A stretch of 63,527 bases of DNA, filler included, from Octopus bimaculoides (lineage: Eukaryota): NCBI RefSeq assembly GCF_001194135.2. It is 6 parts of 6 records of this genome, joined end to end, with 100 filler letters (N's around TTAATTAATTAA, not from the genome) between each part and the next. Parts side by side here need not be neighbours in the genome. Positions count along the whole stretch, not along the records: positions 34,713 to 42,700 come from NC_069003.1; 5 more parts are not named here. One strand, 5' to 3'. The notes beneath the pieces are model-generated. The model ran no database searches. It was not told where the DNA came from and was given only the letters and a program-made list of their open reading frames with translations. The position numbers were made by a program, and so were the translations under genes. The stretch's first letter is position 1; the number at the start of each line of letters is the position of its first letter. Positions 1-63,527 of the stretch are shown in pieces.

Positions 1-483
1 ATATATATATATATATATATATATATACAGGCATGCATATATACACACACATACATACAAACGTATCTATATACAGTATATCATGTGTGCACATATAAAA
101 CAAATATATATATAATATATACAATGTGTGTGTGTGCGTGTGTGTATGTGTGTAGACACGTCTGCACACCCAACTACTCCCCTTTGCTCCTTCCCCGTAA
201 ATTCTCAGGTCAGAAGTTCTTATTGATGATTGGAAGAAAAGAAACACCTGATTTTCTTTCATAATTCAAATGACACCACCTCATCCCATACGCTTTGCTC
301 ACACCACCATGAAACACCTCTCCCTCCCTTACACTTCCACTAAATTCACTTTGTGTTACTACCAATGTCCTTCGCCTATCCTACCAGATAACCAACTAGA
401 CTGTATTCACTAAATCTGGTGTCCACTAAGCCTGTACATCACCCCAGCTTAGAGCAAATTAAATATTAAAGATATATATTTAT

Positions 484-525
<42 letters not shown>

Positions 526-607
526 CGCACTTGTTTTTATGTCGAGTTATATATAAAAACAAATATACATCTTGACATAAATATGAATATATATATGTGT
601 GTGTGTG

Positions 608-685
<78 letters not shown>

Positions 686-687
<2 letters not shown>

Positions 688-940
688 GAATAAAAAGTTT
701 TGAATGGTACAACAATGCACTTTAATACAAACAATGGGCTGTGTACCTGTTGTAATTTAGTCATCCATAGCCTGATATGATAATATTTCGGAATAAAATA
801 CCTTCTTCAGATATTCTTAGATGGAGTCGCTGTACTGTATCATATCAGGCTACGGATGACTAAATTACAACAGGTATATAGTCCATTTTTGTATTATAGT
901 GCATTGTTGTACCATTCAAAACATTTTATTCTTTACAAAC
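686..940. repeat. Long inverted repeat / foldback (about 95-bp arms, about 55-bp loop)
   Basis: gtacctgttgtaatttagtcatccatagcctgatatga (743-780) is near-perfectly complementary to 840-877, and the similarity extends out to about 686 and 940. It also explains the mirror ORFs MTKLQQV on both strands. Confidence 0.85.
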
Positions 941-1185
941 AATACACAATGCTTCAAGCGAACTACAATAATCTCCTATATATATNNNNNNNNNNNNNNN
1001 NNNNNNNNNNNNNNNNNNNNNNNNNNNNNNNAATATACTATAATTATATACATAATTATAATTATGTATATAATTATAGAATATTTTGTATAATTCAGCT
1101 AAACAGGTTGTTTTTTTTTAACGTACTGACTATTTGATAAAATTATTAATTATTAACTAATTAATTTTACCCCATATTATATATA

Positions 1186-1623
1186 CAGGAGTGGCTGTGT
1201 GGTAAGTAGCTTGCTTACCAACCACATAGTTCCGGGTTCAGTCCCACTGCGTGGAACCTTGGGCAAGTGTCTTCTACTATAGCCTCGGGCCGACCAAAAT
1301 CCTGTGAGTGGATTTGGTAGATGGAAACTGAAAGAAGCACGTCGTATATATGTATATGTATGTATATATATATACACATATATATATATGTATGTATATG
1401 TGTGTATGTGTTGTGTATCTGTGTTTGTCCCCCCAACATCGCTTGACAACCGATGCTGGTGTGTTTAGGTCCCCGTAACTTAGCGGTTCGGCAAAAGATA
1501 CTGATAGAATAAGTACTAGGCTTACAAAAATAAGTCCTGGGTCGATTTGATTCGACTACAGACAGTGCTCCAGCATGGCCGCAGTCAAATGACTGAAACA
1601 AGTAAAAGATTAAAAAGAATAAA

Positions 1624-1625
<2 letters not shown>
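1186..1625 (+). mobile_element. tRNA-derived SINE family A, full copy
   Basis: Head GGAGTGGCTGTGTGGTAAG...GGTTCAGTCCC with A/B-box-like motifs, internal (TA/TG)n, and 3' part ...CAGCATGGCCGCAGTCAAATGACTGAAACAAGTAAAAGA. The family is repeated many times in the window. Confidence 0.85.
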
Positions 1626-1665
<40 letters not shown>

Positions 1666-2179
1666 TTTCAACGAATGTGACATCGAATTCACACGTACAA
1701 AGAAAGATTTGGCTGCGATTTCTAGCATGCTCTGCTACCACGTAACAACTATTTGCTTTCAGACCGGAATATTTGCGTTCACACCGAAATATTTACCAAC
1801 GTTTTTCTTTCCATTTATTTTTTCCACTTTATGGAAGCCAATATTTTCTCTGTTGACATCTACCTCAGCGAAGTTATGCATCAAGTGGAAACACTTCAAT
1901 CACTGATACATCTTGACACGGCAAAGAAATTTCCCGCTGCCTTTGCAAGCAACAAGCGGGTGGATTTGGTTTCAAATCCAGGCAGAGCCAAACGAAGTCC
2001 TACAAGTCATTCATAATAATAAGTGGCATTATATCGTGGTTGAAAGCATGATACGTACAATATTGAATATGCTAAGACAACCTGAAAACATAACGGACAT
2101 ACGTTATATATATTACACGCACACGCACGATGTTAGATATTGTTTATGCTTACCAATTATGTGACTAATTGCTAAGAAT

Positions 2180-2770
2180 ACATTTTTAGAATATTTTTTA
2201 AACAATCCAGCTCTACAATTAAGCGGATTCCGAGAAAAATATTCTATATCCGTGATACTAAATTGAAAACCAAAATAACAATTCTCTTCCCCGAAAGTAA
2301 TCTTGGCCTTATAAGCACGGCCTCCAGTTCAAATCAAGCAAAGAGACCCATAAAATCACACCATAAGCCACCAAGAATTTATAGTAACTATAAATCTTCG
2401 CTTCATGACCAATCCAATGTAACAGCATATTCTATGACTAGAAAATGAGAAATCCTATGGTACGCACCACCCTTTTTTCTACGGGTTAAATCTTTACCTT
2501 AATTATTTTTTTTAAATTCTGAAGTCGAACTTTCCGCAGCATCATAAATACCACTCTATCTTTAACAAATCGTTGGTCAAATTATCTTACTCCACCACAC
2601 CAAATTTAGGAAATATAAAAACCTCTATTGATAGATATAAAATTCAGCTTCAGAATAATACACACCCGGATCCTTGCACAGCATCCCATGCTGGTACAAA
2701 AAATAGCAACAAGACAACCAATATAAATGATGGAACAATAAAGAAAGCCTGTAATTGTCGTATACCTAAT
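2180..2770 (+). mobile_element. Penelope-like element fragment (RT-to-GIY-YIG linker), degenerate
   Basis: Frameshifted peptide NNPALQLSGFREKIFYI...EILWYAPPF...NFPQHHKYHSIFNKSLVKLSYSTTPNL...CNCRIPN, matching the PLE motifs IIWFNPPF, HFP..HKLHKIFN...VKVSYSC and CNC. Confidence 0.8.
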
Positions 2771-3179
2771 GTATGTATGTATGTATGTCTGCAAACAATA
2801 GGAAAACCTTTAAATTCTGAAATCGAAATAGATGAAAGCAAATTCGATGAGGAAACGATCGCTAATGGCGTCACTGCTGCAAAAATAAAAAAAAAATGCC
2901 ATTGTTGTAATTAATCTGCAAAATATCATTATTCTATTTTTATCCATTAATACACGGTTAATCACAATTAGAACTTGTGTCCTAACCGCCTAATTAATTA
3001 GCTTTCAATTACATGTTGATCTTGGCTTGTTTGATTCAATGTTGTATTGTCAACATGGCCAGAGATTACTGCATGTCAACAATAGTCACCGCTAAACTTT
3101 TCATTTCCATCTTCATCCCGTCCGCTTGATGGAGAGATTCAATTGTTTAATTATTTATTTATTTATCTGTTTTATTATT

Positions 3180-3307
3180 GTTCATGTTGTTCTGCTTACG
3201 TCATGAAACATTCATCCTCATCACTATCTCCACCACCACCACCACCACCGCCGCCGCCGCCGTCGTTGTCGTCGTCATCATCATCATCATATCATCATCA
3301 TCATTAT

Positions 3308-3357
<50 letters not shown>

Positions 3358-3407
3358 CGTCATCATCATCATCATCATCATCATTGTCATCACCTTCTTC
3401 TTCTTTT

Positions 3408-3439
<32 letters not shown>

Positions 3440-3840
3440 TTCTTCCCCCACCCCTCCGCCTCCATATCATCATCGTCATCATCATCATCATCATCATTGT
3501 CATCACCTTCTTCTTCTTCTTCTTCTTCTTCTTCTTCTTTTTCTTCTTCTTCTTCTTCTTCTTCTTCTTTTTCTTCTTCTTCTTCTTCTTCTTCTTCTTN
3601 NNNNNNNNNNNNNNNNNNNNNNNNNNNNNNNNNNNNNNNNNNNNNNNNNNNNNNNNNNNNNNNNNATCATCATCGTCATCATCATCATCATCATCATCAT
3701 TGTCATCACCTTCTTCTTCTTCTTCTTCTTCTTCTTCTTCTTCTTCTTCCCCCACCCCTCCGCCTCCATATCATCATCGCTATCATCATTATCACCGTTA
3801 GTCATCATCGTCTTCGTCGGTGACGGCGACAACATCGTTA

Positions 3841-3898
<58 letters not shown>

Positions 3899-3900
3899 GT
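3180..3900. repeat. Compound triplet microsatellite (CAC/CGC/CAT/CTT), block repeated either side of a gap
   Basis: Direct reading. The block around 3385-3600 recurs at about 3666-3800. Confidence 0.9.
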
Positions 3901-4509
3901 AGCTAGACCGATACCTGTAATTCAAAAGGGTTAATTCTGTGCTACACACTGTATCACGCTATTTCTACACAAAAGTTTCCATTTGGCTACAAGGGTCTGC
4001 GGAATATTCAACTACCTGCGGCCCTAACATAACGAGCAGAGACGTCATTTGATGGAAGGAAAACTCGACTTAGAGCCATCCACTTTACACGTTTTATGGC
4101 TTAACTCTTTGGTGCCCAAACTACTCTGTCAAATGTAATGCTCATTTAGTCACGTTGTTTTGAATTCAGTAGGGGTTATCTCGTAGCTTCGAGACTTTAA
4201 CGATGTGACTGCTTATTTTTAGAATGATGTTATAGAGTAGGTGTGAGAGACCGGATCTAGCTAGTTTGGACATAAAACAAGTAGGACACTTGGGCCAGAT
4301 ATGGTCACTTTAAATGTTAAAGCGTTAGAGTAGTTATGTAAGTGAGACTTTGTATATAATTCACGCAATTAGTTGCGTCATTCCATTCATTGCAGAACAA
4401 ATATTACAATGGTTTCTGTCTATAAAATGTGTCTTTACTCGTTGGTTGTTTCGCGAATGTGTTGTTACAGCTTTTGTAGTGTTTCTTTGTATATCTGTGG
4501 CTATAACTA

Positions 4510-5030
4510 CAGGGTACGATGGACCAATTTTATATTTTTAATTTCGCGAATGTGCATTGTTTGTTTTTTGATTTTGTTGACTACACAGTATAGTAGGGTC
4601 AGTTGGGTACCGTCTGTGAGAAAAAAAAGCACCATGACACAATCTACTCTGCCAGAAAGTTGGAAACGACATGCTATACTGCTTGGCATTTGCGCCGGAA
4701 GCTCCAATACGAACATTTCAGAGTGTTTGGACGTCAATCTGGGGTCATGCACCGAGGGTGATAAAAATCAAACATCCAGTCAACATCATGGTGTTTGGGG
4801 TGATCACTTGTGATGGCAACATGGAGGCCTACATCAAGTGCCTGGAGAAGGTAGTGCTACCCCGGGTTAAGAGGTGGCTGCTGGAAGACCCTATGTCTGG
4901 CAACAGGACTCTACACCACGCCACACAAGCAGGAGAACTCAGTCGTGGTTGTCAAGACAATTCCTGCGACCACATCACCCCTAACATCTGGCCACCTTAC
5001 TTCCCAGATTGCAACCGCCTTGATTATTAT
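4510..5030 (+). mobile_element. Tc1/mariner superfamily, maT-type (DD37D) transposase remnant with internal deletions
   Basis: KIKHPVNIMVFGVIT...EAYIKCLEKVVLP, then after a frameshift VAAGRPYVWQQDSTPRHTSRRTQSWLS..DHITPNIWPPYFPDCNRLDYYV. There are 37 residues between the last two catalytic Asp. Confidence 0.8.
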
Positions 5031-5097
5031 GTGTATCTATTTATCCAACTATCTGTCCGTCCGTCCGTCCGTCCGTCCGTCTGTCTGTCTGTCTGTA

Positions 5098-5145
<48 letters not shown>

Positions 5146-5763
5146 CAGCTAGCTTTCTAGCCATCTCAGTAAGACGAAAGGACATGGGCGAACAACATTT
5201 CCACTAGTTGCCTACTTCCGTTTCTTACGAAGATAGTAATATCACTGTAACAGATATAAGTTTGACAAAAAACCCACTTTGGTAACGGAAGAATGTTGAG
5301 ATATTATCAACAGAAATTTAGGCTAGAGCTTATTATCAGTTTGTCGAAAAAGCGGATAGATCAAATTAAACAGTTTCTCAGTAACTTTTTTCCTTCTGTT
5401 CTACGGACATACGTACTTAGACTTTTGAACGGAGACATTTATTAACATCTATGGACTAAGACACGACTAATATGACCATGACCTGTGATAGGGAACATTT
5501 GCATATAGCTGTATCTGCTGTGATATTTGTACAGGACCCCTCACATGTACACACGATATAATATATATATNNNNNNNNNNNNNNNNNNNNNNNNNNNNNN
5601 NNNNNNNNNNNNNNNNNNNNNNNNNNNNGTATATTATTCATTTAAAATACAGAGATGCCTATAATAGGACATCTGACCCGCTAGAAAGAGCAGCAAAAAA
5701 CTCCATACCACTGGTGGCAAATAAAATTTCTAAACATTTTTTTTGCTGCCCTATAATTTATTA

Positions 5764-5816
<53 letters not shown>

Positions 5817-5820
5817 AATA

Positions 5821-6392
5821 CACAGACATGCAGGAAGTAAATAGACATCTTTAATTTTCAACTTTTCTGATCTAAGCGTCTTAATATGTTTCCAGCAGTG
5901 TAGAATTTACAATGTAATTATTCTTTTTCATTCCAGGTGCCATTATATTTGCGAAAAGTAACCATGCCACGCACAGAAAATTCAGCACAGCTGTCAGATT
6001 TTCAAAGAGCTCGTATTGTTGGGCAATCTGAGGCTGGTTTTAGCCAGCGAAAAATTGCCCAAAAATCTTCAAATTCCTCTGGCTACTGTTAATAGAATTA
6101 TAGTGCAATTCAGAATCCAAGGAAAACAATCAACAGATTCTCATCTCGGCCCACCTGGGCCCTCGGAAAGGAAGCTTCACTGTTTGAAGAGAATTGTGTA
6201 AAACGAATCCCGTTCGAAGGCTTCTGACATTGCAAAACAGCTAGAAGTTAGTCCAAGAACGTGTGTTACATATCTGCATAAGCTTAGGTATTATGGACGT
6301 GCAGCTAGAAGAAAACCTCTCCTTCAACCAATTAATATCAAATAAAAGATTTTGAAAAATAAAGGTGTCTATTTACTTCCTGCATGTCTGTG
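5821..6392 (+). mobile_element. Internally deleted Tc1-like element with TIRs and TA target duplication
   Basis: About 40-bp TIRs (CACAGACATGCAGGAAGTAAATAGACA...) with TA on both sides. ATG at 5964 gives MPRTENSAQLSDFQRARIVGQSEAGFSQRKIA, then after a frameshift LQIPLATVNRII...YGRAARRKPLL (HTH domains only, no DDE). Confidence 0.9.
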
Positions 6393-6397
6393 TATAT

Positions 6398-6454
<57 letters not shown>

Positions 6455-6518
6455 TCGTAATACATATATGTAGGAAACACAGCTTAGTATAAACACTCAC
6501 ATACCGACCTACACACAC

Positions 6519-6585
<67 letters not shown>

Positions 6586-7130
6586 CGTCTGTCTGTCCGT
6601 TTGTTTGCCTCTCTGTTTGTTTGCTTGTCTATCTGTTTGTCTGTCTCTATCTACCTCCCTCCCCCTCTCTCTATCTGCGTGTGTGTGTATATATATATAT
6701 ATATGTATATAATCTTGTATATAATATATATATATTTTGTAGTAAGGTGTTTATACTAAGACTTATGTATTACAGAACATACCGAATAAGGACAACATAT
6801 TTGATTATCATCATTCATTTTTATTTTTAAATCTATAAAATTTGATTGGAGAAGGGAAAAATAACAATAACCAAACAATGAATATGGAGCCACCGAAAGA
6901 CGTCTGGAGAATCTATGAATGGTACCAAACTACAGCATGGCCATTATCCATTGATATTCACGTCCTGTTCAAGAGGAAAACCTACTTCATAGCACTTAAA
7001 AATCTGAAGAGCCTTATCAATATTAGGCACCTTGTTCTGTTATAAATAGTAACCAAATCTCGCTCAACTTACCAGGCGCAAGCATGACTCTTGTGTGATT
7101 AAGAAGTTTGTGAGTGGATTTGGTATATAT

Positions 7131-7299
7131 TACTCTTTTACCCTTTTACTTGTTTGTCATTTGACTGCGGCCATGCTGGAGCACCGCTTTTAGTCGAGCA
7201 AATCGACCCCAGGATTTATTCTTTGTAAGCGTAGTACTTATTCTATCGGTCTTTTTATGCCGAACCGCTAAGTTACGGGAACGTAAACACACCAGCATC
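7131..7299 (-). mobile_element. SINE family A, 3' half
   Basis: Reverse complement of the 1430-1620 segment; runs into a gap. Confidence 0.8.
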
Positions 7300-7986
7300 N
7301 NNNNNNNNNNNNNNNNNNNNNNNNNNNNNNNNNNNNNNNNNNNNNNNNNNNNNNNNNNNNNNNNNNNNNNNNNNNNNNNNNNNNNNNNNNNNNNNNNNNN
7401 NNNNNNNNNNNNNNNNNNNNNNNNNNNNNNNNNNNNNNNNNNNNNNNNNNNNNNNNNNNNNNNNNNNNNNNNNNNNNNNNNNNNNNNNNNNNNNNNNNNN
7501 NNNNNNNNNNNNNNNNNNNNNNNNNNNNNNNNNNNNNNNNNNNNNNNNNNNNNNNNNNNNNNNNNNNNNNNNNNNNNNNNNNNNNNNNNNNNNNNNNNNN
7601 NNNNNNNNNNNNNNNNNNNNNNNNNNNNNNNNNNNNNNNNNNNNNNNNNNNNNNNNNNNNNNNNNNNNNNNNNNNNNNNNNNNNNNNNNNNNNNNNNNNN
7701 NNNNNNNNNNNNNNNNNNNNNNNNNNNNNNNNNNNNNNNNNNNNNNNNNNNNNNNNNNNNNNNNNNNNNNNNNNNNNNNNNNNNNNNNNNNNNNNNNNNN
7801 NNNNNNNNNNNNNNNNNNNNNNNNNNNNNNNNNNNNNNNNNNNNNNNNNNNNNNNNNNNNNNNNNNNNNNNNNNNNNNNNNNNNNNNNNNNNNNNNNNNN
7901 NNNNNNNNNNNNNNNNNNNNNNNNNNNNNNNNNNNNNNNNNNNNNNNNNNNNNNNNNNNNNNNNNNNNNNNNNNNNNNNNNNNNNN

Positions 7987-8080
7987 CTTTAGGTGTTTTC
8001 TCTCAATAAACACACACAACGCTCGGTCTGGGAATCGAAACCGCGATCCTCCAACCGCGAGTCCGCTGGGCCATTGTGCC
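7987..8080 (-). mobile_element. SINE family D head
   Basis: Matches the head of the 56170-56500 copy (AATGGCCCAG...GGTTTCGATTCCCAGACC). Confidence 0.75.
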
Positions 8081-10149
8081 GCAACACATATTTTTGCTGC
8101 CACGTTGTTTCCCATTAACCTTAGTACCATATATACGACGACGGAAAAGTAAACGGGATTGCCATGGCCTGAATGTCTTGATCATCGAACTGGTTCGATC
8201 GGGATGAAGTGGTGATGGTGGGCTGTGATGATCTCAAGTCCAACACCATTATCAAATATTAGCTCTCAAAGCCATATCAGCCGACCTAGATTATTGCGTT
8301 GCAATGACACCTTGTTGCTGTTTCATAAATTATGGATTCAATGGCGGCTTCCATCTATTTTCACTTGTTTAGGGTGTTATCGTGATTAAACATACATTTT
8401 CACACACATATATATATATATACTTATGTATACATGGACACCCATTCACACACACAGAAGCACGTAAATACTCACACATGGACACACAGAGCAATACGTA
8501 CTATATGCAAGCATACACCTCTACACGTATTCACACATACAAAATAAACGTTCATTTATATATATATAGATGCATATATATAGATGCATATATATATATA
8601 TATATATATATTAGATAGATAGGTATAGATACAGATACATATACATATATATACACATATATATGTATGGATGTATGTATATATGTATGTATGTATGTAT
8701 GTAGATACGCATGTATGTATGTTTCTATGTGCGTATTTATATATATATGTATGTGTGTATGCGTATATCTATGCATATACATGTGTATCAACACAATTAG
8801 GCTTGAAATACATGCATACATACATGCATACATACATACATACATACATACATACATACATACGTATATATGTATATATATATACGCGCACACATACATN
8901 NNNNNNNNNNNNNNNNNNNNNNNNNNNNNNNNNNNNNNNNNNNNNNNNNNNNNNNNNNNNNNNNNNNNNNNNNNNNNNNNNNNNNNNNNNNNNNNNNNNN
9001 NNNNNNNNNNNNNNNNNNNNNNNNNNNNNNNNNNNNNNNNNNNNNNNNNNNNNNNNNNNNNNNNNNNNNNNNNNNNNNNNNNNNNNNNNNNNNNNNNNNN
9101 NNNNNNNNNNNNNNNNNNNNNNNNNNNNNNNNNNNNNNNNNNNNNNNNNNNNNNNNNNNNNNNNNNNNNNNNNNNNNNNNNNNNNNNNNNNNNNNNNNNN
9201 NNNNNNNNNNNNNNNNNNNNNNNNNNNNNNNNNNNNNNNNNNNNNNNNNNNNNNNNNNNNNNNNNNNNNNNNNNNNNNNNNNNNNNNNNNNNNNNNNNNN
9301 NNNNNNNNNNNNNNNNNNNNNNNNNNNNNNNNNNNNNNNNNNNNNNNNNNNNNNNNNNNNNNNNNNNNNNNNNNNNNNNNNNNNNNNNNNNNNNNNNNNN
9401 NNNNNNNNNNNNNNNNNNNNNNNNNNNNNNNNNNNNNNNNNNNNNNNNNNNNNNNNNNNNNNNNNNNNNNNNNNNNNNNNNNNNNNNNNNNNNNNNNNNN
9501 NNNNNNNNNNNNNNNNNNNNNNNNNNNNNNNNNNNNNNNNNNNNNNNNNNNNNNNNNNNNNNNNNNNNNNNNNNNNNNNNNNNNNNNNNNNNNNNNNNNN
9601 NNNNNNNNNNNNNNNNNNNNNNNNNNNNNNNNNNNNNNNNNNNNNNNNNNNNNNNNNNNNNNNNNNNNNNNNNNNNNNNNNNNNNNNNNNNNNNNNNNNN
9701 NNNNNNNNNNNNNNNNNNNNNNNNNAGACCACATGACACCCCTCTCTCTCAATGACTGGATCGTCTGCTTTGAGAAGACCACATGACATCCCCCTCTCTG
9801 TCTCTTTGTTCAATGTAGATTTGTTGCAGCCTCCTCCCACTTTCTGACCCGAACAGGACAATCCCATAATTCCTGAGTTAGCCACCTGAAATGTCGGAAT
9901 AACATGGCGGTAAGTTTGAATTTTTAAAATCTTTTTATCCAAAACATCTGTTTGCACTATTATATTTTTGGAGTGTTCTGAAAACAAAATATTATCTATA
10001 TTATATTTCTTATTTCAGAAGTAGCTAATTAATCTTAAATTAATTGAACTAACGTTATTTTTTCCATTTTGTTGAAATTGACTTAAAATTTACTAAGACG
10101 TTTACACGTCTGTTCTTATATAAAAGTAGCCTTTTTCAAAACTAGATAA

Positions 10150-10759
10150 TTTTTCAATCTTTTATGATATGTTAGGAGGAAAATATGGAGTCGATGCTGG
10201 AATCGGAATTCAGAGATCCAAAAATATTTCTATTGAGCCCCAACGAATGACTTATGGCAAATTTTTTGATGTAATATGATTACAAAGTGAGCTCAATGTG
10301 ATGTATTCAATGAAAGATTTTAAAATGCGAGGTATAAGTCATTTAATGAGTTACAAATACAGCAGTGATCTTGTTGAAGCTATGCCAGAACTCTTCAATC
10401 TGTGCAAGTTGATTTTGACAATTCCATCTACCACTGCTTCTGTAGAGTGATCCTTTCTGCATTAAGTAGAATCAAAACATACCAAAGAAATGCGACAGGA
10501 GAAAGAAGACTGTCTGGGTTAGCACTAATGTCAATTGAAAAAGATTTATTACAACAATTGATGAAAAGAGAAGATTTCTATGAAAATATGATACATATAT
10601 TTGCCCAGAAAGATCGAAGAATTGAATTAATTTAGAAATTAGGTAAATAACATTTTAACGTAAGGTTCGACCTTCTTACATCAGAATTGTTTCGCAGGAG
10701 AAATGGTTCGACTTCTTCGTCACACCTAACCTACATAGGTCTTCCTTCCTGTGCTACTG
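10150..10759 (+). mobile_element. hAT transposase C-terminal dimerization-domain remnant with putative 3' terminus
   Basis: MPELFNLCKLILTIPSTTASVE*SF, frameshift, then SALSRIKTYQRNATGERRLSGLALMSIE, which is the hATC motif PxTxASxERSFS.L.RIKT.LR. The element ends ...TCCTGTGCTACTG. Confidence 0.85.
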
Positions 10760-11616
10760 GATGTAGTCTATTTACGGCCGTAAATAAGTGTCTTGTTTCA
10801 ATCTCAGAGATGTTGACTTCTGCCACAACAGTTTTGGGGGTGGGGTTTTTTACAATGTTGACTTTTCGCTGTCTTTCATTGTGTGTGTATTCATGTATAT
10901 GCGTGTATTTTCAATGTGTGTGCGTGAGACGTAGTCTTTTAATATACGGAGTTCAGTAAGTCTCAGAACAGTCTGCTTGAGTATCAATAATTTTCCCGGA
11001 ATTAACAAGTGGCATGATAAAGCACCTGATTTGTCTTCAAGAGCGTAACTATCTAAAACCATGGCCATATAATGTAACTAAATGTGTTCTCATTATTAAA
11101 CCATTTCAAATTGATTCAGCTGAACCAATCTCTTCCCTTACGGAAAATGCCGAATTGATGTAAACAAACGCACGTGGACGATTTGGCATTTAGCGTACTA
11201 GTACTGTTGTTGTTGTTTTTGTTATTATTATACACTTATTATATATACCTACATGTATATATACATATATACAATATCTACATGCATTCTTACACATTCT
11301 TACACATTCTTACACACAAATACATTCTTACACACAAATACACACACACACACACACATACACACACTCACACTCACACACACACTCACACGCACACGTA
11401 TACACATACACGTAGACACACATACACACACACGCGTTGTTCTATTTACTAACCCTGCTGTCTTTATCAAATCAACAATATCTAAAGATTTATTTCTCTA
11501 TCAACTCAACAATCTTTCTTTTGAGATTCACACCGACATTTTAGAGATATACTCACCAGTCCCAAAGAATCTGCAAAGGTCACAGACTACGCCCAGATTA
11601 AACCATAAAATACACA

Positions 11617-11681
<65 letters not shown>

Positions 11682-12370
11682 TGGGTGCGTGTACAGCTGC
11701 CCTTCGGTTTCTGCAGTTTAAACGACTTATCGTGTGAATCGAAATCGCGTAAAATGAAACAGATAACGTTTTCATGATTAAAAAATGCACATATAAACAA
11801 AATTTAAATAACTATTTATTGAATTGGGGATAATGATTTTGATTATTGTGTGTATTCATACACACACACACACACACACACATACACACACTTTTATACA
11901 TACATACATACATACATGGATACACTCACAGACACGTACACACGCATACACATATGATACAGGGTTCATTTTCTATCAAAAATCCAGATTATTTGTATTG
12001 TTCCCATAATGTTACTTATGTATATATGTGAGCTGTCGCGAAAGTAACGTAATAGTAGGCAAGATTTTTTAAATATTAACTGGCACAGGTAGTTCAAACT
12101 AAACATGTTGGCAGAGTAACTCTTCATCTACACAAAAGTATTCCTGAACATAGACTCCATCACAAGAGATACATCTACACCATCATTGAGCCCAGCTTTC
12201 AAATCTTCCTTTCAAAAAATGTAGGTGCTGACTGTTGTACTAATTTCTTCACAAACATTTTTCACATCGTCTGTGTTATCAAATCGTTATGTCCAAAAAC
12301 TATCCTTCATTGGACCAAATACGTGGAAGCTGGAGAACGCACATAGATACATACACATATTCCTGTTTTT

Positions 12371-12402
<32 letters not shown>

Positions 12403-12408
12403 TCACAT

Positions 12409-12724
12409 ACGCAGACACGTGTCTAGATCTTCAGATAGTCTCGAAGAGTGATAACAGATATCTGAAGAATTAAAGCAACAGTCTGTGTGTTTATGAAACT
12501 CACACACACACACACACACGCGCACATATGTATGCATGAATGTATGAATGTGTGTATGCATCCATATCCTTTTGTAGGTTAGCAGTTGAGTTGATGGTTG
12601 CAACTGCCAAGTCTTAGAGCTTCATAAACACGCAGACACGTGCTTTAATTCTTCAGATATCCGTTCTCAATCTTCGAGAATATCTGAAGATCTAGGCACG
12701 TGTCTGCGTGTCTATGGAACTCTA
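12409..12724. repeat. Two inverted copies of a ~100-bp self-palindromic MITE-like unit
   Basis: 12615-12724 has TIRs TAGAGCTTCATAAACACGCAGACACGTGC / GCACGTGTCTGCGTGTCTATGGAACTCTA and inner TCTTCAGATAT...ATATCTGAAGA. 12409-12501 is a diverged reverse-complement copy. Confidence 0.75.
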
Positions 12725-12939
12725 AATAATGGCTGTAACTACTAACCTACAGCTTATATGAATACATACACATATACACACATACAAACATACATATATA
12801 TATATATATATATANNNNNNNNNNTATATATGTATATATATATATATATATATGCAGAAACGTACATATGCAGAAACGCAAACTTATACAAACACACACA
12901 CACGCGCGCGTACGCACATATGATATTATAAACATGTAT

Positions 12940-12973
<34 letters not shown>

Positions 12974-13439
12974 ATTCCCGTACATACAGCGATATATACC
13001 CACAGCAACTTACCAAGAAACACAATGAATAATGCATATTTAGGAAATCTCAGCTTCTTATCTCGATCGATTTCCTACACCCACTCTTTCCTCTCTTCTA
13101 CCTCCTCCTCCTCTTCCTCTTCATCCCTCTCTTACGACCACTCCTTCACTTACCTCCATCCCATTTCATTCCCTACTCCGCTTCTCAACCGACCACGTTC
13201 ACTTCCGGAAATGTTGTTCCGGTTTGATAAGATACCAGGCCAACAACAATAGCAGTTACAACAACAGCATCAACAGGAACAGCAACAACAACAACAACAA
13301 CAGGAACAGCAACAACAACAACAACAACAACAATGCAACAACGCAACAACGGTGAAAGTAGCATCAATAATCAAAAAGTTGGAGCAGGAAGAAAAGAAAA
13401 AAAAACTACCAAGAATATCTACTTTTCTTCTCTCGGCAC

Positions 13440-13632
13440 AAGTATGGAAATTTTGGGGGAGGGGGCCAGTCGATTAGATTGACCCTAGTACGCAGCTGGT
13501 ACTTAATTTATCGATCCCGAAAGGATGAAAGGCAAAGTCGACCTCGGCGGAATTTGAACTCAGAACGTGAAGACAGACGGAATGCCGCTTAGCGTTTCGC
13601 CCGGCGTGCTAACGTTTCTGCCAACTCACTGC
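13440..13632 (-). mobile_element. tRNA-derived SINE family B
   Basis: Reverse complement of GGCAGAAACGTTAGCACGCCGGGCGAAA...GAGTTCAAATTCCGCCGAGGTCGACTTTGCCTTTCATCCTTTCG. Confidence 0.85.
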
Positions 13633-14049
13633 CTTAATGCCATCCTTTCTGGGTCGATAAATTAAGTACTAGCTGTGTAATGGGGTCGATCTAATCACCC
13701 CTCCACCAAAGAAAAATTTCGAGCTTTGTACCTGGAATAGACAAGAATATAGTAGTAGTAGGGGTAGTGGTGGTAGTGGTGGTGCTAGTGTGGTATTAGT
13801 AATAGTTGCGGTTGGTTTGCTGTGTGTGTGCGTTTGTATATATATGCGTGTTCTTATCAAATGATATTACAGCCTTCTGAAAGACTCATCCTTAGATGGC
13901 TCCACAATCCTGATTCAACCACCATCTAAAACTTGAAAGAAAGTACCCTAATGCGGTGGGTAAGCTCCGAAGAACAGTAACGAAATGTCTATACAAAAGC
14001 CTGGTCGTGGAAACTCCCATAGCCACACAGGAAAGCGAGAAAAACCTCC

Positions 14050-14270
14050 CACCGCATCACTTATTTTTTTGGTTTTGCTCAAGTTACGCTGCATAAATGT
14101 ACGTAGCCTGGGATAGTGATGTGTGGCCTGGAACCAAGGACGCTTTCTCAATGACCTCAGGTCACTGGATTTGGACGTGCAAGTATGGGTAAAAGTTTGA
14201 ACGAATGGGCCCAACTTGGGCTTAAACTTCTCGGCTTCTACCCTAGCGATAAGGTTGTCTTGTGACTTGT
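14050..14270 (+). mobile_element. Possible Tx1/L1-clade ORF2 N-terminal (APE endonuclease start) fragment
   Basis: LKLRCINVRSLG**...QGRFLNDLRSLDLDV resembles the APE start (xNVRGL...L.dl..l..Dv). Confidence 0.45.
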
Positions 14271-15539
14271 GGGGTTTCCACGACCAACCCAAAATACTCC
14301 CCCTTTGCTGTTTTATACATTTACACTTGCAACCTTTAGATGTTTACCATTGTTAAAACTGTTTACACGATTCTTTGTGTGGCCCCTACCATGTCTGTCC
14401 TGTATTGTCCCTCTATGTCGGGCCATGGTGGTTAATAAAGAATTGAATTAAAATGAACGCACTATCAGTCGTGTACTGGAGTTTAATTCGCCCCTCTCTC
14501 TCTCTCCCTCTCTCTCTCTCTCCCTCTCTCTCTCTCTCCCTCTCTCACGCTCCCTTTCTTGGACTGCACGTGTAATTGAAGGGTGACAGTCTTGTTATAG
14601 AATGTCACGCTGATTCGGCTTGCGAATTGCGTTGAGGGCACACGTGCCAGCGGACATGCTCTACCTCTTACACGTTGTTCACATACATATGATTTATGTC
14701 TAGGTTAGAGTCTCTCAGAAAAAGCTTTGAGAATTTGGTGCCTTCTTATGATTGTGTGNNNNNNNNNNNNNNNNNNNNNNNNNNNNNNNNNNNNNNNNNN
14801 NNNNNNNNNNNNNNNNNNNNNNNNNNNNNNNNNNNNNNNNNNNNNNNNNNNNNNNNNNNNNNNNNNNNNNNNNNNNNNNNNNNNNNNNNNNNNNNNNNNN
14901 NNNNNNNNNNNNNNNNNNNNNNNNNNNNNNNNNNNNNNNNNNNNNNNNNNNNNNNNNNNNNNNNNNNNNNNNNNNNNNNNNNNNNNNNNNNNNNNNNNNN
15001 NNNNNNNNNNNNNNNNNNNNNNNNNNNNNNNNNNNNNNNNNNNNNNNNNNNNNNNNNNNNNNNNNNNNNNNNNNNNNNNNNNNNNNNNNNNNNNNNNNNN
15101 NNNNNNNNNNNNNNNNNNNNNNNNNNNNNNNNNNNNNNNNNNNNNNNNNNNNNNNNNNNNNNNNNNNNNNNNNNNNNNNNNNNNNNNNNNNNNNNNNNNN
15201 NNNNNNNNNNNNNNNNNNNNNNNNNNNNNNNNNNNNNNNNNNNNNNNNNNNNNNNNNNNNNNNNNNNNNNNNNNNNNNNNNNNNNNNNNNNNNNNNNNNN
15301 NNNNNNNNNNNNNNNNNNNNNNNNNNNNNNNNNNNNNNNNNNNNNNNNNNNNNNNNNNNNNNNNNNNNNNNNNNNNNNNNNNNNNNNNNNNNNNTCAGTT
15401 ATAATAAAAACTATTTTATGCTCATCTGATGGGTTACTCTATGCATTTGCAGAGTACAAATATATATATATATACATAATATCGCGTGCTCGTCAGTACT
15501 GGTAGATATAGAAAAAAATAAGGCGACTGCGTATAAAAT

Positions 15540-16135
15540 ATACATCATATGGTATCTGGGCAACTGCATGACTGACAATAACCCGACGGGAAATTGCAAT
15601 TATTTTCGTTAAATCTTCATATTTTATTCTTTTTGGGTGAAGGCTGATGTCCTACCAGCATTTGGTTGATGATCGCGTCGTTAAGTGCTTGTTCTGTCTT
15701 CAATACCTGAAGAAAACGCCAGATATTTGGATGACTTGACGTTATATTCGCCTGTAAATGATTATGTCATCCTTCTAAGGAATTAACTGTTCGTGGTAAA
15801 TCACTGCATCCGCGGTCATACATGTTTCACATTCAAATAGGAAAGAGTGGGTTGCCTCTGTTACGCCGTCGTATTCTACCGATATAAGTAACCAATGGCT
15901 GAATCTGCTTCATGGCACAAATTTTCTTCTAATTGCTAAAATGCTGTTACAACATTATCTGCTGGCACAAAAGCCTAGGCCTTTCGACACCTGGTGGTTC
16001 TTTACTTCAGCAAACTGAGGAAAAAGACAATTTTTGAGTACAGGATAATGACAGATAAAGTAACGGATAAAGTGAAAGTGAAGTGTCTGTCGGACAGTTG
16101 TCCCTATCGGGCAACTGTCCGTAGGGCAAGAACCA
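15540..16135 (-). mobile_element. MULE (Mutator-like) transposase C-terminal remnant
   Basis: LGFVPADNVVTAF...GRIRRRNRGNPLFPI*M*NMYD...DLPRTVNSLEG*HNHLQANITSSHPNIWRFLQVLKTEQ, matching the MULE motif PRTNN.lEGWH..l......HPNiw.fi..Lk.Eq. Short GGACAGTTG/CAACTGTCC sub-repeats lie at the 16090-16125 end. Confidence 0.8.
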
Positions 16136-16765
16136 CATCATATACACGTATATATAGATATCTATATACAAATATATAGATATCTATATACAAATATATA
16201 TATATATATATATATANNNNNNNNNNNNNNNNNNNNNNNNNNNNNNNNNNNNNNNNNNNNNNNNNNNNNNNNNNNNNNNNNNNNNNNNNNNNNNNNNNNN
16301 NNNNNNNNNNNNNNNNNNNNNNNNNNNNNNNNNNNNNNNNNNNNNNNNNNNNNNNNNNNNNNNNNNNNNNNNNNNNNNNNNNNNNNNNNNNNNNNNNNNN
16401 NNNNNNNNNNNNNNNNNNNNNNNNNNNNNNNNNNNNNNNNNNNNNNNNNNNNNNNNNNNNNNNNNNNNNNNNNNNNNNNNNNNNNNNNNNNNNNNNNNNN
16501 NNNNNNNNNNNNNNNNNNNNNNNNNNNNNNNNNNNNNNNNNNNNNNNNNNNNNNNNNNNNNNNNNNNNNNNNNNNNNNNNNNNNNNNNNNNNNNNNNNNN
16601 NNNNNNNNNNNNNNNNNNNNNNNNNNNNNNNNNNNNNNNNNNNNNNNNNNNNNNNNNNNNNNNNNNNNNNNNNNNNNNNNNNNNNNNNNNNNNNNNNNNN
16701 NNNNNNNNNNNNNNNNNNNNNNNNNNNNNNNNNNNNNNNNNNNNNNNNNNNNNNNNNNNNNNNNN

Positions 16766-16844
<79 letters not shown>

Positions 16845-16889
16845 TATGCCCGACGAAATAAACTCTTGTATCATTTTATGTTGCGTCAA

Positions 16890-17262
16890 AGCAGTAAGCT
16901 AGCAGAATCGCTAGCACACCGGACTAAATGTTTAGCTGCATTTCGCCCGGCTTTACGTTCTGAGTTCAAATTCCGCCGAGGTCGACTTTGCCTTCCATCC
17001 TTTCGAGGCCGATAAACGAAGTACCCGTTGAGTACTGGGGTCAATGTAATCGACTTAGCCCTTCTCCCGAAATTGCTGACCTTCGGCCAAAATTTGAAAC
17101 CATTATTCAATGTCGCAGTAAGTCTGTGAGTTGGCAGAATTGTTAAAGCGCCAGGGGAAAAACTTCCTTGTGGTATTTGTTCCGGTTCATTATCTTCTGA
17201 GTTCAAATCAATTGAGGTCAATTTTCGCCTCTCATCCTTTCGGTGTCGATGAAAAATGTACC
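16890..17262 (+). mobile_element. Two tandem SINE family B copies (second more diverged)
   Basis: GAGTTCAAAT..CCGAGGTC.A.TTT.GCCT.TCATCCTTTCG occurs at about 16962 and about 17200. Confidence 0.75.
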
Positions 17263-17901
17263 ACTTGAACACNNNNNNNNNNNNNNNNNNNNNNNNNNNN
17301 NNNNNNNNNNNNNNNNNNNNNNNNNNNNNNNNNNNNNNNNNNNNNNNNNNNNNNNNNNNNNNNNNNNNNNNNNNNNNNNNNNNNNNNNNNNNNNNNNNNN
17401 NNNNNNNNNNNNNNNNNNNNNNNNNNNNNNNNNNNNNNNNNNNNNNNNNNNNNNNNNNNNNNNNNNNNNNNNNNNNNNNNNNNNNNNNNNNNNNNNNNNN
17501 NNNNNNNNNNNNNNNNNNNNNNNNNNNNNNNNNNNNNNNNNNNNNNNNNNNNNNNNNNNNNNNNNNNNNNNNNNNNNNNNNNNNNNNNNNNNNNNNNNNN
17601 NNNNNNNNNNNNNNNNNNNNNNNNNNNNNNNNNNNNNNNNNNNNNNNNNNNNNNNNNNNNNNNNNNNNNNNNNNNNNNNNNNNNNNNNNNNNNNNNNNNN
17701 NNNNNNNNNNNNNNNNNNNNNNNNNNNNNNNNNNNNNNNNNNNNNNNNNNNNNNNNNNNNNNNNNNNNNNNNNNNNNNNNNNNNNNNNNNNNNNNNNNNN
17801 NNNNNNNNNNNNNNNNNNNNNNNNNNNNNNNNNNNNNNNNNNNNNNNNNNNNNNNNNNNNNNNNNNNNNNNNNNNNNNNNNNNNNNNNNNNNNNNNNNNN
17901 N

Positions 17902-17943
<42 letters not shown>

Positions 17944-17959
17944 GCTTGTGTGTCTGTGC

Positions 17960-18140
17960 TTGTCTCTCTGTGTGTTCCCCAGCACCGCTTGACAACCGGT
18001 ATTGGTGTGTTTACGTCTCCGTAACTTAGCCGTTCGGCAAAAGAGACCGATAGCATGAGTACCAGGCTTTAAAAATAAATAAAGTACGGTGGTGACCCAG
18101 CATAGCTGCAGGCTGATGACTGAAGCAAGTAAAAAATAAA
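17960..18140 (+). mobile_element. SINE family A, 3' half
   Basis: CGCTTGACAACCG.T..TGGTGTGTTTACGTC.CCGTAACTTAGC.GTTCGGCAAAAGAGACCGATAG. Confidence 0.75.
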
Positions 18141-18529
18141 AGATGAAACAGAATTTCCAAAATGGCTTCCAAACTTTTGTCTTTGCCCGTCGTCCAACAA
18201 GAGAAGGAAGTGGGAAGTGGTTTCAAAGGTGAAATTGTCATTGGCAACCAAAACGGTAGTAATGAGCAACAGCAATAACAACAGCAGCAACAACAACACC
18301 AGCAGCAGGAATAAAGATGTACCTGAGTAGAATATAGTCGCAGTAAAACGGCCGCCGTCGCCGGCAAGATCACCAAGGAGAGGAGACTTTATTACCGCCA
18401 CTACCGCCCTAGTAGCAACAAACTACAAGCTATAGTAGCAGCAACAGAATCACTGCTGCTACGCCGTGATAAGCGATAATAACAGCAACAAGAAGTAGAT
18501 ATGCCATGGCAAATGATGTGCTGACAAGC

Positions 18530-19110
18530 GCTTAGATTACTGCGTTTCCAGTTACGGTGACCAGGTGTAGACGCCGTTTGTCAAGTGCGTTGTCCTCAAG
18601 ACCGTCTCTTTGAAAAAGCTGCGGTCCTGGGTCAATCGAAGATCGAGACAGAGCGCTTGACACCTGAAATGTCATCAAACGCTCACGGCCTTCTACCAGT
18701 CTGGCAATGTGGTCAGCAGAAATTCCACCTTGGCGATGTGTAGAGGCTTAGTGGCGAGTAAAAACGTCGACGTTTCCGCGGAAACTCTGGACATCGACGA
18801 AAATCAACTAGTTGGTCTTTTTAGAGTGACCTTCTGTACGGGGCCCATGGATATTTTCCAGAATTCCTTGGCCTGACAGTGCTACTGGGGAACGTTGCAG
18901 GTTCGAGATAAACTCAACAGGCAAAGAAGTGGGGTCAACCGGCCTTGTACCAGATACACGCAAAGCGATGAAATAGTCGTCCAGCGCCCGAGCATTGCTG
19001 ACTTGTAGAGTTCTGTCGAACACCTACTGGCTTGCGTGGGACGGATTTATCAGTTAGGTGAGTTCAATGTGAAGATCGTCTAACCGCATTTCTTGGACCA
19101 AGAAGAGCAG
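18530..19110 (+). mobile_element. Tx1/L1-clade ORF2 C-terminal (zf-RVT region) remnant
   Basis: FQNSLA*QCYWGTLQVRDKLNRQRSGVNRPCTRYTQSDE...PSIADL*SSVEHLL resembles the zf-RVT pattern W...rgaLpvrdkL......CprC...dET..Hal..C. CpG-richer than its flanks. Confidence 0.6.
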
Positions 19111-19138
19111 ATATTTTCAACATTAACAACATCTCCAA

Positions 19139-19429
19139 CAGTGGTTCTCAAACTTTTTCGGGCTGCCGCCCCCTTGACACCCTGGCTACACTCCTAGTGT
19201 CCCCACCCTAACTAACCATCAAAAACATAGACCTCTTTCTGAAGTAAATTCAAAGCAACTGTATTTCACAAATAAAACTTAACCTAATGAACCCATTATT
19301 TTGTTATTTTTACATGAATCGTCCGTTGTGGCTACCCCATTAACGTCCCACCCTTCTTCAACTTTTCCTGGAAGTTTCCACCGCCCCCAGTGGGGGGGGG
19401 GGCAATACTGCCCACTTTGAGAACCACTG
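19139..19429. mobile_element. hAT (Charlie-type) MITE with 8-bp TSD
   Basis: TIRs CAGTGGTTCTCAAA / TTTGAGAACCACTG. Flanks ATCTCCAA and ATCTACAA form an 8-bp TSD with one mismatch. Confidence 0.85.
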
Positions 19430-20159
19430 ATCTACAACAACAATAGAAATAATATATGCATCTACAGCATAAATGAGGAAATAACTTAGGTAAAACAGCT
19501 GAAGAAATGACAAATCAAACTTTTATTTACATCCAGGATATGAACTAACAAAAGACAATAGAGTATGCGAAAGATCTAAATTTGAAAGAATTATTTTAGG
19601 CAGTTGTAATAAAAAAAAGAGAAATAGTCGAGGATTTAAACCGGTAGATCTTCCTATGAGACAGCTTTTTTTCCCCCCAAACTTGATATTTGACAATAAA
19701 ACTGGAAATGATCAAAGTCAAGTTGAGAAAACAAAAGATAGGAAAAAACATTAACTTAATGAATGAATGAAAACAAAAAGGAAAGAAGGAACGGTGGCGG
19801 GGGGGGGGGTGCAGCAGGACATTGTAGGTGTATGTTGTAAACAGACGAGAATATAAATAGAAATATGAGGAGGATAAAATTAAATTTATGCAGCAGACGT
19901 AATTATTACAAACACCGTACCTTGTTGAGACATCCGATTGAGCTACTTTTAACTATGTACATACCCACACGCACGCACACCTGCACACACACACACACNN
20001 NNNNNNNNNNNNNNNNNNNNNNNNNNNNNNNNNNNNNNNNNNTTAATTAATTAANNNNNNNNNNNNNNNNNNNNNNNNNNNNNNNNNNNNNNNNNNNNTA
20101 TATATGCAGGTCCTTTATGGCCATCTCCCCACTTACTCTCTCAGCTGAGTTCTGCTTGT

Positions 20160-20401
20160 CTTGTGGGCTTGCAGGTGCTGGTGCCATGTAAAAGCACTCA
20201 TGTTGGTGCTACATAATAGCACTCATGTTGGTGACACATAAAAAGCACCGAGTACACTCTGTGAAGTGAATGGCATTAGGAAAGGCATCAAACCATAGAA
20301 ACCATGCCCAAACAGACAATTAGAGCCTGATGCAGCTCTCTTGCTGGCTAGATTCTGTTAAAATGGCTAACCCATGTCAGCTTGGAAAGCATCATTATTA
20401 A

Positions 20402-20433
<32 letters not shown>

Positions 20434-20660
20434 ATCATCATCATCGTTTAATGCCTGCTTTCCATGCTAGTATGGGTTGGACAGTTTGATGTGGAGCTAG
20501 CTAGCAAGGAGCTGTCCAGATTCCGACTGTCTGTTGTGGCATGGTTTTTATGGCTGGACGCCTTTCCTAATGCCATCCATTTCACAGAGTGTACAGGGTG
20601 CTTTTTATGTGCCACCAGCACGGGTCTTCTTATGTATCACTGGCATGGGTACATTTTAAG
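20160..20660. mobile_element. Tail-to-tail inverted pair of family C elements (GAT)n/(ATC)n
   Basis: A + copy ending ...GGAAAGCATCATTATTAAATGATGAT abuts a - copy beginning ATCATCATCGTTTAATGCCTGCTTTCCATGC. Confidence 0.7.
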
Positions 20661-20749
20661 TGGCAGCAGCACCTGAGGGTTCAAGCCTGTATGTATGGAA
20701 GACTGTAATTTTTTTTAGCTTATATACACACACACACGTATACGTGCAC

Positions 20750-20806
<57 letters not shown>

Positions 20807-21000
20807 TACATACACACACACACACCTTCATAATGTCATGTTTAAGCATTACTAATAACCAAATATATTTCAGCTCAAAATAAGGGATCATATTGAACTC
20901 TGAAAGTTCATGTGTAAAATGCATTTCCATATTCAATGTTATACAAACTACAGGATCAGCTATAATGGATGAATAGAGTAAAATACATTTAAAAGGGCAG

Positions 21001-21532
21001 CAGAAAACAATACCAGTGATATTTGAAAATATTTTTCCCTGCAGCTCTTTTAATAACTCATTATAGCACTCAAGAATCACCTCATCAAGGATCTTTTGAA
21101 ATTTGAATTCCAAATTCAAATTGGTTTTTGCATAGGTTGGAGATTCAAAGGGGAAAAAATATAAGAAAAAGAAAATGAAGAAAAGAAAGATAAAGAAAAT
21201 GAAGATGGAATATAAAGAGGGGAAAGGAAGGAATAAGTAACAAATTAAACAAAAATTTTTTAAGATATCTAACAGGGAGTCAGAACATGGGTACTGAAGT
21301 TGGTCCTTGTAAGATTAAGGTCTATGAGTTAGAGTCCTTAATCTTCCAATGCTCAGCTTCAGAATCTCCAACCTATACAAAAGCCAATTTGAATTTGGAA
21401 TTCGAATTTCAAAAGATCTTTGATGGTGTGATTCATGAGTGCTAAATAATTGTTATTGTAATGTTATATAATGAGTTATTGAAAGAGCTGCAGGGAAGGA
21501 TATTTTCAAATATCACTGGTATTGTTTACTGT
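21001..21532. mobile_element. MITE-like element with ~145-bp imperfect inverted arms
   Basis: CAG.AAACAATACCAGTGATATTTGAAAAT...TTTGAATTCCAAATTCAAATTGG (21001-21146) is complementary to 21361-21532. Confidence 0.8.
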
Positions 21533-22084
21533 GTATTTCTTTATTTTTATTATTTATTTTTTTAAAAAATATTTCTTTTTATTACCTTCTTTATTGTTAC
21601 ATTCCTTCATCCTTCTTCCTTTGAATCTTTAACCTGTATATGAGCTGATGATGTAATTCTTGTTTGTTATATAAATTTATATTTATAATTGTTGTTGTCA
21701 TGTTATGTAATGAATCATTGAAACGGCTGTAGGAAAGAATGTTTAGAAATATCACTGTTCTGTCAAATGTGTTTATATGTATATGTCTGTATGTATATGT
21801 GTGTATCTGTTTGTATCTATATATATCTATATGTATATGTAAATAAACACATATGTATACATGGTATATACACATATATGTGAGTGTGTGTGTGCGTGTA
21901 GATATGTATATATGAGCTTTATAGAATTTATTAAAATTGTTTGCAAACAACGTCAACAACAACAGTAGCAACAGTTGTTATCAACTAAGTTATAGAGATG
22001 TAAACAAAGCAACACTAATTGTCACAGAGAGGGGGTGAAACAAACACAGACATAGACACATATATATACATACATACATACATA

Positions 22085-22335
22085 GGCGCAGGAGTGGCTG
22101 TGTGGTAAGTAGCTTGCTTACCAACCACATGGTTCTGGGTTTAGTCCCACTGTGTAGCCCGTTGGGCAAGTGTCTTCTACTATAGCCTCAAGCCGATCAA
22201 AGCCTTGTGAGTGGATTTGGTAAATGGAAACTGAAAGAAGCCCATTGTATATATGTATATATATATGTATGTATGTATGTGTGTATATGTTTTTATGTCT
22301 GTGTTTGTCCCCCCAACATCACTTGATAACTGATA
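22085..22335 (+). mobile_element. SINE family A, 3'-truncated
   Basis: Same head as the copy at 1186. Confidence 0.85.
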
Positions 22336-22376
22336 AAGAGTATACATACAGACAGACACACACACACATATATATA

Positions 22377-22409
<33 letters not shown>

Positions 22410-22924
22410 CTGGTTTCTATATGCCTTCTTCTTGACTTACCGTGTTTCTTCTCTCATTCAATTTTTAGTTCATTATATTATATAGATTGTGTGTGATGAC
22501 TGTGAGAAACTAATAGTAGTACATAAAAACATGTATTGTGTCTATTAAATAATATTTATCTCTCACCAGATGGAGTACTTTTTGTTGATCTTACCATATA
22601 TATGCATGCATATGTATATATAAGTATATGTATATAAATATATATATCTACAACCAATGACATCATAGAAAAAAAGGACCTTAAATGCTGAATATGATAT
22701 TTGCATATATATATATGTATAAATATTTGTGCGTATATATATGCGTGTATATATATGGGATTCCAGGTAACAGATTCATTCACAAGGCTTTCATTGACCT
22801 AGGGCTATAGTAAAAATTACTTGCCCAAGTCGCTGCATAGTGGGAATAAACCCGAAGCAATTTGGTTAGAAAGCTAACCTCTTAACTACACAGCCATGCT
22901 TGCACCTTTATATGCATATGTATG

Positions 22925-22962
<38 letters not shown>

Positions 22963-22970
22963 CATGTGCA

Positions 22971-23016
<46 letters not shown>

Positions 23017-23345
23017 CACATATAAGTATATATATATATATATATACAAGGTTCAAATGATTTATTAAAATTCTTTGCAAACAACAACAGCAACAGCAGC
23101 AGCAGCAGCAGCAACAGTGGCTGTCAGCTATTATTGCTGCTAGTTTGGTTGGTTGCTACTTATTGGGCGACATTATTCCTCTTTGATGATATCCTGAGAG
23201 CTTCCATGAACAGGATTCTTCGTAATGGATTGCTTAATATCTAGGATAGCATTCAATTATTGCATTAGCATTTGTATATGGCATTTGTACAGTGTAACTA
23301 GAATAAATGGCGTGGGGGATGGGGGTGGCGCTTGAGTAAGAGGGT

Positions 23346-23351
23346 GCGCGC

Positions 23352-23382
<31 letters not shown>

Positions 23383-24440
23383 TGTGAGTGTATGTGTGTA
23401 CGTGTGTCGGTGAATGCGTGTGTATAAGTGTGTGATGTATGTGTCAGTATGTGAATGTGTACATACGTGTCGGTGAATGTGTATGTACGTGTGTGTGAGT
23501 ATGTGTGTATGTGTGTGTGTGTGCGTGTGTATGAGTGTGTGATGTATGTGTCAGTATATGAATGTGTACATATGTGTCGGTGAATGTGTATGTACGTGTG
23601 TGTATGTGTGTGAGTGTGTGTGTGTGTGTGTGTGATGCATGTGTCAGTATGTGAATATGTTCATATGTATCAGTGAATGTGTATGTATGTGTGTATGTGT
23701 GTGAGTGTGTGTGTGTGTGAGTGCGTGTGTAAGAGTGTGTGATGTATGTGTCAGTATGTGAACGTGTACATATGTGTGTATATGAGTATGTATGTGAGTG
23801 TGTGCAAGGGTGTGTGTGTGTGTGTGTTTGGTTATGTGATGTACATATCAGTCTGTGAATGTGTATGTATGTGTGTGTGTGAGTATGTATGTGTGTGTGT
23901 GCGTGCGTGTGTGAGTGTGTGCATTTGACTATGTGATATATGTGTCACTGTGTGAATGTGTATGTATGTGTATGTGTAAGTATATATGTGTGTATGTGCA
24001 TGAATGTGTGTGTTTGACTATATGATGTGTGTGTCATGTGTGAATGTGCATGTATACGTGTATGAGTATGCGTTTGTGTATGTGTGTGTGTTTGACTATA
24101 TGCTGTATGTGTGAGTGTATGAATGTGTATGTATCTGTATATATATCTATCTGTGTACATGAGAATGTGTGAATGTGCGCTTATATGAGTGTGTGATGTG
24201 TGTCAGTTTATGCGTACATGGCAATGTCTTGTGCATGTGTGTGTAAGAGAGAGAGTGTGTGTGTATCTATGTGTGAATGTGTGTAAGAGAGTAAGTGTGT
24301 GTGTATGTATGTGTGAATGTGTGTATATGTGCCTGTCTCTACATGTGTAGATGTGTGTGTGTGTGTGTGAATGTGTGCCTGTGTGTATGTGTGTGTGATG
24401 TGAGTTTATCATTTTGTGTATACATGTGAATGTCTTGTGC

Positions 24441-24475
<35 letters not shown>

Positions 24476-24810
24476 CATGTATGTGTATGTGAGCGTGTAT
24501 GTGAGTGTGTATGTGTATGTATGTGTAAATGTATGTGTGTGTGTGTAGATATATGTGTGTGAATGTGTGCTTGTGTTTGTCTAAGTGTGTGTGTGTGTGT
24601 GCAGATGTGTGTTTGTGTGAGTGGGTGGTGTAAGTGTATCAGTTTGTGCATATATGTGAATATCTTGTGTGTGTGTGTTTGTGTGTATGAGTGTATGCGT
24701 GAAAGTGTGCATGTGTGCCTCTCTCTATGTGTGTAGATGCATGTGTGTGAACGTGTATGTGATATGTAGGCATCTGTCTGTGAGTGTGTGTGTGTGTGTG
24801 TGTGTGTATC
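23346..24810. repeat. ~1.5-kb degenerate (GT)n satellite with higher-order units, preceded by a (GC)n run
   Basis: The recurring block GTGTGATGTATGTGTCAGTATGTGAATGTGTACAT occurs near 23430, 23540, 23630 and 23740. A (GC)n run lies at about 23346-23366. Confidence 0.85.
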
Positions 24811-24879
24811 CATTATGTATGTATGCCTCTTCTATTTTTTAATTACTATAAATCTTACACTGAGGCGGGAGCCAGTTTC

Positions 24880-25593
24880 CAACAAAGATACAAGGCTCCA
24901 TCTTTGGGATATAGTTAACACAGACAAATTCACATTTGGAACTTGGGAAAAGTCTTACATATTTCTACTGTTCCACTCACAGATTGCACTTGTAATGTAC
25001 AAACAGCCAGTTGAATTTTCTTTCTGAAAATCCCAGTTTATCCAGATTCTCCTTTAAGCATTTACTAACAAAACTTGGTGCTCCAATTATTATTCGTATG
25101 AATATGAATTCATAGTCTGTATACAGGAGCTGGAGGTTTCAAAGCAGTTGTCCATAGATATCTTCTTTTTCTTTGATTTTCAAAGAGATATTTATATCTG
25201 CAGGGCAGCTAACCTCTATGACGGTACATACCTTTGTCCCTCTGTCCCAAACAACAATATCTGGCCTGTTTACATCTGACAGAAGTTTTGATAGGAATAT
25301 TCCATCAGTATTTCTTGAGTTGGTGTTTATGAATGTATTTCATAACAGAGAGATTTTCTAAGTTTATTTCAGGGCAGTCCTTTTTTTGTTGATGGCATTG
25401 TAACTTGTTTTAGCAACAACTTTGTGCTGCATAGGGAGGTATTACTGTGATGACATTTTAGGACAGCTGCTTTCTTCTTAGGTAGCGCCTGTCAGCATCA
25501 CTGTTTCTGTGGAAGTTCCCAGTTGTCAGGATTTTGAGGATTTTGATATCTATGGAGTGGGTTTCCTCTGTATGTATGTATGTATGTATGTAT

Positions 25594-25635
<42 letters not shown>

Positions 25636-25870
25636 TGTAATATTTCGGGATGGTCATTTTTTTTTTGCCAAATAAACATGTGTACCGTATATTCACTCGT
25701 CACTTCAGATTTATTATTGTTCTTATTTTATGTCCTTTGTCTGAAAATCTTCTATCACATACCCTGCGACTTCTTCGGCAACTCTCCATCCCCTGTGTCT
25801 CCTCCTGTTCTGTTTAGTTCATTCTGTCTTCCTAAGGTATCACTATAGAAATCTGATATGGCTATAAAAT
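24880..25870 (-). mobile_element. RLE-type (restriction-like endonuclease; R4/NeSL-like) non-LTR retrotransposon 3' remnant
   Basis: SCPKMSSQ*YLPMQHKVVAK (end of the CCHC knuckle), then WNIPIKT..NRPDIVVWDRGTKVCTVIEVSCPADINISLKIKEKEDIYG, the PD-(D/E)xK endonuclease motif. Contains stops and frameshifts, and a microsatellite interrupts it at about 25570-25633. Confidence 0.85.
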
Positions 25871-26779
25871 CTGTTATCAGACACTTAAGAAAAATAAGGA
25901 GAATTATATGTCTACAAAGTTTTTATTAATGCAGTCGTTTATACAGATCTGTTCAAAATATGTTTCTGCTGCATGGATATCTTGCTATGTGGTGTTAATT
26001 TGCATCTTGTTGGTTCATCTGCATCCAGATTTCATCCTGGTTAACAACGTATCCATGTAGTTTTATTCAAGGTATTGCCACTATCAAGGTTTGAAGAGAA
26101 CTAGAGTATAATCGTTTAGAAAGTCTTATATTTTTGTTAGGGGACAATTAGTGTTGAGTGCAAAGAATATAAAAGATAGTGGAGAGAAACCTGATATGGC
26201 TATAAAATCCATTATCAGATTGACCCTATGATGATCCTAAGGTTTATATGTAAAATGAAGAATACTAGGTAGTAAACTAGGTCAGAACATATTTCATCCA
26301 CTAGCATTAAGCGAAATAATAGGAATAATTTCTGTGAGAGATTTATCCATTAAGGGTCGCTAAATCAAATAGAATTTAAATACATAAGATACACAGAATT
26401 TACTTGTAAGGCCAAGAGAATTGTTCACAATATGATAGACTACTTTGACCTACGGTGAAATCATAATTTCCAACTATGTAAACCAACCTTAGATCTATAT
26501 GTAGGTAACATCCTTCTAGATATATAATAGAGTATTTAATATGTGAAGTGTTTACACATGAAGGATAATAACTGGTTGGAGAAATCAAGAGTGAGTGATA
26601 TATGAATCATTTAGGAAATAAGTAAAAGATGGTAGAAACAAAGTCCAGGATTGAAGGTAAAGAAATAACCAAGGACAATTGAAATAGGGGTTTAAGTTGC
26701 TAATAAAATATAAAGGCAATCTAGTTATTGAACTTAGATTTACAAGAGAAAACTCATAATATAATCAGACACCATGAAT

Positions 26780-27270
26780 TGCTTTTCGAAAAGTGATGAG
26801 GTAACTCTTCAATGTTGTAAAAGAAAGAATTGTTAGGATAAAACATTAGAATTAATAATTATCAATCTTGGTTTCATGACAAAAGGTATTCTTCCATCAG
26901 GATAATGCTTGGCCACATAGAGCAAGGATGACATTCCAGAGGCTGGAGCAGTTTGAATGGTAAATGATGCCCCACCCACCATATTCACTGGACATTGTCC
27001 CATCTGATTATCATTTATTCCACAGTCTTCAAAATCATTTGGACAGTAAAATATGAATTCTGTAGACAAGTTCAGAACAGTACAGGAGGAGTATTTTTCG
27101 TCATGGATAAGTGAATTTTGGAAGAGGGGCCTTGCAAGTCTACCAGATAGACAGAAGAGCAAAATGAAGGAGAGAATATTTTAGATTAAAAAAGAACTTT
27201 GTTTATCTTAACTTTAAAAATTGAAAGAAGTATTAAAGAATCCACATTATTTATGGGATGACCCAACATA
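26780..27270 (+). mobile_element. mariner transposase C-terminal remnant with putative right TIR
   Basis: KVFFHQDNAWPHRARMTFQRLEQFEW*MMPHPPYSLDIVPSDYHLFHSLQNHL (HQDNA.PH and HPPYSPDLAPSDYHLF motifs). Ends ...TTATGGGATGACCCAACA followed by TA. Confidence 0.9.
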
Positions 27271-27289
27271 TATATATATATATATCACC

Positions 27290-27449
27290 ATCATCATCAT
27301 CATCGTTTAATGTCTGCTTTCCATGCTGGCATGGGTTGGACGGTTTGACTGAGGACTGGTGAGCCAGATGGCTGCCTCAGGCTCCAATCTGATCTGGCAG
27401 AGTTTCTACTGCTGGATGCCCTTCCTAATGCCAACCATTCCAAGAGTGT
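27290..27449 (-). mobile_element. Family C element 3' end
   Basis: CATCGTTTAATGTCTGCTTTCCATGCTGGCATGGGTTGGACGG... Confidence 0.8.
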
Positions 27450-28181
27450 NNNNNNNNNNNNNNNNNNNNNNNNNNNNNNNNNNNNNNNNNNNNNNNNNNN
27501 NNNNNNNNNNNNNNNNNNNNNNNNNNNNNNNNNNNNNNNNNNNNNNNNNNNNNNNNNNNNNNNNNNNNNNNNNNNNNNNNNNNNNNNNNNNNNNNNNNNN
27601 NNNNNNNNNNNNNNNNNNNNNNNNNNNNNNNNNNNNNNNNNNNNNNNNNNNNNNNNNNNNNNNNNNNNNNNNNNNNNNNNNNNNNNNNNNNNNNNNNNNN
27701 NNNNNNNNNNNNNNNNNNNNNNNNNNNNNNNNNNNNNNNNNNNNNNNNNNNNNNNNNNNNNNNNNNNNNNNNNNNNNNNNNNNNNNNNNNNNNNNNNNNN
27801 NNNNNNNNNNNNNNNNNNNNNNNNNNNNNNNNNNNNNNNNNNNNNNNNNNNNNNNNNNNNNNNNNNNNNNNTATGTATGTATATATGTATGTATGTATAC
27901 ATATCTATATATGTATGTAAATATTTAGATATATATAAAATACTTGCAAGCATGACTATTTCCTTAAGAAGTCAGCTTTTCAGTCATAGAATACTGAGCT
28001 TGCATGCTCAGTGGCATCTTGAGTATCTTGTGTCTTTTGAATATTCAGTAAGCATGCAATTCATTTGATTAAGCAGCCTGAGTAATTGTGATTGAGTCTA
28101 GTGATGACCTATGTACTTCTTATTCTTACAAAGATAGACAGGTGTGTGTAAGTGTGTGTTGTGTGTGTGTCTGTGTGTGTA

Positions 28182-28212
<31 letters not shown>

Positions 28213-29176
28213 NNNNNNNNNNNNNNNNNNNNNNNNNNNNNNNNNNNNNNNNNNNNNNNNNNNNNNNNNNNNNNNNNNNNNNNNNNNNNNNNNNNNNNNN
28301 NNNNNNNNNNNNNNNNNNNNNNNNNNNNNNNNNNNNNNNNNNNNNNNNNNNNNNNNNNNNNNNNNNNNNNNNNNNNNNNNNNNNNNNNNNNNNNNNNNNN
28401 NNNNNNNNNNNNNNNNNNNNNNNNNNNNNNNNNNNNNNNNNNNNNNNNNNNNNNNNNNNNNNNNNNNNNNNNNNNNNNNNNNNNNNNNNNNNNNNNNNNN
28501 NNNNNNNNNNNNNNNNNNNNNNNNNNNNNNNNNNNNNNNNNNNNNNNNNNNNNNNNNNNNNNNNNNNNNNNNNNNNNNNNNNNNNNNNNNNNNNNNNNNN
28601 NNNNNNNNNNNNNNNNNNNNNNNNNNNNNNNNNNNNNNNNNNNNNNNNNNNNNNNNNNNNNNNNNNNNNNNNNNNNNNNNNNNNNNNNNNNNNNNNNNNN
28701 NNNNNNNNNNNNNNNNNNNNNNNNNNNNNNNNNNNNNNNNNNNNNNNNNNNNNNNNNNNNNNNNNNNNNNNNNNNNNNNNNNNNNNNNNNNNNNNNNNNN
28801 NNNNNNNNNNNNNNNNNNNNNNNNNNNNNNNNNNNNNNNNNNNNNNNNNNNNNNNNNNNNNNNNNNNNNNNNNNNNNNNNNNNNNNNNNNNNNNNNNNNN
28901 NNNNNNNNNNNNNNNNNNNNNNNNNNNNNNNNNNNNNNNNNNNNNNNNNNNNNNNNNNNNNNNNNNNNNNNNNNNNNNNNNNNNNNNNNNNNNNNNNNNN
29001 NNNNNNNNNNNNNNNNNNNNNNNNNNNNNNNNNNNNNNNNNNNNNNNNNNNNNNNNNNNNNNNNNNNNNNNNNNNNNNNNNNNNNNNNNNNNNNNNNNNN
29101 NNNNNNNNNNNNNNNNNNNNNNNNNNNNNNNNNNNNNNNNNNNNNNNNNNNNNNNNNNNNNNNNNNNNNNNNNNNN

Positions 29177-29234
<58 letters not shown>

Positions 29235-29236
29235 AT

Positions 29237-29271
<35 letters not shown>

Positions 29272-29655
29272 AAGAGAAAGAAAGAGAGACAGAGAGAGGG
29301 AAGAGAGAAAAGAAATTATAGACAGAAAGAGAGGGGGTGAGAGGGACATGGATAGCAGGAGAGAGGGATTGATATGATTACATGGAGTAATGTACATAAA
29401 GATTTCCACCGATATGCACAGACTGCACAAGCACAACACACACACACGCGTGCACACTCATGCAATCATAGACACACACATGCACAGATTCAAATACACA
29501 CAGAGAAACTTATACATATCTAGTGAATATTCATATGTACTTTTGAGTTAGCCAAGTTGCGTAAGATATAAATCACAGATTGTTTTGATACGAAGGTTTT
29601 ATCTCTTCTCATAAGCATGTGTATAGTATATACATATGTGTGTGTGTGTGTGTAT

Positions 29656-29708
<53 letters not shown>

Positions 29709-30064
29709 CATATTTACATATATATACTCATATATATATATATATGAGTGTATGTGTCTATATATANNNNNNNNNNNNNNNNNNNNNNNNNNNNNNNNNN
29801 NNNNNNNNNNNNNNNNNNNNNNNNNNNNNNNNNNNNNNNNNNNNNNNNNNNNNNNNNNNNNNNNNNNNNNNNNNNNNNNNNNNNNNNNNNNNNNNNNNNN
29901 NNNNNNNNNNNNNNNNNNNNNNNNNNNNNNNNNNNNNNNNNNNNNNNNNNNNNNNNNNNNNNNNNNNNNNNNNNNNNNNNNNNNNNNNNNNNNNNNNTAT
30001 ATGCATATATATATGTATATATGTATATATATATATACATATATATATATGTAATATATATATA

Positions 30065-30128
<64 letters not shown>

Positions 30129-32876
30129 ATATATATGCACATATACATATATCAATATATGCCTATATACTTATATTTGTATGTCTGTATATATGTGACT
30201 GTGTGTGTTTGCATGTGTGTCTTTATGTGCGTGTGTGTCTTTATGCACGTGTGTATGTGCATGTGTGCAGATGTGCATATATGTATGTGATTATTTATGC
30301 ATGTGTGTGTTTGTCTTTGTATATATTCTATTTGTGTAAACGCTTGCACCTGTATATTTCTCTTTGTGGAGAGAGAGAGATGTATATGTGTGTATGTATT
30401 CATTTCTGTATGTAATTGCCTACACCTATAAACACACATATATGTGTTTGTATAAGTCTCTCAGTATGTGTACTTGAATGCCTATGCACATGTATGTGTC
30501 AATATATATATATATATATATATATATGCATATATATGTATGTATGTGTGTATGTATTTGTTGTGGCTACTTCTTCAGCTTCTTTCTCAACTTTTATACA
30601 CACACACACACATACATACATACATACATACATACACACACACATATATATATATAGATATACATACACATTCACACACACATGTAAATTGCATAAACAT
30701 GTGCATGCATTAATGTGTGTATGTGCGTATTTGTAAGTATATGCATGTGTGTATTTGTGTAACTCATCATTCATGCTCTCTCCTTCCCTCCCTCTCTCTC
30801 ATTCCGCCCCCCTCTCTCCTTCCTCTCTCTCTGAATATCTATGCATGTGCATTTATGAATATATATGTATATTATGTTCACGTAAAGCGTGTATGTAGTA
30901 CATGTGTTTCTATATTACCATTTGTATGTGTAGCTCATATATGTATGCTTCTGTATGTATACATATGTTAATATGCATGCATAGCACTACCACCACCACC
31001 ACCACCACTACCACCACCACCACCACCACTACCATCACCACCACTATCACTTGTAGCTGTAGTAGTTGTGGTGGGGGGCGGTGGTGATAGTAATAGTAGT
31101 AGTAGTAGTAGTAGTAGTAGCAGTACAATTTCCATCCATTTTACTTCTCTTCCAAATGTTTCCACGTTTCTCACGACCACTCATAACGCGTCTGCAACTC
31201 TCACCACTACTCTGTTCCTCATACTCTCACCACCACTCATAATATTTCTACTACTCTCCCCATCACTCCTTACATTTTTACAACTCTCACCTCTACTGGC
31301 ACCAGAGGTTGACATATCCAGAGATATGGATCTAAGGATCTCATATATAAGCACTTCAGGTCTGCTTAATTGGAGGCTGACCTGGGGAAGCTGCAGTAAC
31401 TACTTACTCCCACTCCAGTTATATCTGTCATTCTAACTGTAAGTCAATTCAGTCACTCAAACTGCTAAAAATACAGCCAGATCTCACTCAAATCACACCC
31501 TACAATCATGCAATACGAAGGACACATTGGACTTAGTGGTCTTTATAGAGACTGTTATCATCATCTTCATCATCATTTAATCTCTTTTCTTTTGCATGTT
31601 TGAGTCATTAGACTGTCGCCATACTGGGGCACTGTCCATTTTTCATGCTGCCATGGGTTGAATGGTTTGACAAGATCTGAGGAACCACAGAGCAGTGTTA
31701 GACCCCGATGTCAGTTAGGCAAGCTTAGCTGCTCTTCTTATTTCTTTATTGCCCACAAGGGGCTAAACATAGAGGGGACAAACATAGAGGGGACAAACAA
31801 GGTTGGCCTGAGGCTATAGTAGAAGACACTTGCCCAAGGTGTCACACAGTGGGACTGAACTCGGAACCATGTGGTTGGGAAACAAGCTTCTTACCACACA
31901 GCCACTCCTGTTTTTTTTTTGAACACATTGAATGGTTATGGGGAGGTAGTAGAGTAAAATAGGGATCAAAGGGGACCTTAGGCAAAAAATATTTGAGACC
32001 CACTGATTTAGAGTAACCTTAATTATGGCCCTTAAGAGGGTGGAGGCACAAACTAAAGGGCTTACCCTGGCAGCACACACTCTAGCTATGTCACTGCTCA
32101 ATTGGGTGTGGGATGAGGTGGGGGGAAGACTTAATCTATATACTTGTTTAACACCATCACCTGACAGGGTTGTTTTCCTTGATAGGTAAACTTAAGTTGA
32201 GATAACAGTTAGATATTGGTGTCTAGTTTTGTAGATGCTCTGTGCTATTCAATGAGATGTCTGACAATACAACCACATGATTGACTTTTTTATTGAAACA
32301 GCTTTTTATCAAACATTTTTGCAGTGAATAGCATTTCATCTTCTTTTAAAAAGATTTTTGGTCAAACAACACTTTATCAAAAGTAATTTTGCCAAACAAC
32401 TTTTCATTGAAACAATTTTTTTTTTCATCCAGATGACTTTTGACAGAACAATTTGATAAAATTATTATTTTGTAAAATAATTACAACTATAGAAACATTT
32501 TAACTATTTTTCTTTTTTTTTTTTGATATTAAGTATGAATTTATTATAAATAAAATAAAATATATTTAAAGAAAAAAGAACTAACAGCCAAATTTAAAAT
32601 TTGTATAGGATAATCAATGGGACTATTTATATTCTAGAGCAAAAGTTTGTGTGTGTATGTGTGCGTGTGTTTGTTTGTTTGTTTGTTTGTTTGTTTGTTT
32701 GTGTGTATGTGTATGCAAGTATACATGTGTATGTGTAAGTGTGTATGTGTAAGTGTGTATGTGTATATATGCATGTGTATATGTGTGTATATCAGTGAGT
32801 GTGTGTGTATGCATGTGCATGTGTTTGTATGTGTGTGTGTATGCATGTGCATGTGTTTGTATGTCTGTGTGTATCA

Positions 32877-32911
<35 letters not shown>

Positions 32912-33545
32912 CAAGTGTGTATATGTAAGTATATATATGTGTGTGTATGCATGTGCATGAGAGTGTATGTATGTGTATGTGTGTACGTTGTATGTCAGTG
33001 AGTGTGTGTGTGTGTGTGTGTGTGCAAGCGTACATGTACAAGTATGTGTGAATGTGCTTGTGTGTGTGTGTGTGTGTGTGTGTATGCATGTGTGTGCATA
33101 TGAGTGTGAGTGAATGTTAAATAATGATGAAGATGATATATGTCTACATGAAACCCTCTGTGTCATAGATTAATACGAGTGTGTTTCTTATTGCTGAAAG
33201 TTCGGTACACATCACACATAACTTAGGAATCATCTCTCACCGTCTCTCTCTCTCCCTCTCCCCATCTCCTCCTTCCTCCTCTCATACACATCCTCACTCA
33301 CACAATATAACACACACGTGAACGTATTCCTATAACCATGTACCTCTTCTACATCGAGACGTCAGTTTCTGTCTCTCTGTCACACTCGAACCTTTCATCA
33401 CACTCGACCCTTTAAATGAACACAGATACATAAAAATAATTTTTAATTGAATTAGACTTTCTAAAATATTATTGAATTTCATTCAGTTTTAAAAAAGGTA
33501 AAATCGGACAGAACTTATGGAATAACCTGATATATATTATAAATC

Positions 33546-33967
33546 CTCATCATCGTCATCATCGTTTACTGTCCGCTTTCCTTGCTGGCATGGATTGGAC
33601 GATCTGACTGAGGACTGGTGAACCGGATGGCTGCACCAGGCTCTAATCTGATCTGGCAGAGTTTCTACAGCTGGATGCCCTTCCTAATGCCAACCACTCC
33701 GAGAGTGTAGTGGGTGTTTTTACGTGATACCAGCACGAGGGCCAGTCAGGCAGTACTGGCAATGACCTCGCTTGAATATTTTCTAACGTGCCACTGGCAC
33801 AAGTGCCAGTAAGGTGACGCTGGTAATGATCACGCTCATATGGTGCTATTTACGTGCCACTGGCATGGAAGCCTGACAGCTGCTCTGGCAATGATCACAC
33901 TCGGACGGTGCTGTTAGTGCTCCAGTGGCACAGGTGCCAGTCATCGGATATGGTTCAATTACTATTT

Positions 33968-34001
<34 letters not shown>

Positions 34002-34612
34002 TATTTTTACTCTTTTACTTGTTTCAGTCATTTGACTGTGGCCATGCTGGTGCACTGCCTTAAGTTGAGCAAATCGACCCCAGAACTTATTCTTTGCTAG
34101 CCTAGTACTTATTCTATTGGTCTCTTTTGCCAAACCGCTAAGTTACGGGGACGTAAACACACCAGCATCGGTTGTCAAGCGATGTTGGTGGGACAAACAC
34201 AGACATACAAACTTATACACACACATACATCATCATTACCATCATCATTATCGTTTAACGTCTGCTTTCCATGCTAGGATGGAATGGACGATTTGACTGA
34301 GGACTAGCGAACCAGATAGCTGCACCAGGCTCCAATCTGATCTGGCAGAGTTTCTACAGCTGGATGCCCTTCCTAACGCCAACCACTCCGAGAGTGTAGT
34401 GGGTGCTTTTACGTGACACTGGCACGAGGGCCAATCTGACGGTACTGGCAACGACCACGCTCAAATGGTGTTTTTTATGTGCCACCTGAACAGGAGTCAG
34501 TCCAGCGGCGCTGACAATATTTATATATATATATATCCAGTCACAAGGCTTTGGTCTGCCTGAGGCTATAGTAGAAGACACTAGCCCAAAGTGCCATGCA
34601 GTGGGACTGAAC
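33546..34612 (-). mobile_element. Cluster of same-strand SINE-like copies: C (33546-33950), A 3' half (34000-34210), C (34245-34515), A head (34540-34612)
   Basis: Direct similarity to the other copies. The family C body carries internal TGCCAC.GGCAC sub-repeats and an (ATG)n tail. Confidence 0.8.
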
Positions 34613-34712
34613 NNNNNNNNNNNNNNNNNNNNNNNNNNNNNNNNNNNNNNNNNNNNTTAATTAATTAANNNNNNNNNNNNNNNNNNNNNNNNNNNNNNNN
34701 NNNNNNNNNNNN

Positions 34713-35150
34713 ATATATATAAATATATATATATAAATAAAAACATTTTTAATACTTATTCCCACCACTATAACTTCACTTTGTCTAAGGCAGGATACAA
34801 CCATGGAATTACTTTTCTTAATCCAGAAAGTGTAACACCTGCTAAAGGTAGAAATAATGAGATTTTAAGTGAGAGGGGGGATACAGGCTTACTTGGTCGG
34901 GAAAACAGACCTACTAGGAAGGCATCCAACAAACCCATCAATTTAAATAAAAAGATAAGCAACAACAGGAAATTAGATGCTGTAACCAGTGGGAATGTTA
35001 GTTTATATAATAAAGGTAGTGAGGTGATTGAGCGGATTAGAGCAGCCTCTATTGAGAAGAAAAATACTGATAAAGTAGCCACACCTAATAATCAAGTCGT
35101 GACTTTGGGAGGGGTTGAAAGAGCATTTAAGTATTTTCGAAACTAACAAT
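34713..35150 (+). mobile_element. Probable Penelope-like post-RT fragment
   Basis: Open frame from the gap: NIFNTYSHHYNFTLSKAGYNHGITFLNPE resembles the PLE motif IF....YN.AL..sGY...I.y (compare the 2180 copy), followed by a long basic linker. Confidence 0.45.
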
Positions 35151-35589
35151 TATAGGCGCCACACTCAAACTTTGATGGTGGAAATTAATTTTGGTGTTGA
35201 ATCTGTTATAAACTTACCCACTCGTATTAAATATAATAAAATCAGGGGATATTATGTTATATGGCGAATTAAATTGCATTGCATATGGTATGTGGTGTGC
35301 TATATGTAATTACTATCCCATGATAACTCCTGCCTAGCTGGTCTGACTTCATCATATTTTTGGTGATTAAACTATTTTTTCCTTTCTATGATGTTCTGAG
35401 ATGAGTTTTCCTGTTGATGTGTACAGCAGGCTGTTGCAGTATACACAATTTTTCATGAATGCAGAGTTGGATATTACAAGCTCCAGGAGAGTAATAGGTT
35501 GGGTCCATGTCAAGAAATCCCCACTGTGAAATCATTTCTTTGATCCTGAAATTTCCAAATGAAGGGGGGGGGGTCAAGATGGTGGAGAT

Positions 35590-35710
35590 TTTCCTGTCTT
35601 TACATTTGTATGAGTGCATTTAAACAGGAGTAGCTAACCTTAACATTTTGAGCATCAAAAGAACTATAATACTTATAGGTACTTGGGAAATGCTGCCTAA
35701 TTAGGAGCAT
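35590..35710 (-). mobile_element. Penelope-like fragment, opposite orientation
   Basis: QHFPSTYKL*, frameshift, then FDAQNVKVSYSCL, matching the PLE motif HFP..HKL..IFN...VKVSYSC. Confidence 0.6.
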
Positions 35711-35852
35711 GAAGGTTTAACTGATTTGTGTTCCTATTTGGTGTGTGTGTGTGCATATGGACAGACAGACAGACAGATATTTACATAGTTAATGATTAAA
35801 AATAAATCAAAAAGAAATTTTGAAAAACATGTAAAGAGGTAAATCTTCCTAC

Positions 35853-36416
35853 CTGGCAGATAATTAATAGTCAATTGCCAAATGATGCGTGAATTATGTG
35901 ACAGGTGAAATGTGTACAGTTTTAAACTGTTGGGAATATCTTTCAGTTTCTTCACACGTCTACTCTTGGAGCCAGAAGCTAACTTTTTGATGGCTAAAAT
36001 AGTTTGTCTGCGTGTTTCATCTGTTAAATCTCTGCACTTTAAAGTAGTCCAAACATCTTGTGTACAAATGACTTTCCAATTCAAATTTTCAAATGAATTC
36101 TCTTTGAACAAATCTTCATTTCGATTGTCGTCATCATCATCATCCTCCTCCTTCTCAGAGTCTGTCTGTTCACAGTCTTTAATTACATCTGGATTAAAAT
36201 CCATACATATGTCAACTTTTAGATCTGGCTCTGTAATTCTTTCAGAAATAGTTTCTCTTCTCTCTTTGACTATCATGTTAAATGGATTCATTTCTTCATA
36301 TTTATATTCAGTTAAAGATTCTATTTTAGCCTTCATTTCACTCTCTAAACTTTCTGGAACAGATTTCAAAGAATTGTCTTCCTGATTCTTTTCCTTCTTT
36401 GGCTTTGTCTCAATTT
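35853..36416 (-). CDS. TRANK1: TRANK1-like gene, internal exon (564 nt, phase 1/1): acidic linker plus conserved pre-helicase block
   Basis: Acceptor ttctttattctatttaacaacAG, donor ccaG|GTAGGA, open frame. Peptide ...EEDDDDDDNRNEDLFKENSFENLNWKVICTQDVWTTLKCRDLTDETRRQTILAIKKLASG...LKLYTFHLSHNSRIIWQLTINYLP matches the TRANK1 segment FDNMTWEIECTSE...IILAIQQLGNG...IQLFEAKLDKGARMLWELAIDFSP. The TRANK1 sequence is recalled from memory, not searched. Confidence 0.8.
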
Positions 36417-37157
36417 CTGTTGTTAAATAGAATAAAGAACTTCATTAAATTTCAAATTATTTTCTCTTATATATTTACAATAATCTTTCTCATTTAACAG
36501 AGAGTTAGCCAAGAGATTATAATCACTGTTAATTACTAGGGTTGTTAATCCATAACCCAGTACTTAGTATGGATATAATCTCCAACAGGGAGTGCAGAAG
36601 AAGGTTTATATAAAATTAAGGATGGCATTTGCTACATTGTATGACATAACAGATGGTACCCCTCACCCTTCTAACCATCAGTGCATAAAGAAGAATGTTA
36701 ATGCTGAGATCAATGTTGTCAATAAAAACCGAGAGAGTACGAGGTTGTTGTAATGCATAAAGTTTGTAATCTCTGCCGGAATTATTTATTCAACTATAGA
36801 AACAGAAGTGATGTCTTCAACAAGTTCCACCCTCATAGCACCAGGGCCGGTTTTAAGTCAGTTAGGCAGATTTGTTCAAATTGGGCCTCATGCCAAGAGA
36901 GGACCCTATGCGCATGCTTAAACAGAGAATGCTAAGATGAATTTTTAGTACATGAAGCCCTCAATGATTTTTGGTTAGGACTAGGGTACTCCATCAAGCA
37001 TAAACTATTAGTCTTCAGCTTCTGTAGAGCAGAGGGGCCCCACTTGACAATTCTCTAATTGGGCCTGCACCTCCTAGCACTGACCCTGCCTCACATTTAA
37101 AATTATTAGATTTATAACTTGCAAAGATACCCGGCGTTGCTCAGGAGTAAAATGGTC

Positions 37158-37263
<106 letters not shown>

Positions 37264-37383
37264 TACAGTTATGTTAAAACAGGTGACATGGGAAAGTGCA
37301 GCATTGATGATAAAACATCTGTGGATTGGAGTAAATGACTGATCTCCCACCAGAAGTCTGTTAAATAATGTCACCTTCCTTAC

Positions 37384-37548
37384 CTCTGTCTCCTGCAGGT
37401 GTTTCTTGTGTAGTTGTTCTTGAGTTACTTTTGGCAGATTTAGTTCTTTTTTTGCTAGTTGCTGGTCCTTTTTTTCCATTTGTACTTGATACAAGGCCAT
37501 CACCATGGGAACCAATTTGGGGCTTCGAAGTTGTATTCTCACTTGAGT
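37384..37548 (-). CDS. TRANK1-like gene, low-complexity S/T/K linker exon (165 nt, phase 1/1)
   Basis: Acceptor ctcttttatattttAG, donor agaG|GTAAGG. Open frame DSSENTTSKPQIGSHGDGLVSSTNGKKGPATSKKRTKSAKSNSRTTTQETPAGDR, in phase with the 35853-36416 exon. The frame differs from the one shown in the ORF track. Confidence 0.8.
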
Positions 37549-37960
37549 CTAAAATATAAAAGAGGGAGACACATTGGCAGCAATGAATAGTGATTGTGTT
37601 GCTTCATCTGGTTAAGTTTGCACAGATTTACCAGTCTCAATCACATCATGGCCTAATGGTTAGGGTGTTACACTTACAATCTGGTGATCATGGTTCAATC
37701 CCTGGATTGGGAAGCATGTTGTGTTCCTGAGCAAAACACTTTATTTCACATTGCTCTAGTGCTGTGTGAGGACTGACAAGTCAAAGAATAGACCCAATGT
37801 TTCCTCTGCAGATCATAAAAGATGACTAAAAGAGGTTGAGGTATGATTTGAACTCCAACCTCATGAAAACCTTCACCAGCAAAGTCTACCTAAACAGACC
37901 CATGGGTTGGACGGTTGCCATCTGAATAGTGCAGAGGTGTCATCCACCAGGATTAGTAAG

Positions 37961-38028
37961 GAAATTTGGTTATTGTTGGCATAATAGCCTTTGTCAAAGG
38001 CTATTTATGCCAACAATAACCAGATTTC
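37961..38028. repeat. Near-perfect 68-bp palindrome (intronic hairpin)
   Basis: GAAATTTGGTTATTGTTGGCATAATAGCCTTTG-T-CAAAGGCTATTTATGCCAACAATAACCAGATTTC, with one bulge and one G-T/mismatch position. Confidence 0.9.
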
Positions 38029-38096
38029 TAAATTTCTGTTAATCTTCCCACCTGAGCTAGTAATAGGACAAAACAGGTGTAAAACTGTATTCTTAC

Positions 38097-38121
38097 CTTC
38101 TGACAAAGGTTGAAGCAAAAT
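38097..38121 (-). CDS. 25-nt micro-exon (phase 0/1), ILLQPLSE
   Basis: Acceptor aactttctctttaattcatttcAG, donor gaaG|GTAAGA. It supplies exactly the phase 0-to-1 shift needed between the TPR exon and the linker exon. Confidence 0.7.
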
Positions 38122-38407
38122 CTGAAATGAATTAAAGAGAAAGTTAAAACCATCTTGGAATTTGTGCATCAGCATAAATATTCATGGGTGGGTGTGTTCA
38201 TATGAATGTATATAGGCACACACACACACACACACACAAGTATACATATATATTTATACACATACAAAACCCACAGATAATGGTTTGTGGAAAGAAGTTT
38301 CCCTCCCAAACACATGGTGCCAGGTTCAGTTACACTGCATGGCACATAGGGTGAGTGTCTTCTACTACAGCCTTGGTCCAACCAAAGCTTTGTGAGTGTC
38401 AGTCTGC

Positions 38408-38443
<36 letters not shown>

Positions 38444-38469
38444 GTCTTCTTGCCTTGATATTGTATGAT

Positions 38470-38675
38470 ACTTCAAATGAATGTTATGGTCATACAAATG
38501 ATGTCTTTTGTCTCCAATTTTCTGTGAAAACATGTCTAGCCACAGGGTAAAAATGACCTTACTTAGAAACAGATAAGGGTTGGCAACAGGAAGGGCATCC
38601 AACCTTTGAAAATCTGCCTCAACAAATTCTGTCCATTCCATGTGAGCACGGAAAGATAGACATGATGATGATGAT
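38470..38675 (+). mobile_element. SINE-like element with family C-type (ATG)n tail
   Basis: ...GGTTGGCAACAGGAAGGGCATCCA...AGCACGGAAAGATAGACATGATGATG. Confidence 0.6.
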
Positions 38676-38734
38676 ACACACACACACATATGTACATACA
38701 CATAAAGAAGCACATCTGTTTACATTATATATAT

Positions 38735-38773
<39 letters not shown>

Positions 38774-38783
38774 NNNNNNNNNN

Positions 38784-38821
<38 letters not shown>

Positions 38822-39254
38822 TTTGTTTATCTGCATAATTGCCTCTATATCTACTCACTTTGATTCCCCTTATAATCATTCTTTACCCCACAGAAATGGT
38901 CACTCCTAAAGACATCGGAGTCTAAGTTCAAATCATTTGAGCACTACAAAGTGTTTTCTATGCTGAAAATCTTTGGATCTCATCTATTGATGAGATCCAT
39001 TCAGACATATGCACAGGTACATCATAATATGTTCTTCATGCACATATTCCTTTCTTGACCCCTGTAACTCGCATCAAGCTGATCCTGTATGATGCATATA
39101 TGATGGACATTAGCTGTAGAAAAATAATTCAGACTTAATGCTAAGTTAGCATTTAGACAAATAAGTATTTCTTAACCAAGGGACTCTTGGATACTCTAGA
39201 AGAATTTTGGTTGAAGGAGGAATTGGATTGCCTAAAAAAAGACATTTTAATTTC

Positions 39255-39570
39255 TGGGGCACAACCTTGAAGAAATTTTTAGTCAAAGGAATCGACCCCA
39301 GTACTTTTCTTTTTGAGCCTAATACTTATTCTATTGGTCTGAGTTTGCTGAATTGCTAAGTTATGGAGACATGAAGAAACCAACAACAGTTGTCTGGGGA
39401 TGGACACACACATAGCAGGCTTCTTTCAGTTTCTGTCTACCAAATCCTTCACAAGACTCTGTTCTGTCTGAGACTATAGTAGAAGACACTTGCCCAAGGT
39501 GTCACACAGTGGGACTGAACTAGGAACGATGTGGTTGGGAAGCAAGCTTCTTACCATACAGATATCGCTG
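39255..39570 (-). mobile_element. SINE family A, diverged
   Basis: Contains AGTAGAAGACACTTGCCCAAGGTG.CAC.CAGTGGGACTGAAC on the + strand. Confidence 0.75.
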
Positions 39571-39751
39571 CACTTTTTATAAATATATATGTATGTATAT
39601 CTCAAGAACAGTGGAGAAAAGCTGTCAATGGCTTATACTCCATAGAGAGTAAAGAGCCCCCTACGGAAGTATATCTAGAGTGAGAAAAACAATTGCAGAG
39701 AGAAAAGTGAGGCACTTTAAGCTTGACAAATGAAACTAAAATTTTCCTTAC

Positions 39752-39775
39752 CTGAATTTGTTTCCTAGAAATTTG
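39752..39775 (-). CDS. 24-nt micro-exon (phase 0/0), QISRKQIQ
   Basis: Long pyrimidine tract catcctttttcctttttttctttattacAG and consensus donor CAG|GTAAGG. Frame-preserving. Confidence 0.6.
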
Positions 39776-39959
39776 CTGTAATAAAGAAAAAAAAGGAAAA
39801 AGGATGTAGTAAAGTAATTTAAGTCAGCATAAAATTTGCAAGATCCTCCACAAACACCTAAAATTTCACCCTTACAAGCTGCAACTAGTCCAAAACTTCA
39901 GCCAAAAGATAATGAAATGTGATTTGAATTTTGTGAGAATATCCAGTAATTAATGGAAG

Positions 39960-40620
39960 ATAAAGATAAACTGCTATGAAAATAATCATTTTCAGTGCTG
40001 AGACAATATTTCACTTGAACAACAAAGTCAAGAGGTATAACATGCAGATATCAGGACTTGAATGTCCCCACGCTACCCAGGAAATTGAGCGAGACTTAAC
40101 CAAAAGTTAATGTGTTTTGTGCCATATCAGAGAGGACAGTGTATGGCCTTTTCTTCTTTTAACGAGGAACTGTTACTGGACAAAGTTATCTGGAGATGCT
40201 GACCAATTGGATGTTTCCACAACTAGCTGCTGAGGGTGATGACTGTCAGATTTCTCACCGAGCACTTGCCAAACAGATGGATTGGTTGTGCTGGACGAGA
40301 TGATCAGGTGCTCTGCAAGTGGCCTGCAAGTGGCCTGCAAGGTCACTGGACCTAACTGTGTGACTTCTTTCTTTGTAGGTACGTGAAGAGCACAGTTTCT
40401 ATATCACCTCTCCTTGCAATCCTGGAGAAGCTAAAAATTTTGATGACTGAAGCAGTTCGCATGGTAAATCCAGATATGCTACTGAGCGTTTGGATTGAAC
40501 TGGACTATCGCATCAATGTTTTCTGAGGGGCACATATTGAGTGCCTTTAATGCTGCCCTACTCTGTGAAAGAGTATTACAATAAATTTACATGTTATTTC
40601 AATAGAGAGATATCACATGA
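39960..40620 (+). mobile_element. Tc1/mariner superfamily (rosa/Tc3-like) transposase remnant inside the TRANK1-like intron
   Basis: KVNVFCAISERTVYG.FFF...VTGQSYLEMLTNWMFPQL...LPNRWIGCAG...WPARSLDLT.CDFFL..YVK (RWIG and WPPRSPDLTPCDFFLWGYVK motifs). The second catalytic Asp region is deleted. Confidence 0.8.
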
Positions 40621-41388
40621 GCTCGTCTATAGCTTTAAAATCATAGCTGTGATCATTAGAGAATTGATTATGTCACCAACAGCCTCAGAACCAATCTACA
40701 GAAGTTAGGATTCACTAAGCCAGAGAGCATGCAACTGTGATAATTACATTAAGTTACCAATTTGTATCTTCATTATTGATCAGTTTAATGTTGTGCAACT
40801 TACTCCAATTTGAACTATGTTATCTAATGAATATCAAACTCTCAAGTAAGCCTCAAGGTTACATTCTTCTGAGGGAGAAGTGGGCTGGCAGGCAGCCATG
40901 AACGAGAGTGTCACCTGTAAACAAGTACAAAACTCTTGTTTTGAAACTTATGTCATTTACCTTAATAAATCTCAAAAGTTTTTTAGAGAGTCTCACTTAA
41001 CAGCAACTAATTATAAAATTGAAATTACAAGTTAATTCATGAAACTGTAAAAGTACATAAAATGTACAGCTACACCTGTAGAAATATAAATGAATGTATG
41101 TATAAACATGTACACGTTTCTGTGTGTATAGATCTAAATGACAATGAATCATTCACAGTTCACCAACAAAACTGAAGTTAGAATTGCAGAAGCAAAATAA
41201 AAGTTTTTAATTTAATAATATCACAATTTTATTATTATTGTTATTTTTAATATATTTTCCATCTTTCTTAACTCCTGCCTTCACCTCTCTCTCTTTTGTA
41301 AATACAAACTATATTGAAATAAATCTCAGTGTACCAAGAATAACAAAACACAACACACACACACACAAAGAAAGTAATTTCTCCAAAC

Positions 41389-41639
41389 CTTCATTGAATA
41401 ACAATATCTAGTTGCTTCTACCAAATCGTCATCTGCAGTTTCATTGGATCCAGTTGCAACGAGTAGTGATGCACGTGTAGCACAAAGCTTCACCAAGTTC
41501 TCACAATTCGACACAGTCGGGCTCTTCTCTAGAATCAAAGCCTGGCCAATCGTACAGTAACAGGTTAAAAGTTGTGTGTTGCTGCTGGACTCCAGTTTCT
41601 TTACTTGGTCCAACACACGGTCAACATTGTCGCAGTGAT
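41389..41639 (-). CDS. TRANK1-like gene, TPR-like exon (251 nt, phase 1/0)
   Basis: Acceptor ttgttttctgtAG, weaker donor aag|GTTTGG. Peptide HCDNVDRVLDQVKKLE...LCATRASLLVATGSNETADDDLVEATRYCYSMK; the last part fits the TPR pattern xxxRAxxxxxxGxxxxAxxDxxxA. Confidence 0.7.
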
Positions 41640-41662
41640 CTACAGAAAACAATTTTCAGATT

Positions 41663-41693
<31 letters not shown>

Positions 41694-41829
41694 ACAAACA
41701 TGATAATAATAACATTATTTATGGTGACTTTCACGTTTTGTCAAGTGTGCAGCTTAATCAAACTGGATTTGAATAAACCACACACCTGGTGGCACTTCAA
41801 AGTCACTGACTATGACTGGCACTCAGCCA

Positions 41830-42090
41830 GTTACGATGACGCAGGAGCCAGTTGATCCAATCAACAGGACATCCGCCTCGTGAAATTAATGTGCAACTGG
41901 CTCAGCACGCCACAGACCTAGCGTAATACAGAATGGCCGGCCCTTTGAAATACAGGTCCATCTCATTTTTGCCAGGTGAGTGGACTGGAGCAACGTGAAA
42001 TAAAGTGTCTTGCTCAAGGACACGACATGCCACCAGGAATTGAACTCACATTCTTACGATCATGAGGCAAATACTCTGACCATTAACCGA
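41830..42090 (-). mobile_element. tRNA-derived SINE (family D-related head)
   Basis: On the + strand: GGAGCAAC.TGAAATAAAGTGT.TTGCTCA.G.ACAC.ACATG...GAATTGAAC. A + copy of the same sequence lies at about 37645-37790. Confidence 0.6.
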
Positions 42091-42409
42091 TTCACCTTCA
42101 CTCACTGACCATAATAATAAACATCAGCCTCTGCTGCCCTTGTGTTGAGGTATTCAGTCAAGGTTCATAATTTTTATGTCTATACAAACATCCATTTTCA
42201 ACTGTCTACATACTCCATGCTAGCATATTTTATTAATTCACTTATAACTTTGTTTTAATTAACATTCCAACAACAATAGATACAAGAATACTAGATAAGG
42301 ACGGTGAGGAGGAGATAGAGGTGGAGGAAGAGGAAGGCGAAGAGAAAGAGGAGGAGAATGACAAAGACAGCAAGAACACGATGGAAGGAAATCAAACTGT
42401 ATATCTTAC

Positions 42410-42658
42410 TGATATTTTCCACTTTGAGAAGTGCTCCCGGCAGCTTTAAAATGGAGACGAGATCCTCTGCCTTTCGACCTTGGGAGTCTTTCAGTGATTT
42501 TTTAATCCCTTTCCTCAGCAACAGTTTGACAACTTTTATGTAAAACTGAACATCTTCAACTTCAGTTTGTACCAAGGAATGCAATAGAGTCTCGTTTCTG
42601 GCGTTCACCACATTGATGTTCTTGTTGTTAAGGCCGTAATCTAAAGCATCAAGAGAAC
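42410..42658 (-). CDS. TRANK1-like gene, ankyrin-repeat exon (249 nt, phase 1/1)
   Basis: Acceptor ttctttgtttatttcttgcccccAG, donor atca|GTAAGA. Peptide NINVVNARNETLLHSLV...VVKLLLRKGIKKSLKDSQGRKAEDL fits the ankyrin consensus (N.xxG.TpLH; vklLLxxGa...kdxxGxtaxdl). Confidence 0.85.
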
Positions 42659-42700
42659 CTGGGGGCAAGAAATAAACAAAGAATAGATTTATTTAAATGT

Positions 42701-42800
42701 NNNNNNNNNNNNNNNNNNNNNNNNNNNNNNNNNNNNNNNNNNNNTTAATTAATTAANNNNNNNNNNNNNNNNNNNNNNNNNNNNNNNNNNNNNNNNNNNN
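42701..42800. other. Artificial scaffold spacer 44N-TTAATTAATTAA-44N (also at 20043, 34657, 50583, 61195)
   Basis: An identical 12-mer is centred in 100-bp N blocks five times and places stop codons in all six frames. Confidence 0.9.
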
Positions 42801-42850
<50 letters not shown>

Positions 42851-42891
42851 CAAGTTTTTTTTCATTCTCTCTCTGTTTATTTTATCTTACT

Positions 42892-42929
42892 CTTTTCTGT
42901 TGAAGAGCGTAGGTTCGAAACGTAAAAGG
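42892..42929 (+). ncRNA. Minimal type I hammerhead-ribozyme-like motif (PLE type) with non-canonical core
   Basis: CTTTT-CTGTTGA-A-GAGC-gtag-GTTC-GAAA-C-GTA-AAAGG. Stems I and II pair, but the core is CUGUUGA instead of CUGANGA. Confidence 0.4.
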
Positions 42930-44308
42930 CTTTTTCATTTTCCCGACCGTCAAACTAACACTCTTGCTTGTTGTTCATACACCTGTCTTGGTCTTTTGTT
43001 ATCCTATAAATTTCAAGTATACACATACACACACGCACACACAAACAGAGAAAGATGCCTATGAGAGAGCTTCTTTATGTTATTCGTTGTGAGAAAAATA
43101 GCAGTCAAATCTCGCTCAAATGATATCCGATTGTCTTAAATATGGAAAGAACACTGGATAACGTAGTCTAAGGTAAACTCTTAAATGGCGAGATGGTCAA
43201 GGCTGGAATATATTTTATCATGTATCTGCTCGAGCTGAGATGGACCTGGGCTAAACATCAACATAGATAGATAGAGAGAGAGAGAGGGGGGGAGTGAGAG
43301 AGAGAGTGAGATAAACGTGTTTTGCTTCAAATGTGAAATACACATGCCGAGCACACTTAAGTTGTCTATGAGCTGTGATAAGATAAGTTCGCTGTGATAG
43401 CAATGCCGCTTCCATACTCGACTGAAATCTCTCACTTGCAATGTTTTCTACTATATTCTATTGAAGATTTCAGAAAAGACCACAAACAAGAATTGTGTTT
43501 CTACCCAATGAACTTTAAAAGTAATATATACAGATTCTTTGGTTAAAGAATTTGCGTGTGTTAACCCCAAAATGTCGTCTTTTGCGATGCGGTAGTATTC
43601 GTAATAATAATGGTTTCTCTTGTAAGAACAAGGTCACACGTTTGTAAAGGGAAAAAGAAACAAAACACTCCCCCCCACACCACCACCACCACCACGTCCA
43701 AAATTCAGTATTCTTTTAGTCTTTGAGTATTTTCAATGATTGGAGTGCGGCCATTCCGGAGCACCGCCCTGAAAAGTTTAGTCGATTAAATCGACCTCGG
43801 TAATTATTGTGTGTCTGTTGCTTATTCTATTGCTTTCTTTTTGTCGAACCGCAAGATTATGGGGGCGTAAACGAATTAGCACCGGTTGTCGAAAGGCGAG
43901 AGTCAAATACAAAAATCACACACGCACACACACACACACGGTAGGCTTCCATACAATTTCTGTATTCTAATTTCACTCACAGTTCATTGGTCGGCCAAAG
44001 ACTTTATTAAAAGACTCTTACGCAAAATGCTTCGCAGTAGGAATGAACCCGAAATCATATGCTTGCGAAGCGAACATGTTAACTACACCGTCATTCCTGG
44101 GACCATACAATAATGTAGAGTAGTGTAGTTATTTATTTATCTTTTTTTAGTCGACCCAATTAGCTGACAGGCACTTTTTTAGTAAACCTTCAGTGAAAAA
44201 TACACACACCAGCAAAGATTTGAACTGGAATGTTAATGATCATTACTAAATACCTCATGATGTTTAACCTGGTGCTCTAAAGTTTTTTTAAGATAGAATG
44301 TACTTCTA

Positions 44309-44910
44309 CATGGTACCTATTTACACTAGGTAGATTGTGCCTCACATGGTACCTATTTACATCTAGGTAGACTGTGCCTCACATGGTACCTGATTACAGC
44401 TAGATAGACTATAGTACTTACGTATAGCTACCTGTGACTGTGTAACTTCACATGTTACCTATATACCGATAGTATTAGGTAGACTTAGTAAAAGATGGAT
44501 GGCATGTGCCGCTCTATAGTTAAATATAGTCCGGTAGACTCTATCTTAACATGGTACCTTTTACAGTTAGGTGGACTGTGGTACCTATATACAGCTCAAA
44601 CTTGATTTATTTACAGCAAGGTGAACTGTATCTCAATGAGGTACCTAATTTGCACTCAGGTGGACTGTACTTTCACGTGGTACTCCTTTGTAATTAGATG
44701 GACAATAACTCAGTGTTGTACCCATTTACAGCGATATGGACTGTACTCAAACGTGGTACGTATATACAGTTAGGTGGACTGTCCCTTAACAGGATAACTA
44801 TTTACAGCAAGGTGAACTGTACCTCACTAATTTACCTATTTATATGGTAAGTAATCTGTACCTCCACAAGGTACGCATTTATAGTTGAGTTCACTATCCT
44901 TCAATATAAT
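44309..44910. repeat. Degenerate ~37-bp minisatellite, roughly 15 units
   Basis: Unit CATGGTACCTATTTACAGCTAGGTAGACTGTGCCTCA. The first two copies are nearly identical and later copies decay. Confidence 0.85.
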
Positions 44911-45702
44911 ACTGCTATATAGTTTATAGCTAAGTGGTCTGTATATAACATTATTGCTACATACACACATATATATAGTATCTTTAATACATAGCATGTA
45001 CAGGAGGTGGACACTGTTTCTGGTAGACTAGCGACCTAGCCCAGAGAAGAATACAATCACAGAATAACTGGAAATGTGAAAAATCTGCTATGAATTGTAG
45101 ATACACAAAGGAGCCTTATCGGATGTATAAAACGAACAAACAAAAATCAATACATATTTATATGTGTTGAAGTATTTATGAATATATTATTTATGCACAT
45201 ATGCAGATTTATCCAGTTCACATCAAGCACATAGTTATTCATATATATATTCGCACTCGCACGTACACACATAATTATATATATACATATACATGCATGT
45301 ATATACAGATCTGTGTGAATGTATATATATATATNNNNNNNNNNNNNNNNNNNNNNNNNNNNNNNNNNNNNNNNNNNNNNNNNNNNNNNNNNNNNNNNNN
45401 NNNNNNNNNNNNNNNNNNNNNNNNNNNNNNNNNNNNNNNNNNNNNNNNNNNNNNNNNNNNNNNNNNNNNNNNNNNNNNNNNNNNNNNNNNNNNNNNNNNN
45501 NNNNNNNNNNNNNNNNNNNNNNNNNNNNNNNNNNNNNNNNNNNNNNNNNNNNNNNNNNNNNNNNNNNNNNNNNNNNNNNNNNNNNNNNNNNNNNNNNNNN
45601 NNNNNNNNNNNNNNNNNNNNNNNNNNNNNNNNNNNNNNNNNNNNNNNNNNNNNNNNNNNNNNNNNNNNNNNNNNNNNNNNNNNNNNNNNNNNNNNNNNNN
45701 NN

Positions 45703-45733
<31 letters not shown>

Positions 45734-45842
45734 GAACATATATATATATATATGCTGATTTATATGCATATGTTTGTGTGTGTGTGTGTACACACACAAA
45801 TATATACATATACATGCATGTATATACAGATCTGTGTGAATG

Positions 45843-45875
<33 letters not shown>

Positions 45876-45983
45876 ATTATATATATATATATTTAAACAC
45901 ACACACACACACACAGATATATATATATATATACTTCATTCAACACATGTGTGTGTGAATACACACGCTCGCGTGCACGTACG

Positions 45984-46014
<31 letters not shown>

Positions 46015-47121
46015 ATACACACGCATTGTATATAACTGTTTTCACACACACGCATGTGCTGAATGAAATAGTTATGTAGCGTTGAGTGATGTAGATATTA
46101 TTGAAGAAATGAGATTGAGTAGAATGAAACGGAGTGGAGTGGAGTGGAGTAGAGTAGATCAAAGTGGAGAGTGTAGCATAAAGTTGAGTGAAATAGTCCA
46201 TATCAAAGTGGAGTGTATCATAGTGCTGGGTGAAATAGTGTAGTGCTGTATAAGAGAATAAAGTAGGTAAAAATCAAAGTGTAGAACGGAGCAAGGTAAG
46301 AGAGGTGTTGCTGAAAGTTGAGTGAATGTGTGCTTAAGTAAAATTGCTAGCTACATATATAGTTTTCGCTTCTTTGATTGTATTAAAACGTGCGTTAGTG
46401 CTTAAGAGAAAAGAAAACATTAGATTTTTTTTTTTTTTTTTCAGTTTCAACATTTCATTTTAAATGATTCTTCAGGTGTGGAATAGCAATAAAACATTTT
46501 CTCTGAAAAATGATTGACTGAATAGATTGAACAATTTTCAGTGAAAACAAAAAAGATTTTTCTGCATTATGTTTCAAGAAATAGTTTTCAAAGAAATAGT
46601 AGAAATATTTTGCTTGGAGCAAACAAGAACAAGAATAAGTAAAAAGAAAACAACAAAAAAAAAAAAATGGTGGGGTGCAATCATACTGCATTGCTGCAGA
46701 AGATATTCGAAAATATAATTTATATTGTGTGTGTGTGTGTCTGCGCGCGCGCGTAAATGCCTGTATATAAATATATATAAAATAATAATAGTAATTATGT
46801 TTTGTATGTATTTATGCATGCATGTACATATATGTACGTTGGCAATGTATGCGTTAGTGCGATTTTATATGTGTTTGAGAGTTTGTGAATGCATGAATGT
46901 ATATATATGTATGTTTGCACGTTAGTGTGTGATATGTGTGTGCGAGTGTGTGTTTGTTTGTTTGTGCATGTGTGTGTGTGTGTGCGTGCATATAAAAGTT
47001 TCGCCTACCTCATTTCCGGCATACAGCGCTATAGGTTGTCTATTGTCATTTACACTCCGGTCGTCCTCTCTCATAGAACCGATGATAATGACGATGAAGT
47101 TGATAACGATGATAATAATGA

Positions 47122-47152
<31 letters not shown>

Positions 47153-47831
47153 AGTGGTGGTGTTGATGCGTTTGCTGTTGTTGATAACAGATGATGCCTC
47201 CAGTAATAATAATAATAATAATAATAACAACGATCGCTGAAGCCTATTTTTGTTGTGGTTGCAGTAGTTAATTATGTTATGTTGTTATTTCACTTTGAAT
47301 AAGTGTAATGTATGTGTATGTGTGTGTGTGTGTGTGTGTGTGTCTGAGTGTGTATGTGTGTGTGTGTGTGTGACGGTGGGTGTGGGTGTGTGAGTGTTTA
47401 GTATGCGTTTATGTGTGTAATCGTTTATTTGTGTTTATGTGCCAGTGTGAGTCTGTATACGAGCTTATATGTATGTTTGTTCGTGTTCTTTTATGTTTAT
47501 ATTCATATTAACGTACGACTGTATATTTTTGTATGTTTTTGTACATGGCAACACTGTGGTGAATTGTAAATATATATATTTATATATATAGGTATATATA
47601 TATAAATACATATATATATATATATGTATGTATATGTTTGTGTATATGTATCTATATTTGTACTGATGTGAGCATGTGCTTGGTTATATATGTATGTATG
47701 TTTGTGCGTCTGTATGCACGTATTAATGTATAATTATGTATACGTATGTATGTATGTATGTATGTATATGTAAGCACTTGACTGTAAATTTATTGATTAT
47801 GTATGCGGTTTTTGTATGTATATAAATATAT

Positions 47832-47869
<38 letters not shown>

Positions 47870-48604
47870 TTATGTGTGTGTATATGTGTGTGCGTGCGTG
47901 TATGTGTGTTTTCGTGTGTGTGTATATGTAATATGACTGTTTTCTTTTTCTTTTTTTTTTTTCTTTTTTTAGTTATTGTTTGTGGTTCACATTCGATTCA
48001 CTGAGTATATTTATATATTTGACTACCGTGTGTAGTTTTGATGACCGATACTTCTGTCCGCACGCATAATAAAATAGACAGGTAACTATATATATACATA
48101 TATATTAATATGAGTGTATATATACATATCTTTGTACATACATCTATATGTACACACAAAACACTCACAGACGCGCGCGCGCGCTCTCCGCACACGAAAC
48201 TCGTGTGTCTTCTGTTAAAAGACTTCCAACTCGAGTGCCTGTAGAGTCAGTGCCTTCACTTAAGAGCGACTCATACCTTGTTCCAGTAGTGTTGTTAGAT
48301 GTTGAGTGAGTGAGCAAGTGAGTGAGAGAGAGGGGGAGGGAATATGGGAGAGAGAGAGAGGGAGGGAAGAAGTGAATGAGAGAGTGTGCGCGTGCGTATA
48401 GCGAGGAGTGGGTAGCGGTGTGAGAATGTGAGTGAGCGCGTGTGTGTGCGTGTAACCATGTGCATGTAAGCGTGTGTGTGTGCGCGCGCGTGTTTTGTGA
48501 AATGGAGAGAGATAGTTGAAGAACAAACAGGAGTTAGGGAGAGAAAGAGAGGGTGAGAGAAAGAGGTAGATACAAATATTCGCGCTGGCGTCTGTGGAGA
48601 AGTA

Positions 48605-48680
48605 GTAAGATTAAAATGGAGGAAGCGAGTCGTTGTAAGATTAAAATGGAGAAAGCGAGTCGTTGTAAGATTAAAAGAGA
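48605..48680. repeat. 30-bp tandem repeat x2.5
   Basis: GTAAGATTAAAATGGAG(G/A)AAGCGAGTCGTT repeated. Confidence 0.85.
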
Positions 48681-50484
48681 CAGTAAAGAAAAGTGTATGA
48701 TGGACAGACGACAGAAGATACTGAGAGTAAAAAGAGAGAGAGAGAGAGAGAATATGAAGTGAGTGTGTGTGAAACTAAGAAAGAGATAATGAGAGTAAGA
48801 GGGGAGAGAGAAAGAACGAGAGTAGAAACACTGCACTTGTGCGTGTGTGTGAGAGAGAGAGATAGAAAAAGACAAGAGAGGGGTTGTGTGTGTGTATGAC
48901 TGAGAAATAAAGAAATCAAGAGAGATAATGAGTGTGTAAGAGTGGCAGTTAGAGAAAGAGAAAGAGGGAAAGAGGGAAAATTTACTGTGCATCTGTGTGT
49001 GTGAGAGAGAGAGATAGATAGAGAGAGACAAAGAGATTGTGAGGTGTTGTGTGTGCGTACGTATTGCGTTTGTGTCTGTGTGTTCAATTAAGAAAGAGAC
49101 GAATAAGAAAGAGCAGCTATGGGAATAAATGAGAGGGAAAATGAGAGATTATTATACCAAGAGCGTGTAATGGCGAGGTACAGTTAGGGAGAGGTGTACT
49201 CAAACTGTGTAGATTTATATGAATTATAGTATTTGTGTGTGTGTGTGCGCGCGTGTGCTCGGTAAAAGTAAATATGCATAGTTTTATGTAAGGGTAGTGG
49301 TGGAGAGAGAAAGAGAGGGGAGGGAGAGCGTGTGTGTGTGTGTCTGTGTGTGTGTGTGCGTGTGTGTTAATCTTTATTTCTGTGTATGTGTAAAATACGA
49401 ACGGAATTGACGCGCATATGTATGCAAAAGTGACTGACACACAACCTGTACATTTAGTTATGTGAGAAACGTGAGAAACACTGTATCTGTTTGTATATAG
49501 GTGTATGTGTATCGGTATGTGTGCGAGTGTCCATGTATGAATGCATGCGTGTATGTATGTATCTATGTATCTATCTATATACACATATGTTTGTATGCAT
49601 GCATGTATGTATGTATAAACGGATGAATGAAAATGATAATGTGTGGGCGTCTGATGCACGCACATTAGTGTGTGTTGGTCCTTAGCTGTTTTGTGCATAT
49701 CCATGTATATTTGTATTTATGTATGAATGTACTACATACGCACGGGTATATGTGTGTGTGCCGTACTTATGTATGGATCCATGCGCGCATATATTTATGT
49801 ATTCATGTATGTACGCATGTTGTATGTACGCATATATGTAAGTATGCGTAAAAAGGCGTGTACGCATATAAAACAATATCATGTCGTTTGTGTGAGTGAG
49901 TGATTGAGTGAGTGAGTGAGTGCCCGTATGTACGTGTGTGCGTGCGTCTCAGGTCTAGTGTGTAAGTGTGGCTACGACGTAAACTGTGGATGGTGTGTGT
50001 CTCCGTGCATGTGCATCCATATGTTCCCGCGGGCTTTTGTATATGATCTGTTGCATTAAGGTGTACTTATCAGTGCGTGCGCGTATCCATAGAGCGTGTG
50101 AAACAAAGAATATCTGTTTATGAACGAATCTATATGTGCGTGTGTGAGACTGTCTGCATATAAGAACAAGCATGTGTATGTCAAATGGGGGATGTGCACG
50201 TATGTGAAGTGAGTGCAGTGTTTGAGTGTAACTCGTGCATGTGTACATCATGCGTGCTTGTGTGAGTGTGCATGTCTCTAAGCGCGTATGTGTGTGTGTA
50301 TGTATGTATGTATGCATCTGTGTGTGCGTGCTGGGGGTATATTGTACGTATGTTTGTTTACATGCATAAGTGTCAGTGTGGGTCTATTCGTAAAGGAATC
50401 TCAGCAGTTGTTTGATGTGTGCTTACGTTTATTTCTGTGTACGTATGTACGCATGTTCGTGCTTTCCTTTCTCCACCTCTCTCC

Positions 50485-50538
<54 letters not shown>

Positions 50539-50638
50539 NNNNNNNNNNNNNNNNNNNNNNNNNNNNNNNNNNNNNNNNNNNNTTAATTAATTAANNNNNN
50601 NNNNNNNNNNNNNNNNNNNNNNNNNNNNNNNNNNNNNN

Positions 50639-50678
<40 letters not shown>

Positions 50679-50734
50679 CAGACAGACAGGCAGGCAGACA
50701 GGCAGACAGGCAGACAGGCAGACAGGCAGACAGG

Positions 50735-50774
<40 letters not shown>

Positions 50775-50788
50775 TAGATAGACAGATA

Positions 50789-51028
50789 GGTGGCAAGCTG
50801 GCAGAAACGTTAGTGCGCCGGGTGAAATGCTTAGCGGTATTTCATCTGCCTTTGCGTTCTGAGTTTAAATTCCGCTGAGGTCGACTTTGCCTTTCATCCT
50901 TTCGGGGACGATTAAATAAGTACCAGTTACGCACTGGGGTCGATGTAATCGACTTAATCCCTTTGTCTGTACTTGTTTGTCCCCTCTATGTTTAGGCCCT
51001 TGTGGACAATAAAGAAATAAGAAATAAG
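50789..51028 (+). mobile_element. SINE family B, full copy
   Basis: Head through the tail ...GTCCCCTCTATGTTTAGGCCCTTGTGGACAATAAAGAAATAAG. Confidence 0.85.
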
Positions 51029-51055
51029 ATAGATAGACAGAAAAAATATAGATAC

Positions 51056-51098
<43 letters not shown>

Positions 51099-51595
51099 TA
51101 CACATGTGTGTACAGGTGCATAAACTTATCTTCCTGCCATTCTAAAATTAGCCTCTCTCGGAAACTTGCCTCTTATGCTGTCTGTTTTAATATGTAAATG
51201 ACAAGTACTAAAGTTCAGAATTTTTCCTTACAGCTCAAAATTGACAACCCTAAATATTCACGCATCTATTAATTTTAACTTTATGCACTTACATCTGCTC
51301 TGTACATTAACTTGCAATGAATAACCATGTTAAATGAAAACCCACTGGATCATTACAAACTTCAAACCATTGAGGTTATTTTATGCTAAATCTTATATAT
51401 ATTTTTTTCAGTGTATATATATATATATATATATAGATATATAGATATATAGATATATAGATATATATGTGCATGAGTGAGAGAGAATCTATATTTATAT
51501 ATTCCTATATACATCCATATATATATACACACATATACATATGCATATACATACATATATATATATATGTATGTATATGCATATGTATATATATA

Positions 51596-51630
<35 letters not shown>

Positions 51631-52360
51631 TTATTTACATGCATATGCACATATATATGCACACATATATACACATGCAACATATATATATATATATATG
51701 CACATACATATATATGCATGTGTATGTGTTGTGTGTGTTGTGTGTGTTGTGTGTGAGAGTGTACAGATTGATAGATACATACATATATATATAAATACAT
51801 ACAAATATATGTATGTATAATACATATATTTATAGATACATGCATATATATCTATGTATGTATATGTATATATATATATATATACAAATATATATACATG
51901 TATATATTTGTGTGTGTGTGCCTGTATGCATGTATGTATGAGTGTATGTATGTGTGTATGTATGTATAATTTTTCAGTATTAAATCACCAAATTATATAT
52001 TAACCCATACAGTTGCACATCATATATTATTTATTCACTGACAGGCTTACCAGTTTACAACCTCAATTACATCAACAAATTTTCATTTCTCCTCCTAAAT
52101 CCTGGCTTCCACACTTTCACATATTATATTCCATTAGTAATAAATTATATTTATATATTTAGCTCGTTGAGACACCTTTCCTTTCTTAATCACTTTAAAA
52201 AAAATTTTCATCAGCATATATTTAACGAACACTTATCTTTAGTCATCAGTTAGCTTTTTATATTTTTTATCTTAATTTATTCTGAAAACATTGTTTCTAT
52301 CATATTCTATCCATGAAGTATGACATAAATTAACTCACCTTTCTCACAAATAATAGAATG

Positions 52361-52600
52361 TTTTCTTATTTCTTTATTGCCCACAAGGGGCTAAACGTAG
52401 AGGGGACAAACAAGGACAGACAAAGGGGTTAAATCAATTACATCGACACCAGTGTGTAACTGGTACTTAATTTATCGAACCCGAAAGGATGAAAGCAAAG
52501 TCGACCTCGGCGAAATTTGAACTCAGAACATAATGGCAGACGAAATACCGTTAAGCATTTCACCCAGTGTGCTAACGTTTCTGCCAGCTTGCTGCCTTTT
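52361..52600 (-). mobile_element. SINE family B, full copy
   Basis: Reverse complement of 50789-51028. Confidence 0.85.
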
Positions 52601-53683
52601 ATAATAATAGATTGTTTACTGTTATATCTTTTACTTATTTCAGTCATTAGACTGTGGCCATTCTGGGGCACTACCTTGAATTATTTTAGAAGAACAATCT
52701 GACCACAGTACAAACCATCATCATCATCTAGTGTTTTAAATCTGGGTTTTGTTCCCATTAATGGGGATGGCTGGATCTACCTCAATGCCATAGCAACCGT
52801 GGTAGGCAGGTACAGTACACCCCAACCTTTGGGCTGGCTTGTGCCCATTCTCCTTTGCTATCATGTGGCTTTTTTTGGAGCTGGATTTTCTACAGGGAGC
52901 ATGCCCTTGCTTACCCCCAACCTCAGTTTCTAGACATGAGTAGTCCCGAGACCAAGGCCTCTACCACAACTTTTAAGAAACATGGTGGAAAACTAGCTCA
53001 GGAAGGCAGGGACGCTACTCCTTGAGACCCCTTTTGGAGCCCCCCTACTAATATTATTTTTAAAGCCTGATGCTTATACTGTCAGTCTGTTCTGCCAAAA
53101 AGCTAAGTTTTAGGGACATAAACACACCAACACTGGTTGTCAAGCAGTAGTGGGGGACAAAACGGACACAAAGACACACTCATAGCTGTTCACCGTCCAA
53201 CCCATACCAGCATGGAAAACGGACGTTAAATGATGATGATGATGATGATGATATATATATATATACTCACACACTACTTATTTATTCTGTGACTCTCCAT
53301 TCCAAAAATAGTGTAGAATTATTTTCTATAAATAATCAACTCCTTGCCCCTCTCACATCAACCTAATCTTCTTTCTCTGCTATTCATTATGGTATGTTGA
53401 TAAATAGGAACAATCTCACATGGTTGAGCACCGTCAGGGAGTAAAGCATATTGCACCTTTGTCACATTAGGTTCAAGGGGAAATGATATTTACTCTGATA
53501 CATAATCAGGGATTTTTTTTTTTTTTTTTTTGGTTTGTGATTTTTCATCATTCTTAACAAGCAAACAAATTGCATATTCACCCATGCACACACATACACA
53601 CACACATACACACACACACACACACCCCTGTGTATACATGTGTATGTATGTATGTATGTATGTATGTATGTATGTATAGATAG

Positions 53684-53726
<43 letters not shown>

Positions 53727-53741
53727 TAGGCAGATAGATAG

Positions 53742-53772
<31 letters not shown>

Positions 53773-54497
53773 GAGAGAGAGTGAAACATATATACATATG
53801 TATACATATGCTTACATTGCATACATACATGCATACATACATACATACATACACGCATGCACACACACATACATACATACATACATGCATACATACATAC
53901 ATACATACATTGATCTATTGTTGTTCCTAATTGGAAATGAAGCCTTAGAGATAAAAGACAGTTAAATGAGAAGGTGTGGCAACTACACTAATCAGTTTAT
54001 AAGCCATTCATTCAATCAAACAAATTGTGCCAAAACACATCACTTATATTTTCATCAACATTTTGAATTTGGTATGTCAATCCTCTTATAGTTTATGATA
54101 TGACTCAAATTGTTTTAGATCCATATTAATTTCACAGCTTGATACCAATATGGCATTGTTCTCCACTCAATGTGTTATTTTTCTGCGTTACAGAGTATGC
54201 TGATTGCTTACATTAAAAAAGATATCAAACATAAAAAAAATTACTTATTTTTATCTATTATATTCAATATTCAAGACATATCTACCTTCTTGTTTGTTTT
54301 GTTTTTATGTTTCTTAATCATACTTCCTTTTGTAAAATAAATTAATGAAGTAATTTAATAAAAATTTTATAAAATAATTTGATAAATTATTGTTTTCTTT
54401 GATAAAATAATTGAAGTAATTCGAAGTTTTTGATACGGACCTACCTGGAAATCCTTCTGGCTTTATGATACAAAAATCCCTGACATTTAAAATGATG

Positions 54498-54935
54498 ATC
54501 ATCATCATCATCGTCGTTTAACGTCCGCTTTCCATGCTAGCATGGGTTGGACAATTTGACTGAGGACTGGCAAACCAGATGGCTGCACCAGGCTCCAATC
54601 TGATCTGGCAGAGTTTCTACAGCTGGATGCCCTTCCTAACGCCAACCACTCCGAGAGTGTAGTGGATGCTTTTACGTGCCACCAGCACGAGGGCCAGTCA
54701 CATGGTACTGGCAATGGCCATGCTCAAATGATGTTTTTTACATGCTACTTGCACAGGAGTCAGTCCAGCGGCACTGGCAACGACTTTGCTTGAATATTTT
54801 GTTCACGTGCTACCGGCACAAGTGCCAGTAAGGTGACATTGGTAACAATCACGCTCAAATGGTGCCTTTTATGTGCCACCAGCATGGAAGCCAGACAGCT
54901 GCTCTGGCAGTGATCCCACTCGGATGGAGCTGTTA
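54498..54935 (-). mobile_element. Family C element
   Basis: Highly similar to 33546-33950. Confidence 0.85.
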
Positions 54936-55620
54936 AAATGTTTATATTTAATTTGAAACCTTCCAATATAATTTTATGTAAGAACGTTTCAAGTTAAGTT
55001 CCAAACACCAGCTTGATACTTCTAATTTCAGTAGAAAGCCACCAGTTTTAAGGGGAGGGAAAGTCAACTGCATCAGCCCCAGTGCTCAACTGGTACCTAT
55101 TTTATTGGCCCCCACAGAATAAAAAAGGCAAAGTAGACCTTGGTGGCATTTGAACATAGAATGAAAGAGTCAAAGGAAATGTTGCTAAGCATTTTAGTAT
55201 GACATGGTAATGATTTCAAGAATGTCTGGAAAGTGAAAGTAAATACAGCTGAAAATTTGTAAATATCACAAGGCCTAGAATAAACATAGTATAACATCAT
55301 AGTATTATTAAAGTATAACATCATAGACATAGAACAAGAGTGTAATATTTACAGAGTAAAAAAAATGGCAGAAATTGTAAGGAACATAACAAAATTGCTT
55401 TTAACTAATTAACTTTGCTTGTTTACATTTGAGTTCAAATCCCAGATTTACCTTTGTCTTTCATCTCTTGGAGGTAAATAAAATAGTTATTAGAAATACC
55501 CTGATGTTGATTCAGTTGAAGCTACATCTTTCAAATAGGTGTAGATATGGCTGTGTGGTTTTGAGTTCAGTCCCACTATGCAGCACGTTGAGAAAGGGTC
55601 TTCTTTTATAACCTTGGGCT

Positions 55621-56034
55621 CTTTACTCTTTTACTCTTTTACTTGTTTCAGTCATTTTACTGTGGCCATGCTGGAGCACCGCCTTTAGTCGAGCAAATCA
55701 ACTCCAGGATTTATTCTTTGTAAGCCTAGTACTTATTCTATCGGATTCTTTTGCCAAACCGCTAAGTTATGGGGATGCAAACACACCAGCATCGGTTGTC
55801 AAGTGATGTTGGAGGGACAAACACAGACACACAAACACCCACACACATATATATATACATATACATATATATACGACGGGCTTCTTTCAGTTTCCGTCTA
55901 CCAAATCCATTCACAAGGCTTTGGTTGGCTCGAGGCTATAGTAGAAGACACTTGACAAAGTGCCACACAGTGGGACTGAACCCGGAGCCATGCAGTTGGT
56001 AAGCAAGCTACTTACCACACAGCCACTCCTGCGC
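55621..56034 (-). mobile_element. SINE family A, full copy, abutting a + strand family A head fragment (55545-55620)
   Basis: Reverse complement of 1186-1625. Confidence 0.85.
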
Positions 56035-56169
56035 CTAATTTTGACCAACGTTTTATAGAGGGTACTAATATTTACAAAAGATAATGACCCTACATCAATG
56101 CTTTAATCCTTTTGTTACTATATTTCTTTTAAATTGCACCACCTTTGTCTTAAGTAATTTTGAAAATTT

Positions 56170-56500
56170 ATTTATTTATTTATTTATGCTTTATGCACCC
56201 TTTTAAAGCCTAGCCAGGCTCATGGGTCCGTTTTCCTGGTTTCTATGGCGTATGTTCCCCCCCCCCCCGGCTGGAGGGGACGCCAGTCCATCACAGCTTT
56301 ACTCAAGAAACAGGAAGAAAGAGTGTGAAAAAGTTGGGGCAAAAGAGTACAACAGGGGTCGCCACCACCTCCTGCCAGAGCCTTGTGGAACTTTAGGTGT
56401 TTTTGCTCAATAAATACACACAACGCCCAGTCTGGAAATCGAAACTGCAAACCTCCGACCGTGAATCCACTGCCATAACCACCGGGCCATTGCGCCTCCA
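56170..56500 (-). mobile_element. tRNA-derived SINE family D, full copy with (TAAA)n tail
   Basis: Head GAGGCGCAATGGCCCGGTGGTTA...GTTTCGATTTCC, central GTGATGGACTGGCGTCCCCTCCAG, tail TAAATAAATAAA. Confidence 0.8.
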
Positions 56501-57871
56501 CAATTTTGAAAATAATGAACAATTAATTAAATCATTTAATCATTATGAAGATGGTGATTGGAATTAGCATGACATTTTGATGGCAGGTTTTAATTTAAAT
56601 CACTTTAAGACAAGGAATTTGTGTCATAGAACATAGAATGGTTTCAGTCAGTTTGATATCAAAACGTTTGATGCAGGTACAGAGACAAGCTTTTATGAAA
56701 AGGGGTCTGGATGAGCCATGACTCATTATCAGGCAGCACTACCATAGCTAGAGTGTGTTCCACCGGGGGTGGCCCTTCCATCTGCTGCCCCTGAACCCCA
56801 CAAAAAACACATATTGCCTACAGCAATAGCCTACAACAGGATGAAAAGTGCTGCCCCTTTAAAAGTGCAACCCCACCCCTAGCTTTGCTAGTGCCCAGCA
56901 GGTCACATTACTAAAAAAAATTTAATTTTTTTGTTGGTGTGCCATTCAGAAAGTCCCATAGACCACATTTTACTCATGACTGCTTTGTCGACTCTCATTA
57001 AGTTCTTACATAGGAGAGATCTAATTATATAACTCCAAGAATTTAATAAAAGTTTAGGTTATATCAGGAATATATAAATAAACAATGTTTTGAGGAATTT
57101 TTAATTGAGATTATATATAAATATAACTAATTTTAATAACTGTGAAAGCTTTTAGGTAGTGAACTTTGAATGTAATCATAACATAAACCATGGATAATTA
57201 TTCAAAATATTTCAATATTTTAACTTGAAGATATATTTTGTTACATATGTGACCAGTATTTACATTAAATTTAAAGAATGACAATAATTTTGAAGGAGTC
57301 GCTTGGTTGAGATTCAATTTTCCAAACATATAATTATTATTAATGGCCAAATTTGACTTTTACAACTTTGGTTGGCATTGAAAATTGAGCAATATTTTCT
57401 AGTTTTTATTTTATTTTATCACTCTTAGGAACATAATTTCCTATTTCTGACAGCATAAATGTGCTCTGATTAATTTTCATGTAATTCTATCTCAATGAAC
57501 AATGTCTGAGAGAGTATCATCGAGCTGAATTTCAAGATATTTGATGTTCTTGGATGGACTTAATTTGGTTATATTTTTGTAAATGATAATTAATTTCTCT
57601 GAAAAATTCTGTCTACATTTACTGATATTTTGTTCAAAGTGAATCAATATAAAAGGTGCTTTCAATCATAATTTATATTTCAGTGTCACTTTTGTTTTAT
57701 TCAGATTATTACTAGGAAGATCACTATCATTAGTAAAATGACAAATTAGTGTTCCATACAGTAGGTCATTCATATAAATTATAAATAAGACAGAAAAGCA
57801 AAAACGATAGTGTTTTGTAGTTGTTTAACCCTAGGTCAGTTCTCGTCATGCAGACTTATGATCAAAGGTGT

Positions 57872-58218
57872 TCCTGTCATGACTATTCCATCATTTTATT
57901 CAGACAATGTATCTTGGACTACATTATCAAATATGTCTATTTTTGAGACAGTAAGGTGGTATTTAAGCAAGATTTGGTTGTCATTTCTAGCAAACTTATT
58001 GATCACCATGACTCACCTAGCTGAACTCATGGTGTTGTGTTTGGATCCTGTCATGACTATTCCATCATTTTATTAAGACAATGTATCTTGGACTACATTA
58101 TCAAATATATCTATTTTTAAGACAGTAAGGTGGTATTTAAGCAAGATTTGGTTGTCATTTCTAGCAAACTTATTGATCACAATGACTCACCTAGTTGAAC
58201 TCATGGTGTTGTGTTTAG
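57872..58218. repeat. 174-bp direct tandem duplication
   Basis: TCCTGTCATGACTATTCC... starts at 57872 and again at 58046. There are a few substitutions and no gap. Confidence 0.9.
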
Positions 58219-58649
58219 AATCATAGCTCAATACTGATGTGTATTGACTCCTATTTTAAAGGTAACCTTTAAATAATTCTGATCATTGATTTCTACCATA
58301 GGCTCAAGGTCTTGAATTTAGGGGATAGGTATAGTTGATTACGTCGACCCCCAGGATTTGATTTTTTAACCCTGAAACGATGAAAGGCAAAAGATGACAA
58401 CACTGGTGAAATCTGAACTCTAAACATGAAGAGTTCTAACAAAATACCATCAGATATTTGGTATAGCACTCTACTGATTCTATTAATAACAAAGAAGTAG
58501 TGAACATTCATATCAGAACTCCAGTCTTAGAATAACTTCCTCTCCTCCACCCACAGTCTCAGGGGTCTTAAAAGGGTCCCTGCCTTTTCTACTTTAACTA
58601 AACAATAAAACAGCAATATAAAGTGTTATTATGGATATGTGGTGTAGAA

Positions 58650-59380
58650 GTTTGGTTCTCAACCATTAAAAAAACTTTGAGAAATTATAAGAAGACTTAG
58701 AGAAACAATTCTGTACTAAAATTTAATATTCAGGATAATACAAACAAGACTATTTTTAGACTGAAACATATAGATTGGAAAAGAAGAACAGATACATTAC
58801 ATCAATATATACCAAATAAATACAGTTACACATTCAATTGCCTAACAAATTGCTGCATTACAAAAGAATACCCACCAGAGAAATATAAGGATCAGATCAC
58901 GTGAGGAAGTTTTACAGATTTTTAAAGAAACCACTACAATAGGTACCATCTCCACAATTAGATGTAGAAAGCTCTTTCACTAACAGTGCAATGGCAGAAA
59001 TGTTGGAAATCATTATAAATAGTGTATATAAACCTCCAAAATATATAGCTGCCCAGAATACTGGAAAACTAATTAAAAACACAACTTATGGTATGTACAA
59101 CTGAAGTACTTTTTTATCACTCACTAGATGATGTATACAAGCACACAGATGGAATAGCCATAGGTTACCCTCACAAGGTTAGCTTTGCATTACACCACTT
59201 ATCCACAATAGAGAACAGAATAATGCTAAAACTGAAATACATAGTATACACTAGATACATAAATGATGTACAAGATGTAGTGTATATGTTTAAAAGATAT
59301 CAGAAAAACTAAAGAGAAGAGTTAAAAAACAACTTTATACTAAAATATAATATCCAGAATAATATTAATGAGACCTCGTT
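58650..59380 (+). mobile_element. Penelope-like reverse transcriptase remnant
   Basis: LDVESSFTN (motif A, DVESLFTN), YKHTDGIAIGYP (KQ.DGVAMGSP) and YTRYIND (RYVDD), with frameshifts and stops. Confidence 0.85.
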
Positions 59381-59414
59381 TTGAGGCATAAGCATTCAGA
59401 TTCTTTTCTTATCT

Positions 59415-59612
59415 AGGCACAAGGCCTGAAATTTTGGGGGAGGGGGCCAGTCAACTATATCGACCCCAGTATGCAACTGGTACTTAATTTATCAACCCTG
59501 AGAGGATAGAAGGCAAAGTCGACCTCAGTGGAATTTGAACTCAGAACGTAAAAGCAGACAAAATACTGTTAAGCATTTCACCTGGCGTGCTGTTTCTGCC
59601 AGCTCACCACCT
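59415..59612 (-). mobile_element. SINE family B
   Basis: Same as the 13440 copy, including the CTAGGCACAAGGCCTGAAATTTTGGGGGAGGGGG tail variant. Confidence 0.8.
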
Positions 59613-59672
59613 TTACAGATTAAAAAAAAACTAACGCATCGCAGCATGGAAAATGGACATTAAATGATGATG

Positions 59673-59704
<32 letters not shown>

Positions 59705-59957
59705 GATGATGATGATGATATATTAATGTTAGTTTTTATGTTCAGTTATAATAAAAACAATTTTACATTAATCTGATAGGTTACTCTATACTTTTGTAGA
59801 ATACAAAATTATCATTCTTAAACAAGAATGTTGTTGACAGAGACTTTGAAGTTTCGGGCCAGATAAACCATCATTGGACTGTGATGGCTTAGCTGACCAA
59901 AACTTCAAAGTTACAGTCAACAACATTCTTGCTTATAAAAATAATAGATATATAGGT

Positions 59958-60410
59958 GCAGGAGTAGCTGTGTGGTAAGTAGCTTGCTTACCAACCACAT
60001 AATTCCGGGTTCAGTCCCACAGTGTGGCACCTTGGGTAAGTGTCTTCTACTATAGCCTCGGGCTGACCAAAGCCTTGTGAGTGGATTTGGTAGACAGAAA
60101 CTGAAAGAAACCTGTCGTATATAGGTATGTACATATATGTATGCATATATGCATATACTTATATATTATTTAAATTATATATATATATATATATATGTTT
60201 GTGTGTCTGTGTTTGTCCTCTCCCATCGCTTGACAATCGATGTTGGTGTGTTTACATCTCTGTAACTTAGTGGTTTAGCAAAAGAGACTGATAGAATAAG
60301 TACAAGGCTGACAAAGAATAAGTTCTTGGGTCGATTTGTTCGACTGATGGCGGTGCTCCAGCATGCCCACAGTCATATGACTGAAAGAAACAAAAGAATA
60401 AAAGAATATA
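59958..60410 (+). mobile_element. SINE family A, full copy
   Basis: Matches 1186-1625. Confidence 0.85.
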
Positions 60411-61250
60411 AATAAATAAATAGATAAACATATGTATATGTGTATGTTTGTGTGTGTGTGTGTGTGTGTGTGTCTGTGCATATTTTTCCCATAAATCAGT
60501 GATTTAAAACAAAACTATTTCGTTGTATTTGTCCTTCCCAAATAACACAGATTCTTCATTGCTCCTCTTGCCATCATGAATGCAATAAGTAAAGTGATTA
60601 GCCCATTGCAGGGCAGAACCAAAAAACACGTTTTAGTATACAAAGCAATGTTATAGAATACATAAAAATCCAAATAAACTTTGTAATGATGAAACACGAA
60701 TAAACAAAATGTGAATTCGGAAAGTGGGATGGCAAAACGAAATACTGTCTTGGTATTCAATCTAACACCTCTCTCGAAATGCAGGGAAACACTTTAGTTA
60801 TTATGTTAGTCTTTCTGGATGAATTCTTCTCAGTAGACATTCAATAATTAAAGAAATAATTACCATAATTTGAAACATTTCAGAAGGAGGTGTATTGTAA
60901 AACATAGATCATTTATTAGCTTGTAATTGGCAAAATTATGCTTTTAATTACACATAAAATCTATCTATCTATCTATCTATCTGTCTATCTATTTATCTAT
61001 CTATCTATCTCTTTATTTCTCTATCTATCTATCTATCTATCTCTTTATTTCTCTATCTATCTATCTATCTATCTATCTATTTATTTATCTATCTATCTAT
61101 CTATCCATGTATCTCTTAATTTCTCTATCTATCTATCTATCTATCTATATNNNNNNNNNNNNNNNNNNNNNNNNNNNNNNNNNNNNNNNNNNNNTTAATT
61201 AATTAANNNNNNNNNNNNNNNNNNNNNNNNNNNNNNNNNNNNNNNNNNNN

Positions 61251-61324
<74 letters not shown>

Positions 61325-61814
61325 TCTGTTAACGGTTAATATCAATACTTTTCTCGCTGGATTACGTGTTCGTTTCTCTTTTTGTCATCTGCAATTTAAT
61401 TTTTGGCTCTTCTATATATATGAAGATATTTCCTCCGTCTGACTGCTTCTCTCTCTACAAAGCGGAAAGTTACATCGTGGAACAGTCATTTTAACGAGTT
61501 GTTTTTATTTATTCATCCCCCAACGAGATACATCTGCATCAACGGATGCTCCTGAATCAGTTGTTGAGTGTCCCACCCAAGAGGAATCGATGTTAGATGT
61601 GTCGAAACAACTGTCGTGATTAATAACAAATTCTAGTATATTCCGTCTTCTGTCTTTCATTTGTTATATATATATATGTGTGTGTGTGTGTGCGTGTGTG
61701 TGTATTATAGATATAGATATTTATGCATACATATGTGTACATATATACATACATGCACAAACTCACTCAGAACTATCTATGCACAATTACACACACACAC
61801 ATATGCCTAAGTAC

Positions 61815-61854
<40 letters not shown>

Positions 61855-62670
61855 CAAAGAATATATATACATGTATACACACATATATGTACATACTTAC
61901 ATCTACATGTGTATATACATGCATATCAGGGTACAGGACGTTAGAACAATAAACTACAGACAACGGAACGAACACATAGGAAAACGGAAAGCCCCTTGGA
62001 ATATCCCTTCATCAGCTGTCTCTATTNNNNNNNNNNNNNNNNNNNNNNNNNNNNNNNNNNNNNNNNNNNNNNNNNNNNNNNNNNNNNNNNNNNNNNNNNN
62101 NNNNNNNNNNNNNNNNNNNNNNNNNNNNNNNNNNNNNNNNNNNNNNNNNNNNNNNNNNNNNNNNNNNNNNNNNNNNNNNNNNNNNNNNNNNNNNNNNNNN
62201 NNNNNNNNNNNNNNNNNNNNNNNNNNNNNNNNNNNNNNNNNNNNNNNNNNNNNNNNNNNNNNNNNNNNNNNNNNNNNNNNNNNNNNNNNNNNNNNNNNNN
62301 NNNNNNNNNNNNNNNNNNNNNNNNNNNNNNNNNNNNNNNNNNNNNNNNNNNNNNNNNNNNNNNNNNNNNNNNNNNNNNNNNNNNNNNNNNNNNNNNNNNN
62401 NNNNNNNNNNNNNNNNNNNNNNNNNNNNNNNNNNNNNNNNNNNNNNNNNNNNNNNNNNNNNNNNNNNNNNNNNNNNNNNNNNNNNNNNNNNNNNNNNNNN
62501 NNNNNNNNNNNNNNNNNNNNNNNNNNNNNNNNNNNNNNNNNNNNNNNNNNNNNNNNNNNNNNNNNNNNNNNNNNNNNNNNNNNNNNNNNNNNNNNNNNNN
62601 NNNNNNNNNNNNNNNNNNNNNNNNNNNNNNNNNNATGCACAATTACACACACACACATATGCCTAAGTAC

Positions 62671-62710
<40 letters not shown>

Positions 62711-62779
62711 CAAAGAATATATATACATGTATACACACATATATGTACATACTTACATCTACATGTGTATATACATGCA

Positions 62780-63400
62780 TATCAGGGTACAGGACGTTAG
62801 AACAATAAACTACAGACAACGGAACGAACACATAGGAAAACGGAAAGCCCCTTGGAATATCCCTTCATCAGCTGTCTCTATTTTATCCAGACGTTTCGAA
62901 GACCAGACAGGACGTACTCTAGAATAGTCTCTTCCTGAGTAGTGGATCAACTAAGGAAAGGAAAAATTGTAGGTGTAGACGATCTTTAATTCATAATCCA
63001 GGTTGGTACAGATCCAATATACATTCTACAAATAATTCTATTATAATTTATTCGTTCCTGTCTGGGCTATGAAAGGTCTTTGTATATTTCTGTTGGTCGT
63101 AATCATTCATACCAGTCTGTAATTCCTGACGAAGAATCTAATTTTTATTTCAAGAAGAGTTTTTCTTTTTTGTCTTTGGAATTAATTAGATTTCGAAACA
63201 ATTTGCAGAATGTATATTGGATCTGTACCAACCTGGATAATGAATTAAAGATCGTCTATGCTTACAACTTTTCCTTTCCTTATACTTCATTTATTCTTTT
63301 TGCAAATACTGAATATATCTTTTTATATATATATTCTTTACTTGGACTGTACCGGCCGACATTGGCATCCCTTTGAAGGATTTCGGACCTCAGCTCTTTT
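62780..63400. mobile_element. Probable Penelope-like pseudo-LTR region with inverted segment
   Basis: Inverted repeat TCCAGGTTGGTACAGATCCAATATACATTCT (about 62998-63035) versus 63201-63237. Hammerhead-like cores lie on both strands (CGAAACGTC and CTGATGAAGG on the minus strand). Confidence 0.5.
63122..63211 (+). ncRNA. Type I hammerhead-ribozyme-like motif in a probable Penelope pseudo-LTR
   Basis: ATTC-CTGACGA-AG-AATCTAATT...AATTAGATT-TC-GAAA-C-aattt-GCA-GAAT. Stem I is ATTC/GAAT and stem II is 9 bp. The cleavage triplet reads GCA, but the inverted copy near 63025 reads GTA. Confidence 0.55.
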
Positions 63401-63527
63401 ATATGTATTCATATCAAACTAGCTGCTGCTAACTACCTAGAACTCACAAGAGTAAAAAGGAGAGACAAAGATAGACAGAAAAAAGGAAAATGTCTCTTGC
63501 ATTTGAAAACTATGGAAATATATTTTT

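Follow-up and report, generated by a model that had tools for sequence, protein, structure and literature searches.

A RelE/YoeB-like fold is predicted in TRANK1-like animal helicases and its octopus copy has lost most of the conserved polar residues

Can an animal helicase gene carry a domain with the fold of a bacterial toxin and, if so, what has become of this domain in an octopus? The question is raised by a locus of Octopus bimaculoides (NC_069003.1) located at positions 34713-42700 of the window, i.e., the whole stretch of 63,527 nucleotides that was analysed, in which parts of six records are joined end to end. Positions 34713-42700 are eukaryotic genomic DNA and carry a minus-strand gene with six exons, A to F, all bounded by AG and GT and all in one frame (Table 1). 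A preliminary description had proposed that 35853-36130 encodes the part of a divergent TRANK1-like protein that holds a putative RelE/ParE-type toxin-fold module, possibly an RNase. This range starts where the acidic tract ends and extends to the splice donor, and translation recovers at the same positions all the elements on which the proposal was built, namely FENLNWKVICT, GSKSRR, KLYTFHL, RIIWQL and the acidic tract.

Table 1. Features of the TRANK1-like gene and of its predicted module (positions in the window)
Feature	Positions	Strand	Description and basis
Exon A	42410..42658	minus	Last ankyrin-like repeat region, NARNETLLHSLV...LLLRKGIKKSLKDSQGRKAEDLV; GT/AG; homologous to the P0006 ankyrin region
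Exon B	41389..41639	minus	Helical region; GT/AG boundaries, in frame with exons A and C-F
Micro-exon C	39752..39775	minus	24 nt, QISRKQIQ; AG before, CAG at the end and then GT
Micro-exon D	38097..38121	minus	25 nt, ILLQPLSE; GT/AG boundaries
Exon E	37384..37548	minus	Ser/Thr/Lys-rich linker; GT/AG, in frame; matches P0042 residues 19-76
Exon F	35853..36416	minus	Linker, disordered and in part acidic, then the initial 80 residues of the predicted module; AG/GT
Acidic tract	36112..36159	minus	SEKEEDDDDDDNRNED, directly N-terminal to the module; core EEDDDDDD at 36127-36150; translation
Predicted RelE/YoeB-fold module	35854..36093	minus	FENLNW...INYLP; AF2 model, Foldseek, translation
β1	36064-36078	minus	WKVIC; AF2 model
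α1	36040-36060	minus	QDVWTTL; AF2 model
α2	35977-36021	minus	DETRRQTILAIKKLA; AF2 model
β2	35947-35955	minus	VKK; AF2 model
β3	35899-35916	minus	YTFHLS; AF2 model; YEAKLS in canonical modules
β4	35857-35892	minus	SRIIWQLTINYL; AF2 model
Arg177 codon (R77 in model numbering)	35887..35889	minus	Motif SRIIW; R in 31/31 canonical modules and in both octopods

Exon F ends with ...SEKEEDDDDDDNRNEDLFKENSFENLNWKVICTQDVWTTLKCRDLTDETRRQTILAIKKLASGSKSRRVKKLKDIPNSLKLYTFHLSHNSRIIWQLTINYLP plus one nucleotide of the next codon, at a phase-1 donor (GT at 35852-35851), and its last 80 codons, which directly follow EEDDDDDD, read FENLNWKVICT...KLYTFHL...RIIWQLTINYLP. Its peptide matches P0001 (2002 aa; UniRef A0A0L8HRK2 of Octopus bimaculoides, named TRANK1-like by NCBI) at residues 1-117 with 100% identity, and P0042 likewise. 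Because of this database identity and of the matches to further proteins described below, the reading frame is to be taken as real coding sequence and not as a chance ORF. The phase-1 intron follows INYLP, and the final strand and helix (ELEQYSEVLCIWKVVFNLNKLRSIIDNIVKCYK) are in the next exon, outside 34713-42700; a search for this last exon of the module within 34713-42700 found it absent. The RefSeq protein XP_014769974.1 begins with MKQISRKQIQILLQPLSEDSSENTT, which shows that micro-exons C and D are in use and confirms the E-F splice, and its start corresponds to the last two codons (MK) of exon B. The joint product of exons A and B aligns across their junction with residues 822-922 of the Argonauta hians protein P0006 (39% identity, E 3e-20). 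By this alignment, exons A and B (41389-42658) are coding upstream of the RefSeq start codon; therefore, the RefSeq model, like that of A0A0L8HRK2, is probably truncated at the N-terminus. An upstream extension of exon A to 42692, as given by tblastn, was ruled out by a stop codon and by a textbook polypyrimidine-AG acceptor at 42659. Against Pfam, exon A gave a weak Ank_2 match (E 0.033, below the cut-off), and the piece ends before further N-terminal exons.

The introns of the gene hold several other elements. The B-C intron contains a decayed mariner/Tc1-like transposase remnant (39830-40530, plus strand) that runs through three frames with stops and of which the pieces HPYKLQLVQNFSQK, IIFSAETIFHLNNKVKRYN, VNVFCAISERTVYGLFFF..GTVTGQSYLEML and WPARSLDLT can be read. 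Two different introns carry the members of an inverted SINE-like interspersed repeat pair (37714-37760 and 41984-42030; 47 nt, 87% complementarity). Simple repeats occur at 37160-37262, 38216-38240, 38415-38440, 38727-38830 and 41668-41692; they are long microsatellites of the (TG)n/(CA)n type plus one (AT)n tract, in which a 10-N assembly gap sits at 38776-38785. Downstream of exon F, the intron has an ORF of 121 aa on the plus strand (34781-35146; MSKAGYNHGITFLNPESVTPAKGRNNEIL...), and ARAGORN found no tRNA genes in 34713-42700.

The nature of the module was approached through its relatives. An exhaustive HMMER search with the exon F peptide against 1.84 billion representative proteins returned 41 proteins, i.e., 40 besides its own at E-values of 7e-13 to 3e-4, of which 39 are relatives; the other, P0035, was rejected as a low-complexity match. 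The module is present in 40 TRANK1-like proteins, the octopus protein included, and its named carriers are molluscs (bivalves and gastropods: Mactra, Mizuhopecten, Mercenaria, Haliotis, Gigantopelta), annelids (Owenia, Ridgeia), a nemertean (Lineus), echinoderms (Patiria, Amphiura), lamprey (Petromyzon) and hagfish (Eptatretus). Going by this distribution, the module belongs to the family as a whole, across the TRANK1-like proteins of bilaterian animals. Pfam-A (2025) lacks a family for it, and a word-index protein search gave no match with the exon F peptide and only 10 fragments with alignment A1, which comprises 33 modules, 31 of them canonical and two from octopods. In lamprey, at least 22 near-identical TRANK1-like sequences of Petromyzon marinus, located on several contigs, fall in one 90%-identity cluster (that of P0040), which looks like a recent lineage-specific expansion of a pattern typical of immune gene families.

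Right after the module, in the part of P0001 encoded outside 34713-42700, Pfam places UvrD-helicase (PF00580, E 3.4e-11) and UvrD_C (PF13361, E 7.6e-7). The helicase motifs are intact (GRSGTGKTT, DEVQDF, TGDTAQS, TALTRAK), with the Walker A motif GRSGTGKTT ~130 aa past the module. By name and by domain content, then, the gene is TRANK1-like, and the earlier placement of the segment just before the UvrD-like helicase is borne out. The family shares a common layout, in which an ankyrin region is followed by the acidic tract, by the module (FDNLEWEVECTAEVWK..LASGEW..KKLKG.P..LKLYEAKLSKGARIIWELAIAFSPR, an insert of 20-30 aa and GGRIYSEIIRVWDIVLDHD) and, after ~130 aa, by the helicase P-loop. The pattern of the module is W-E-V-E-C-T ... 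G-E-W ... L-Y-E-A-K-L ... R-I-I-W-E ... I-I-R-V-W-D-I-V-L-D-H-D, and W14, G49, L67, R77 and W80 are invariant across the 33 modules of alignment A1. Over 38 proteins, the 40 residues upstream of the module contain 35% D+E, against 15% protein-wide; in terms of composition, the acidic tract before the module is a conserved family feature.

The fold of the module was predicted by running AlphaFold2 on alignment A1 with the octopus sequence as the first row; the first 88 of the 131 residues are encoded by 34713-42700 and the last 42 outside it. The resulting model (m7ea0031a6868) is confident, with a pLDDT of 89.7 and a pTM of 0.81, and has the topology β1-α1-α2-β2-β3-β4-β5-α3, with strands at residues 15-18, 55-57, 68-73, 76-87 and 92-103 and helices at 20-26, 33-47 and 106-125. 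A single-sequence run on the 90 exon-encoded residues gave a poor model (pLDDT 52) that was set aside. Compared with the PDB by Foldseek, the model finds RelE-superfamily toxins in 26 of its 28 best matches, the other two, at ranks 12 and 19, being chains of Txp40, an insecticidal toxin. These 28 comprise YoeB of Staphylococcus aureus and Escherichia coli, Thermus thermophilus RelE, an Agrobacterium tumefaciens YoeB/ParE-type toxin, Mycobacterium tuberculosis RelK, YafQ of Vibrio cholerae and E. coli, and Helicobacter pylori HP0892/HP0894. The toxin matches have probabilities of 0.80-1.00, TM-scores by target of 0.54-0.77 and rmsd values of 2.6-4.8 Å over 92-105 columns, i.e., approximately the whole toxin, at E-values of 1.2e-3 to 0.2, none of which is at or below 0.001. 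From rank 29 onwards, most matches drop to probabilities below 0.15 and TM-scores below 0.25, the exceptions being two HigB chains and TrmO. Viral structures yielded two matches with TM-scores of ~0.55, which are uninformative. Because the list of matches is specific and the toxins are covered over their full length, a RelE/YoeB-type (BECR-type) fold of ~110 residues is supported for the modelled module despite the modest E-values. As far as the predicted fold goes, the structural guess made from the sequence alone is confirmed by both the confident model and the identity of its best PDB matches, led by YoeB, RelE, RelK and YafQ.

Sequence comparison gives a different picture of RelE/ParE membership, to which none of the methods lends significant support. 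Nothing relevant was retrieved from the PDB sequences by phmmer or by hmmsearch with the A1 profile. Among the 33 members, Pfam hmmscan gave Gp49 (RelE-clan) in two only, at an insignificant E of 0.07, NCBIfam gave nothing, and PHROGs gave one insignificant 'RelE-like toxin' match (E 0.15). Alignment by hhalign with small, shallow RelE and YoeB alignments was likewise insignificant (probability ~1%, P 0.02-0.07); at these scores, β1, α1, α2 and the RIIW strand are aligned as expected, and R77 is placed on RelE R61 and YoeB R65. The template sequences were checked against 2A6Q and 4V7K, and since the database search with YoeB found only sequences more than 82% identical, the template profile stayed shallow. 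Pattern scans that covered IMG/VR and 185,579 prokaryotic genomes found no relatives. The module is encoded within an animal gene of many exons and is not a stand-alone toxin with an antitoxin gene in an operon. Because no sequence or profile method reached significance, we describe the module by its predicted fold only and do not file it in the RelE/ParE toxin family, common ancestry with RelE and YoeB being at most inferred.

Whether a RelE-like fold could also mean a RelE-like activity depends on the polar residues that it displays. In the 31 canonical modules, nine polar positions are near-invariant: R77, S87 and R98 (31/31 each), E15, E69, K/R71 and H106 (30/31 each), E81 (28/31) and D101 (26/31). 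This constellation is of the kind that would be expected for an active or ligand-binding site, and the way the hairpin is paired in the model predicts that E81 and R98 lie next to each other across the strands. The catalytic constellations of the toxins are K52, K54, R61, R81 and Y87 in RelE and E46, R65, H83 and Y84 in YoeB. Mapped by strand position and not by superposition, R77 is the second residue of β4, like RelE R61 and YoeB R65, and H106 lies three to four residues past β5, like YoeB H83 and RelE R81. An assignment of E69 and K71 as equivalents of RelE K52 and K54 was set aside, as the β3-β4 turn is one residue shorter than in RelE and so does not fix the facing of the side chains. The polar constellation would therefore make the canonical TRANK1 modules credible RNA-cleaving or RNA-binding domains, which we regard as a serious possibility rather than a probability.

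The octopus copy has had eight of these nine positions replaced (E15K, E69T, K71H, E81Q, S87L, R98C, D101K and H106L), and R77 is the sole near-invariant polar residue that it retains. Strand β3 illustrates the change, its conserved Glu and Lys/Arg having become Thr and His (TFHL vs EAKL). The pattern is common to the octopus copy and Argonauta hians P0006, which have K/R15, T69, H/C71, Q81, L/F87, C98, K101, L106 and N107, and both octopod copies lack the GEW tryptophan and the 20-30-residue β4-β5 hairpin insert. Both keep R77, W14, G49, L67 and W80, along with their hydrophobic core and helicase motifs. Set against the constellation of the RNase branch, the octopus copy has the Arg only, with Leu at the H83/R81 position, whereas the canonical modules keep both Arg and His. 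As a whole, the octopus module is basic (pI 9.4). The phase-1 intron (35852) falls exactly in the β4-β5 hairpin, the site of the canonical 20-30-aa insert, and the deletion of this insert in octopods could have come from a splice-site shift. The suspicion of a specialised paralog, first raised by GEW->GSK and EAKL->TFHL, proves apt, as both changes are real and belong to a wider loss of polar residues common to Argonauta hians. The RNase, toxin or translation-shutdown activity suggested at the same time finds no support, and for the octopus copy the loss of eight of nine near-invariant polar positions, with only the Arg kept, argues against an active RelE-type RNase. Because the replacements are shared by two octopods and non-random, and because the helicase is intact, the sequences point to a module that is maintained but functionally shifted, neither a pseudogene nor an active RelE-type RNase.

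Altogether, these findings make it rather likely that TRANK1-like proteins have a family-wide domain with a RelE/YoeB-type predicted fold, of which the canonical copies plausibly act on RNA while the octopus copy is most likely non-catalytic or re-specialised. Other readings of the same observations have to be weighed against this one. An octopus module that is itself an active RelE/ParE-type RNase 'toxin' and that, with the helicase, stops translation or cleaves viral RNA appears quite improbable, since the changes at eight of nine positions recur in the same or a similar form in Argonauta and include the loss of the His at the YoeB H83/RelE R81 position. It would nonetheless suit the predicted fold, the invariant β4 Arg that is kept and the basic character of the module. 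It would also suit the immune connections of the gene, as TRANK1 is listed among interferon-induced genes in vertebrates and is part of a human IFN-beta signature (PMC12231911), and an Aplysia homologue co-varies with SAMD9, DTX3L and TUT4 (PMC8195618). Furthermore, catalytic residues are known to differ among BECR-fold RNases (PMC3710099), so that loss of the canonical set is no proof of inactivity.

A more sceptical reading takes the RelE/YoeB likeness for a structural analogy or a modelling artefact. The module would then be a lineage-specific accessory or regulatory helicase domain, e.g., autoinhibitory or partner-binding, and would in no TRANK1 be related to toxin RNases, whether by evolution or by mechanism. 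Small two-layer α/β folds can converge, every sequence and profile test was insignificant, the Foldseek E-values reach only 1e-3 to 0.2, and the pattern scan gave no relatives in prokaryotic genomes or viral contigs; yet the Foldseek list is markedly specific, with RelE-superfamily toxins in 26 of the 28 best matches, over the whole toxin length and with TM-scores by target up to 0.77, before a sharp drop. The secondary-structure elements also match in order and length throughout, the invariant Arg and near-invariant His of the canonical modules occupy RelE/YoeB active-site positions, and hhalign, at insignificant scores, puts the Arg in register, all of which leaves this reading unlikely. ParE has the RelE fold, lacks the RNase residues and poisons gyrase. 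In having the fold without these residues, the octopus copy resembles ParE, and the domain could by analogy be a non-nucleolytic protein inhibitor of a topoisomerase or another enzyme. However, the best 50 Foldseek matches include no genuine ParE and belong to the RNase branch (YoeB, RelE, YafQ, HigB), and nothing points to a topoisomerase link, so that a ParE-like role is hard to credit.

The reading that we favour, a family-wide RelE/YoeB-fold domain with an octopus copy that is non-catalytic or re-specialised, suggests a mechanism. The exon F stretch 35853-36130 would encode β1-β4 and α1-α2, set between an ankyrin/helical N-terminus with its acidic linker and a UvrD-like SF1 core. The ankyrin/TPR arrays may serve as a sensor or scaffold, the UvrD-like motor would engage nucleic acid, and RNA would be bound or cut by the basic domain with the RelE fold. 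This domain might be masked by the acidic tract directly before it, in the way an antitoxin tail masks a toxin. An immune role of the family would fit the human IFN-beta signature, the co-variation of the Aplysia homologue and the many lamprey copies. Canonical domains could thus be RNA-cleaving or RNA-phosphate-binding modules that act with the helicase, a role made plausible by the β4 Arg and the post-β5 His at the active-site positions of RelE (R61, R81) and YoeB (R65, H83). Because the octopus copy has lost the insert and all of the polar set except R77, while keeping its core, fold and helicase motifs, it would most likely serve the helicase as a non-catalytic adaptor or regulator that binds RNA, ribosomes or proteins, and not as an active toxin-like RNase. 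A bolder version, which we find doubtful, makes the canonical module a true RelE/YoeB-type endoribonuclease, acquired by animals to be the effector of an infection- or interferon-induced helicase; the acidic tract would serve as an antitoxin in cis, or as an RNA mimic, as long as nothing triggers the sensor domains, and the octopod copy would be a dead regulator or decoy.

TRANK1, a large and conserved gene, figures in interferon-response signatures (PMC12231911) and is reported as a replicated bipolar-disorder risk gene (PMC8724122). A search of 8.3 million full texts found no paper that links TRANK1 to RelE, to toxin-antitoxin systems or to a ribonuclease domain, and none that names it together with UvrD and a domain; 12 papers mention TRANK1 and 'ribonuclease', but judged by their titles they deal with expression or proteomics and not with a nuclease domain of TRANK1. 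The literature searched has no description of its biochemical function. On the model, a bacterial toxin fold would lie within an animal helicase, an unpublished annotation of it in a database such as CATH/Gene3D or TED being possible, and the octopus copy would be a degenerate or re-specialised one. The position of a RelE/YoeB-fold domain beside an SF1 helicase leads to the hypothesis that RNA cleavage, or RNA or ribosome binding, is coupled to helicase action. If true, this would be a rare instance in which a multidomain protein of animals has incorporated a bacterial toxin fold. The octopod lineage offers a natural 'active-site-stripped' variant, with fold and helicase retained, and hence a useful contrast for functional work.

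The known systems closest to the octopus protein include other TRANK1-like proteins, which have a common architecture, with a TPR/ankyrin region (ankyrin-like and probable in the octopus), an acidic linker, the module, the UvrD-like helicase and a TPR/clathrin-like solenoid. Within it, the octopod-type module has only 24-39% identity to the 31 canonical modules of A1 and 42% to its Argonauta counterpart, and it differs from the canonical type by lacking the GEW Trp, the EAK motif, R98, the DHD motif and the hairpin insert. With YoeB, RelE/RelK and YafQ, whose PDB structures are covered at full length, it shares the predicted fold and the element order β1-α1-α2-β2-β3-β4-β5. The likeness to YoeB and RelE extends to the Arg at the start of the penultimate strand, to the His just after the last strand in canonical TRANK1 and to the basic character of the domain. 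The acidic segment preceding this basic domain is also reminiscent of the type II toxins, in which an antitoxin tail lies upstream of the toxin. Unlike these toxins, which are stand-alone proteins of 85-95 aa with a separate antitoxin gene, the TRANK1 module is part of an animal protein of 2000-3800 aa, has no detectable sequence similarity to them, and possesses a longer β4-β5 hairpin (with the 20-30-aa insert in canonical copies) as well as one more helix, a long one at the C-terminus; in the octopus copy, moreover, the putative catalytic set is missing.

Two further systems combine a nuclease with a helicase. The Schlafen proteins SLFN11, SLFN13 and SLFN14 are interferon-induced and join an endoribonuclease, at the N-terminus, to an SF1 helicase at the C-terminus. 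Canonical TRANK1 would, by analogy only, resemble them as an immune-regulated protein with an RNase-type domain on the N-terminal side of its SF1 helicase, whereas the nuclease fold of Schlafen is unrelated and its helicase belongs to another SF1 subgroup. Gabija likewise pairs a UvrD-like helicase (GajB) with a nuclease, and the TRANK1 helicase core matches the PADLOC models of GajB and of the DRT helicase at E-values of 1e-9 to 5e-7. However, this match reflects generic UvrD similarity, and the Gabija nuclease GajA, of OLD/TOPRIM type, is a separate protein that acts on DNA.
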